From Microcoleaceae cyanobacterium (GTDB lineage Bacteria; Cyanobacteriota; Cyanobacteriia; Cyanobacteriales; Microcoleaceae): a stretch of 49,109 nucleotides of DNA. The notes beneath the pieces were generated by a model, which had not been told where the DNA came from, made no database searches, and saw only the letters and a program-made list of their open reading frames with translations. Both the position numbers and the translations under genes were made by a program. The stretch covers positions 1-49,109 of the forward strand of contig JBOFUV010000017.1 of the NCBI GenBank assembly GCA_051652765.1, written 5' to 3'. This document shows, one piece after another, positions 1 to 49,109 of this stretch (position 1 is the stretch's first letter; each line of letters begins with the position of its first letter).

Positions 1-2
1 TG

Positions 3-425
3 AAGTCGCGATCGCGGGGTTACGCCAGTATGGAATACCATCTGATTGAATATCGGGTCAATCCCTTGGTCAAGCTGGACGTGATGATCAACAAGGAACC
101 GATTGATTCCCTGGCTATGATTGTTCATCGCGACAAAGCCTACAATGTGGGTCGGGCTATGGTTGAAAAGCTGAAAGAATTAATTCCCCGCCATCAGTTT
201 AAGGTGCCGATTCAGGCTTCGATTGGCAGCAAGGTAATTGCTAGCGAACACATTCCTGCCCTGCGAAAAGACGTTTTAGCCAAGTGTTACGGTGGAGACA
301 TCAGCCGAAAGAAAAAGTTACTCGCCAAGCAAGCCAAAGGCAAGAAACGGATGAAGGCTTTAGGGTCAGTGGATGTTCCTCAAGAAGCGTTTATGGCGGT
401 GCTAAGACTTAATCAAGATTCCTAG
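3..425 (+). CDS. lepA: Elongation factor 4 (LepA), C-terminal part; 5' end outside window
   Basis: Frame open from base 3 ([12 protein letters not shown]...); LepA C-terminal signature [21 protein letters not shown]...GKKRMK..G.V.VPQEAF. Confidence 0.97.
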
Positions 426-859
426 GAGCAACTTTGAGTCAGCCGCAAATCATCGCAAATTCACCCTTAACGACCTGGGGGCAACACGCGATCCGAGGAT
501 TTAGGTTTACACTGGCTTTAATCCTGATCGCCAACATTACAAATGCAGCAGAACAACGATAAGTGATACCGGTACAGTTTCAAGGGGAGTGGAACTCTGA
601 CCTAGGGCACTGTCGTACGGGCATCCATGAGTCCCAGCTTAGGATTAGCGCCAATCGCGTTCAGTTCTATGAGAGTGAGGGCTTGGTTCAAGCCATTGTT
701 ACTGAAGGTGAGTTTGACTGGCATTGATCGTTGAGTTGTCGGGTGAAGGCGAGACTTGGCTTTCTTATAACCATTTCCGCCTTTCCCCCGATCAAACTCA
801 TTTAACTGACGTAACTGACAACACTTCCAAACTTGTGCGCTACCGTTGCCCAAAGAGTT

Positions 860-3800
860 CTATTGAAGCCATTCCTCAGCTTTCTCTTGATCAAGGGCTT
901 TGGAGAAATAGTATCCCTGACCGTATCGACAATTCAGTGATCGCAAATGCTGAAGTTGTTCTAGGGTTTCAATTCCTTCGGCGATCGCACTAATTCCTAG
1001 ACTCTGAGCCAAGGCAACGATCACCCGCACAATTTCCTGTTGATCTTGACCCGCCGACATCTGGCTCACAAACGAACAGTCGATTTTCAAGATATCGATG
1101 GGAAACTGATGCAGATAGCCAAGAGAACAGTATCCCGTCCCAAAGTCATCAATACAAATTTCAACCTCTCGTTTCTTCAAGTCCTTGAGGGCAGCGATCA
1201 CTATTTTTGGATCGGTCATAATCGCAGTCTCCGTAATTTCCAGTTTGAGATCTCGACCTCTGACTTGAGTCTCTGCCAGAATCTGGTCAATGCGATCGCC
1301 TAGATCTGCGGTGAACTGTTGGGCAGACAGGTTCACGCTCATTGTGATTGAGGGGTGTAGAGGATATTTCTGTTTCCACTGGCTGAGTTGCTGACAAGCT
1401 GTTTGCAACACCCATTCACCGATTTCTACAGCTAAACCGGCTTCTTCGGCAACTGGAATAAATTCAGCCGGGGCAATCAATCCTTCCTGGGGATGATGCC
1501 AACGCAGGAGTGCCTCAAATCCAGCAATTGTCTCTGTCTCCAACTCCAGAATGGGCTGATAATGCAGCAGGAATTCACCCCGTGCCAGAGCCCAGCGGAG
1601 ATCGGTTTGCAGTTGGAGCCGTCTGATAGAATCCGTCCGCATGGTCGCATCAAATACAATTGAACAGCCTTTTCCTTGCCGTTTAGCCCGATACATTGCG
1701 GTATCTGCATCACGGATTACCTCCGGGGGCAACTGATATTCCGGCGAACTCTGAACAATCCCAATACTCGCTCCTGTAAACACTTGATGTCCTTGCAAGT
1801 TAAACGGACGCTTCAGAGCTGCTTGCACCCGTTCTGCAATTTCTTTAACCTCTTCAACATCAGCAATGTTTTCCAGCAACACCGTAAACTCATCTCCTCC
1901 CAAACGAGCCAAAGTATCATTTGACCGAATACATTGGCGCAATCGTTTGCCAATTTCAATCAGTAATTGATCCCCAATGGAATGCCCTAAACTATCGTTA
2001 ATCAATTTGAATCCATCTAAATCTAGAAATAAAACTGCAAATTGATAGCCAATTTGCTCTTGAACTTTATAGATAGATAGATTCAACCGCTCCATAAAGA
2101 ATGATCGATTCCATAGATTAGTTAAAGAATCATGGGATGCACTGTAGCGGAGTTGTTCTTCTGTTTGTTTGAGATTGGTAATATTAATTACTGAACCTTC
2201 ATAGTAAAGGCTGCGCTGACTACGTTCCGCAAAGATAGCTCTGGCATTTTGTAAGATCCAAATTAATCGACCGTCCTGACGATAGACTTGGGCTTCAAAA
2301 TTAAAAATTTCTCCTCGTTTTTGTAACACTTGGATAAATCTATTACAATCTTCCAAGTTATAGTAAATATCCTTAATATTAGCTTGTCGTTGAATCAATA
2401 CCTCCGGAGAAGCATATCCTAAAATCTCAGCTAAAGCAGGGTTTGCACTGAGATATTTACCCTCTAAACTGACCTGAAAAATTCCCTCAAGAGCATTCTC
2501 AAAAATACTGCGATATTTTGCTTCTGCCTGCTTGCGTTGGAAAACTGTACCAAGCTGAACAGCAATCGAGGAAATCAATTCAACTAATCGTTTGTCTTCA
2601 GAACTCGCAACCGACATCAGAAAGACTAGAATCGCTAAAACCTGATTGTCTGCTAAAATTGGCACACCAAATCCTGCTTTTAATCCATGCTCTAAGAGGA
2701 GAGCCTTACGAGGAAATCGTTCCTCTAGTTCTTGATTAATATCAGGAATCCATTGAGTTTTTTGGGTTAACCAAACTCGCCCCGCTAGGTCTTGATTCAG
2801 TTGCAAAGTCAATTGATCACTGAACTGCTTTAAGGTATGAAAATGAGAATTTTTACCGTACCCTACAGCGCTGTACTCTAAGTGAGTTTGTTCTGGATTT
2901 AGCACCCAGGCTTCTCCAAATTCCCAGCCTGTTGTTTCACAAATCAATCGGAGCGCCACTTCTAAGGCCGAATCAAAGTTCGCAGCCACACTCACCGAGC
3001 GTGTAATTTGCTGAAGCAGTTGGATTGCTTCCTCTGTCCGCTTCCGTTCTGTAATATCTAACCCAGCCCCCAGAAAATACTCACAGGTGTGAGTGTTTGG
3101 ATTGAACACGGCTTGACCATGCCACTCAACCATAATATCTCGACCCTCTCGCGTCAGCACTTTTTCCTCAGTTTGGACGAGCTTTTGTTGATTTAGTTTC
3201 AGTTTAAAAACCCACGGCAGAGTATCATCAACTTCGCGAATGACTAGAGTCGCCAAATAATCCTTGCCAACAATTTCATCGAAGGTATATCCAATCGCAT
3301 TCAACATGGCAGGATTGATCAATTTAATCTTGCCATCTGTATCCAAAAGAATCAGAAATGCAGGATTAGCATCAAATAGAGTTTGGGCAAAATCTCGCTC
3401 TTGTTGTAGGGCAAGTTCTATCTTCTGGCGTTCTAGAATTTCCTGGTTAATTCTCTGAATCAGAGGCCGAAGAATGATAACTAATGCTCCAGTTCCTAAT
3501 AATATTAAGCCTGCAATAACGCCTGCTACCTTAAAGACCTGTTTATAAATCGAAGCATATAAATTATCTTTTTTGATGGCATAAATCAGTCCGCCGTTCA
3601 GACTAGGAACTGGGCTGTAGGTTAAAAAAAAGTTGCACGTCTTACACCAAATACCTCCTGTCTGTGACTGTAGAGTTTTTTCTAGAGCAATTTTAGTGGC
3701 GGCATCTTGAAGAAGATCTTGGGTAAAATCCGAATTTTTTTGATTCAGCAAAGACAATGTTACATCCCCTTTATCTGTTCCTATAATCACATGGCAGGAC

Positions 3801-4366
3801 ATTGTTAGATCAGTACATTCTGCTGAGACTTCTGTAATTTTAGGGACTTGAAATAGGAGTAAAATCGTGATGTACTCACCCTTATTTTCAACTAGGTCTG
3901 TAATCCCCCAGTAAAGTTTTCTGTTAATCACAACGGGTTGAGAGCCAGACTCAGATTTGGAGTTCTCCTCAATAAACTGATGTAACTCTTGAGGGGCGGG
4001 TTGACCAACGGCTAGCCGAATTTGACCCTTTGTATTTAAATAAGAAATTCCAACCAGAGTATCGTCCAATAACGCTTGAGATTGAAGCCGGATCTGATCC
4101 AGGGTTTTATCATTTAAAGTTTGATCTTGATTCTGAGAAAGTTGACGTAGGATTGATAAACCTTTCTGATTCAGGGTTTTAAGTTCTGTCTCTAACAAAA
4201 ACGCGCCAGATTCTATAGCATCAATGAATAGGTGCTCTTCCTGTTTTTTGATTCCACTATAAAAAGGGACTAGGCTGACAAGGGCCGTTACTGTACTAAT
4301 CAGTAAAAGCCCTAGTGTTGATCCTAAGATAATAGAAGTTTGTAGATTTCTAGGACTAGTCAACAT
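860..4366 (-). CDS. Membrane-anchored PAS/GAF/PAS GGDEF-EAL c-di-GMP enzyme
   Basis: Two TM segments; PAS (DITERK), GAF, PAS; intact ARLGGDEF; EALLRW, DDFGTGY and EGIET motifs. Confidence 0.93.
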   Translation of the reverse strand: MLTSPRNLQTSIILGSTLGLLLISTVTALVSLVPFYSGIKKQEEHLFIDAIESGAFLLETELKTLNQKGLSILRQLSQNQDQTLNDKTLDQIRLQSQALLDDTLVGISYLNTKGQIRLAVGQPAPQELHQFIEENSKSESGSQPVVINRKLYWGITDLVENKGEYITILLLFQVPKITEVSAECTDLTMSCHVIIGTDKGDVTLSLLNQKNSDFTQDLLQDAATKIALEKTLQSQTGGIWCKTCNFFLTYSPVPSLNGGLIYAIKKDNLYASIYKQVFKVAGVIAGLILLGTGALVIILRPLIQRINQEILERQKIELALQQERDFAQTLFDANPAFLILLDTDGKIKLINPAMLNAIGYTFDEIVGKDYLATLVIREVDDTLPWVFKLKLNQQKLVQTEEKVLTREGRDIMVEWHGQAVFNPNTHTCEYFLGAGLDITERKRTEEAIQLLQQITRSVSVAANFDSALEVALRLICETTGWEFGEAWVLNPEQTHLEYSAVGYGKNSHFHTLKQFSDQLTLQLNQDLAGRVWLTQKTQWIPDINQELEERFPRKALLLEHGLKAGFGVPILADNQVLAILVFLMSVASSEDKRLVELISSIAVQLGTVFQRKQAEAKYRSIFENALEGIFQVSLEGKYLSANPALAEILGYASPEVLIQRQANIKDIYYNLEDCNRFIQVLQKRGEIFNFEAQVYRQDGRLIWILQNARAIFAERSQRSLYYEGSVINITNLKQTEEQLRYSASHDSLTNLWNRSFFMERLNLSIYKVQEQIGYQFAVLFLDLDGFKLINDSLGHSIGDQLLIEIGKRLRQCIRSNDTLARLGGDEFTVLLENIADVEEVKEIAERVQAALKRPFNLQGHQVFTGASIGIVQSSPEYQLPPEVIRDADTAMYRAKRQGKGCSIVFDATMRTDSIRRLQLQTDLRWALARGEFLLHYQPILELETETIAGFEALLRWHHPQEGLIAPAEFIPVAEEAGLAVEIGEWVLQTACQQLSQWKQKYPLHPSITMSVNLSAQQFTADLGDRIDQILAETQVRGRDLKLEITETAIMTDPKIVIAALKDLKKREVEICIDDFGTGYCSLGYLHQFPIDILKIDCSFVSQMSAGQDQQEIVRVIVALAQSLGISAIAEGIETLEQLQHLRSLNCRYGQGYYFSKALDQEKAEEWLQ

Positions 4367-4884
4367 TTTAATTCAAGTTTTAATTCAAGCTTGTTAATCC
4401 TAATTTCCTCACCCACTATCCAATTACTTCTTGAATCAACGGCCAAACTTCAGTCATAAATCCTCAGTCATAGAACGCTGTACCCAAATCTTTCTGACCG
4501 CAACTCAAGCTATGTTATCTGTTGGCAAGGACTGAAGAAATTAAGCTGAAGTTAAATTGAAATTAAACGCCAGTCTAGTTATTAGGTCTTCTGTTCTAAG
4601 GTCTAAACTCGTTTCCCTCAACTAACACGCACCATTCACTCAGGAGGAATACACTTTGTAACACAATTTAACATAATGCTGTGGCTGTTCGCAATTCATT
4701 GACAACTTTGAAAAAACTGCATAATATCGCATCTATTGCCTCAAATCAACACCTAAAGCTTGAAAAATTTTAGTATTCTGAACTATTTATTGATGCTTTC
4801 TTTTTAGAGTTCCTCGCTTTTGGACAGGGTTGCAGTCTATAGTCAGAGTTTGAACAGTCATGGAATCAGCATCAAGGAGTAGGT

Positions 4885-6909
4885 ATGCTAAATTTTGGAC
4901 GGGCGGTTTGCTCTCATCTTAGCTCGGCTGAATCCCTAGAGTGGCTTGTCACAAACGGGATTGGAGGATATGCGGCTGGGACTGTAGCTGGACTTCTAAC
5001 GCGGCGCTACCATGGTCTCTTGATTGCTGCCTTAGAACCGCCCCTAGGTCGGACTCTACTCTTGGTTAAGCTAGAAACGACAGTCCGTTACAATCGACAG
5101 CATTTTCCAATTTATACGAACCGTTGGGTAGATGGCAAAGTTGCCCCAGAAGGATTTAAATATTTAGAAGAATTCACCCTAGAGGGCACCATTCCCACCT
5201 GGTATTTTGCCTGTGCAGATGCCCTTTTGGAGAAGCGCATCTGGATGCAGCAGGGAGAAAATACCACCTACATTCAATATAGCTTGCGTCGAGGTACGCA
5301 GCCAATGGGTCTGAATCTCAAGGCCCTTGTTAACCATCGAGATTATCACTACAGCACCTACGGTCGGGATTGGCCGACTGAAGTTGAGCTTTTAGACCAA
5401 GGAGTTTGTGTGAAGGCTTTTCCAGAAGCAACCCCGCTTTATCTATTGAATCATGGAGCAGAGGTTACCGCATCGATTCCAACCTATCGTTGGCACTATG
5501 GATTTGACCTAGCCATTGAACGCTATCGAGGTCTAGATGACTCTGAAGATCATCTCCACGCCGTTACCTTTGAGGCCAAGTTAGAACCAGGGCGATCGCT
5601 GACTTTCATTGCCAGCACAGTTCCTCAACCCCAACTGGACGGAGACGTTGCCCTGGAAACTCACCGGGCTTACGAGGGTCAACTCTTACAAAAAGCCCAC
5701 TGTGTCAATTTGACCCTTGATCCTGCCCCAGCTTGGATTGAACATCTGATTCTGGCGGCCAATCAGTTTATTGTGGATCGTCCAACTCCGAGTCATCCTG
5801 ATGGCAAAACAATTATTGCGGGATATCCCTGGTTTGGGGACTGGGGACGGGATACGATGATTAGTCTTCCGGGCCTTACCCTATGTACCGGACAGTTTGG
5901 GGTGGCTCGTTCGATTCTGCAAACCTTTGCCCGATACGTTGATCGGGGGATGTTGCCCAACCGCTTTCCGGATGCCGGGGATACACCGGATTACAACACC
6001 GTAGATGCAACCCTATGGTACTTTGAGGCTATTCGAGCTTACCTCCAAGCAACCGGAGATGAGTTACTCCTACAGGAACTTTTCCCTGTTTTGGCCGAAA
6101 TTATCGATTGGCACAAACGCGGAACCCGCTACAATATTCAGCTCGATCCCAGTGATGGCTTGATTTACAGCGGAGAATCAGGAACTCAGTTAACCTGGAT
6201 GGATGCAAAAGTTGGGAATTGGGTCGTGACTCCCCGCCAGGGAAAACCGATTGAAGTCAACGCCCTTTGGTATCACACTTTGCAAATCATGGCTCAGTTT
6301 GCCCAACGTCTAGGGTTTTCAGGTGAAGAGTACGAAAAAATGGCTCAAGCTACGGCTCAAGGGTTTGCTCGCTTTTGGAATGGGGCAACAGGGTATTGTT
6401 ATGACGTGTTAGATAGCCTCAATGGCAATGATGCCGCCCTCCGCCCGAATCAGATTTTTGCCATTTCGCTCCCGCCCTTTGATCAAACGACTTATCCCCC
6501 ATTGTTAAGTCCCGAACAGCAACGTCAAGTTGTTAATGTTTGTGCCCAAGAACTCCTAACCTCCCATGGTCTGCGTAGCTTATCCCCAAATCATCCGCTC
6601 TACAAAGGTACCTACGGGGGAGATCTGCGACAACGAGATGGGGCTTACCATCAGGGAACTGCTTGGGGATGGCTGATCGGGCCGTTTGTACTCGCACATC
6701 TGCGGGCTTATCAACAACCCAAGCAAGCCCGCGAGTTTCTTAGACCGATGGTTCAGCACCTCATGGCTCACGGAGTCGGAAGTTTGAGTGAAATTTTTGA
6801 TGGTGATCCACCCATGGATGCCAGGGGATGCCCTGCTCAAGCTTGGACAGTGGCGGAGGTACTACGAGCTTGGTCAATTTTGCAGCAGGTTGAGAATCGG
6901 AGCGCTTAA
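4885..6909 (+). CDS. Glycogen debranching enzyme, amylo-alpha-1,6-glucosidase family
   Basis: EWLVTNGIGGYA, IAGYPWFGDWGRDTMISLPGL, LTWMDAK, YHQGTAWGWL, QAWTVAE motifs. Confidence 0.93.
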   Translation: MLNFGRAVCSHLSSAESLEWLVTNGIGGYAAGTVAGLLTRRYHGLLIAALEPPLGRTLLLVKLETTVRYNRQHFPIYTNRWVDGKVAPEGFKYLEEFTLEGTIPTWYFACADALLEKRIWMQQGENTTYIQYSLRRGTQPMGLNLKALVNHRDYHYSTYGRDWPTEVELLDQGVCVKAFPEATPLYLLNHGAEVTASIPTYRWHYGFDLAIERYRGLDDSEDHLHAVTFEAKLEPGRSLTFIASTVPQPQLDGDVALETHRAYEGQLLQKAHCVNLTLDPAPAWIEHLILAANQFIVDRPTPSHPDGKTIIAGYPWFGDWGRDTMISLPGLTLCTGQFGVARSILQTFARYVDRGMLPNRFPDAGDTPDYNTVDATLWYFEAIRAYLQATGDELLLQELFPVLAEIIDWHKRGTRYNIQLDPSDGLIYSGESGTQLTWMDAKVGNWVVTPRQGKPIEVNALWYHTLQIMAQFAQRLGFSGEEYEKMAQATAQGFARFWNGATGYCYDVLDSLNGNDAALRPNQIFAISLPPFDQTTYPPLLSPEQQRQVVNVCAQELLTSHGLRSLSPNHPLYKGTYGGDLRQRDGAYHQGTAWGWLIGPFVLAHLRAYQQPKQAREFLRPMVQHLMAHGVGSLSEIFDGDPPMDARGCPAQAWTVAEVLRAWSILQQVENRSA

Positions 6910-6954
6910 CTTTAAACATTCAAAGTCAAAGCCTTCAAACAAAGGTCGTAAACC

Positions 6955-7536
6955 CTAGGGACGCGCAAACGGAAATGTGCTAGTTGTATTGAACTGACGA
7001 CGGCAGATCTCTCGGCGGGCCAAGGTATCGGCATAGCACTGCAGGACTTCAATTTCCCCAGCACTGGAGGAACTAAACGCCGTAATTAAAATCACTTCGG
7101 GTTCATTGGTTAAGACCGTCCCAAAGTTTCCCGTTGTACCCAGTTGTATTTCTTCAGGAGCGACCGTCATTTCACCCCCACTCACTTCAACTAACTCCTG
7201 GCCGTCTTGACGATATTCTCGGTAGAGAACCTTGAGCGATCGCACGGCTTCTGTTCCGCGATTGACGACTGTTCCTTTGAGCACAAACCGGTTGGCAATC
7301 CCAGCCTGCTCTCGAATCAGAACCAGATCACCCAGGTCTAGCTTGGGATCTTGAGTCTGGGAAGTGGGCTGAGGGTTAACCGGGTCAACCCTTGGAGTCA
7401 ATGGGTCTGGAGTTAAGGAGTCTGGAGTTAAGGAGTCTGGAGGAGTTGAAGAATCAGGAGTTACAGGGACTCCCAATGCCATTGGAGTCGTTGTTAGAAG
7501 TATCGCCAAACTCAAAATTGATTGCCAATAGTTCAC
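6955..7536 (-). CDS. Putative secreted hypothetical protein with Pro-rich PDSLT repeats
   Basis: GTG start, signal-peptide-like N-terminus, (TPDSL)n linker, then G.VVN.G..V beta-rich domain. Confidence 0.65.
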   Translation of the reverse strand: MNYWQSILSLAILLTTTPMALGVPVTPDSSTPPDSLTPDSLTPDPLTPRVDPVNPQPTSQTQDPKLDLGDLVLIREQAGIANRFVLKGTVVNRGTEAVRSLKVLYREYRQDGQELVEVSGGEMTVAPEEIQLGTTGNFGTVLTNEPEVILITAFSSSSAGEIEVLQCYADTLARREICRRQFNTTSTFPFARP

Positions 7537-7590
7537 CAGGTTAATCCTCTTAGATAACAGTTGAAATAACAGCGGAGCCGTGGGAAGATG

Positions 7591-8352
7591 TCAATCCAAC
7601 AAATCTGGCTCCTGCTGTACAATCTTGTCATACAACGATTGAAAACTAAACCAGCCCATGTAGGGACTCCCAACCTGAGTGTGGGTCAAACTCGCGGTTT
7701 TCGGGTCAATTTTGATAGGCTGACCTACGGCCTCTGCCAAGAGTTGAGCTTGACACGTTCTATCCAAGGTAATAAACCACCAAGCAGCTTCATCAACAGA
7801 ATGGCCCACAGTGAGTAAGCCATGATTTCTAAGAATCAATGCTTTCCGCATCCCCAAGGTTTGGGCAATCCGTTGACCTTCATGGGGGTCGAGCACAACC
7901 CCGGTATAGTCATCGAATAGGGCGTGATCTTCGTAAAAACTACAGGCATCCTGGGTGAGTGGATCAAGCGATCGCCCCAAAGATGACCAAGCTTTGCCAT
8001 AAAGGGAGTGGGCATGGGCAGCGGCAATTATATCGGGTCGAGCTTGATGCACTTGGGCATGAATTGCAAAGGCGGCGGCGTTTACGGGTTTTTCTCCTTG
8101 CACAACCTCTCCGTTGTGATTGACCAGAATCAAATCTGAAACCCGAATATGGCCAAAATACAGGCCAAAGGGGTTGACCCAAAAACAGTCTGGGGATTCC
8201 GGGTCACGGGCTGTAATGTGGCCTGCAACTCCCTCATCAAATCCATAGTAAGCAAACAACCGAAATGCTGCTGCCAAGCGTTGTTTGCGATGTAGCCGCT
8301 CTGCTGCTCCGGTTTGGAAGATTGGCGGTTGAGGCAAGTTCGGCTGAATCAT
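7591..8352 (-). CDS. Class II aldolase/adducin family protein
   Basis: EGVAGHITARDP, AFAIH, AAHAHS, ILRNHGLLTVG metal-binding motifs. Confidence 0.92.
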   Translation of the reverse strand: MIQPNLPQPPIFQTGAAERLHRKQRLAAAFRLFAYYGFDEGVAGHITARDPESPDCFWVNPFGLYFGHIRVSDLILVNHNGEVVQGEKPVNAAAFAIHAQVHQARPDIIAAAHAHSLYGKAWSSLGRSLDPLTQDACSFYEDHALFDDYTGVVLDPHEGQRIAQTLGMRKALILRNHGLLTVGHSVDEAAWWFITLDRTCQAQLLAEAVGQPIKIDPKTASLTHTQVGSPYMGWFSFQSLYDKIVQQEPDLLD

Positions 8353-8664
8353 ATTTCACTGTCTAAGGGTTTCACTCTACACGAGCTTCTGATCCTGATT
8401 CATCTAAACTCCTGTATCGTACTAGCTTAACAATCTTGTTTAACAATCTTGTTTGACTATGAGACCTCCAAATCCCTGTATTGATCCTCCTGAGTCCCCT
8501 TCAAATGGTGGATGCCAGAGGTAAGGAGAGCTTGATCGGTTGCCCGTAAAAAGCAAGTCAGCATAAGCTAATATGCATTTAAACGGCAATAGGATCAGTC
8601 GTGATTGCACCTTGATCAAGAGTTAGGGTTTAGCAAACCAGCCATAGAGTTCTGAGGAGGTAGT

Positions 8665-9810
8665 ATGTTGAAGTCTACTGTTGGTCACAGCAATGATCCC
8701 GATTCTCGAGCGGCGATCGCGGAGATTTTAGAGCAATGTGTTTGTGATCTGGCGGGAGTGCCCCCAAAAGCAGGCATCTTGCTGGCTGCAAGTAGTTTTG
8801 ACCATGCTCTGATTCTGCATCGGATTTGCGAAGTCTTTCCGGATATTGATTTGATCGGTGGAACAACAGATGGAGAAATGTCCTCTGTGCTGGGGTTTGA
8901 GCAGGATTCTCTCATGCTGATGTTATTCTGTTCGGATACGATCACGTTCAGTGCTGGAATTGGCAATGATGTATCAAAAGACGTGATCGCTGCTACCCAA
9001 TCCGCTGTCCAACAAGCAAGTGTTGCTCATCAAGAGCCAATTAAGTTCTGCATCACCTTACCAGAAAGTCTGACTACCAGCGGTGTGCTGATTTTGGATA
9101 GCCTGAGACAAGCTCTAGGGCAACACATCCCTATTTTTGGCGGGCTCACCGCTGATCCTCGGCAAACATATCAGTTTTTCCGAACTGAAGTTTATAATGA
9201 TGCTGTTCCGATCCTGCTATTTTCTGGGCCAGTTCTATTTTCCCATGGGATTGCAAGTGGCTGGCATCCGCTCGGCAAACCAGGGACAGTCACCAAAGCC
9301 GAGAAAAATATAGTTTACGAGATTGATGGTCAGCCTGCTCTAGAGTTTTACCATCGCTATCTAGGAACAGTGCCACCTTCCCTAGAGTATCCACTGGCAG
9401 TATTTGATGCGGATAGTGATTCTCGTTATATGCGAGCACCGAGTGGTCTTTATGATCCAACGGTTGGCAGTATTACCTTTTTTGGGGATATTCCAGTGCA
9501 GTCTGTAGTACAGATTACAGAAACCACCTACGATGAGATTTTGTCTGCATCCAAACTGTCTACAGAGCAGGCATTAGAGAACTACCCAGGTCAAGCGCCT
9601 GCGGCTGCTCTACTGTTTTCCTGTGTTGCCCGACGACAAATCTTGGGCAGTCGGGCCTGCGAAGAATATGAGCTAATCCAAAGCTGCCTGACTCAAAATC
9701 TGCCCTGTTTTGGATTTTATAGCAATGGGGAAATTGCCCCACTGGAGCAGCAGGGTCTAACTCATTTTCACAATGAGACATTTATTACCCTGCTTCTAGG
9801 AGAAGAATAG
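8665..9810 (+). CDS. FIST-domain sensor protein (NosP-like)
   Basis: IGGTTDGE, IFGGL, FSCVAR, GFYSNGEI, FHNET motifs of FIST_N/FIST_C; RBS GAGGAGG. Confidence 0.9.
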   Translation: MLKSTVGHSNDPDSRAAIAEILEQCVCDLAGVPPKAGILLAASSFDHALILHRICEVFPDIDLIGGTTDGEMSSVLGFEQDSLMLMLFCSDTITFSAGIGNDVSKDVIAATQSAVQQASVAHQEPIKFCITLPESLTTSGVLILDSLRQALGQHIPIFGGLTADPRQTYQFFRTEVYNDAVPILLFSGPVLFSHGIASGWHPLGKPGTVTKAEKNIVYEIDGQPALEFYHRYLGTVPPSLEYPLAVFDADSDSRYMRAPSGLYDPTVGSITFFGDIPVQSVVQITETTYDEILSASKLSTEQALENYPGQAPAAALLFSCVARRQILGSRACEEYELIQSCLTQNLPCFGFYSNGEIAPLEQQGLTHFHNETFITLLLGEE

Positions 9811-10884
9811 ATGTCTTCCGACGCTGCTGATCTTCAGGCAAAAATTCGGGACTTGGAGAAAGAAAATCGTATTCTCCAGAAGAAACTAGAGCGTGCTAAA
9901 GCAACCTGCCTTCAGCTTGAAGAGACCAATCACAAAAAGGAATCTCTACTGCGGCAAGTGATTTGTGAGCTAAAAGAATCGCAAATCATTCTAGAACAAC
10001 AGGGTCATGAACTCGGGCAGACCCTCACAGACCTCAAACAGACTCAAACTCAACTCATACAGACTGAAAAAATGTCTAGTCTAGGGCAACTGGTAGCCGG
10101 TGTAGCCCATGAAATTAATAATCCAATCAATTTTATTCATGGCAATCTGACCCACGTTCAAGACTATGCCAACGATCTCCTGCGTTTTATTGAGATTTAT
10201 CAGCGGCGTTTCCCTCAGCTCGTTGCCGAAATTGAAGCTGAGACAGAATTGACTGATTTGGCGTTTTTGCAAGAAGATTTACCCAAGCTCTTGAGTTCTA
10301 TGCAGATTGGTACAAATCGCATTCGTGCAATCGTGCTGTCGTTGCGTAATTTCTCCCGCTTGGACGAAGCTGAATTCAAAGCGGTTGATATTCACGAAGG
10401 CATTGATAGCACATTGTTGATTTTGCAACATCGCCTGAAAGATGAACTCGAGAACCCGATCATCGAGGTCGTCAGAGACTACAGTAATCTGCCTCTGGTA
10501 GAGTGCTACCCCGGACAACTGAATCAGGTGTTCATGAATATTGTGAATAATGCAATCGATGCCTTGCAAGAGTTTAATGCTAACCGCTCCTCTCAGGAAA
10601 TGCAGGATAATCCTAGCCAAATTACCATCAAAACTTCAATTCTTGATTCACAATGGGTGCAAATTGCGATCGCAGACAACGGGCCTGGGATTCCCGAAGA
10701 ACTCTGTTCCAGCATCTTCAACCTGTTCTTCACAACAAAATCTGTGGGTAAAAGTACAGGAGTCAGCATGTCAATCAGCTATCAGATCATTACTGGAAAA
10801 CACGGGGGCAGGCTAACCTGTTCTTCAAAGTTTGGCAAGGGAGCAGAGTTTGTCATCCAAATTCCTATTCACCAAGCTCTTTAA
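9811..10884 (+). CDS. Cytoplasmic histidine kinase (coiled coil + HisKA + HATPase)
   Basis: EKMSSLGQLVAGVAHEINNP H-box, QVFMN..NA N-box, DNGPG G1; ATG directly after the FIST stop codon. Confidence 0.9.
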   Translation: MSSDAADLQAKIRDLEKENRILQKKLERAKATCLQLEETNHKKESLLRQVICELKESQIILEQQGHELGQTLTDLKQTQTQLIQTEKMSSLGQLVAGVAHEINNPINFIHGNLTHVQDYANDLLRFIEIYQRRFPQLVAEIEAETELTDLAFLQEDLPKLLSSMQIGTNRIRAIVLSLRNFSRLDEAEFKAVDIHEGIDSTLLILQHRLKDELENPIIEVVRDYSNLPLVECYPGQLNQVFMNIVNNAIDALQEFNANRSSQEMQDNPSQITIKTSILDSQWVQIAIADNGPGIPEELCSSIFNLFFTTKSVGKSTGVSMSISYQIITGKHGGRLTCSSKFGKGAEFVIQIPIHQAL

Positions 10885-10967
10885 GTTACCAATTCTCAAG
10901 GGCTGCCTGCCAGCATGAAGCCAGCCCAGCAGTCAGTGGGAAGTTGGAAAATCTTGAGGTTGGGTTT

Positions 10968-12221
10968 CTAGGGATTCTTGGGATTGACTTGAATAACGGT
11001 AGAGTTTGCTTCTGTCGTCAACGTGTTTAAATGGCGATTCATCTGATTGAGATATTCTTCTAACATCGGGTAGGAGTCTGCCGACAGCAGTTCATCCTTG
11101 CGTTCCGTTACTACTTGTTCTAGGGGAAGAATCCGAAATTGATATTTTCCTTGGGAGGTAAACCGATGTACCCAAGTGGGAATGCCCTCAACTGCTGTAA
11201 TTTCAACTGTTTCATCTGGGAAATCTTTCCGGAGTTGAACTTTGAAAATAACGCCTAAGTCTCTGTATGTTTCCCGCTGATTTGAGATAAAGTTTCCCAT
11301 GGAATAAATTGCAACGGCTTTTCTTTTGGTGCCATCTGGATCGGTTTGTTCAAAAATCTCATAGGGTTGAACCACATGGGGATGGCTGCCAAGAATGATA
11401 TCGGCTCCGGCATTGACTAGATTTTTAACCAGTGTTGTTTGTTGAGGGTTCGGTTGTCGTTCGTATTCAGTGCCAAAGTGCAAGGCGACAGTCACAATAT
11501 CGGCTCCCAACGTTTGAGCTTTAGCAATATCTTGAATCATCTTGGGTTCGTTGATGAGAGACACAAGATAATCTTTGCCCTTGGGGATGGGGATACCATT
11601 GGTGCCATAGGTATAGGCTAGGATTGCCATTTTAATCCCATTTTTTTCCAGGATTAAAATTTCTTGTGCTTCGGTCGGGGAAGTGGCCGTTCCAACGGGT
11701 TCTAGCCCTCGACTTCGAAGGTTTTCTAGGGTCTTCAGAACACCTTTTTCGCCCCGATCTAGGGAGTGATTATTGGCTGTTGTCAAAACATTAAATCCAG
11801 CTGTTTTAATCGCATCGGCTAGAGCCGCAGGAGCATTAAACATTGGATAACCCGTGTACTTTTCCTCTGGCCCTGCCAAGGGAGTTTCTAGATTGCCAAT
11901 CACCCAATTCCCGGTCTGCAAAATGGCTTGAACTTCAGTAAAAAAGGGGTGATAGCTATAGTCTTTCGTTTCGGGATTATAGCCTGATTTGATTTGGGAG
12001 CCATGCATCATGATGTCTCCGACTGCAAGCAGCGTTGCTTCTTGAGAGTAGGGTTGGGGGGGAGGAGGTGGCTGCACCGCCAACTTTGAGCTTGCAGATT
12101 GATTGGGGTTGACTTGAGTCCCTTGATTGCACCCATAAACCAGTGCGAAACCCATCAGAATTCCCAGCCCAATCATCTTCTGGATTGATATCCTGCGCTG
12201 GTTTTGGGTTCGTCTTGCCAT
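10968..12221 (-). CDS. CapA (PGA_cap) family metallophosphoesterase-like lipoprotein
   Basis: AVGDIM, GNLETP, TANNHSLD, HFGTEY, GSHPHV, YSMGNF; lipobox-like LVYGC. Confidence 0.9.
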   Translation of the reverse strand: MARRTQNQRRISIQKMIGLGILMGFALVYGCNQGTQVNPNQSASSKLAVQPPPPPQPYSQEATLLAVGDIMMHGSQIKSGYNPETKDYSYHPFFTEVQAILQTGNWVIGNLETPLAGPEEKYTGYPMFNAPAALADAIKTAGFNVLTTANNHSLDRGEKGVLKTLENLRSRGLEPVGTATSPTEAQEILILEKNGIKMAILAYTYGTNGIPIPKGKDYLVSLINEPKMIQDIAKAQTLGADIVTVALHFGTEYERQPNPQQTTLVKNLVNAGADIILGSHPHVVQPYEIFEQTDPDGTKRKAVAIYSMGNFISNQRETYRDLGVIFKVQLRKDFPDETVEITAVEGIPTWVHRFTSQGKYQFRILPLEQVVTERKDELLSADSYPMLEEYLNQMNRHLNTLTTEANSTVIQVNPKNP

Positions 12222-12298
12222 CTATTTCACTCCTTATTGATCCACATCAGCAATGAATTAAAGCTTGAAACTGACTCTAGAGATTAACATACAGCATT

Positions 12299-12416
12299 TT
12301 GCAAAACTAAACTTTGCAAAACTAAACCTTGCAAAACTAAACCTTGCAAAACTAAACCTTGCAAAACTAAATTTTGTAAACCTAAACCTTGCAGAACTAA
12401 ACCTTGCAGAACTAAC
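12299..12416. repeat. Tandem 15-bp repeat, about 8 copies (TTGCAAAACTAAACC)
   Basis: Units start at 12299, 12314, 12329, 12344, 12359, 12374, 12389, 12404. Confidence 0.95.
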
Positions 12417-12742
12417 GAGTACTGGAATCGCAGCGGGCAAAATAGTTCCTGAGTATTTTAGATGAAGATCAAATTACACCTAAATTCAACGTTTAGTGCC
12501 GATGGTGCAGGAAGCGCGGTGCAAAAAGCATATGATGATTTTAAGCAGATCTCTCAAAAAATTGCTGATCGCATTCCACTAACCTGGTCTGAAGGACGGC
12601 AACAGCAGTTTTCAATCAGTGAGGGACATCTCAGTTCCTCAGGTTCCCTTAAAAAAGGAAATCTGAGGGGAACTTAGGGGAATTGCTTCATATCGCATCC
12701 AAACAAAAACGGCTGCATGTTTAATTAATTAATATGTAAGTA

Positions 12743-13627
12743 ATGAAATCCAGTTTAAAGGTCGTAATTCTTTGTTTTATTTGTCTTATTTTTCTGAGTA
12801 GAAATTCCGCTCAAGCCGGACAGCTTTCAGATCGGGTTGAAAACTTTCCAAACTGGCAGAATAAACCGTCTACTAAAGCTGCTCAAGGAGACTTGGTTTA
12901 TCCAACCTGGATGGCAGGAGAATGGCAAGTGACTAGTACTTTAGTTGAGATGGTAGCTCCTTTGGCCCCAGAAATTGTGACACCAGGATTTGAAAGTAAT
13001 CGTCAATATCTAAATCAACCGATTCAATTTAAGGTGCGATTTCAGCCAACTGATCAAGCACTCACTTCAAATCCTTTAACACTCAATCCTTCACCTGTAA
13101 AATCTCTAACTCCTCCAATCCAAGTGCCAATTCAAGCTAAGCGGCAGAATTCAAGCCAGAGTTCAACTGCAATTGTCTCAGATCGGGCGTTCAATGGCTT
13201 GAACATTGCGATCGCAACCCTAGGAAAAGATGCAATTCAGTCTGTAAAAGTCGATCCCAAGAATCCTAATCGTCAAATCACACTATTGAAAGGGTATGAA
13301 TTTTCAGATCGCCAACTGATTTCTACCGTTACAGAACGTGAACGTGAAATGCCAAATTCAAATGAATTTATTGCAACTGAAATTGTTCAGCAAGTTTTCC
13401 GAGGAGAGTCTTCAATTTATTTAAATGAAGTTGAAATCACAACCTCCTATCAAGCCAATTTTATGCCAGAAGAACCTAGGGAACATCCTGAGTTGATTAC
13501 TGCTGATCAAATTACTGCAATTTACTTATCTCCCCAAGATCCCAATTACTTCAAGGCTCTCGGCCATCCGGTGGCATTATATCGCTATCAGCTTCAACTT
13601 CTTCCCGTTATGGCAACTTTCAAATAA
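12743..13627 (+). CDS. Conserved cyanobacterial exported hypothetical protein
   Basis: Signal peptide; GDLVYP.WM.G.W.V.S.L, DRAFN, YLSPQDP.YF blocks. Confidence 0.75.
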   Translation: MKSSLKVVILCFICLIFLSRNSAQAGQLSDRVENFPNWQNKPSTKAAQGDLVYPTWMAGEWQVTSTLVEMVAPLAPEIVTPGFESNRQYLNQPIQFKVRFQPTDQALTSNPLTLNPSPVKSLTPPIQVPIQAKRQNSSQSSTAIVSDRAFNGLNIAIATLGKDAIQSVKVDPKNPNRQITLLKGYEFSDRQLISTVTEREREMPNSNEFIATEIVQQVFRGESSIYLNEVEITTSYQANFMPEEPREHPELITADQITAIYLSPQDPNYFKALGHPVALYRYQLQLLPVMATFK

Positions 13628-13650
13628 CAGGTTCAGATTAGACTTTCAGG

Positions 13651-15096
13651 CTAATTTCCTTGAGGCTTTTTTAGATCCAAAGATTTGGTTGCAAAACCAC
13701 AATGAGCAACTGAATTGATCGCTTGATACCCAGCAAGAGCCTGCTCACATTCGGCTTTGGTTTCAAACCAGTCTAGATAAACTTTATAGGATTTATATGA
13801 AGCCAGGTTCACATAGTTGGGTTGCCAGAAGAATCCAGCATTGGGATGGCCTTTTTTGACCAGTTCTTGTTGCTTTTGTTCGGCTTTATTGGGATCATTA
13901 AAGGCAGAATCAGCAATAAAATAGAATGACAGAGGTAGCTTGGTGGCTTGGATTTCCCAAGATGAAACTTCATTTTCAGTCTGGGATGAAGGCTGGCGCG
14001 TTAGAGTTAATCCCAATCCTACAATTGCCCCGGCTAATACTCCGGCTAACGCTGCTTTTTGCCATGATTTTAAACGAGATAAATTGAACCGAATCAGGGC
14101 ATTCTTCCGCCGATTTGGGCGCGATTTAGGCAGAATTAACGTTGAAGGCGGGAGAGATGCTTCTGTCGGGAGCATTGCGCTAGTGACAGTCTGCAACGCG
14201 ACCAACATCTCTTGAGCGCTGGAGAAGCGATCGCGCGGATGAAATTGAACCGTCTTGTTCAGCACTTGGGCAAAATCAGGGCTGATCCTGGAGACATGCT
14301 CTTGCCACAAAATTTCAGCCGTTTGGGGGTTGAGCTTCAATTCAGGGATGGCTTTTCCTGTGAGCAAATAAATTGCGGTGAGTCCTAAACTATACAAATC
14401 ACTGGAGTAAATCGGATGTCCCGCCGCCTGTTCAGCCGCCATAAATCCAGGGGTTCCGATCAGGATCGATTGGGTGACCTGTCCCTTGGAATCAATCATT
14501 GTGCCCATGGTTTCTTTGACTGCCCCAAAGTCAATCAGCACGGGTTCACCTTGGGGATAATGCAGAATAATATTGTCAGGCTTGATGTCTCGATGAATTA
14601 AACCTTGCTGGTGCACCCGATCCAGAATAGGCAAGATTTTGAGTAAGATTTCCCTGACTTCTGCTTCTTTTAATAATCCTCGAGTCTGAACTCGCTCCAT
14701 CAAGGTTTCCCCTTCAATCCACTCCTGCACCAGATAGAACTGTCCAGCGTCTTCAAAGTAGGCATATAGCCGAGGAATCTGAGCACAGGTCTCACCCAAC
14801 TTTTCTAAAATCGTCGCTTCTCTCTGAAATCGCTCTTGAATAATTGGGTAAATGTCTGAATCATTCTCCGCAGGTTTGAGCTGCTTAATCACACAACGAC
14901 GACGGGATGGCATCTGGGTATCTTCCGCCAAAAAGGTCTCCCCAAATCCACCGGAGCTAATGGCTGAAAGAATACGATACCGATTTTTCAACAGCTTGTC
15001 TGGAGCTTGAGAAGTAGAGTCGGGTGCTTGCATGGAACCATGGAGGTAGAGCTTGTGTCTATTATCCCTCACTCGCTCTCTATTCTCTGGGGGCAA
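13651..15096 (-). CDS. Hanks-type Ser/Thr protein kinase with a TM helix (real start may be downstream)
   Basis: GGFGETF, VIKQL, HRDIKPDN, LIDFG, GTPGF, SDLYSLG. Confidence 0.93.
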   Translation of the reverse strand: MPPENRERVRDNRHKLYLHGSMQAPDSTSQAPDKLLKNRYRILSAISSGGFGETFLAEDTQMPSRRRCVIKQLKPAENDSDIYPIIQERFQREATILEKLGETCAQIPRLYAYFEDAGQFYLVQEWIEGETLMERVQTRGLLKEAEVREILLKILPILDRVHQQGLIHRDIKPDNIILHYPQGEPVLIDFGAVKETMGTMIDSKGQVTQSILIGTPGFMAAEQAAGHPIYSSDLYSLGLTAIYLLTGKAIPELKLNPQTAEILWQEHVSRISPDFAQVLNKTVQFHPRDRFSSAQEMLVALQTVTSAMLPTEASLPPSTLILPKSRPNRRKNALIRFNLSRLKSWQKAALAGVLAGAIVGLGLTLTRQPSSQTENEVSSWEIQATKLPLSFYFIADSAFNDPNKAEQKQQELVKKGHPNAGFFWQPNYVNLASYKSYKVYLDWFETKAECEQALAGYQAINSVAHCGFATKSLDLKKPQGN

Positions 15097-15760
15097 CTCG
15101 ACGGGATTCTGAGCGCGATCGCATCCAACGGCTCAACTCGATAAATGCATCCCGTCGCAGGCAGGGATACTCGCCAATCCAGAGGTTATGACTCGGAACA
15201 TACAAATCAGAAATCTGACCAATTTCGTTCAAGTCATCCAGGTAAGACATGACAATCAGTTGGGCGACCTGTCCGGGTTTAATCCGTTTGTGGGAACGAT
15301 CCAAAGGAGCCTGAACTTTTGCCCGAAAACCGCTTTCATCACCCACTTTAAGGTTGATCCGACGTTCTAAGTTTTCAATGATAATCAGTTCACCCTTTTT
15401 GTTGACCGATTCCTGCTCACTGGTGATATCTTCTGTGATAAACACCTCTAAAATTTTGCCCTGCCAAAACCCCGAATAGGGATGTTTGCGATAGCTACGA
15501 TTGCGCCGCCCAGCCGCTACAACAGGCCCCCACAGCCAATATAACAGGGCAACAATCACAAACAGCAGCAAAAAGGGGTGTAGCAGCGACCCACTGGGAA
15601 TAACTGCGTCAATTGCAATGACTCCAGCGGTACAAACAGCCGAAATTAGTAATCGCCTCAATACGTCCGAAAATTTCCCCCAAAAATACTTGTATTGCTC
15701 ACTGGTCGCTGAAGCAGGAATCAGCTCTTCGAATTTTTGACGGGTGATGGGAACTAACAT
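15080..15760 (-). CDS. Conserved cyanobacterial membrane protein
   Basis: Two TM helices; MLVP.TR.KFE.LIP and ERRINL.VGD.SGF blocks; follows dapB on the same strand. Confidence 0.75.
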   Translation of the reverse strand: MLVPITRQKFEELIPASATSEQYKYFWGKFSDVLRRLLISAVCTAGVIAIDAVIPSGSLLHPFLLLFVIVALLYWLWGPVVAAGRRNRSYRKHPYSGFWQGKILEVFITEDITSEQESVNKKGELIIIENLERRINLKVGDESGFRAKVQAPLDRSHKRIKPGQVAQLIVMSYLDDLNEIGQISDLYVPSHNLWIGEYPCLRRDAFIELSRWMRSRSESRRVAPRE

Positions 15761-15814
15761 GGGGCTTTAGCAATTCAGCGTTTATAAATCTGCAACTTTC
15801 ATAACGTCATACGT

Positions 15815-16645
15815 TCATAATATCTTCTCCAAACCGTAAATTAAGGTTTTGAGTTGTAGGACTTTGCGAATCGCCAGTAATACTCCCGGCATAAAACTGG
15901 CTCGATCCGTCGTGTCGTGACGCAGGGTATAGAGTTGACCAGGAGAACCAAACAAAACTTCTTGATGGGCGATCAAACCCGGTAGACGAACGCTATGAAT
16001 CCGAATGTGTTCGGCGACTTCTGCCCCCCTAGCCCCAGGGAATAGTTCTGTTTCTGCAACTTCAGGGAGATTGTAGGATTTACCCAGTTCAGCTAACATC
16101 TCTGCCGTTTTGAGGGCTGTTCCGCTGGGGGCATCCGCTTTTTGATTGTGGTGCAACTCGATAATTTCTACATGATCAAAGTAACGGGAAGCGGCAACGG
16201 CTGCTTGCTGCAATAGAATCACACCAATCGAAAAGTTGGGCACGACTAAACATCCAACACTGGCTTTTTCGGCAAATTCTGTTAGATCTTGAATCTGCTC
16301 CGAACTCAGTCCAGTTGTGCCAACCACCGGGCGAACGCCATAAGCAATCCCCGCCCGAACGCTCTCATAGATTGAACCTGGGTGGGTAAAGTCCACCATC
16401 ACAGGCAGTTGCTTTTCTTGGGCTGCCATCGCCAGGATTGACTCCCGATCATTGGTGACGAGAACTTCAAGAGCCTCGATCCCAGCCAGCACTCCTGCAT
16501 CTTGATGGAGAAATTCTGGATTGCGATCAATGGCTCCCAATACCGTCATGTCTGGAGCTGTGGCTACGGCCTTGACCACTTCACGGCCCATTTTTCCCCC
16601 TGCCCCATTCACAATCACCGGAATTGAATTCACCATACTCATCAA
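15815..16645 (-). CDS. dapB: 4-hydroxy-tetrahydrodipicolinate reductase
   Basis: [39 protein letters not shown]. Confidence 0.97.
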
Positions 16646-16902
16646 CGTTTGCCTTGGGCTAATGATTCAGTCTAACAACTAACAATTTTTTCTTGGCCTT
16701 CAGCTCTCAGACTATCATTTAAAGAGAGAGGGTGCTCTTGAAATTAAGAACTTTTCCTGAACTTCATTCATTTAACTAGAAATCAAGAATCAGTTAGGCA
16801 TCTAGTTTTGGGTGACTTGGTTGCTTAGACCAAGTCTAGTGAATAGCTGCTTTTGACTGTTAGATTTTATACTGTCTCAATCCTTGATCTCTCAACTGAC
16901 TT

Positions 16903-19500
16903 GTGAACTTGAATTCTGTGAAACTTCGTTTCTCTCGATTTCGGATGCCCTTAAAGTGTTTGGCCCTCGGTCGAGGAATTTCTTCAGCCGGAGCGATCGC
17001 GGGTGTAGCCTCTACTTTACTGGTGCTAATGGTGCGCCAGCTTGGCGGACTGCAAACTTGGGAGTTAAAAGCGTTTGACCAAGGGGTACGGTTGCGACCC
17101 CACCGGGAACCTGATCCTCGAGTATTAGTAGTCGAAATTACTGAGGCAGATATTCAAGCCCTAGGTCGCTGGCCACTGTCAGATCAAACCTTAGCTGAGG
17201 TCTTCAAGGTACTGCAACAGCATCAACCTGCCGCGATCGGCTTAGACCTCTATCGAGATATTCCTCAAAACCCTGGGATTGATGAACTGACAACCCAATT
17301 GCAGCAAGATAATGTTGTTGTCATTACCAACATTGGAGAGCCTGGAGTTCCTCCGCCACCGGATATTCCGCCAGAACGGGTTGGGTTCAATGACGTGGTG
17401 CTTGATCCGGATAGTGTCATCCGTCGCCAGCTTTTGTTTGCCAGTGTTGAGACCCAAAACGGGCCAGAAACGTTGTTTGCTTTTTCGATGCAACTCGCAA
17501 CCGCCTACCTCAAAACCCAAGGCATCGAGGCGGAGAACCTGCCAGAAAATCCAGATGCAATCAAACTCGGTCAGGCAGTATTCCTGCCATTAAATCCCAA
17601 TGATGGGGGCTACCGGAATATTGACAATCGGGGATATCAAATTCTCCTCAACTATCGAGGGCTGCAACCTGCCCCAACCTTAACGGTGAGTCAAGTGTTG
17701 CAGGAAAAGTTTAATCCTAAATTGGTGCAAGGAAAAGTGGTGTTGATTGGACCTTCAGCAGATAGTGTGAAGGATACTTTTTTGACCCCCTACAGTCCTA
17801 ACACCCCAGAAGCGCTCATGCCGGGGGTCGTCATCCACGCCCAAATGGTCAGTCATTTGCTCAGCGTTGCCACCCAGGATATGGCAATCTCGAAAGTTGG
17901 CAGTCTGTCTCACCCATCATTCTTTCCAAAACCAAGGCCCTTTTGGTACTGGTCTGAAGGGGGGGAATGGCTTTGGATTGGGGGTTGGGCCATTGGTGGG
18001 GGCTCACTCATTTGGCGATCGCGTCAACTCATTCGCCAGAGTTTGGTATTAGGGGGCGGGGTGTTAATCTTGCTGGGGATCAGCTATACAGGCGTGTTGT
18101 TGTCTGGATGGATTCCGGTCATCGCTCCGCTGCTCGCATTTTTGCTGGCGGGAACGGGGATTATGGCTTACAAACAGGTACATTACACCTCCTATGATTC
18201 CCTGACTGGGTTGCCCAATCGAGCCTTATTTTTGCAAAAAGTTGAGCAGGCCATGACTCAAGCAAAACAGACGCAAACCTTCTGTGCAGTTTTATTGTTA
18301 AACATTGACCGCTTCAAGCTGGTGAATGAAGGTCTAGGTCACCAGGCTGGAGATTTGCTGTTGCTCAAAATTGCAAAACGACTCCAAGGGCATTTGCGAA
18401 CTAGGGATGTGATTGCCCGTTTGGGGGGAGATGAATTTGCCATCCTGATTGAAAGCTTAAAACAGCCTCAGAGCGCAATTGGAGTTGCAGAACGGATTCA
18501 TCAGTCTCTGACTGTACCCTTTCAAATTAAATCCCAGGACATCTTCCGCACCGTGAGTATGGGGATTGCCTTGAGTCAGTCTCCCGAAAGTAGGGCTGAG
18601 GAATTATTGAAAAATGCTAACACAGCCATGCAGTGGGCCAAGGCCCAGGGGCGAGGACGTTATCAGGTTTATGCCACGGGGATGTATTCAGACAGTCTCG
18701 AACACTTGCAGCTAGAAACCGATTTGCGCCTTGCCCTCCAACAACAAGAATTTGTCCTGCATTACCAACCCATTTTTTCCTTGGCAACAGAGACAATTAT
18801 TGGATTTGAAGCATTGGTGCGATGGCAACGTCCCAATCAAGGGTTACTCAAACCCGATCGGTTCATTGAGATTGCCAAAGAGACAGGACTGATTGTTCCG
18901 ATTGGTCAGTGGGCGATTCAAACCGCTTGTTATCAATTAAAACTCTGGCAAGAACAATTTCAAACTGAGCTTGAATTGCTGATGGGAGTCAACGTTTCCG
19001 GTCGCCAGTTTACCCAGGTTGATTTTGTAGAACAGCTTCACACCACTATTCAGGAGACGGGAATTGTATCTGGATCTTTAAAGCTGGAAATCACCGAAAG
19101 CGTAATGATGAAGGACGTAGGTGAAACGATTATTCTGCTGAAACAGTTAAAATCCTTGGGAGTTAAACTCAGTATTGATGACTTTGGTACGGGGTTTTCT
19201 TCCCTGAGTTTTCTCAGCCAATTTCCGGTAGATACCTTGAAGATTGATCAGATCTTTATCAGTCAAATGGAACCGGAGAGCCCAGGGGAAAGTGTGGCCG
19301 TTGTTGAGGCGATCATTGCCTTAGCCCATGCCCTACGCCTGAGTGTGGTTGCTGAAGGAGTAGAAACAAAGTACCAACTCGAACAACTGCGATCGCTGGG
19401 CTGTGAATTTGCCCAAGGGTACTACTTCCTCGAACCTGTTCCGGCTGCACAAGCTACGGAGTTTCTGGCCGCAACGTTGCATCACCATCAGCTCAATTGA
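16903..19500 (+). CDS. CHASE2-GGDEF-EAL protein
   Basis: CHASE2 (ITEADI..LGRWP, IGLDLYRD, MPGV.IHA), TM helices, ARLGGDEF, EALVRW, DDFGTG. Confidence 0.93.
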   Translation: MNLNSVKLRFSRFRMPLKCLALGRGISSAGAIAGVASTLLVLMVRQLGGLQTWELKAFDQGVRLRPHREPDPRVLVVEITEADIQALGRWPLSDQTLAEVFKVLQQHQPAAIGLDLYRDIPQNPGIDELTTQLQQDNVVVITNIGEPGVPPPPDIPPERVGFNDVVLDPDSVIRRQLLFASVETQNGPETLFAFSMQLATAYLKTQGIEAENLPENPDAIKLGQAVFLPLNPNDGGYRNIDNRGYQILLNYRGLQPAPTLTVSQVLQEKFNPKLVQGKVVLIGPSADSVKDTFLTPYSPNTPEALMPGVVIHAQMVSHLLSVATQDMAISKVGSLSHPSFFPKPRPFWYWSEGGEWLWIGGWAIGGGSLIWRSRQLIRQSLVLGGGVLILLGISYTGVLLSGWIPVIAPLLAFLLAGTGIMAYKQVHYTSYDSLTGLPNRALFLQKVEQAMTQAKQTQTFCAVLLLNIDRFKLVNEGLGHQAGDLLLLKIAKRLQGHLRTRDVIARLGGDEFAILIESLKQPQSAIGVAERIHQSLTVPFQIKSQDIFRTVSMGIALSQSPESRAEELLKNANTAMQWAKAQGRGRYQVYATGMYSDSLEHLQLETDLRLALQQQEFVLHYQPIFSLATETIIGFEALVRWQRPNQGLLKPDRFIEIAKETGLIVPIGQWAIQTACYQLKLWQEQFQTELELLMGVNVSGRQFTQVDFVEQLHTTIQETGIVSGSLKLEITESVMMKDVGETIILLKQLKSLGVKLSIDDFGTGFSSLSFLSQFPVDTLKIDQIFISQMEPESPGESVAVVEAIIALAHALRLSVVAEGVETKYQLEQLRSLGCEFAQGYYFLEPVPAAQATEFLAATLHHHQLN

Positions 19501-19594
19501 GGGTTAAATTAGGATGAGCTGTTACACTCGAAAAGGGGATCAAGCCTCCAGTGCGGAAACTTAAAGGTCGCTCTCAACTTTTAGGAATTGAACT

Positions 19595-21166
19595 GTGTCC
19601 AGCCTAGAACTTCGTGCCAAAAAAGCTTACCAAGTCGGAGCCAGATGGTTGGCTGCTGCTGCAATTTTAACGGGTGTTGGAGTGGGTGGCGTATTAGCTT
19701 ACAATTGGCTGCAAAATCGACCTGCCGAAGCGACTCAAGTGCAGTTTGTTCCGGTCACCTTAGGTAATATTGAAAACACGATTAGCGAAGGGGGAACTGT
19801 TGAACTGGGTGGACAACGAACGATTAAATCCCCTGAAGAAAGTGCAGTCGATCAGATCTTGGTGAAATTGGGCGATCGCATTCAGCAAAACCAAGTCCTG
19901 ATGACCCTACGCAACCCTGAACGGGAAACTATCCTGAAGAAAAAACAGCTCGAAATTCAAAAGCAAGAAATTGCTATTGAACGCAACCGTCAAAAAGTTC
20001 AAGAAGCAGCGGAAAACCTGGCGTTTATCCAGGCAAACTATGACGCTGATTTAGAAGATTATCGCCAAGAAGCGCAATCCAAGCAAACGGTTCAAGAATT
20101 AAGTATTCAACAGCTAGAAGTTCAGATTAAACGCAACCGCCAAAAAGTTGAAGAAGCCCAAGAAAATCTGGCTGCCGAGGAATTGGAATTAACGAACCAA
20201 AAAAATCTACTGGAGCGGGGATTTATTGCTCGTCAAGAAGTGGATAGGCAAGAACAAATCGTGCGAGAAAGCAAAGCGAGCTTGCGAGAAACGGACTATG
20301 AATTAAACAAATCTCTGTTGGACTTGGAAACCAAAAAAACCGAACTAATTGAGCTAGAGACTTCCGTGGATAGCAGTAAAGTGATGGAGGCAAAAAATAA
20401 TTTACGTCAGGCACAATCAGACTTACAACAAAGTCTGAGTGACCTAAAACGACTGCAAGTGGAGTATCAAGAAGAAGTCTTGAAACTGGAGAATAATGTA
20501 GTTACGTCATCCCTGAATGGGGTTGTGCTCAGCATTAAAGTCAAACCTGGAGATGGTGTTAAATTAGGGGATAATTTAATCACCTTCGGCGATCCCACTC
20601 AAGAACTGGTTCAGCTCCAACTCTCAACCTTGAATGCGGCTGAAGTTCAACCGAATCAACCTGCACAAATTAGTATTATTGGCCCCAACGCCAAAGTGTT
20701 CACCGGTCGAGTTCAGCAAATTGACCTTCAGGCGGGTACAGGCAGCGCCGCCCAAGATAACAATTCTGAACAAGCCATTGTACCCGCAACGGTCAAGCTG
20801 GATCAACCGACGGGAACCCTGATTCCAGGGAGCCCTGTGAGCGTTGAAATTGTGCTGGCTGAGCGCAAAAATGTTGTGGTGTTAGAGACAGAGTTAATTC
20901 AGCGGGATGGCAAATCTACTTATGTCTGGATTGTCGATGGAGAAAACAAAGCCCAAAAACAACCTGTTAAGCTTGGCTTGGAAGGCTTGCTGCAAGTTGA
21001 AGTGACTTCTGGTTTGAAGCCAAAAGATCGGGTGATTCAACCCTCTCCAGAGATCACCCTTGAGCCGGGAACCCTTGTTATTGAAAAGGAACAGACCGAT
21101 GAACCAAAAGGTGAAGACTCAAAAGATGGCGGCCAACGTCAAGGTCGGCGATCGCGCAAAAAATAG
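19595..21166 (+). CDS. Efflux membrane-fusion (periplasmic adaptor) protein, HlyD/MacA type
   Basis: N-terminal TM, lipoyl half-motifs (VKLGD.I, VKPGDGVK), long coiled coil, C-terminal V.LG...VEV.SGL. Confidence 0.88.
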   Translation: MSSLELRAKKAYQVGARWLAAAAILTGVGVGGVLAYNWLQNRPAEATQVQFVPVTLGNIENTISEGGTVELGGQRTIKSPEESAVDQILVKLGDRIQQNQVLMTLRNPERETILKKKQLEIQKQEIAIERNRQKVQEAAENLAFIQANYDADLEDYRQEAQSKQTVQELSIQQLEVQIKRNRQKVEEAQENLAAEELELTNQKNLLERGFIARQEVDRQEQIVRESKASLRETDYELNKSLLDLETKKTELIELETSVDSSKVMEAKNNLRQAQSDLQQSLSDLKRLQVEYQEEVLKLENNVVTSSLNGVVLSIKVKPGDGVKLGDNLITFGDPTQELVQLQLSTLNAAEVQPNQPAQISIIGPNAKVFTGRVQQIDLQAGTGSAAQDNNSEQAIVPATVKLDQPTGTLIPGSPVSVEIVLAERKNVVVLETELIQRDGKSTYVWIVDGENKAQKQPVKLGLEGLLQVEVTSGLKPKDRVIQPSPEITLEPGTLVIEKEQTDEPKGEDSKDGGQRQGRRSRKK

Positions 21167-21208
21167 CTAGAGCCCACGGGTCAAACTTAAAATGCTTACC
21201 GAGGCAGA

Positions 21209-24200
21209 CTACTGGGGTACAACTGCAGGTGGACAAGATGGGTGACCCAAGCCCGCGCCTTGAGGGGTTGCGTGAGTGGGATGAGCGGTGAGAACGACTT
21301 GCCCGGTAGGTGTTATTTCCCATCCTTGAGCTTGCTGAACTACTGGACTATGCTCTCGCTGACGAACAATAACTGCTGGGTCATTTGTTCGTGAGGGTAG
21401 TTCTTGGGCTGTTTTCTGTTCTCGACTGCCTGATTCCCATTCGATTAATCCCTGCAATACAGTCAAAGGTTCAGTGGGACTCGGGGGCAAACCGCCTCGT
21501 CCAGTGACGATGAAAGAACTGCCTTTGGCCACTCGACCCTCTTCAGGAGCACAAAGATCCTGGGCAATGATTGAAGCTGCATCAAGAACATTGGTCGGCA
21601 GTTGGAGGATACCTTGGGCTGGGTCAACGGTAGTATCAATCTCAACAGTTCCATCAAATCCAAATTCTGAAGTTGCAGTGATCGCACTATCCCGGTCAAG
21701 AAACACTCCCTCAGACTGAATTTGAATGTTTCCTCCGGAACTCTCCACTGCGTTGGCACTGATTTGACTGTTTCGGGCGATCAGCAGGTCAGTGTTAAGG
21801 GTGATATTGCCGCCTGTGGCAGTTCCTGTGGCGTTCGTGGTCATCCTACTATCCTGTAACTCAATGAGCGGAACGTTCAGCGTAATGTTGCCCTCGCCAC
21901 TGGCGGTTTCAGCACTGAGGACTCCATTATTGTTCATGCTCAGCACGTTGGACTGAACGATTAAAGAACCTGCTGCTCCAGTTGCCGAACTACTGGCGGT
22001 GATTTCTGCATCCTCTTGTACCGTAATGCGATCGCTCTGAATTGAGATATTGCCCCCATCTCCTGTCCCACGCCCCAAATTAACGGCAGATAAATCCTGA
22101 ACAGCAGCCACAATCCCACTCGGAAGCTGACCATTGGCAGAGCGGCCTGTGAGTTCAATGTTGTCAACTCGAAGGGTTAAGTCTCCGCTACTGCCGGGGC
22201 CAGAGGTTCCTGCCCGAACTTGCCCCCCATCCCGAAGAATCAGGTTCTGAGCTTCAATGGTCATGTCACCCCCATTTCCGCCTTCATCCAAAAAGACTGA
22301 GGTGAAAAAGCTGCTCGGTAAAAATTCATTCCCAAACGCTCCTGTAATCTCAATCTCAGGGCTGCGAATAGTTAAATTACCACTGTTGCCTCCTCCGAAG
22401 GTTCCCGCGCCAATTTGGGCTCCGTCAGCTAGGGTAATCCGTTGAGCGTCAATCGATAGGTCTCCGCCCTGACCCGTACCCCCAACAACTGTTGTCAAGA
22501 TGCCGCTGGTAGATTGATAACCTAAGGCTTGAAAAAACGCCTGAAACTGGGGTGTTGAGTTGTTAACGGCCCCTGTCCCAACGGCTTCGATTTGATTGGC
22601 ACTGAGATTAATTGTTCCACCCTGACCTGAACCAAACACACTCGCCTGAATTAAAGCGCCACCCTGTAAACTCAGGCGTTGAGTGGTGGTAATCGCAATA
22701 CTTCCCCCGGCCCCAGCTCCAAAAGATTGAGTCACAATTCCACTGGGGGTCATCCCATCAGGAGAAATGCCACGGGCTGTCAGGGAATCGGCCCGAATAT
22801 TGATTTCTCCGCCTCGACCTGCACTGGTCGTGGAAGCCGCAATCACTCCCCCGTCTAGAAGCTGAATATTCAACGCATCAATGAATAAGTTTCCGGCTTG
22901 GCCCTTTCCATCGGTGTTCACGGTTGCTAAGGAGCCTCCTCTCACAATCAGGTTTTTGACTCCAAGCACCAAATTTCCGGCTGATCCACTGGCGAGGGTA
23001 CTTGCGGTTAACACGGCTTTGCTGTCGATCACCAGGTTATCTGCCAGGATGGTTAGATTTCCTGCCTGACCACTCCCAGCGGTGCTGGCCGTGGTTACAG
23101 CCCCGGTTTGCAAGGTCATGTCTCTGGTCTGAATGAACAAATCTCCCGCATTGCCAGTACCAATTGCACCAGGGGTGAGAAACGACAAATCTTCAACTTC
23201 GGCCACAATGCCACTCTGGAGGGGAATATCTGGGTTGGGAGACACTCCCGCCATGTCAATCACATCCACTACAACCCTCAAATTGCCGCTATCTCCTGGG
23301 CCTGAGGTTCCAGCTCGAACCTGGGCTCCATCCCGTAACACCAGGCGTTGAGCGTTGAGGGTTAAATCGCCTCCCGCTCCCGTGGCTCCCTCAAGAAAAA
23401 CAGATGTAAATAAACTACTAGGAGGAAAGCCCGCTCTTGAAACACCACGGGCTTGCACTGAATCAGCATTGACCGTGAGGTTGCCACTATTTCCCAAACC
23501 AAAGGTACCCGTGCCAATCCCGGCTCCATCTTCTAGGGTGATCCGTTGGGCATTGACTTCTATCTCGCCCCCCTGTCCTGAACCTCCCGGCAAGACAGTG
23601 GTGAGGATTCCACTGGGAACCTGAGCGTTTGAAGCGTCCTGAAGTAAAGAAAATACAGGGTCTGTACTTGCAAAGGGAATTGTCCCACTGGCTTGAATCT
23701 CATCCGCATTAACCGTAATCTGCCCACCGTTGCCAGACCCCAGAACATTCGAGCGAATGCCCCCGCCATCTCGCAGAATCAGTTGGGGTGTGTTGATCAG
23801 AATATCACCTGCATTGCCGCTAGCTATAGCTTGGACGTTAATCCCACTAGCAGTGGTATCGCTGGCCGGAGATATGCCGATCGCGGTAATGCGATCGCGC
23901 GCATTGACCTCTACATTGCCACCCCGACCAGAACTAAAGGTTGAGGCAACAACCAGACCTCCATTCTCGAGGGTCAGGTTTTGGGTGTTGATCTCAATAT
24001 TTCCTGCGTTTCCGCTTGACCCCAGACCTGCAGCACTGGAGAGGGTACTATCCAACAACTGAATGTCGTTGGCATTCACTAGAATAGTCCCAGCCTGTCC
24101 CCGGCCAAACGTTTCTGCGGCTACCCTAGCCCGGTTCTCCAGCAGGAGTTGGTTTGTCTCAATCTCAATATTGCCGCCATTGCCATCTTGAGGCAAATTT

Positions 24201-27151
24201 GTCCCTGCCGTGTTTGTTGTCAGAACAGCCTCGTTTTGAAGCGTAACCGTGTCACTTTTGATTGAAATATTGCCACTATCCCCACTGCCTCGGGTGGCGG
24301 CACTGATAGCCGCTCCGTTTTGCAGGGTAATCGTGTCACTGTTGAGGAAAATATTGCCACCTTGACCCCTTCCAACGGCTCCTTCAACTAAGACACTGAG
24401 GTCTTCTACTTCTGCCGTAATCCCACTGGCAAATAGGCCGGAAAAACCTGTCGCATGAACTTCACCCGCCGTGACCGTAATGTTGCCGCTGTTGCCGAAC
24501 CCAGACGTTCCCGCCCGAACTTGCCCACCATCGATTAGGGTGAGGCGAGGAGTATCCACGATTAAGTCTCCGCCCTGGCCTGTTGCACTGGGTAGTACAG
24601 AGGTGAACAGACTACTGGGTGGAAATCCCGCAACAGAAGTGCCCCGAGCTTCGATGAATTCACTGGCATTAGCAGTTAAGTTGCCGCTGTTGCCTGAACC
24701 AAAGGTTCCGGTTCCAATGACCCCTCCCTCGGTTAGAGTCAAGCGCTGAGTATTGACCGTTAATGCCCCCGCTGAACCTGTGGCTCCGGGTTCAACTAGG
24801 GCCAGAATCCCGCTGGGAAACCGTCCTCCCAGAAATTGTAGGATCAGGGATTGCTGCGGATCTGAACTTTGACCTGCCCCAGACCCCATCACTTGAATTT
24901 CTGGGGCGTTCACCGTTAGCGTGCCCCCCTGCCCAGAACTGAAGACGTTGGCTCCCAATTGAGCGCCATCTTGCAAGGTCAACCGTTCAGTTGTAATCGT
25001 TAAGTTGCCGCCATCCCCGGAACTGCCAGAGCCAACATCACTAAACAAGCCGCTAATGGTCGAACCGTCCAGAGACAGACCCATTGCTTTAACATCAACT
25101 GCATTCACCTCAATGTTGCCGCCCTTGCCGGGGCCAAAGGTTCCAGCCCGAATTTGTCCACCATTTTGTAAGGTGAGTTGGTGAGTATCAATCAGAATAT
25201 TCCCCCCATTACCCCTACCCAGGGAACCGGGAATAACATCACTTAAATTTTCCACTTCCGCCAGAATACTGCTGGGAAATCGACCGTTGTTAGAAATGCC
25301 ATCTAAGTGAATCTCATGGGCCTGAACCGTAACATTCCCACTATTGCCAACTCCGGAGGTTCCGGCTCTGACCTGGCCGCCATCCCGCAGATTCAGGGTT
25401 CGGGTTTCTATTCCCAGGTTTCCACCCTGGCCTGTTGCTCCCGCCAGAACAGAAGTCAGGATACTAGTGGGGAAAAATCCATCTGAAGACGTGCCAATCA
25501 CATTGATTTCATCAGCTCGAACGTGCAATTGACCGCTATTTCCTGGAGCATTAATCGTTCCGGCTGCCACCAATCCCCCGTTTTGCAGGGTTAGACGCGG
25601 AGTGTTAACGGTTAAATCTCCCCCTTGCCCAATGCCTCCTGAAAAGACTGTGGTGAGCAAACCGGCGGGAAATTGACCATTGAATAAAGCCAGGGTTTGG
25701 TTCACTTGAGGAAATAGGCTCTCGCCTGGAGTTGTCCCAATTGCCTCAATGGACTCAGAGGCATTGACGATCATATTTCCGCCCTTGGCATTGCCAAAAA
25801 CGGCTGAGCCAACTTGAGCACCGTCCCGTAAACTCAAAGTTCGAGTGTTGAGGGTTAAGTTCCCGGCTTGCCCTGTGGCTTCAGGAAATACATCGGTTCG
25901 GATTCCACTGGAACTGTCCTGCAATGCTCCAATGGCTACTATTTCATCCGCCTGAACCCTGAGTGCTCCCCCTATACCATCCCCCGCATTCACCGACTCA
26001 ATTTGGGCTCCATTGCTTAAAGATAAACGCCGGGTGTTAACCGTTAAGTTTCCGCCCTGGCCAGTTGCACCTAGTTCAACGCTGGTAGAAAGTCCTCCCG
26101 CAAACAAGGGACTGACAAAAGCCCCAGTTAACTCTACTTGGTCAGCATTAACGGTTAAGCTGCTACCCTGATCTGAACCCAGCAACCGAGTCACAATCGA
26201 GGAACCACTGGCTAGGACTAAACGCTCTGCTGTAACGGTTAGATCCCCACCGGCTCCGTTGCCTAACGTGTTCCCTGAAATCACTGAACCTTCTGTTAAA
26301 GCAATCAGTCGCCCAACCGCTTGAAGACTGCCTGATCCAGGGCCACTCACATTTATTAATGCACCGTTCCGGAGCCGAATGTCTAACGGATTGGCAACAC
26401 GGGAAAAGTCAAGGACATAGCCTGTTTCGGTTAAATTCAACCCGACCAAACTCTCAGCATCGGCGCTACCGAGTTCAATCCGTCCTTGAGAAGCCGTTAA
26501 AATCCCGCCATCTAGAACGACAGTTCTACCGACTAATCCCAAAGTTTGACCCGATGCAATTTGAAGTCCGACTCCATTGGCAACGGATTGATTGACAATG
26601 CTGCCTCGATTCAAGGCTTGTAATTGATTGAAGAATAGGGCAGACGGATTAACTGTTAAGAGGGGATTTTGATTGGGTTGAAGTGCGCTAAAAAATCCGT
26701 CTTCTCCTAAGCGAATCTCATCGGCAGTTGTTGCTAGAAAAGATCCCCGAATATCTAAACTAGAATTTGGGCCAAAGATAATTCCATTGGGGTTAATCAG
26801 AAATAAATTGGCGTTCCCTAAAACCCCTAATTGTCCGAAAATATTGCTGGGGTTTCTACCCGTCACTCGACTGAGAATATTCTGAATTCCATTGGGATTG
26901 ATGAAATAAACGCTACGATTCTCCCCAACATTAAACTCTTGGAAACTATGGAACAAGTTTGATCCGCGACTTGCTCCGCCTTCAATTTGATCCCGCCCCG
27001 AGTTGACGGGGTTCACTACAGACCGTTCTGAACCCAGGGTATTATCGGGAACAATCTGGGCTTGACTAGGCGTTAGATTGGCTAATATTAGGAGAGCCGG
27101 AGAGAGAAAAATAGTTGAGGAAAAAAGGGAGAACAGGCAATTACGAGTCAT
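21209..27151 (-). CDS. Filamentous haemagglutinin-family exoprotein (TPS N-terminal domain, beta-helical repeats)
   Basis: AQIVPD.TL, NLFHSF.EFNV, ANLFLINPNGI.FG; many G.GG.I.I repeats; C-terminal F.VTGRGGLP and AQGW. Confidence 0.92.
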   Translation of the reverse strand: MTRNCLFSLFSSTIFLSPALLILANLTPSQAQIVPDNTLGSERSVVNPVNSGRDQIEGGASRGSNLFHSFQEFNVGENRSVYFINPNGIQNILSRVTGRNPSNIFGQLGVLGNANLFLINPNGIIFGPNSSLDIRGSFLATTADEIRLGEDGFFSALQPNQNPLLTVNPSALFFNQLQALNRGSIVNQSVANGVGLQIASGQTLGLVGRTVVLDGGILTASQGRIELGSADAESLVGLNLTETGYVLDFSRVANPLDIRLRNGALINVSGPGSGSLQAVGRLIALTEGSVISGNTLGNGAGGDLTVTAERLVLASGSSIVTRLLGSDQGSSLTVNADQVELTGAFVSPLFAGGLSTSVELGATGQGGNLTVNTRRLSLSNGAQIESVNAGDGIGGALRVQADEIVAIGALQDSSSGIRTDVFPEATGQAGNLTLNTRTLSLRDGAQVGSAVFGNAKGGNMIVNASESIEAIGTTPGESLFPQVNQTLALFNGQFPAGLLTTVFSGGIGQGGDLTVNTPRLTLQNGGLVAAGTINAPGNSGQLHVRADEINVIGTSSDGFFPTSILTSVLAGATGQGGNLGIETRTLNLRDGGQVRAGTSGVGNSGNVTVQAHEIHLDGISNNGRFPSSILAEVENLSDVIPGSLGRGNGGNILIDTHQLTLQNGGQIRAGTFGPGKGGNIEVNAVDVKAMGLSLDGSTISGLFSDVGSGSSGDGGNLTITTERLTLQDGAQLGANVFSSGQGGTLTVNAPEIQVMGSGAGQSSDPQQSLILQFLGGRFPSGILALVEPGATGSAGALTVNTQRLTLTEGGVIGTGTFGSGNSGNLTANASEFIEARGTSVAGFPPSSLFTSVLPSATGQGGDLIVDTPRLTLIDGGQVRAGTSGFGNSGNITVTAGEVHATGFSGLFASGITAEVEDLSVLVEGAVGRGQGGNIFLNSDTITLQNGAAISAATRGSGDSGNISIKSDTVTLQNEAVLTTNTAGTNLPQDGNGGNIEIETNQLLLENRARVAAETFGRGQAGTILVNANDIQLLDSTLSSAAGLGSSGNAGNIEINTQNLTLENGGLVVASTFSSGRGGNVEVNARDRITAIGISPASDTTASGINVQAIASGNAGDILINTPQLILRDGGGIRSNVLGSGNGGQITVNADEIQASGTIPFASTDPVFSLLQDASNAQVPSGILTTVLPGGSGQGGEIEVNAQRITLEDGAGIGTGTFGLGNSGNLTVNADSVQARGVSRAGFPPSSLFTSVFLEGATGAGGDLTLNAQRLVLRDGAQVRAGTSGPGDSGNLRVVVDVIDMAGVSPNPDIPLQSGIVAEVEDLSFLTPGAIGTGNAGDLFIQTRDMTLQTGAVTTASTAGSGQAGNLTILADNLVIDSKAVLTASTLASGSAGNLVLGVKNLIVRGGSLATVNTDGKGQAGNLFIDALNIQLLDGGVIAASTTSAGRGGEINIRADSLTARGISPDGMTPSGIVTQSFGAGAGGSIAITTTQRLSLQGGALIQASVFGSGQGGTINLSANQIEAVGTGAVNNSTPQFQAFFQALGYQSTSGILTTVVGGTGQGGDLSIDAQRITLADGAQIGAGTFGGGNSGNLTIRSPEIEITGAFGNEFLPSSFFTSVFLDEGGNGGDMTIEAQNLILRDGGQVRAGTSGPGSSGDLTLRVDNIELTGRSANGQLPSGIVAAVQDLSAVNLGRGTGDGGNISIQSDRITVQEDAEITASSSATGAAGSLIVQSNVLSMNNNGVLSAETASGEGNITLNVPLIELQDSRMTTNATGTATGGNITLNTDLLIARNSQISANAVESSGGNIQIQSEGVFLDRDSAITATSEFGFDGTVEIDTTVDPAQGILQLPTNVLDAASIIAQDLCAPEEGRVAKGSSFIVTGRGGLPPSPTEPLTVLQGLIEWESGSREQKTAQELPSRTNDPAVIVRQREHSPVVQQAQGWEITPTGQVVLTAHPTHATPQGAGLGHPSCPPAVVPQ

Positions 27152-27489
27152 TCGGGTTGTTGCTCCAAGCTCAACGGATTCACATTAAATGAAGGCTAAC
27201 ATACCGAGGTTTATTCTGCCTGCTGATAGCAGAAATTTATAGAGAAAGTAAGGGATGATCTCCTGTTTCACGGTGTTAAAACATTGCCTATAACTTCTGA
27301 CTGGGTCAGGAAATCCTGCTTTATATCACTCGAACTCTGTGTTCTAAATCACCGAGTTGGGAGTAACATCTCACCATTTCCCTTTGAAATTATCACGGTG
27401 CTTCTGTCTGAAATGCCAGACAATAATTTGTAGAGCTAACTATAACAGATTCTAAATTTGAAGCATTGATACTGATTATGATGGGGACT

Positions 27490-27657
27490 ATGGCTAAAGT
27501 GTGTACTCAACCTCTGCGTTCTAATCCTTTTAACACCTATCGCGATCCTAAGACAGGGGAATGGGTCGTGGTGGTTGACTCCAGTTCCTCTACCCCCCGT
27601 GAACAGCAAGGGTCTCAAGCCCCGTCCACAAATTGCTCTACGACATCAACTGCATAA
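27490..27657 (+). CDS. Small hypothetical protein, about 55 aa
   Basis: Core NPF.TYRDP.TGEWVVV resembles a small cyanobacterial protein family; start uncertain (27466-27490). Confidence 0.5.
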   Translation: MAKVCTQPLRSNPFNTYRDPKTGEWVVVVDSSSSTPREQQGSQAPSTNCSTTSTA

Positions 27658-28017
27658 GTGCGGCTCACTCAGATATATGTTTTAACAGAGCAGAATAAAA
27701 ACTTACTAACAATGACTAAACTTTTACGACCAGAAGGCTGCATCTGTTATTTGACCGATTCCGAAGCCTCCAACCTTCAACCTCCTTCAAATGATCGTCG
27801 GGCAGCAGTGATCTCAAATCCGTCAGAAGTCTACTTTCCTCCGTTAAGGCACTCTCAACTCCGGGCTGAATCTTTACCCATTGCCCATCTGCAAAATGCT
27901 AAGTTGGCCATCCGACTGACCTACCTACAGCTCAATCATGGCCCTGTCTAAAAGCGTCTCCTGCTGCTTTTCACACTAATTTAAAGGTAAAAGACGATAC
28001 AAATCCTTGCATTAGTC

Positions 28018-28046
28018 CCCCAGTCCCCTGAACAAGGGGGCTGGGG
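28018..28046. terminator. GC-rich stem-loop between convergent genes
   Basis: CCCCAGTCCCCT-GAACA-AGGGGGCTGGGG; no clear U-tract. Confidence 0.35.
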
Positions 28047-28187
28047 AGATTGGGGAACTCTGATCCGTAGCCTATAACAGCAAGTTGGGATCAAAAACTT
28101 TGCCTGATCCTGCAATCAATCCACCAACAATCTTGGCAGTAACAACCTTGGTAAGGTCATACTCTCCTGTCACCCTTTGATACGGAA

Positions 28188-28664
28188 TTATGCAGCGACA
28201 AGCGCTTCTTTTAGAGGCTTCCAGCAAAAAGTGCGATCGCCACCCATCTCAATTGCCACTTTAACTCTAGGTTCAATCTGGGGGAGTTGAATTAGAAATT
28301 CAACCTCTTGGTTGGAGAGAATACACCCTTCAATAATCCACAGGAGCAGTCCCTTTGATTTGGCCGGAAGCTGTTCTAACTGGTAGTTTACAATGGGTGG
28401 CACAAAATAAACATTGCCCACTGCCGCCTCATTCCCACTACTTTTCTTCCCAAGATGAGGCGGACGAACTCCATGAACCCCCGTGAGGTAAGCCGCTAAA
28501 TCTCCCAAACCACGAGCAGTTAGGCTATAGGTGGTATACCCTTTAGCTCGTAGGCGACGTCGATATCGCCCCTCGAAACCACCCTCTAGAGGAACATAGA
28601 GTGCCAATGCACCGTAAGTTTCTAAGTCTTTGGCCAGTTGTCCACCTGTCGTAATCAGTGCCAT
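28188..28664 (-). CDS. ndhN: NDH-1 complex subunit N
   Basis: MALITTG..., PLEGGFEGRYRRRLRAKGY, TARGLGDL, GVRPPHLGK. Confidence 0.96.
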   Translation of the reverse strand: MALITTGGQLAKDLETYGALALYVPLEGGFEGRYRRRLRAKGYTTYSLTARGLGDLAAYLTGVHGVRPPHLGKKSSGNEAAVGNVYFVPPIVNYQLEQLPAKSKGLLLWIIEGCILSNQEVEFLIQLPQIEPRVKVAIEMGGDRTFCWKPLKEALVAA

Positions 28665-28758
28665 TGTGCCCTTCCAGAAAATTAACTACAGGATCTGCTT
28701 TAGTTGACCATTCTATCGTGTATTGCAGGGCTGAGAAAGAAGATGCTCAGAAAGAAGA

Positions 28759-29625
28759 TTAAGACTCTCGTGGAATTGAGCGACGGTACATTTCACAAAG
28801 ATGGGCAATGGTATCAATCAGGGTTAGTCGATAATCTAAGAGAATCTCTTCATTACGTCCTTCTAGTTTCAGTTGCTTTGAGAACGCATCCATCAACTCC
28901 ATGTGAATTTCAACGACTCGAGTGACTGAAATATCAGCGAAAAATGCGATGGTAACGTACTCATCAATTTTATTATTTAAATGTTTATCCTCTGCAAAAT
29001 AGCTTAGGATAATTTGACGATATTTTGACTCTAGCTGTTCTAAAATATCCTGTCGCTTTGCCGGAGGTAAGTTACGTAAAAAGTTTTGAGGATCTCTTTT
29101 GTAGTACACACCCAGATATCCCAAGCGCTCATTTAATTTTTCTGCCAGTCGCCGTTGCTGACGAACAATAAAGCTCGTTAACTGGATTGGAATGTCAGAA
29201 TGATTCGACTCCTCTGAAGGGTGAAGAGTAATTGCATGGGTAATAAACTGACTGATTGCTTTGTCCACATAGCTGCTAACTTGATTAACTTGATTCGGAC
29301 TGAGATAAATTTCGCTGGTATGGTAAATCGGCTCGGATGACTGAAGCCTGAGGTCTTCTGAAAAGTTTGCTCCTGGCTGCAAAATGACAACGGGTACAAC
29401 AACATCTTGCAGCATGATCTGGCGCATTAAATCTGGCAGGTCTGAGTCAGCCTGCATGATCAAGCAGTCGAGTTGCTGCTGCTCCTGATGAACATACTGA
29501 ATCAGATCCTCAGATGAAAAAACCCGAGTTACGATGTAGTGATCGCCGGGTAAATTGGCCATCACAGCATCCGCCAACTCAGACGCTGACACAAACACGC
29601 ACAACGAGAGCTGCGGTTGTAACAC
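28759..29625 (-). CDS. kaiA: Circadian clock protein KaiA, full length; GTG start at 29625 preferred, ORF open to 29694
   Basis: Pseudo-receiver N-terminus; RLGYLGVYYKR, EIHMELMD.FSKQLKLEGR, LLDYRLTLID.IAHLCEMYRRSIPRES. Confidence 0.96.
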   Translation of the reverse strand: MLQPQLSLCVFVSASELADAVMANLPGDHYIVTRVFSSEDLIQYVHQEQQQLDCLIMQADSDLPDLMRQIMLQDVVVPVVILQPGANFSEDLRLQSSEPIYHTSEIYLSPNQVNQVSSYVDKAISQFITHAITLHPSEESNHSDIPIQLTSFIVRQQRRLAEKLNERLGYLGVYYKRDPQNFLRNLPPAKRQDILEQLESKYRQIILSYFAEDKHLNNKIDEYVTIAFFADISVTRVVEIHMELMDAFSKQLKLEGRNEEILLDYRLTLIDTIAHLCEMYRRSIPRES

Positions 29626-29950
29626 GGGGGGAGAACTCAACGTTGAAGAACTGAACACAGAAACGATGAAAGAGTTATTCAAATAGCCTAACACTTCGTA
29701 ATTTTACACTATGTTTAGTGACAAAATTTAATAATTCTTAACTTTTGGCAGGAGGACGCTCAATTGTGTATTTGTCCCTAGCTAACTTCCAGTCAATACT
29801 CGTGAACCTGGCACAGCCACCCTCCTACTCACTCCCGGCAATGATCTGGAACCTCTTGGAACCTCTGACTCAGGAGTGAGAGAAACGGTATCCGCAGACC
29901 CTATCGCAGACCTCAAAGTACCCATATTGAAAATTCAGGGTTGTGACTCC

Positions 29951-31660
29951 CTACTGATTCACACAGTTTGCCTCCAGCACAATCAGGTTTGGTGTCTCAA
30001 AAATCTTACATAGATTTATTTTCTGTAAAAGAATGGGTTGGGATTGAGTTGCCAGCAGTTGAGTAACGTCTTGGGCCAAGTCTTCCCACTGAATAAACCA
30101 AGAATTCTCTGTCACATATTCTGCTTCAAAGGCATCTCGTTCGAGAACAAAAAAATCCACTCCATAGGTTGTAATAAACTCTCGAATAACTTGAGGATCT
30201 GAACTGTAATGAGCTTGAATTAAGTCTCTGGCTCGTTGGCGAATCTGGCGATAATATCCCATTTTATACGGTAAAGCGTGTTCCCAGGAAACAAGAACAG
30301 GACGTTGAGCAAATGTAGGTAAATTATCCGCTTCAATCGCTAAGGACGCGATCAAACTTGCTTTCGGTTGATTTTGCAAAAACAGATACAAGCCTGATTC
30401 TGATCCCACTAAATATTGACTGCGAGGAAAGGCATCTTGCCAAACTAATTTAGGATAAAAAATCAGTAAAATCCCCAAACCAATTGTGATCAACAGCGGC
30501 ATGATTGGAGATCGAGAACATGCCTTAAACACTCCATCGAGAGCAAGCACAATGAAAATTGCAGTGGCGATCGCCAGAGTTATTCTTAAACTATGACTGG
30601 TGTAACGACTGGGAAGGTAAAGCTTAAATAGTATTCCATGGGCCATAAAAAACAGGATAAAAGATGAGAGCAAAAGCTGCGGCAAGATTGCAACATCCTG
30701 CTTGACTTTTTTGGTCAAGGGGAAAAATTGAGGAACTCTTAATGCAATTGGCAATAACAATCCCAAAGCAACCAGAGGAGGATTTAACGACAACTTAATC
30801 CCACTGCGGCTATTTTTAAACCAAAAATTCCAAAAACTATCTTCATAGAAAAAAGCTGTTCTACCATTTTCTAGAAACTCTGGCATCATCCGGGCTTCCG
30901 AGGCGATCGCTGTCGGCCCAAATTCCGAAGCTTGGCCCGCATAGAATAAGATAATACTAACCGTAACTCCCATTCCCACAGCAAACAAAAGGTAATCTTT
31001 TGAGGTGCGAGTCAGGGTAAATTTCCAATCTCGCCAACAGATTAAACGTAAACATAAAATCCCCGCCGCAATTAATAACATTGGTGCATAACACAACCCA
31101 GTCAGGAGTAGGCTAATGCCAACTCCCCAACTTGATCGGCGGAGTAGATAGTAAAGAAATGCCAAAAAAGTTGGATACAAAAATGCTGTACTGGTTGCAG
31201 TCACCAACTCCCCATGGAGCCATAAATTTTGGTTGAGTAATAATGATCCGATAAAGCCAACCATTGGGACAGGTAATAATTCTAGACCGATCAAAAAACA
31301 ATATCCTGTTGTGATTAATCCAAGGACAAGCGGAAGTAATTTACTCAAGACAAGCGGTTCAATGCCCAAGCGGTTCATCAACCTATAGATTGTTGTCACT
31401 CCCGGTGCTGTTACTGACTGGTAGAAATTGGCAATTAAATCATCCGGAAACAATTCTGGATCGACAAACCGCTGCATCCAAAATAAATGTTGACGGGCAT
31501 CATCCATTACTAAATAGTCACTTTGAAAGGCAGCATTGAGGGCGGGAATGGCAAAGCTAATTGAGAGTACTAAGCTCAGACCAAGCCAAAATAAGATACG
31601 GGAGTTCAGTGGGTTTGTCTCCGAACCCATTAAGAATTTTTCTAGGCGTTTAAAGAGCAT
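29951..31660 (-). CDS. Polytopic membrane protein, possibly GT-C glycosyltransferase-like
   Basis: About 10 hydrophobic segments; DDARQH.FWM..F.DP.LF.DDLIA loop; LPSRY motif. Confidence 0.7.
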   Translation of the reverse strand: MLFKRLEKFLMGSETNPLNSRILFWLGLSLVLSISFAIPALNAAFQSDYLVMDDARQHLFWMQRFVDPELFPDDLIANFYQSVTAPGVTTIYRLMNRLGIEPLVLSKLLPLVLGLITTGYCFLIGLELLPVPMVGFIGSLLLNQNLWLHGELVTATSTAFLYPTFLAFLYYLLRRSSWGVGISLLLTGLCYAPMLLIAAGILCLRLICWRDWKFTLTRTSKDYLLFAVGMGVTVSIILFYAGQASEFGPTAIASEARMMPEFLENGRTAFFYEDSFWNFWFKNSRSGIKLSLNPPLVALGLLLPIALRVPQFFPLTKKVKQDVAILPQLLLSSFILFFMAHGILFKLYLPSRYTSHSLRITLAIATAIFIVLALDGVFKACSRSPIMPLLITIGLGILLIFYPKLVWQDAFPRSQYLVGSESGLYLFLQNQPKASLIASLAIEADNLPTFAQRPVLVSWEHALPYKMGYYRQIRQRARDLIQAHYSSDPQVIREFITTYGVDFFVLERDAFEAEYVTENSWFIQWEDLAQDVTQLLATQSQPILLQKINLCKIFETPNLIVLEANCVNQ

Positions 31661-31855
31661 TTAATGTGCATCCCAACAACGAAGCTGATCGCGAGTATTT
31701 TGACCTGCAAAGATCTTTGAAGATTGTTAAGGATCTTTGAAGATCTTCAAATCATCCTACCGCACCCATTTGTACTTTTATTCCGGTTACTTTCAGGATT
31801 GAGCCAAGTTATTAAGCCAAGTTATAATTGTGCTGGCGATCGCCCAAACTGACAA

Positions 31856-32275
31856 TCAAGAATTCCAGCACCCTGTGAGAATTTCTATGCCGCCCAAGGC
31901 TTGAATTTTTTCAAATTCCATCCAGTAGGCCCAAACTTGCCCTAATCCTTGGCCCTCAGGGGTGTAAACCAGGATCTGTTGACGATGATACTCGTTCTCT
32001 TCAACGGTATGATTGGGGTGATAGCCTTCCAATTCGTCCAACTCGGTCAAGAGTTGCCGATCTGTAAACGTCAGCACAACACCCTGAATAATGGCTTCTC
32101 CCTGGGTCATGGCCGGATACCCAAGGGAAAGATTGAATAGTCTGCCCTGGGCGATCGCAGATTGACTTTGTACTTGACGATGGGCACAATATCGCTGGTA
32201 ATTGATTTCTCCGGGTTTCAATGTGCCGTAGACAAAAACATGAATCGGCTCTGTCTGGGTGAGTTTTGTTAACAT
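31856..32275 (-). CDS. Gamma-glutamylcyclotransferase (AIG2-like)
   Basis: VFVYGTLKPG, GYPAM, LDELEGY, Y.R. Confidence 0.9.
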   Translation of the reverse strand: MLTKLTQTEPIHVFVYGTLKPGEINYQRYCAHRQVQSQSAIAQGRLFNLSLGYPAMTQGEAIIQGVVLTFTDRQLLTELDELEGYHPNHTVEENEYHRQQILVYTPEGQGLGQVWAYWMEFEKIQALGGIEILTGCWNS

Positions 32276-32331
32276 TGAAGTAATATTTCACGAGTAATAT
32301 TGCACGCTAAGAGTTCTGAATTTTCCGTCCA

Positions 32332-32952
32332 TTGTTTTCTGTACTTAATTTAGTTTCATCCATGCTTTCAGCCATTGACCTTAACGATTTGTTGTGGCCG
32401 CATCTCTATTTCAGTGCGTTCTTTCCTGCCCTTGACAGCCTGTTCTCCACTCAGGGGGTCATGGTGATGCTGCTGGCTGCCTATGCAGGGGCCATGTGGC
32501 TGTTCCTCACCAGTGCTCCCAAGGTGCATACAGTTATGGTGACGGACTTGGACATTGCACGACAGTTTTACGAAGGGGTGTTGGATATGACCGTTGCTGA
32601 TATTCCTTTGCACTATTATTACAACTACGAGCAAACCCTAGGAGCGACAGGAGTTGACCCTCTCTATTTATCAGCTCCCATGGGAAGCAGTGCGATCACA
32701 GATCACAATGTTCCTGATGGTCTTTGGTATCAATTGATGAAAAATACCCAGCTCCATGTCATCAGTGGGGCTAGCCCGACCGCCCGCGATCGCCATCGTC
32801 ATGTCTGCTTTGACCGGGATTGTTTGGAGAAGATCTTGCTGCGGGTTCAAACCTGTGGTGTGAAGTTCAAAATCCGCAGCGAAAAACCCTTGAATTTTTT
32901 GGTCAAGGATCTAGAGGGCCGCGTTATTGAGCTAGCTGAAATGAAGAACTAG
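32332..32952 (+). CDS. Glyoxalase/VOC-like domain protein (start uncertain)
   Basis: HTVMV.DL..A..FYEGVL, QLHVI, RHVCF, VKD.EGRVIE. Confidence 0.8.
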   Translation: MFSVLNLVSSMLSAIDLNDLLWPHLYFSAFFPALDSLFSTQGVMVMLLAAYAGAMWLFLTSAPKVHTVMVTDLDIARQFYEGVLDMTVADIPLHYYYNYEQTLGATGVDPLYLSAPMGSSAITDHNVPDGLWYQLMKNTQLHVISGASPTARDRHRHVCFDRDCLEKILLRVQTCGVKFKIRSEKPLNFLVKDLEGRVIELAEMKN

Positions 32953-33329
32953 TGGGTCTCTAGCTGTTTTGAGCCAAATCCGTGCCTAATTAACTCAAAA
33001 AATGATCCCCAAAAAGTTAACCTAAAAAAAAAGACAGCTCAGTGAAGTGCTTGAGCTGCTAGAGGCACATTACAAACTATTGCTCTAGTTCAGGGAACAA
33101 AGCAAAACTTTATTTTTTGCATTGGGTTGAAATGATTTGCAATCAATCCAGCTTGGTTGGGTTAGCTGAGCAGTGTGCTTTTTTCTCACTCTCAACCGTT
33201 CTATTTTCCCTAAAAACCTCTATTAAGCAAGTGATACTTATCAGTGAGGCCAGTGAGATTTATCGCAGAACCCCGTGAGAAAGATCTCAATCCATTGTGA
33301 TCTGGACTTGCATTCTAAGTGATATGTGA

Positions 33330-34226
33330 TCATTTGAGGTGATTCATCAGAAATGTAACCGTTCGCATCCAGGCATCCTCTGCAGCCTCTCGGTTGTAAC
33401 GTGTGCCAGAAGGGTTGGCGAAACCGTGATCGGCATTGGGATAAACTTTGACCTCAACGGACTTGCCCAATCCGTTCAACGCCGCTTCAAACTGACGTAC
33501 GGTCGCAACGGCAGGATTTTGATCGAGTTCCCCAAAAATGCCCAGAATAGGCATATCTAAGGCTTTCAGCTTCTCTGGATTTGTTTCAATTCCCCCGCCG
33601 TAATAAATAACTGCAGCATCCAATTGACGCGGAAACAAAAGGGCTGTATTCAATGACCAAGTCCCGCCTAAACACCAGCCAATACTAGCAATTTTAGGAG
33701 CTTTTTCTTGCCGTTCTAAGTATTGATAAGCTTGCCTTAAATTGTCTTTTAGACTCTCAGGATTTTTCTGAGCCGCCATCAATAACTCCTTGGCTTTTTC
33801 CGGCGTTTCTGCAACTTTTCCACCATACAAATCAACTGCCAAAGCAGCATATCCTTCTGCGGCTAACCGCTCAGTCATCATTCGGATATTGTCATTCAAA
33901 CCCCACCATTCATGGATTACGATTAAAGCGGGTAACGGTTGCTCCGTTTGGGTTGCCCGAGCCAAATACCCATTCATCAGGGTTCCATTTGAACTGCCAT
34001 AGGAAACCGCTTCGGCTTCAACCGGGCCTGGTTCATTCGTGACGATTTGATCTGATATTTTTGTCAGCATCGGGGAAATAACAGGGCGATCGCGCTGATG
34101 AGCCGTCCAAGTCTGATTCACGTCTTGGAGTGGCATTTCTTGAGAAACAACTCGGTTCGGGTACTGAGTTCCCCAAATCATTGCTCCGAATAAAACGGCT
34201 AACGCGAGTCCAATAAACTTCTGCAT
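33330..34226 (-). CDS. Dienelactone hydrolase family protein; ATG at 34226 preferred
   Basis: VIHEWWGLN, GWCLGG nucleophile elbow, YYG, GELD, A.HGF.NP; signal peptide after MQK. Confidence 0.92.
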   Translation of the reverse strand: MQKFIGLALAVLFGAMIWGTQYPNRVVSQEMPLQDVNQTWTAHQRDRPVISPMLTKISDQIVTNEPGPVEAEAVSYGSSNGTLMNGYLARATQTEQPLPALIVIHEWWGLNDNIRMMTERLAAEGYAALAVDLYGGKVAETPEKAKELLMAAQKNPESLKDNLRQAYQYLERQEKAPKIASIGWCLGGTWSLNTALLFPRQLDAAVIYYGGGIETNPEKLKALDMPILGIFGELDQNPAVATVRQFEAALNGLGKSVEVKVYPNADHGFANPSGTRYNREAAEDAWMRTVTFLMNHLK

Positions 34227-34279
34227 CAAATCAAGGCTCCTAACGAACAACAATGCACCTACAGTGGTTTTTAAATTAG

Positions 34280-34380
34280 TGAGATCAACGCGGGTTTGGT
34301 CTGAGATCAATGCGGGTACGAAGCACGATCAACTTGATCTGAGTGTGAGATCAGTGTAGGTTCGATGAGCAATCAATCTG
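34280..34380. repeat. Degenerate 22-bp tandem repeat (TGAGATCAAYGCGGGT...)
   Basis: Units at 34280, 34302, 34324, 34346 and weakly 34368. Confidence 0.55.
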
Positions 34381-34421
34381 AACTTAAGCGTAACCCACTC
34401 AGGATCTATTCAACTATTGAG

Positions 34422-34505
34422 CTAGAAATAGCTTCTTCTATCATAGTGTTTGAGTTGAATCACGTCGCGCACCTGATCCAGTAGCTTTTTGGGGCGTTGT
34501 TCCAT
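34422..34505 (-). pseudogene. intI: Integron integrase 5' remnant (27 codons)
   Basis: Translates MEQRPKKLLDQVRDVIQLKHYDRRSYF*; the first 21 aa match the IntI N-terminal pattern (KLLDQVR..IR.KHYS..TE..Y); divergent from the cassette array. Confidence 0.85.
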
Positions 34506-34511
34506 TTGGGG

Positions 34512-34734
34512 TTTATACAGAAAATTGCAAGGTAATCCTCCGAATAAATCGATATTAGGCCGAACATTGCTGTGTTTCATCGTGAGGATATACGGAAAGT
34601 TTCAGGATAATCCTCAAATTTAGGATGTATACCCAGAAAGTTTCAGTATAATTACAGCATTAGGGTGGATTATATGGAAAGTTTCAGGGTAATCATCCCA
34701 AAAGCGTTGGTTATGCAGAAAATTTCAATATAAT
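34512..34734. repeat. Five 25-bp symmetric repeats, NTTA-N4-GAAA-R-TTTC-N4-TAAT
   Basis: Copies at 34512-34536, 34587-34611, 34628-34652, 34669-34693, 34710-34734; last four at an exact 41-bp period. Confidence 0.9.
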
Positions 34735-34746
34735 AACTAGTTATGC
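34728..34746 (+). other. Putative attI recombination site
   Basis: ATATAAT-AACTA-GTTATGC: L-like box, 5-bp spacer, R box; GTTATGCGGCT (34740-34750) is the exact reverse complement of AGCCGCATAAC at the first attC; no attC hairpin upstream. Confidence 0.8.
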
Positions 34747-34913
34747 GGCTTCGGTTATCGGTAAGGACGGTTTTTGAAAATCATCGATTGAGACAATCGG
34801 TGACAGAGCAAGATTCCGATAAAATCCAGCAAGAATTGTCTACAAGTTTGAAAGCTAGCTGAACTAGAATTTAGAGAGTAATTTCAAAGTGCTGTAACTT
34901 AGGAGCGCAAAGT

Positions 34914-35666
34914 ATGAGTTCAATGGCTGGTAAGGTTGCAATTGTGACAGGCGCAAGTTCGGGTATTGGTCGTGCCACCGCGATTGCATTTGGCAAAGCT
35001 GGAGCAAAAGTGGTGGTAGTGGCTCGCCGTGCAGACAAGGGAGAAGAAACCGTTCAACTTGTCAAAGAAGCAGGTGGCGAAGCGGTATTTGTTCAAGCAG
35101 ATGTCACGAAAGCGTCTGATATCGAAGAAATGGTCAAAAAGACAGTTGAAACCTATGGTCGCCTCGATTATGCATTTAACAACGCTGGTTCTGGAACCTC
35201 TGGCAAAATTGCTGACTTGTCGGAAACTGATTGGGATTTTGAGATTAATGCAAATCTCAAGTCGGTTTGGTTGTCAATGAAGTACGAAATTCCTGCAATG
35301 CAGCAATCAGGAGGTGGCGCGATCGTGAGTACCTCTTCTCAAGGCGCACTTCTTGGCGTTGCAAATTATGGAGCTTATGGGGCAGCAAAGGCTGGAGTGA
35401 TCGCTCTGTCTCGTGCAGCAGCGGCTGAGTATTCTGCTGACCGAATTCGGATCAACACCGTTAGTCCTGGCGCTGTAAAAACTGATTTATGGGCAGGAGC
35501 ACCCCCTGAAATGCTCGATCAAGTTGCTGCTGGAATTCCGTTACAACGTATTGGCGTACCAGAAGATATTGCTGAGGCGGTGGTTTGGCTTTGTTCAGAT
35601 GGGGCTGCGTTTGTCACTGGGCATAACCTAGTCGTTGATGGTGGATTTACAGCCGTTCAGAAGTAG
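34914..35666 (+). CDS. Short-chain dehydrogenase/reductase (cassette 1)
   Basis: TGASSGIG, NNAG, S...YGAAK, VDGG; RBS AGGAG. Confidence 0.95.
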   Translation: MSSMAGKVAIVTGASSGIGRATAIAFGKAGAKVVVVARRADKGEETVQLVKEAGGEAVFVQADVTKASDIEEMVKKTVETYGRLDYAFNNAGSGTSGKIADLSETDWDFEINANLKSVWLSMKYEIPAMQQSGGGAIVSTSSQGALLGVANYGAYGAAKAGVIALSRAAAAEYSADRIRINTVSPGAVKTDLWAGAPPEMLDQVAAGIPLQRIGVPEDIAEAVVWLCSDGAAFVTGHNLVVDGGFTAVQK

Positions 35667-35672
35667 CCAGCC

Positions 35673-35760
35673 GCATAACAACGGCGCTGCACCGGAACGC
35701 CTCGATTTGGTTGGCTGAGTGGCAAAGATTATCTGTGTCCGGTGAGCGCGAACGTTCTAC
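35673..35760 (+). other. attC site 1 (88 bp)
   Basis: R'' GCATAAC; arms GCGCTgCACCGGA / TCCGGTGAGCGC with one unpaired base; R' GTTCTAC. Confidence 0.92.
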
Positions 35761-35942
35761 CGCTTCGTTATAGGTGGTGGCAGTAATTTGAAACCGATCG
35801 GCGGTGTTGAGATTTGTGTTATTTGAAAGCGATCTGTGAGGCACTCGTTTGAAGACGATCCGTTGGCATCTAGCGTTAAGCCATTTGAAGGCGATCTGTG
35901 AGAGCAACGTTTTGAGGTTACGGTCTACGATTGCAAGACTAA

Positions 35943-36452
35943 ATGTTGAATGAATCTAGGATGAATTACGAAGTGCGAGCTTTAACAGATCATGATGAAC
36001 CCATTGTGTGGGAGATGTTGATGTATGCAGCACAGGAACCCTCGCTTCAAGCCGTTCAAGCACAGGATTGTTTAACCCATTATGCTGCTGATTGGGGACA
36101 AACCGGAGATATGGGGTTTGTTGCTTGCACCGAGAAACAGCCAATTGGCGCAGCGTGGTTGCGATTGTGGTTGAATACTGACAAGGGATTTGGCTATGTT
36201 GAGGACTCTATTCCTGAACTTGCAATGGCGGTGATTCCTGAGTATCGCGGCAAAGGGATTGGGACTGTTTTACTGATGCAGGTTCTCAAATCCGCTCAGA
36301 TAGACTATTCTGCTGTATCGCTCAATGTTCGTTCTAACAATCCAGTAGTTGCGCTATATCAACGAGCAGGATTTGTAAAAGTGGAAGGAAGTGAAGTCAT
36401 TAATCGAACTGGTGGAATCTCTTTCAATATGATTTGTAAGTTCAATTGTTGA
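35943..36452 (+). CDS. GNAT acetyltransferase (cassette 2)
   Basis: V.PEYRGKGIG motif A, N.VV.LY.R.GF. Confidence 0.9.
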   Translation: MLNESRMNYEVRALTDHDEPIVWEMLMYAAQEPSLQAVQAQDCLTHYAADWGQTGDMGFVACTEKQPIGAAWLRLWLNTDKGFGYVEDSIPELAMAVIPEYRGKGIGTVLLMQVLKSAQIDYSAVSLNVRSNNPVVALYQRAGFVKVEGSEVINRTGGISFNMICKFNC

Positions 36453-36461
36453 GTGCCAGCG

Positions 36462-36548
36462 GTAGAACAATTCGATTGCAGCGGACGGTTAGAGTCTTTT
36501 CGTCTGTCGTTCTAGTTTACTCGTAGCCGCTGACTAGGAACGTTCGAT
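36462..36548 (+). other. attC site 2 (87 bp)
   Basis: R'' GTAGAAC; TTGCAGCGGAC...GCCGCTGA arms; R' GTTCGAT. Confidence 0.88.
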
Positions 36549-36651
36549 CGCTTCGTTTCGATTGTTAGGATGTAGCTTGAATATTATCGGTTGGAAGTTT
36601 AGCATTAGATTGCTTTAAAGATTGAGATTAGGCAGTATTTACATTTTTTAG

Positions 36652-37302
36652 ATGCAACAGCTACCAGAGGATATAGAAATAAGATTTTTCAGATTCATGT
36701 ATGGTGAAGAACCTATCAGTGAGTTTGAGCAGTGGGTTTATGCCACAAGCACTTTGGAGGAAACGCTAGGTGATGAAGATTATTTCAATTTGATTTCATT
36801 GGATTTTGCAAAGCGAGGCAGCCAATATAAACTGATTAAGATTCTAGAGCGACATATTGATGCTGGTGAGTATGAAACTTGGAAACTGAAAAATCTGTTG
36901 AATCTATTTCTTAGCCAAAAGGGAGACTTACCGCTGATGCTGTGTGAGTTTTATGAGCTTTACTGTGATAGATTTTCTTTCTTGGACACGTTAGGTCTTG
37001 GATATGGTCTGGCAATCAGAGTTCCTCCAAATGGATATAGCTCAGAATATTGGCAAGAATTAACTGATAAAGAAAAGGAGAGCCTTCTTGATTCTATCTT
37101 GCCAGATGCAATAGACGAAGCTCGAAAAGTGCTGACTTGGCTGGATGAAGGCAAAATTGTAATCACAGATGAGCAGGATGAGTTAGGTCGTTATTTGTAT
37201 CTTGACAAGAGGAGTGAGAATGAAAAAGATCCAAATTGGCAAAGGGTGCAAACATTGTCAAACAACTCCAAATCTGGATCTTGGTGGAAATTTTGGCAGT
37301 AG
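36652..37302 (+). CDS. Hypothetical protein (cassette 3)
   Basis: 216-aa acidic, AT-rich ORF filling the cassette; ends WWKFWQ. Confidence 0.8.
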   Translation: MQQLPEDIEIRFFRFMYGEEPISEFEQWVYATSTLEETLGDEDYFNLISLDFAKRGSQYKLIKILERHIDAGEYETWKLKNLLNLFLSQKGDLPLMLCEFYELYCDRFSFLDTLGLGYGLAIRVPPNGYSSEYWQELTDKEKESLLDSILPDAIDEARKVLTWLDEGKIVITDEQDELGRYLYLDKRSENEKDPNWQRVQTLSNNSKSGSWWKFWQ

Positions 37303-37308
37303 CCAGCG

Positions 37309-37397
37309 GTCGAATAATCCCGTTCCACACCGACTGTATTGAGTTTTTTCGTTAAGTTCGAGAGGTTGTCTGCTGCGGGTGAGTTCAACCGTTAGCT
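37309..37397 (+). other. attC site 3 (89 bp, degenerate)
   Basis: R'' GTCGAAT (AAC changed to AAT); imperfect arms; ends GGTGAGTTCAACC-GTTAGCT (R'). Confidence 0.75.
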
Positions 37398-37548
37398 GGC
37401 TTTGTTTCTGGGTTGGGGCGTACCAGCAAGTGATCTGTGAGATTCTTGAGCTTGAAGGATGGAGCGATCGCAAAATAGTTACACATATTGAGTGACGATT
37501 TATATTTGACAGAGCAGTATTTTTGTAAATCGACTCAACAGTTTTGAC

Positions 37549-38409
37549 ATGAAGCGATCTGCCTCCTCAGTTCCAACCTTTGACTCAATACTTCTGCCCA
37601 CAATTCAGGCTCTACAAATTTTGGGTGGGTCTGGGACAACTGAGGAGATTTATGAAAAAGTGGTGCAGCTTCTCAATGTCCCTGATAAGGTGCTTGAAAT
37701 TCTGCATGGCAGTACATCACAAAGCGAGGTTGAATACCGACTTGGGTGGAGTCGAACTTATCTGAAGAAGTATGGGCTTTTGCAAAATTCAGCACGCGGT
37801 GTATGGTCTTTAGTTTCAACTTCCATCAATCTTGATGATCTTGATTCCAAAGAGATTGTTAAGACCGTTCGAGATGCTGATAAAAATAGGGCTGCATCTT
37901 CAGATGCATCAGATGAGGCTGTTGGAGCCATGGAAGCTTTAGAAGAACTTGCATGGCATCAACAGCTTCATAAAACGTTGCTATCTTTAGATCCGTCTGC
38001 GTTTGAGCGTCTGGCACAGCGTTTACTGCGCGAGTCTGGGTTTATTCAGGTACAGGTTACGGGTAAATCTGGTGACGGTGGGATTGATGGTGTTGGGATT
38101 GCTCGTATCAACGGCTTTTTGAGCTTTCACGTTCTCTTTCAATGCAAGCGCTATCAGGGTTCAGTCACAGCAGGTCAAATTCGAGACTTTCGTGGAGCAA
38201 TGCAAGGGCGTACTGATAAGGGTTTATTTATCACAACTGGTACATTTACCAGAGACGCGATCAAAGAAGCTACACGAGATGGCGCACCACCCATTGATCT
38301 GATAGACGGTGAACAGTTAGTTCAACGCTTGAAAGAGTTGGGTCTTGGTGTCAAGATAACAATGATCGAGTCAGTTGAAATCGATATCGATTGGTTCACA
38401 AAGATTTAA
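37549..38409 (+). CDS. mrr: Mrr-family (type IV) restriction endonuclease (cassette 4)
   Basis: Mrr_N winged helix (R.GWSRTYL.K.GL....RGVW); catalytic AFERL, DGGIDG, QCKRY, FITT.TFT, LIDG..L. Confidence 0.9.
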   Translation: MKRSASSVPTFDSILLPTIQALQILGGSGTTEEIYEKVVQLLNVPDKVLEILHGSTSQSEVEYRLGWSRTYLKKYGLLQNSARGVWSLVSTSINLDDLDSKEIVKTVRDADKNRAASSDASDEAVGAMEALEELAWHQQLHKTLLSLDPSAFERLAQRLLRESGFIQVQVTGKSGDGGIDGVGIARINGFLSFHVLFQCKRYQGSVTAGQIRDFRGAMQGRTDKGLFITTGTFTRDAIKEATRDGAPPIDLIDGEQLVQRLKELGLGVKITMIESVEIDIDWFTKI

Positions 38410-38424
38410 TACAATGGAGGCTGA

Positions 38425-38667
38425 ATGGTTACAACTCTTAATAAGCCATCTTTTCTGATTCATGAAATCCGGCTTGAAAAAGTTGGCAACTGGAATCTAT
38501 TCAAATTCAGTGAGTCTCTTCAACTGCGAATGGAGAACTTTTTAGAAAAAAAGAAAGCCGATCAACTCACTCCCGACGAAATTGCGGAATTGGATGCGAT
38601 CGGAGAGTTAGATCGTATTTTTACTCATATCAACGCAATGCTCGCTGCTCAAAATGCCAATCAATGA
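38425..38667 (+). CDS. Small hypothetical protein coupled to the HNH gene (cassette 4)
   Basis: RBS GGAGG; 80 aa; LLEK-like...LTPDE.AELD helix; overlaps the HNH start by 14 nt. Confidence 0.75.
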   Translation: MVTTLNKPSFLIHEIRLEKVGNWNLFKFSESLQLRMENFLEKKKADQLTPDEIAELDAIGELDRIFTHINAMLAAQNANQ

Positions 38668-39106
38668 TGAACTCAAGCAAGCTATTCGAGAGCGTGCTAA
38701 ATATGTCTGCGAGTATTGCCATTCTTCAGAGCGGTTGAGTGCTAATCGGTTTACCGTTGATCACATCATTCCAAAATCTTTGGGTGGTTCTGATCAACTT
38801 ACTAATCTTGCACTTGCCTGCCGTCGTTGTAATGAGAGACGTTATAACTTTGTGGCTGGTATTGATCCAGAGACTCAGGAAATTGTTCCTATTTTTAATC
38901 CTCGCCAACAGAAGTGGGCGGCGCACTTTGTCTGGCTAAATCAAGGCGTTGTAATAGAAGGAACCACACCAATTGGTCGCGCAACTTGCCTTCGGCTTGA
39001 TTTAAACGATACTCGTTATCCAGAGGAAGATTCTATTCGAGAAACAAGACGGTTTTGGATAAAAACTGGGTTACACCCACCAGCAGATGATCCGAGCCAA
39101 GTTTGA
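38654..39106 (+). CDS. HNH endonuclease (cassette 4)
   Basis: CEYC, VDHIIP...GG....NLALACRRCN, FNPR...W..HF, T.IGRAT. Confidence 0.92.
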   Translation: MPINDELKQAIRERAKYVCEYCHSSERLSANRFTVDHIIPKSLGGSDQLTNLALACRRCNERRYNFVAGIDPETQEIVPIFNPRQQKWAAHFVWLNQGVVIEGTTPIGRATCLRLDLNDTRYPEEDSIRETRRFWIKTGLHPPADDPSQV

Positions 39107-39125
39107 AGTTGTGTTGCTGCCAGCC

Positions 39126-39211
39126 AGCTAACACTGCGTTGGTGCGGACGGAACAGAGGTTATCGGTGAGAATTCGAGGTTGCCTGCCGCTGCACAACTT
39201 CACCGTTAGTC
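39126..39211 (+). other. attC site 4 (86 bp)
   Basis: R'' AGCTAAC; GTTGGTGCGG...CCGCTGCACAAC arms; R' GTTAGTC. Confidence 0.9.
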
Positions 39212-39294
39212 CGCTCCGTTTTAGTCTTCAGGAAAGCAACTAACAACTACTCATTTCAAATTGGTGTTGCTGAAAGGTAGATTAGCGCACAATC

Positions 39295-39762
39295 ATGAAC
39301 ATAATTACCTACAGACTCCCGCAGCTTGGAGACGAGCATCAAATCAGTGGTTGCATGTGGGCTTCTGCGGTTCTATGGGAACTCACGGATGGCACACCAG
39401 AAAGCGTTGCCGAATGGAAAAAGATATGTAGCCCAGAAGAATTAAGAGACAGAATCTTAAGTGGTGAGAAAACGCTAGTTGCAACCTGGAATGAAATCGT
39501 TGTTGGATTTATTGCCTTTAAGAGAGGCAATCATTTGTCACTGCTGTTCGTCCGAAGAGAGTTTTCTGGGCAAGGAATCGGTCAAGAACTTTTCACCCAA
39601 TGCAGCTATGATTTGGATGAAGTTACTGTCAACGCAGCAGAAGCAGCAGTTGGTTTTTACCAGAAAGTAGGGTTTATCCAAAGCGGCGATCGCTTTTTCA
39701 AGCATGGAATATGGGGAACACCGATGAAATGGATCAACCTTTCACACGAAGTCATGGAGTAA
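39295..39762 (+). CDS. GNAT acetyltransferase (cassette 5)
   Basis: LFV..EF.GQGIG, VNA...A.GFY.K.GF. Confidence 0.9.
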   Translation: MNIITYRLPQLGDEHQISGCMWASAVLWELTDGTPESVAEWKKICSPEELRDRILSGEKTLVATWNEIVVGFIAFKRGNHLSLLFVRREFSGQGIGQELFTQCSYDLDEVTVNAAEAAVGFYQKVGFIQSGDRFFKHGIWGTPMKWINLSHEVME

Positions 39763-39766
39763 TCCG

Positions 39767-40162
39767 ATGGAGAACCTGTCACTACTGTCCACACTCCACG
39801 AGTTAGAGTGCGAACTGCATCAGCCGCAGTGCCGAGCGGATCGAGAACGCTTGGCACAGTTGCTTGCTCCTGACTTCAAGGAGTTTGGTCGATCAGGCGC
39901 TTCCTACACGCGCGAGCACACGCTGATGTCATTGCCATCAGATCCAGATCCACCGCAAATCCATGCCCAAGATTTTGTGGTCAAACCACTCTCAGCCTCG
40001 ATTGCGTTGCTCACCTATCGATCAGCTTATGTGAACCCATCGGGAGGGTTGTTCCGGCACACCAACCGATCATCGATTTGGCGGCTTGAATCATCAGGCT
40101 GGCGCATGGTGTTTCATCAGGGTACGCCTACAGACCCGTTTGACCAATCTGCAATCTTCTAA
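39767..40162 (+). CDS. NTF2-like/DUF4440-type protein (cassette 5)
   Basis: LLAPDF.EFG.SG, RSSIW....W.M.FHQGT. Confidence 0.85.
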   Translation: MENLSLLSTLHELECELHQPQCRADRERLAQLLAPDFKEFGRSGASYTREHTLMSLPSDPDPPQIHAQDFVVKPLSASIALLTYRSAYVNPSGGLFRHTNRSSIWRLESSGWRMVFHQGTPTDPFDQSAIF

Positions 40163-40176
40163 CACAGTGCGATCGC

Positions 40177-40364
40177 CCGTCCTGCGGCAAGTTGACGCTG
40201 TGCACATTGCAGCCGCCACCGTTCACGGCATGGACTACCTACTGACCTGGAATTGCAAGCACATCGCCAATGCTCAAATTCAGGGAAAGTTGGCGGAGAT
40301 CAGCCTTGATTTTGGATACGAGTTGCCAATTCTTTGTACACCCTATGAACTTCTTGGAGGTTGA
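40177..40364 (+). pseudogene. 3' remnant of a PIN-domain (VapC-like) gene
   Basis: DAVHIAAATVHGMDYLLTWNCKHIANA...PILCTP.EL is a PIN C-terminal half; N-terminal acidic motif and start are missing. Confidence 0.8.
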
Positions 40365-40588
40365 TGATGTTTCATGATGAGATTGTCGAAGAGATCCACA
40401 GAATTCGTGAAGAGTACTCTCGGTCATTCAACCATGACTTGAAAGCCATCTTTGCTGATTTGCAAAAGCAGCAAGCGGAAAGCGGAAGAGAAGTTGTGAG
40501 CTTATCGCGAAAGCCCGGTCTAACAACACGTTGGAGCGGACGGGCAGGAGACCTTGGTGGTGATGCAAAAGATACTAGCCGCCGCTGA
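40364..40588 (+). CDS. Small protein coupled to the PIN gene, possible antitoxin-like partner
   Basis: TGATG overlap, RBS GGAGG; DEIVEEIHRIREE...NHDL.AIF.DL; reads into attC5. Confidence 0.7.
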   Translation: MMFHDEIVEEIHRIREEYSRSFNHDLKAIFADLQKQQAESGREVVSLSRKPGLTTRWSGRAGDLGGDAKDTSRR

Positions 40589-40603
40589 TTTGAGCCGTTA
40601 GCT
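40518..40603 (+). other. attC site 5 (86 bp)
   Basis: R'' GTCTAAC; TTGGAGCGGACGG...CCGCCGCTGA arms; R' GTTAGCT. Confidence 0.88.
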
Positions 40604-40611
40604 GGCTTCGG

Positions 40612-41193
40612 TTATCGATTAGGAATCGCTTCAAGATTATTTGTTTGAGTCAAAATAGCGTGAACGAGTCTAATTTCCGTTAAACGCTCTGATGCATAGC
40701 TTGAAGATGCCATGACAAACCAACCTAGTCTTACAGAGTAAGCGATTTGGGCGCGTACTTTGGCATCGATCTCTGAAAATCCAAGCTGTAGAAACAAATT
40801 CTGAAGATAATCTAAGCGCTGTTCATCAACGCGCGCGATCGCCACTGCCGCCCTAGCATCATTAACCGACCAAACTCGGACAGCCTTTTCCAAGAGATTA
40901 TCGTCTTCAGCAGCAATCTCCAACAAACTCAATAATTTGGCGATAGGAGAACTGTTTAAGCCTTCAATTTGCTCAATAATGCTTTTGGTATTACGAGCCT
41001 CCCACTCACGCAATATTTCTTCTAATAAGTCGTCCCGGTTTTTAAAGTGCCAATAAAAACTGCCTCTGGTAACGTTTAATAATTTGGCTAAAGGATCGAC
41101 CCGAACTGCCTCAAGCCCTTTCTCTATGAGGGTTTGAATGCCAATTGCTAGCCAGTCTTGCCGACCAAGTTTTGATGCGATCTCTTTTTCCAT
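40612..41193 (-). CDS. TetR/AcrR family regulator (cassette 6)
   Basis: HTH LAK.LNVTRGSFYWHFKNRDDLL. Confidence 0.93.
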   Translation of the reverse strand: MEKEIASKLGRQDWLAIGIQTLIEKGLEAVRVDPLAKLLNVTRGSFYWHFKNRDDLLEEILREWEARNTKSIIEQIEGLNSSPIAKLLSLLEIAAEDDNLLEKAVRVWSVNDARAAVAIARVDEQRLDYLQNLFLQLGFSEIDAKVRAQIAYSVRLGWFVMASSSYASERLTEIRLVHAILTQTNNLEAIPNR

Positions 41194-41253
41194 ACAGTGG
41201 TGTATTGACAGTTTTTAATGAGGTTGCTACTATTCTGCCATACAGTTGTGTAC
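41192..41253 (+). promoter_or_regulatory. Sigma70-type promoter flanked by two putative TetR operators
   Basis: TTGACA 41205-41210, 17 bp, TACTAT 41228-41233; palindromes ATACAgtggTGTAT 41192-41205 and ATACAgttgTGTAC 41240-41253. Confidence 0.75.
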
Positions 41254-41275
41254 GGTAAAATAGTAGAGGAACAAT

Positions 41276-41707
41276 ATGACACCCCAAACTGAACGGAATA
41301 AATCGATCGCTCTATGCTTTGCCCAGGATGGCTGGGGCACAAACCCTACTTGGAAAGAGACCTGGGACGAGTTGATGAGTACGGATGTTGTTCATCATTT
41401 CAACAGTGCAGCAGCACCAATTGTTGGGTTGGAAGCAAACAAAACGTTCAATGAGAATCTGTTTCAAGGATTTCCAGACATTCATCACACAATAGAAGAG
41501 GTCGTTGCTGAGGGGGACAAAGTTGTGTATCGCACGACAATCCAAGGAACCCACACGGGCGAGTTTTTAGGAACTCCGCCAACAGGTCAAGCAGTTAAAG
41601 TTAACGATTTCACCTTGCTGCGGATTGCTGACGGAAAGATTGTGGAGTGGTGGTATGAATGCAATTTGTTGGAAGTGATGCGGCAGCTTGGGTTGGTTGC
41701 AGCCTAG
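41276..41707 (+). CDS. SnoaL-like ester cyclase (cassette 6)
   Basis: FPD....IE..VAEGDKV, GTHTGEF.G.PPTG, DGKIVE.W; RBS GAGGA. Confidence 0.92.
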   Translation: MTPQTERNKSIALCFAQDGWGTNPTWKETWDELMSTDVVHHFNSAAAPIVGLEANKTFNENLFQGFPDIHHTIEEVVAEGDKVVYRTTIQGTHTGEFLGTPPTGQAVKVNDFTLLRIADGKIVEWWYECNLLEVMRQLGLVAA

Positions 41708-41788
41708 ATTCCGATAGTTGAGAGAGGGTTTGCCTCATCTGCGCTGGTCGTTTTGCTGAGTTAAGAAACAGTCAGCTTGCCCAAGTCA

Positions 41789-41812
41789 AGCTAACCAATC
41801 ATTGCACCCAAC
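41789..41812 (+). other. Left half of attC site 6 (truncated)
   Basis: AGCTAAC-CAATCATTGCACCCAAC matches the left arm of the other sites; AGCTAAC is complementary to cassette start GTTAGCT; the selD stop follows immediately. Confidence 0.6.
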
Positions 41813-44164
41813 CTACCGCAATGTTATCGGATTAATACTGCATCCAACTTGAATTGGGAATTTCTCTTGTAGTTTGAATTTGATGGTGCCAATGATACAA
41901 GCATCTGAATACCCTCGATATTTTAGATCTTGCAAACAAGAATTGGCTTGATTCTTGGGAACAGATGCCAACAATCCTCCAGAGGTTTGAGGGTCAAATA
42001 ACAGGGGATACAATGGATGGGAACTGGCCCAATGAAGATCTGCAATTTCGGCACAGGAACGCATATTCTCCAGATACAGCGAACTGAAAATTTTCTGTTG
42101 CAAGGTTTCTGTAGCCCCCAACAACGAGGGCAGTGCGCCCAGATCCAAGTCTACTGTCACAGGAGAAGCCCGCACCATTTCTCCTAAATGTCCCAAAAGC
42201 CCAAATCCGCTAATATCTGTGCAGGCAGTCGCTTGATAGTGACGGAAACACTCAGCAGCAGCTTGATTCGATTGCAGCATAGACTCTACTGCGGCTTCAA
42301 TCCAGCGCCCCTTGGCCTTAAGCTGCCGATCGGCTGCAAATAAAGTTCCTGTTCCCAGGGCCTTGGTCAGAATCAAGGTTTGATCGGGTTTCAACCCGCC
42401 TTTTCGCAACAGGTGATCGAGACCGGCAAGACCGTTACACGTCAGCCCCAAGGCAAATTCTTTCCCTTCCAGGGTATGGCCCCCAATCAGAACAGCCCCA
42501 GCCTCCTGCAACACTTGAGCGACTCCCAACAAGGTTTGGTAGAGGGTGTCTGACAATTTACCCGGAGTAGAATGGGGTAATGTTACAACGGCTAGGGCAC
42601 TTTGGGGTTCAGCGCCCATTGCGTATAGATCATTCAAGCAGTGATTTGCCGTAATTTTGCCACAGAGAAATGGATCATCAATCAGGGCCGGAAAGTAATC
42701 CACCGTCTGCACTAATACTTGACCCAGAGGAATGCTAACAACAGCGGCATCTTCTGCTGCTTGTAGCCCAATCACAATATCTTCTCGATCAACCTCAGGT
42801 ATTTCCTGCTGAATTCGCTGCAACACCTGTCTTAAAACCGAACTACTCACTTTTGATCCGCATCCCGCACAGTGCATTTGGGGTGAATTTGCAGGGTTGA
42901 GCTTGGATACCGCAGGTTTAACCCCTAAATTGAAGGGCTGAACTCTTCTGGGGCTTGTGCCAAGCTGGCTTTTCGCCATTAGGGTAGACAAATCAGTGAA
43001 TTGGTTCATGAATTGGCGATCAATGTAATCCTTCCAGCGCCAGAATAATTTGTGGGGGCCAAACCCAAAGGAACCCTTAGACGCAATCGCCTGTTTATCC
43101 CCCGTGCCAATCAGAATTAAAAATTCTTTCTGAGGAACAAACGGCTGTAGCGGTTGTTCCAGTAGGGCGCATCGTAAATTTTCAAACAAAGGCTTTCCCT
43201 GACGCACTGCAAACACTCCAGCCTTGGGCCGAGGATGATTGACCATGGCAGCAACATCTCCCGTCGCGAACACTTGGGGATGGGACAGGGATTGCAGAGT
43301 ATCACTCACCTGGATAAACCCCTGTTCATTCGTTGTCAATCCTGATTGGGTTAGCCAGGATGCGGCTCCAGCTTGAGTCACCCAGAATAGGCGATCGCAG
43401 GGAACGGTCAGTCCAGAAGCACATCGAACCGCAGTTAAGCCATTTGCAAGATTTTGAATCTCAACCACTGTTTCTTGCAGGTAAACTTGAACCCCTCGAT
43501 CAGATAACAGTTGCAGTACCCGCTGACTCACCCAGGAATGGCGCTCAGGTAGCAGTCGATTTCCCCTGTGAAACAGGTGAAGTTTCAAATTGTTTAAGGG
43601 CTGATGAGTAGAGTGATAAATCTGCTCCAAACACCCCTGGATTCCCAAAGCCAGTTCAACGCCTCCGGCCCCCCCTCCAACAATCGCCAAACTAATGGGG
43701 CGCTCCGGTTGACAGGCAATTTGTTCTCGAAGTTGATCCCAATACGCCAGAAACTTGGAAATTGGTTTTGCCGGAATGGCATATTCAGCCGCTCCTGGAA
43801 CCGTAAAGGTGGCCGGAGTACTACCGATATCAATTGAAAGTAAATCAAACGCAATTGGTGGATAATTGGCACAAAGCACACGCTGATTCACCAGATCCAA
43901 GCCGACTGCCTGATCAACAATCATTCGGGCTCGGGCAAACTGCGCTAAAGGCCGTAGATCAATATGACAATCATCAAATTTATACAATCCCGCCACGTAC
44001 CCCGGCAACATCCCAGAATAGGGCGTATGAGCAACATCTGTAATTAGCGTCAAACCCACTCCAGACAGAGGATTCATCCCAAACTGCTTGAGGGCGATCG
44101 CGTGACTATGACCCCCACCAATCAAAACCAGATCTTTAGCAACAGGCAGGGAATCATACATCAT
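41813..44164 (-). CDS. selD: Selenide, water dikinase fused to an N-terminal FAD-dependent oxidoreductase domain
   Basis: GGGHSH and GGGAGGVE Rossmann motifs; CAGCGSK, QTVDYF, ND.YAMG, GGHT, TDISGFGLLGH, DPQTSGGLL. Confidence 0.92.
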   Translation of the reverse strand: MMYDSLPVAKDLVLIGGGHSHAIALKQFGMNPLSGVGLTLITDVAHTPYSGMLPGYVAGLYKFDDCHIDLRPLAQFARARMIVDQAVGLDLVNQRVLCANYPPIAFDLLSIDIGSTPATFTVPGAAEYAIPAKPISKFLAYWDQLREQIACQPERPISLAIVGGGAGGVELALGIQGCLEQIYHSTHQPLNNLKLHLFHRGNRLLPERHSWVSQRVLQLLSDRGVQVYLQETVVEIQNLANGLTAVRCASGLTVPCDRLFWVTQAGAASWLTQSGLTTNEQGFIQVSDTLQSLSHPQVFATGDVAAMVNHPRPKAGVFAVRQGKPLFENLRCALLEQPLQPFVPQKEFLILIGTGDKQAIASKGSFGFGPHKLFWRWKDYIDRQFMNQFTDLSTLMAKSQLGTSPRRVQPFNLGVKPAVSKLNPANSPQMHCAGCGSKVSSSVLRQVLQRIQQEIPEVDREDIVIGLQAAEDAAVVSIPLGQVLVQTVDYFPALIDDPFLCGKITANHCLNDLYAMGAEPQSALAVVTLPHSTPGKLSDTLYQTLLGVAQVLQEAGAVLIGGHTLEGKEFALGLTCNGLAGLDHLLRKGGLKPDQTLILTKALGTGTLFAADRQLKAKGRWIEAAVESMLQSNQAAAECFRHYQATACTDISGFGLLGHLGEMVRASPVTVDLDLGALPSLLGATETLQQKIFSSLYLENMRSCAEIADLHWASSHPLYPLLFDPQTSGGLLASVPKNQANSCLQDLKYRGYSDACIIGTIKFKLQEKFPIQVGCSINPITLR

Positions 44165-44280
44165 TCGTCACTAAGTTTGTTACTGAGTTCAAAGTTTGGA
44201 TTGGCCTAGTTGAAATAAAGTTTAGATGGAAAATTAACTGACTATTCCTGACCACGCAGCCTCCAATATCCTAATTCACC

Positions 44281-45012
44281 TCAGGGTTTGTGTGCCACGA
44301 AAGCGGCCCTAGCTCCCGGCAGAACAAAATCTCCGTAGCCTTTCATCACTTCAACCTGAAAGCCGATCGGTTGCAGGAGCTGGACTAATGCTTTAGGGTC
44401 ATACAGTCGTTGCCGATGAACTTCCTCGTCCCGTTGATACCCTGCCCCACGTTGACGAAAGGTGATAATCCGCCGGGTTAAAATTTGCTGAATGGGGTCT
44501 TCAGACTTTTCCACCAGAACAGCCCAGTCCTCCCCCTCCGTAAAGGTTTTTAGACTAGATGCTGCTGTCATTTGTCCTAAGGTCAAACTGTCAAAGATGA
44601 GCACACCTCCAGGAATTAAAGCTTGGTAAACCCGGCGAAATAGCTGCTCTAGGGTTGGGGTCGCGTTAGTTGGATCAAATAAATAATTCAGGCATTCTCC
44701 AATGGACGTGACCGCACAACACGGCGGAAGTTCAGCCTGAAACAAGGAATCCACACAAAACTCGGCCTCTGGGACTCGTTGCCGAGCCAGTTCAATCATC
44801 GATTCCGAGAGATCAATCCCCAGTACCTGATACCCAGCCTGGGTAAATACTTGAGCCGATAGTCCGCTACCACATCCCAAATCGATGATTAAGCCGGTCT
44901 GAATCTTAGACTCTTGCAAAATGGCCAAAATCCCAGAAGCAGATTTAACAGCATAGTCCCCAAACCCGACATCATGAATGTAGGCCAGATCTGGCTTGTA
45001 CCAATCTTTCAT
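44281..45012 (-). CDS. Class I SAM-dependent methyltransferase
   Basis: IDLGCGSG, GIDLS..MI, L.PGG.LIFD. Confidence 0.9.
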   Translation of the reverse strand: MKDWYKPDLAYIHDVGFGDYAVKSASGILAILQESKIQTGLIIDLGCGSGLSAQVFTQAGYQVLGIDLSESMIELARQRVPEAEFCVDSLFQAELPPCCAVTSIGECLNYLFDPTNATPTLEQLFRRVYQALIPGGVLIFDSLTLGQMTAASSLKTFTEGEDWAVLVEKSEDPIQQILTRRIITFRQRGAGYQRDEEVHRQRLYDPKALVQLLQPIGFQVEVMKGYGDFVLPGARAAFVAHKP

Positions 45013-45126
45013 CTTTTTTCTTCAAAGAAGTCTTAAGTTTTTGTTACAATCATAATCGGGGTTTGTCAAACCCTGAGAGGCTAAGCTCGCCTGTCCACCT
45101 TTAAACTACAGTTAAACTGAAGCTCT

Positions 45127-46833
45127 ATGTTGCGACTCGAAAATATTAGCAAAATCTATCCGACAGGTGTCGTATTGAAAGATGTCACCTGGGAGGTTAA
45201 GCCGGGAGATCGCATTGGTTTGGTAGGGGTCAATGGGGCAGGCAAATCCACTCAGCTTAAAATAGTTGCTGGGGAAATTGAGCCTACATCAGGACAAGTA
45301 ATTCGTCCAGCTAGTTTGCAAATCGCCTATCTTACCCAGGAATTTGAAGTTAATCTTCAACGGACAGTTCGAGAAGAGTTTTGGACAGTGTTTACTGAAG
45401 CCAATCGCACTCAAGAATCCCTTGCAAAAGTTCATCGAGATATGGAGACTTCGAGCGGGGAAGAGCTTGAACACTTAATTCAAAAAATGGATCGTCTGCA
45501 GCGTCAGTTTGAAGCCCTGGATGGTTACGTTTTAGAGGCTCAAATTGAAAAAATCTTACCAGAAATGGGCTTTGAACCCGAAGATGGTGATCGCCTCGTC
45601 AGTGCCTTCAGCGGCGGTTGGCAAATGCGAATGAGTTTAGGCAAGATTCTCCTCCAAAGCCCAGATTTATTACTCTTAGATGAGCCGACCAACCATTTAG
45701 ATTTACAGACAATTGAATGGTTGGAAAATTATCTTAAGGGTTTAACAACACCGATGGTAATTGTTTCTCATGATCGGGAGTTTTTAGATCGACTTTGCAC
45801 CCAAATTGTAGAAACTGAACGGGGAGTTTCAGCCTCCTATCTGGGTAATTATTCTGCATATTTAGAACAGAAAGCAGAATCTCAAGCTGCACAGCTTAGT
45901 ACTTATGAACGTCAGCAAAAAGAGATTGAGAAACAGCAAGCGTTTGTCGAGCGATTTCGAGCCAGTGCTACCCGGAGTACCCAAGCCAAAAGCCGAGAAA
46001 AACAACTGGATAAAATTGAGCGCATTGAAGCACCCATTAGTGATCTAAGGGGACTTAAGTTTAAATTTCCACCTGCTCCTCGTAGCGGTCGTGAGATTGT
46101 GAAGATCAAGGATTTGGTTCATACCTACAATGAAAAGATTTTATTTTTAGGAGCAGAATTGCTGATCGAACGGGGCGATCGCATTGCTTTTTTAGGCCCT
46201 AACGGCTGTGGGAAATCCACCTTGCTGCGGCTGATTATGGGTCTTGAAAAGCCAACTGAAGGCACGGTGATCTTGGGCGATCATAATGTCATTCCAGGTT
46301 ACTTTGAACAAAACCAGGCAGAGGCACTGGACTTAAATAAAACAGTTATGAATACTATTCATGATGAGGTTCCAACCTGGACAAATGAAGAAGTCCGAAG
46401 TCTATTAGGGCGCTTTCTCTTTGCAGGAGAGACTGCATTTAAGAAGGTTGCAGCCTTGAGCGGGGGAGAAAAAGCACGGCTAGCCCTAGCAAAACTTTTG
46501 CTTCAACCTGTTAATTTTTTGATTCTAGATGAGCCTACTAATCACCTCGATATTCCAGCAAAAGAAATGTTGGAGGAAGCACTCCAAAATTATGATGGCA
46601 CAGTTATTGTTGTTTCCCATGACCGATATTTCATTTCTAAAGTTGCGAATAAAATTGTCGAGATTCGAGAGGGAGAATTCCACACTTATTTAGGAGATTA
46701 TCATTATTATCTCAACAAGTTGGCTGAGGAGAAAGAGTTAAAGCGACTGCAAAAGTTAGAGGCCGAAAAGGCTGCTAAGAAAACCGAGCAAACTGCCAAG
46801 AAAAAAGCAAAAACTGCTTCTAAGAAACAGTAG
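45127..46833 (+). CDS. ABC-F family ATPase
   Basis: Two Walker A motifs (GVNGAGKST, GPNGCGKST), FSGGW/LSGGE, LDEPTNHLD twice, no TM. Confidence 0.95.
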   Translation: MLRLENISKIYPTGVVLKDVTWEVKPGDRIGLVGVNGAGKSTQLKIVAGEIEPTSGQVIRPASLQIAYLTQEFEVNLQRTVREEFWTVFTEANRTQESLAKVHRDMETSSGEELEHLIQKMDRLQRQFEALDGYVLEAQIEKILPEMGFEPEDGDRLVSAFSGGWQMRMSLGKILLQSPDLLLLDEPTNHLDLQTIEWLENYLKGLTTPMVIVSHDREFLDRLCTQIVETERGVSASYLGNYSAYLEQKAESQAAQLSTYERQQKEIEKQQAFVERFRASATRSTQAKSREKQLDKIERIEAPISDLRGLKFKFPPAPRSGREIVKIKDLVHTYNEKILFLGAELLIERGDRIAFLGPNGCGKSTLLRLIMGLEKPTEGTVILGDHNVIPGYFEQNQAEALDLNKTVMNTIHDEVPTWTNEEVRSLLGRFLFAGETAFKKVAALSGGEKARLALAKLLLQPVNFLILDEPTNHLDIPAKEMLEEALQNYDGTVIVVSHDRYFISKVANKIVEIREGEFHTYLGDYHYYLNKLAEEKELKRLQKLEAEKAAKKTEQTAKKKAKTASKKQ

Positions 46834-47013
46834 TCAAAAGTAGTCGGAAACAGTTCTATGAATAAACTTCTTTTGTGGGCATCCGTGATTAGTGTTTTGC
46901 TACTCTACTGGTTAATTGTAAACCTAACCCTGTAGTGTTCCTGTGGTTTTAAGTTTAATATATAGGAAGATTCTGAACAAGTCACAGGAGTAATCTTCAA
47001 CTGATTTGTTCGC

Positions 47014-47811
47014 TTATGCTTTCCCGTATTTAATCAGGGAGTTAGTAATAATCCGTCTGACCTGAATTTCAATTAGTTTTTCAATTTCTACCGAGGAATC
47101 TACTGTCCAAGCAGCAACATCAACATGATGCTGACGACACTCTGCAATGATTTCAGGATTGTCTAGTAAAACAGTATACAAACTACTGAGGATTGAATTT
47201 CCGGCTGAGATTGCTTTCTTGAGCTGTTCTGAATAGCAAATCGGCTCAACTAGAAAGTAACCGATTGCAATTGCTGGGTAGACTTGACGCACTTGATCAA
47301 GAAAAGTCTCATCAAAAGCCGTAATCACGCACTTTTGAATCATATTTTGCTCAACTAGCATTTGAACTAATCTTTCAACTTCATCCTTTGACCAGTTGGC
47401 GTGGGGTTTAACATCAAAGTAAAGATATTTTTTAACCTGTTTAAAAATTGGCAACGCTTCTGCTAGAGTTGGGATTTGTTCCCCAGCAAAAGCAGGATTA
47501 AACCAAGCACCTGCATCACATTGCTTCAATTCTTCCAAGGTTTTTTCTCGAACAGTTCCAGAGATTCCAGTAATTCGTTCTAAGGTTTGATCATGAAAAA
47601 TAATCGGAACACTATCGGCTGAAATTTGCAAGTCGAACTCAATTGAATTGGCTCCTTGATCCAGGGCGGATTCAAAGGCAGCTAAAGTATTTTCAGGGGC
47701 GATCGCTGAGAATCCCCGATGAGCAATTATTTCTACATCAGCTTTTAGATTAACTTCTAAATTAACCTCTAAATTAACCTCTAAGTCTTCAGTCATCTGT
47801 TCTGTAATCAT
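47014..47811 (-). CDS. Glycerophosphodiester phosphodiesterase
   Basis: IAHRG....PENT, IEFD, HD.TL.R, IPTL, WTVD. Confidence 0.93.
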   Translation of the reverse strand: MITEQMTEDLEVNLEVNLEVNLKADVEIIAHRGFSAIAPENTLAAFESALDQGANSIEFDLQISADSVPIIFHDQTLERITGISGTVREKTLEELKQCDAGAWFNPAFAGEQIPTLAEALPIFKQVKKYLYFDVKPHANWSKDEVERLVQMLVEQNMIQKCVITAFDETFLDQVRQVYPAIAIGYFLVEPICYSEQLKKAISAGNSILSSLYTVLLDNPEIIAECRQHHVDVAAWTVDSSVEIEKLIEIQVRRIITNSLIKYGKA

Positions 47812-47941
47812 GGCTAGGAAGGTGTAGGTAGAAAAGTGTGGTTAAGGAGGTGTAGTTAAGGAGGTATGGTTAGGGAGATGACGATGTTGTAGCATATTCG
47901 CAAGTTGCCTGTCGTTCCCTCAACATTTTAGGAGATGCAGT

Positions 47942-48946
47942 ATGATTCAAGCCTATGCAGTCCGCACGACGGGAGGAAAACTAGAACCTTTGGAATATGA
48001 TCCAGGGGCCTTGGGAGAGAGAGAAGTAGAGCTGAATGTTGAATATTGTGGAATCTGTCATAGCGACCTGAGCATGATCAAAAATGACTGGGGCTTGAGT
48101 CAGTATCCTCTGGTTCCGGGCCATGAAGTGGTTGGAACCGTAGCCGCTTTTGGAGAACGGGTCACGACCTTAAAATTGGGCCAACGGGTTGGTTTAGGGT
48201 GGTTTTCCCATTCTTGTATGCATTGTGAGTGGTGCATGTCTGGCAGTCAGAACCTGTGTCAAATAGCGGAACAGACGATAGTCGGTCGATACGGCGGATT
48301 TGCTGACAAGGTACGAGCCCATGAAGAATGGTTAATTCCCTTGCCAGAAGCGATTGATCCCGCCAAGGCAGGCCCTTTATTCTGTGGCGGCATTACTGTC
48401 TTTAACCCAATTGTGCAGTTTGAGGTCAAACCAACGGATCGAGTGGGTGTGATTGGGATTGGGGGTCTGGGACACATGGCCTTAGGATTTCTGCGGGCTT
48501 GGGGATGTGATGTGACCGCGTTCTCCAGTAGCCCTGACAAAGAGGCGGAAGCCTTGGAACTGGGCGCAAATCACTTTGTGAACTCCCGCGATCCCGATGC
48601 TTTAGAACAAATTGCCAATTCTTTTGACTTTATTTTATCAACCGCCAATGCTGATCTGGATTGGGGAGTCTATATTAGTGCCCTCCGTCCAAAAGGACGG
48701 TTACACTTTGTCGGCGTTGTCCCTAACCCAATTCAAGCCCATGCTTTTCCCCTCATCCTGGGGCAAAAGTCTATTTCGGGGAGTCCCTTGGGTAGCCCAA
48801 CTACAACGGCTGAAATGCTGAATTTTGCTGCACGCCATGGGATTGAACCCATGACTGAAACCTTTGCCTTGAGTGAGGTGAATGAAGCGATCGCTCACCT
48901 AGAGTCCGGCAAGGCCCGATATCGGATTGTGCTGAAGCAGGGTTAA
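47942..48946 (+). CDS. Zn-dependent NAD(P) alcohol/aldehyde dehydrogenase, CAD type
   Basis: CGICHSD, GHEVVG, C..C..C.......C, PLFCGG.TV, GIGGLGH. Confidence 0.95.
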   Translation: MIQAYAVRTTGGKLEPLEYDPGALGEREVELNVEYCGICHSDLSMIKNDWGLSQYPLVPGHEVVGTVAAFGERVTTLKLGQRVGLGWFSHSCMHCEWCMSGSQNLCQIAEQTIVGRYGGFADKVRAHEEWLIPLPEAIDPAKAGPLFCGGITVFNPIVQFEVKPTDRVGVIGIGGLGHMALGFLRAWGCDVTAFSSSPDKEAEALELGANHFVNSRDPDALEQIANSFDFILSTANADLDWGVYISALRPKGRLHFVGVVPNPIQAHAFPLILGQKSISGSPLGSPTTTAEMLNFAARHGIEPMTETFALSEVNEAIAHLESGKARYRIVLKQG

Positions 48947-48997
48947 CTCTATTCAGGAAATCGGCCAGACAGAGGTTAACGTTATCCATCCATCACC

Positions 48998-49109
48998 ATG
49001 TCTACCCTAGAAAAACTCTACGAAGGCAAGGCCAAGATTGTCTACATCACAGACGATCCCGAAATTTTGCTCACCTACTACAAAGATGATGCCACAGCCT
49101 TTAACGCTC
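48998..49109 (+). CDS. purC: SAICAR synthetase, N-terminal part; runs off window
   Basis: [16 protein letters not shown]...[10 protein letters not shown]. Confidence 0.93.

What the first reader, a model, noticed from the sequence alone, without database searches (positions are those of the whole stretch)
34422..41812. Cyanobacterial chromosomal integron with a six-cassette array and uniform attC sites
Seen: five imperfect palindromes of 88, 87, 89, 86 and 86 bp each close a cassette, with R''-AAC...GTT-R' architecture and shared arms. The first 11 nt of each cassette are complementary to that cassette's own R'' end: 11/11 for cassettes 1, 2 and 4, 9/11 for cassette 3, 8/11 for cassettes 5 and 6. 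Known: this is the expected trace of circular cassettes integrated at G/TT by IntI. Inference: uniform attC length suggests a sedentary, lineage-specific integron; integrons are little studied in cyanobacteria.
Basis: partly seen in the sequence, partly recalled or inferred. Interest (0 to 1): 0.88.

Follow-up and report, generated by a model that had tools for sequence, protein, structure and literature searches.

The report
Scattered integrase-less cyanobacterial integron landing pads
This is a real gene-capture array (integron) in a cyanobacterium, but its enzyme gene is cut to a stub, and the genome carries about twenty such enzyme-less docking sites, an arrangement that also turns up in related cyanobacteria.

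Summary
All five hit a covariance model on the bottom strand. Cassettes 1, 4, 5 and 6 recur in other organisms in other contexts; the cassette 1, 4 and 5 matches start at the G|TT boundary.

The interpretation needs three corrections.
(1) intI is a 21-codon stub, and no intact intI was found in this 99.97%-complete draft.
(2) 'Cassettes 5 and 6' are deletion chimeras, so at least eight cassettes contributed.
(3) It is not one sedentary locus. The genome has 22 attI sites, 13 with one identical intI-truncation junction yet nearly all with different first cassettes, and 82-92 attC hits.

attI sits at the end of 25-bp palindromes repeated every 40-41 bp. A motif built from it matches 115 of 251 genomes of the order (reversed control: 6), against 23 of 251 with a full IntI; 40 matches were spot-checked. 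Verdict: a new variant of a known kind. Dispersal mechanism and loading by IntI in trans are inferred, not shown.

The parts
34279..34442 (-). 22-bp GATC-containing tandem repeats plus a ~70-bp linker. A genus-specific dispersed repeat, fused to intI codon 21 in 13 platforms of this genome
34422..34505 (-). intI stub: 21 codons of integron integrase (34505-34443), 6 linker-derived codons, stop
   Evidence: 86% nt identity over 63 nt to congener G002 intI, whose product passes TIGR02249
34512..34734 (.). six 25-bp palindromic units (starts 34512, 34554, 34587, 34628, 34669, 34710; spacing 42/33/41/41/41), inferred IntI-binding or accessory sites
   Evidence: binding not tested
34710..34746 (+). 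attI: last unit + 5-bp spacer + G|TT, crossover after G34740
   Evidence: aligns with G002 intI-attI up to the crossover; first-cassette complementarity across 17 platforms; cassette 1 matches start at 34740 in three metagenome contigs
34741..35754 (+). cassette 1: SDR oxidoreductase (34914-35666) + attC1 (35673-35760)
   Evidence: 1 difference in 1017 nt to a contig of run X1 with other flanks
35755..36542 (+). cassette 2: GNAT acetyltransferase (35943-36452) + attC2 (36462-36548)
36543..37391 (+). cassette 3: 216-aa protein of no known family (36652-37302) + attC3 (37309-37397; R'' AAT variant)
37392..39205 (+). cassette 4: Mrr-type endonuclease (37549-38409), 80-aa ORF (38425-38667), HNH nuclease (38654-39106) + attC4 (39126-39211)
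   Evidence: same unit at 90% over 1817 nt between other neighbours in G002
39206..40190 (+). cassette 5a: GNAT (39295-39762) + DUF4440 (39767-40162); its own attC is missing
   Evidence: same start directly after an attI in G035; no CM hit here
40191..40597 (+). cassette 5b remnant: last ~57 codons of a 158-aa PIN-like gene, small partner ORF (40361-40588), attC5 (40518-40603)
   Evidence: full-length relatives hit Pfam PIN at E 2-4e-4, below the curated cut-off
40598..41721 (.). cassette 6a: divergent TetR (-, 40612-41193) and SnoaL (+, 41276-41707); its attC was lost at a 5-bp microhomology (41717-41721)
   Evidence: the G675 SnoaL homolog continues into an R'' that is 11/11 complementary to the cassette start; runs X4 and X6 also end at 41721
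41717..41840 (+). cassette 6b remnant: 3' half of a multi-copy non-coding cassette plus the left half of its attC, which overlaps the 3' end of the selD-fusion gene

Best explanation
This is a genuine integron platform that has lost its integrase.

Shown: IntI-type G|TT junctions built the array; intI is reduced to codons 1-21; internal deletions later fused cassettes and cut the last attC; the platform (stub + 25-bp repeats + attI) is one of about 22 dispersed copies.

Inferred: platforms multiply by non-site-specific duplication or transformation-type recombination, anchored by homology in the stub and attI spacer and ragged on the far side. That also spread one truncation junction over two attI lineages. 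The orphan attI sites stay intact, and were probably loaded at least partly by IntI supplied in trans from a sister platform or incoming DNA. The result is many short arrays rather than one long one. Multi-copy, mostly integrase-less attI platforms appear common across this cyanobacterial order.
For: Stub and no intact intI: no TIGR02249 match over cut-off in G000, and no close remnant beyond IntI codon 117.

Platform family: 22 attI sites, 13 with the same junction; first cassettes share sequence in only one pair; own R'/R'' match 9.1 vs 7.0 permuted, 0 of 20000, n=17. The junction occurs on both attI lineages, which are about 62% identical. Left flanks are nested and ragged, sharing 269/227/140/69 bp. 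Congener G002 has 6 intI starts, one nearly whole gene with a nonsense codon and five separately truncated.

attC structure: 93.3% paired, covariation 0.401 vs 0.110 shuffled.

Recent cassette traffic: cassette 1 differs at 1 of 1017 nt from a copy in another context, whereas linker copies differ by 3-21%.

Order-wide: motif in 115 of 251 genomes vs control 6; full IntI in 23 of 251. Of 40 sampled matches, 28 of 39 are followed by R'-like bases the motif does not specify, 16 have a downstream attC on the expected strand and none on the wrong one, and only 6 have an intI remnant.
Against: The assembly is in 158 contigs and 10 of 20 attI sites lie within 2.2 kb of a contig end, so an unassembled intI or tandem neighbours cannot be excluded. 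Different first cassettes do not prove post-truncation IntI activity, because the junction module could have recombined into platforms that were already loaded. The tree of attI spacers does not resolve junction copies. No mobility gene, terminal repeat or target duplication was seen, and only 1 of 12 independent intI breakpoints lies at a G|TT. 24 of 40 sampled motif matches had no attC detected within the ~3 kb fetched. The motif was derived partly from genomes in the tested sample, and it misses 8 of 28 genomes with intI matches.
Confidence: 0.72

Rival explanations
1. Pure decay. Many complete integrons were acquired or duplicated, each was loaded by its own IntI, then inactivated; the shared junction spread afterwards by recombination in the 63-bp stub. 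All arrays are now frozen CALINs.
For: The junction sits on two diverged attI lineages, which needs recombination in the stub. G002 platforms were truncated separately. The window array is eroded by deletions. intI pseudogenes and intragenomic duplicates are common (PMC2426708, passages), and inactivation stabilises arrays in Xanthomonas.
Against: Cassette 1 is 99.9% identical to a copy elsewhere, against 3-21% linker divergence. attI motifs remain intact in 18 copies. Remnants are always attI-proximal, with no close C-terminal intI piece in G000.
Confidence: 0.35
2. IntI moves its own platform. Recombination between an attC and a secondary G|WT site inside or beyond intI circularises stub + attI + cassettes, and the circle reinserts elsewhere. 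This would automatically leave only 5' stubs.
For: In G002 C63 an attC is joined at G|TT directly to intI nt 209, with no remainder of intI in the 6 kb fetched. Platforms lie downstream of same-strand attC sites at G000 C116, C138 and C61 and at two G194 loci. attC x attG insertion and imprecise excision are demonstrated (10.1101/2022.09.11.507474, passages).
Against: 11 of 12 independent breakpoints, including the window's, are not at G|WT. Left ends are ragged, at HIP1 or at unrelated points. The window's last attC is cut, not complete.
Confidence: 0.2
3. One reading: one sedentary chromosomal integron with a working integrase at or near this locus.
For: Uniform attC sites, and full IntI genes exist in relatives.
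Against: The stub ends after codon 21 with the DLH gene immediately beyond. About 22 platforms exist. The location is not conserved in either congener.
Confidence: 0.05

Closest known systems
[quoted passage not shown]
   Same: At least 2 attC sites, no functional intI nearby, short array, cassettes of varied function.
   Different: Keeps an intact-looking attI and an intI stub, where the paper found 95% of CALINs without a recognisable C-terminal intI pseudogene and says attI could not be searched for in most integrons. Here the platform itself is multi-copy (22) and dispersed.
Sedentary chromosomal integrons (Xanthomonas ilvD integron; definition in PMC8618304)
   Same: Chromosomal, homogeneous attC sites, TA-like, restriction and acetyltransferase cassettes, frequent intI inactivation.
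   Different: Those occupy one conserved locus in nearly all genomes. Here there are about 22 loci with short arrays and no conserved location in the genus.
attI1 with accessory direct repeats DR1/DR2 (PMC3146285, passages)
   Same: A simple site ending in G|TT, with extra core-like boxes upstream.
   Different: Upstream are up to six 25-bp palindromic units at 40-41 bp period rather than two direct repeats. That paper found most environmental attI sites lacked the repeats.
SALIN / attG insertion (10.1101/2022.09.11.507474, passages) and delta-attI cassettes (PMC12901181, abstract only)
   Same: IntI products scattered outside a single integron, and attI-derived sequence inside arrays.
   Different: Those disperse cassettes or short attI pieces. 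Here whole attI platforms with repeats and an intI stub are dispersed, mostly without G|WT ends.

Membership tests
Complete integron | intact intI (IntI-specific tyrosine recombinase) next to the array | tested here: not met
   21-codon stub; no TIGR02249 match over cut-off in G000; longest remnant 351 nt
Complete integron | attI with G|TT crossover, upstream of and divergent from intI | tested here: met
Complete integron | attC sites with R''/L''/L'/R' boxes, bottom-strand stem and extrahelical bases | tested here: met
   invariant AAC/GTT; T-N6-C extrahelical pattern read from alignment A2; 93.3% paired, covariation 0.401 vs 0.110; five CM hits
Complete integron | cassettes are mobile units (R'/R'' complementarity, other contexts elsewhere) | tested here: met
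Complete integron | Pc promoter driving the cassettes | tested here: inconclusive
   scan found 1 site vs 2.1 expected; a perfect -10 hexamer at 34729-34734 has a 3/6 -35; only 2 of 53 motif matches have a -35 of 5/6 or better
Complete integron | IntI-catalysed attC x attI recombination | not testable with these tools
   needs a bench assay
CALIN | at least 2 attC sites and no intI nearby | tested here: met
   five attC sites; the stub has no Pfam hit; IntegronFinder itself was not available
Sedentary chromosomal integron | single locus conserved across related genomes | tested here: not met
   22 attI sites in G000; flanking DLH and selD-fusion genes lie on different contigs in G001 and G002, with no array at these positions
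Sedentary chromosomal integron | homogeneous attC sites | tested here: met
   58 of 76 full sites are 86-89 bp; mean column identity 66%
Mobile integron / MITE-borne platform | terminal inverted repeats, target duplication or transposase | tested here: inconclusive
   no common precise end among left flanks; ends are eroded; no systematic transposase search was run

The most novel reading that the evidence does not exclude
Cyanobacteria of this order run a distributed integron. Integrase-less attI platforms, recognisable by a conserved 40-41-bp-phased palindrome array, multiply through the chromosome as non-autonomous landing pads. They are reloaded in trans whenever an intact intI passes through the population. 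Many cyanobacterial 'CALINs' would then be live, attI-bearing platforms, and genomes with attI would outnumber genomes with intact intI four- to five-fold.
Probability: 0.4. Interest if true: 0.82.

Novelty: new variant of a known kind. Interest (0 to 1): 0.64.

Why it matters
Cury et al. leave open where CALINs come from and whether they still take part in recombination, partly because attI could not be searched for. A usable attI signature for a cyanobacterial order, plus a genome with 13 platforms sharing one dated truncation, makes both questions directly testable: by strain comparison at orthologous platforms, and by a standard recombination assay. It would also mean integrase-based surveys undercount integron platforms in cyanobacteria, and it offers native landing sites for cassette delivery. 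The cassette cargo itself is ordinary.

Tried and rejected
- MFE folding of single attC bottom strands: not better than shuffles.
- 22-bp repeats as amplified attC half-sites: rejected. The best PWM score in the region was -0.85 against a median of 16.9 for real sites, and such clusters also occur without a platform, as does one linker paralog (C74).
- Linker as the natural 3' end of intI: no support in the full-length loci displayed (output partly cut). Pattern scans gave 2 unrelated hits in genome contigs and 0 in two metagenome scans.
- A truncated attC at 40157-40163: weak (PWM p about 0.003, 6/11 complementarity), so left open.
- Empty-site search: failed, because gene order is not conserved in G001 or G002.
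- Sigma-70 Pc: not supported.
- Rfam: 0 matches in 14.9 kb.
- Sequencing runs: none hold the organism (best share 0.12) and no RNA holder is listed. The joints between attC2 and attC5 are other attC sites of the family, not excisions.
- One search used a mis-spaced motif (G000 itself scored 0) and is uninformative; it was redone.
- Paper search was swamped by the word 'attitude' and is uninformative.
- Three look-ups in earlier findings returned nothing.
- No structure or complex prediction was run.
Full report
1. Observation. The window is contig C17 of a 5.04-Mb, 158-contig, 99.97%-complete genome. KaiA and NdhN mark it as cyanobacterial. An iterated HMM gave 92 attC hits on 36 contigs; 58 of 76 trimmed sites are 86-89 bp. 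I aligned 32 of 55 eligible non-window sites. The canonical bottom-strand structure is 93.3% paired, with compensatory change in 8 of 14 pairs and covariation 0.401 against 0.110 (0 of 500 shuffles; the tool warns that relatedness inflates this). The unpaired conserved T and C give a T-N6-C pattern, a type excised well by several integrases (PMC3053210, passages). The model hits the five sites on the bottom strand, and nothing else in the window above 11.5 bits. It finds 82 sites in G000, 19 in congener G002 and 0 in congener G001, with 150 candidates scored per genome. Training sites came from an HMM seeded with the window sites, so independence is partial. Single-site folding energies are unremarkable.

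2. The cassettes are mobile units. Cassette 1 matches metagenome contigs from exactly 34740: to 35756 in run X1 (1 difference in 1017 nt) and to 35766 in X2 (5 differences), and X1 shows unrelated flanks on both sides. Cassette 4 lies in G002 at 90% identity over 1817 nt between different neighbours. The cassette-5 start sits directly behind an attI in G035. The two 8/11 scores are background, and relatives explain why. In G675 the SnoaL gene runs into an R'' that is 11/11 complementary to the cassette-6 start; the window instead switches, at a 5-bp microhomology (41717-41721), into the 3' half of a non-coding cassette that has 19 blast matches in the genome. 'Cassette 5' is GNAT-DUF4440 joined to the last ~57 codons of a 158-aa PIN-like gene and its partner. 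So at least eight cassettes contributed. The last attC is cut near 41835-41840 and overlaps the end of the selD-fusion gene.

3. The integrase is gone. The minus strand from 34505 encodes 21 IntI residues, six unrelated ones and a stop. The region aligns with the 5' end of intI and attI of G002. TIGR02249 has no match over cut-off in G000. Against G002 intI, 12 remnants stop at nt 63, the longest reaches nt 351, and no close C-terminal piece exists. An unassembled copy cannot be excluded, and no public run holds this organism.

4. A dispersed platform family. G000 has 18 intI starts, 22 attI sites, 13 copies of one junction (12 after codon 21, one with the stub lost) and 23 clusters of a 22-bp repeat. 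That repeat occurs in 2 of 144 genomes of the family, both in this genus, and also away from platforms. First cassettes share sequence in only one pair (C50/C67), and match their own R'' at 9.1 vs 7.0 permuted (n=17; 5 sites had no downstream attC; 0 of 20000). The attI spacers form two lineages about 62% alike, both also present in G002, and the junction is on both; linkers are 79-97% identical. Left flanks are nested and ragged, then run into unrelated genes. G002 has six intI starts, one nearly whole with a nonsense codon and five cut at different points. Ten of 20 attI sites are within 2.2 kb of a contig end.

5. The attI signature. Six 25-bp palindromic units lie between the intI start and the crossover. 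In 29 loci with an intI N-terminus, 9 have three or more units, 21 of 31 spacings are 39-41 bp, and shuffles give 0.02 units against 1.76. The motif TAKRCNGAAANWKTCNRNNTAATNNNTAGTT (up to 2 mismatches) matches 115 of 251 genomes of the order; the reversed control matches 6. In the same sample IntI passes its cut-off in 23 genomes and matches at E<=1e-60 in 28, with 8 candidates scored per genome. By my hand count 20 of those 28 carry the motif, so 95 genomes have the motif without such an intI match. Twelve genomes have five or more matches (G000 18, G221 13, G039 12, G159 9); matches are not loci, and the motif favours G000. I fetched 40 matches chosen from those listed, weighted to multi-copy and intI-lacking genomes. 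The unspecified bases after GTT score as R'-like, above the 95th percentile of other GTT sites, in 28 of 39; 26 of 40 have further units upstream. Sixteen have a downstream attC on the expected strand and none on the wrong one; complementarity is 7.9 vs 6.4 (0 of 20000); 6 have an intI remnant. G039, G221, G159 and G142 hold only intI fragments and G262 gave no match. G194 shows dispersed sites on one 5.3-Mb contig.

6. Mechanism. Shown: IntI-type integration built the arrays, intI was lost, deletions eroded the array, and platforms are multi-copy. Inferred: homology-anchored, ragged-ended duplication spread platforms and the junction. Loading in trans is suggested by cassette 1 being far closer to an outside copy than linkers are to each other. 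It is not proven, because the junction can recombine into loaded platforms. IntI-driven platform movement has one clean example (G002 C63: attC joined at G|TT to intI nt 209), but only 1 of 12 breakpoints fits. That the 25-bp units bind IntI is inferred from their arms resembling the R box (consensus GTTRRRY, recalled) and from their phasing; a host regulator is possible. No Pc was established.

7. Known context. Cyanobacterial integrons and a cyanobacterial attC model are in print (PMC8352920; PMC8618304), as are frequent intI pseudogenes and intragenomic duplicates (PMC2426708; PMC3108266), CALINs, mobilisation in trans and attG insertion. PMC9024848 names four complete integrons per genome as notable in Klebsiella. 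The archaeal integron preprint was also read. All of these were read as keyword passages only, and PMC12901181 as abstract only. No supplements were read; those of the IntegronFinder papers may list cyanobacterial elements. Ten searches (91 uninformative) listed no paper describing multi-copy orphan attI platforms or this attI repeat array in cyanobacteria. The library lacks most subscription journals.

8. Verdict. A real array with ordinary cargo. It works like an integron; it is formally a CALIN, not a complete or sedentary integron. The unusual part is the dispersed, integrase-less attI family and its order-wide signature. New variant of a known kind; interest 0.64.

Noticed in passing
G000 C82:9433-9559 and 18 further blast matches; window 41717-41791: A ~220-bp cassette without an ATG-started ORF recurs in many arrays, twice as first cassette. 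Its top strand folds into a long hairpin (-42 kcal/mol as RNA, no shuffle control). The window's part has no Rfam match. Possibly a promoter or ncRNA cassette.
   Followed up: partly
L042 (G002:C63:2816-2902): An attC is joined at G|TT directly to nt 209 of an intI stub: an integrase gene cut at a secondary site inside itself.
   Followed up: partly
window 37460-38410: A contig of run X4 skips the Mrr gene inside cassette 4, suggesting a version with only the 80-aa + HNH pair.
   Followed up: no
window 41813-41840: The last codons and stop of the selD-fusion gene are attC-derived sequence; its C-terminus differs from G002's.
   Followed up: partly
window 34279-34370; G000 C63, C109, C134, C145; G002 C107: A genus-specific 22/44-bp GATC-rich tandem repeat (112 pattern matches in G000, 3 in G002, 0 in 142 other family genomes) sits among other small intergenic repeats.
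   Followed up: partly
G000 C22:53918-54006: One attC lies in inverted orientation within the C22 array.
   Followed up: no
G016:C1:4450106-4498212: Three near-full and three partial intI copies cluster within about 50 kb of one single-contig chromosome.
   Followed up: no
window 36652-37302: The cassette 3 protein has no Pfam, PADLOC or NCBIfam hit; its nearest Atlas clusters (0.91, low recognition score) are unnamed proteins, mostly from Bacteroidota. It is the lowest-GC cassette (38%).
   Followed up: partly
window 21209-27151: A 1980-aa repetitive protein whose N-terminus looks like a filamentous-haemagglutinin secretion domain (recalled, not scanned).
   Followed up: no
L049 (G001:C28): The selD-fusion homolog in G001 ends early, apparently frameshifted.
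   Followed up: no
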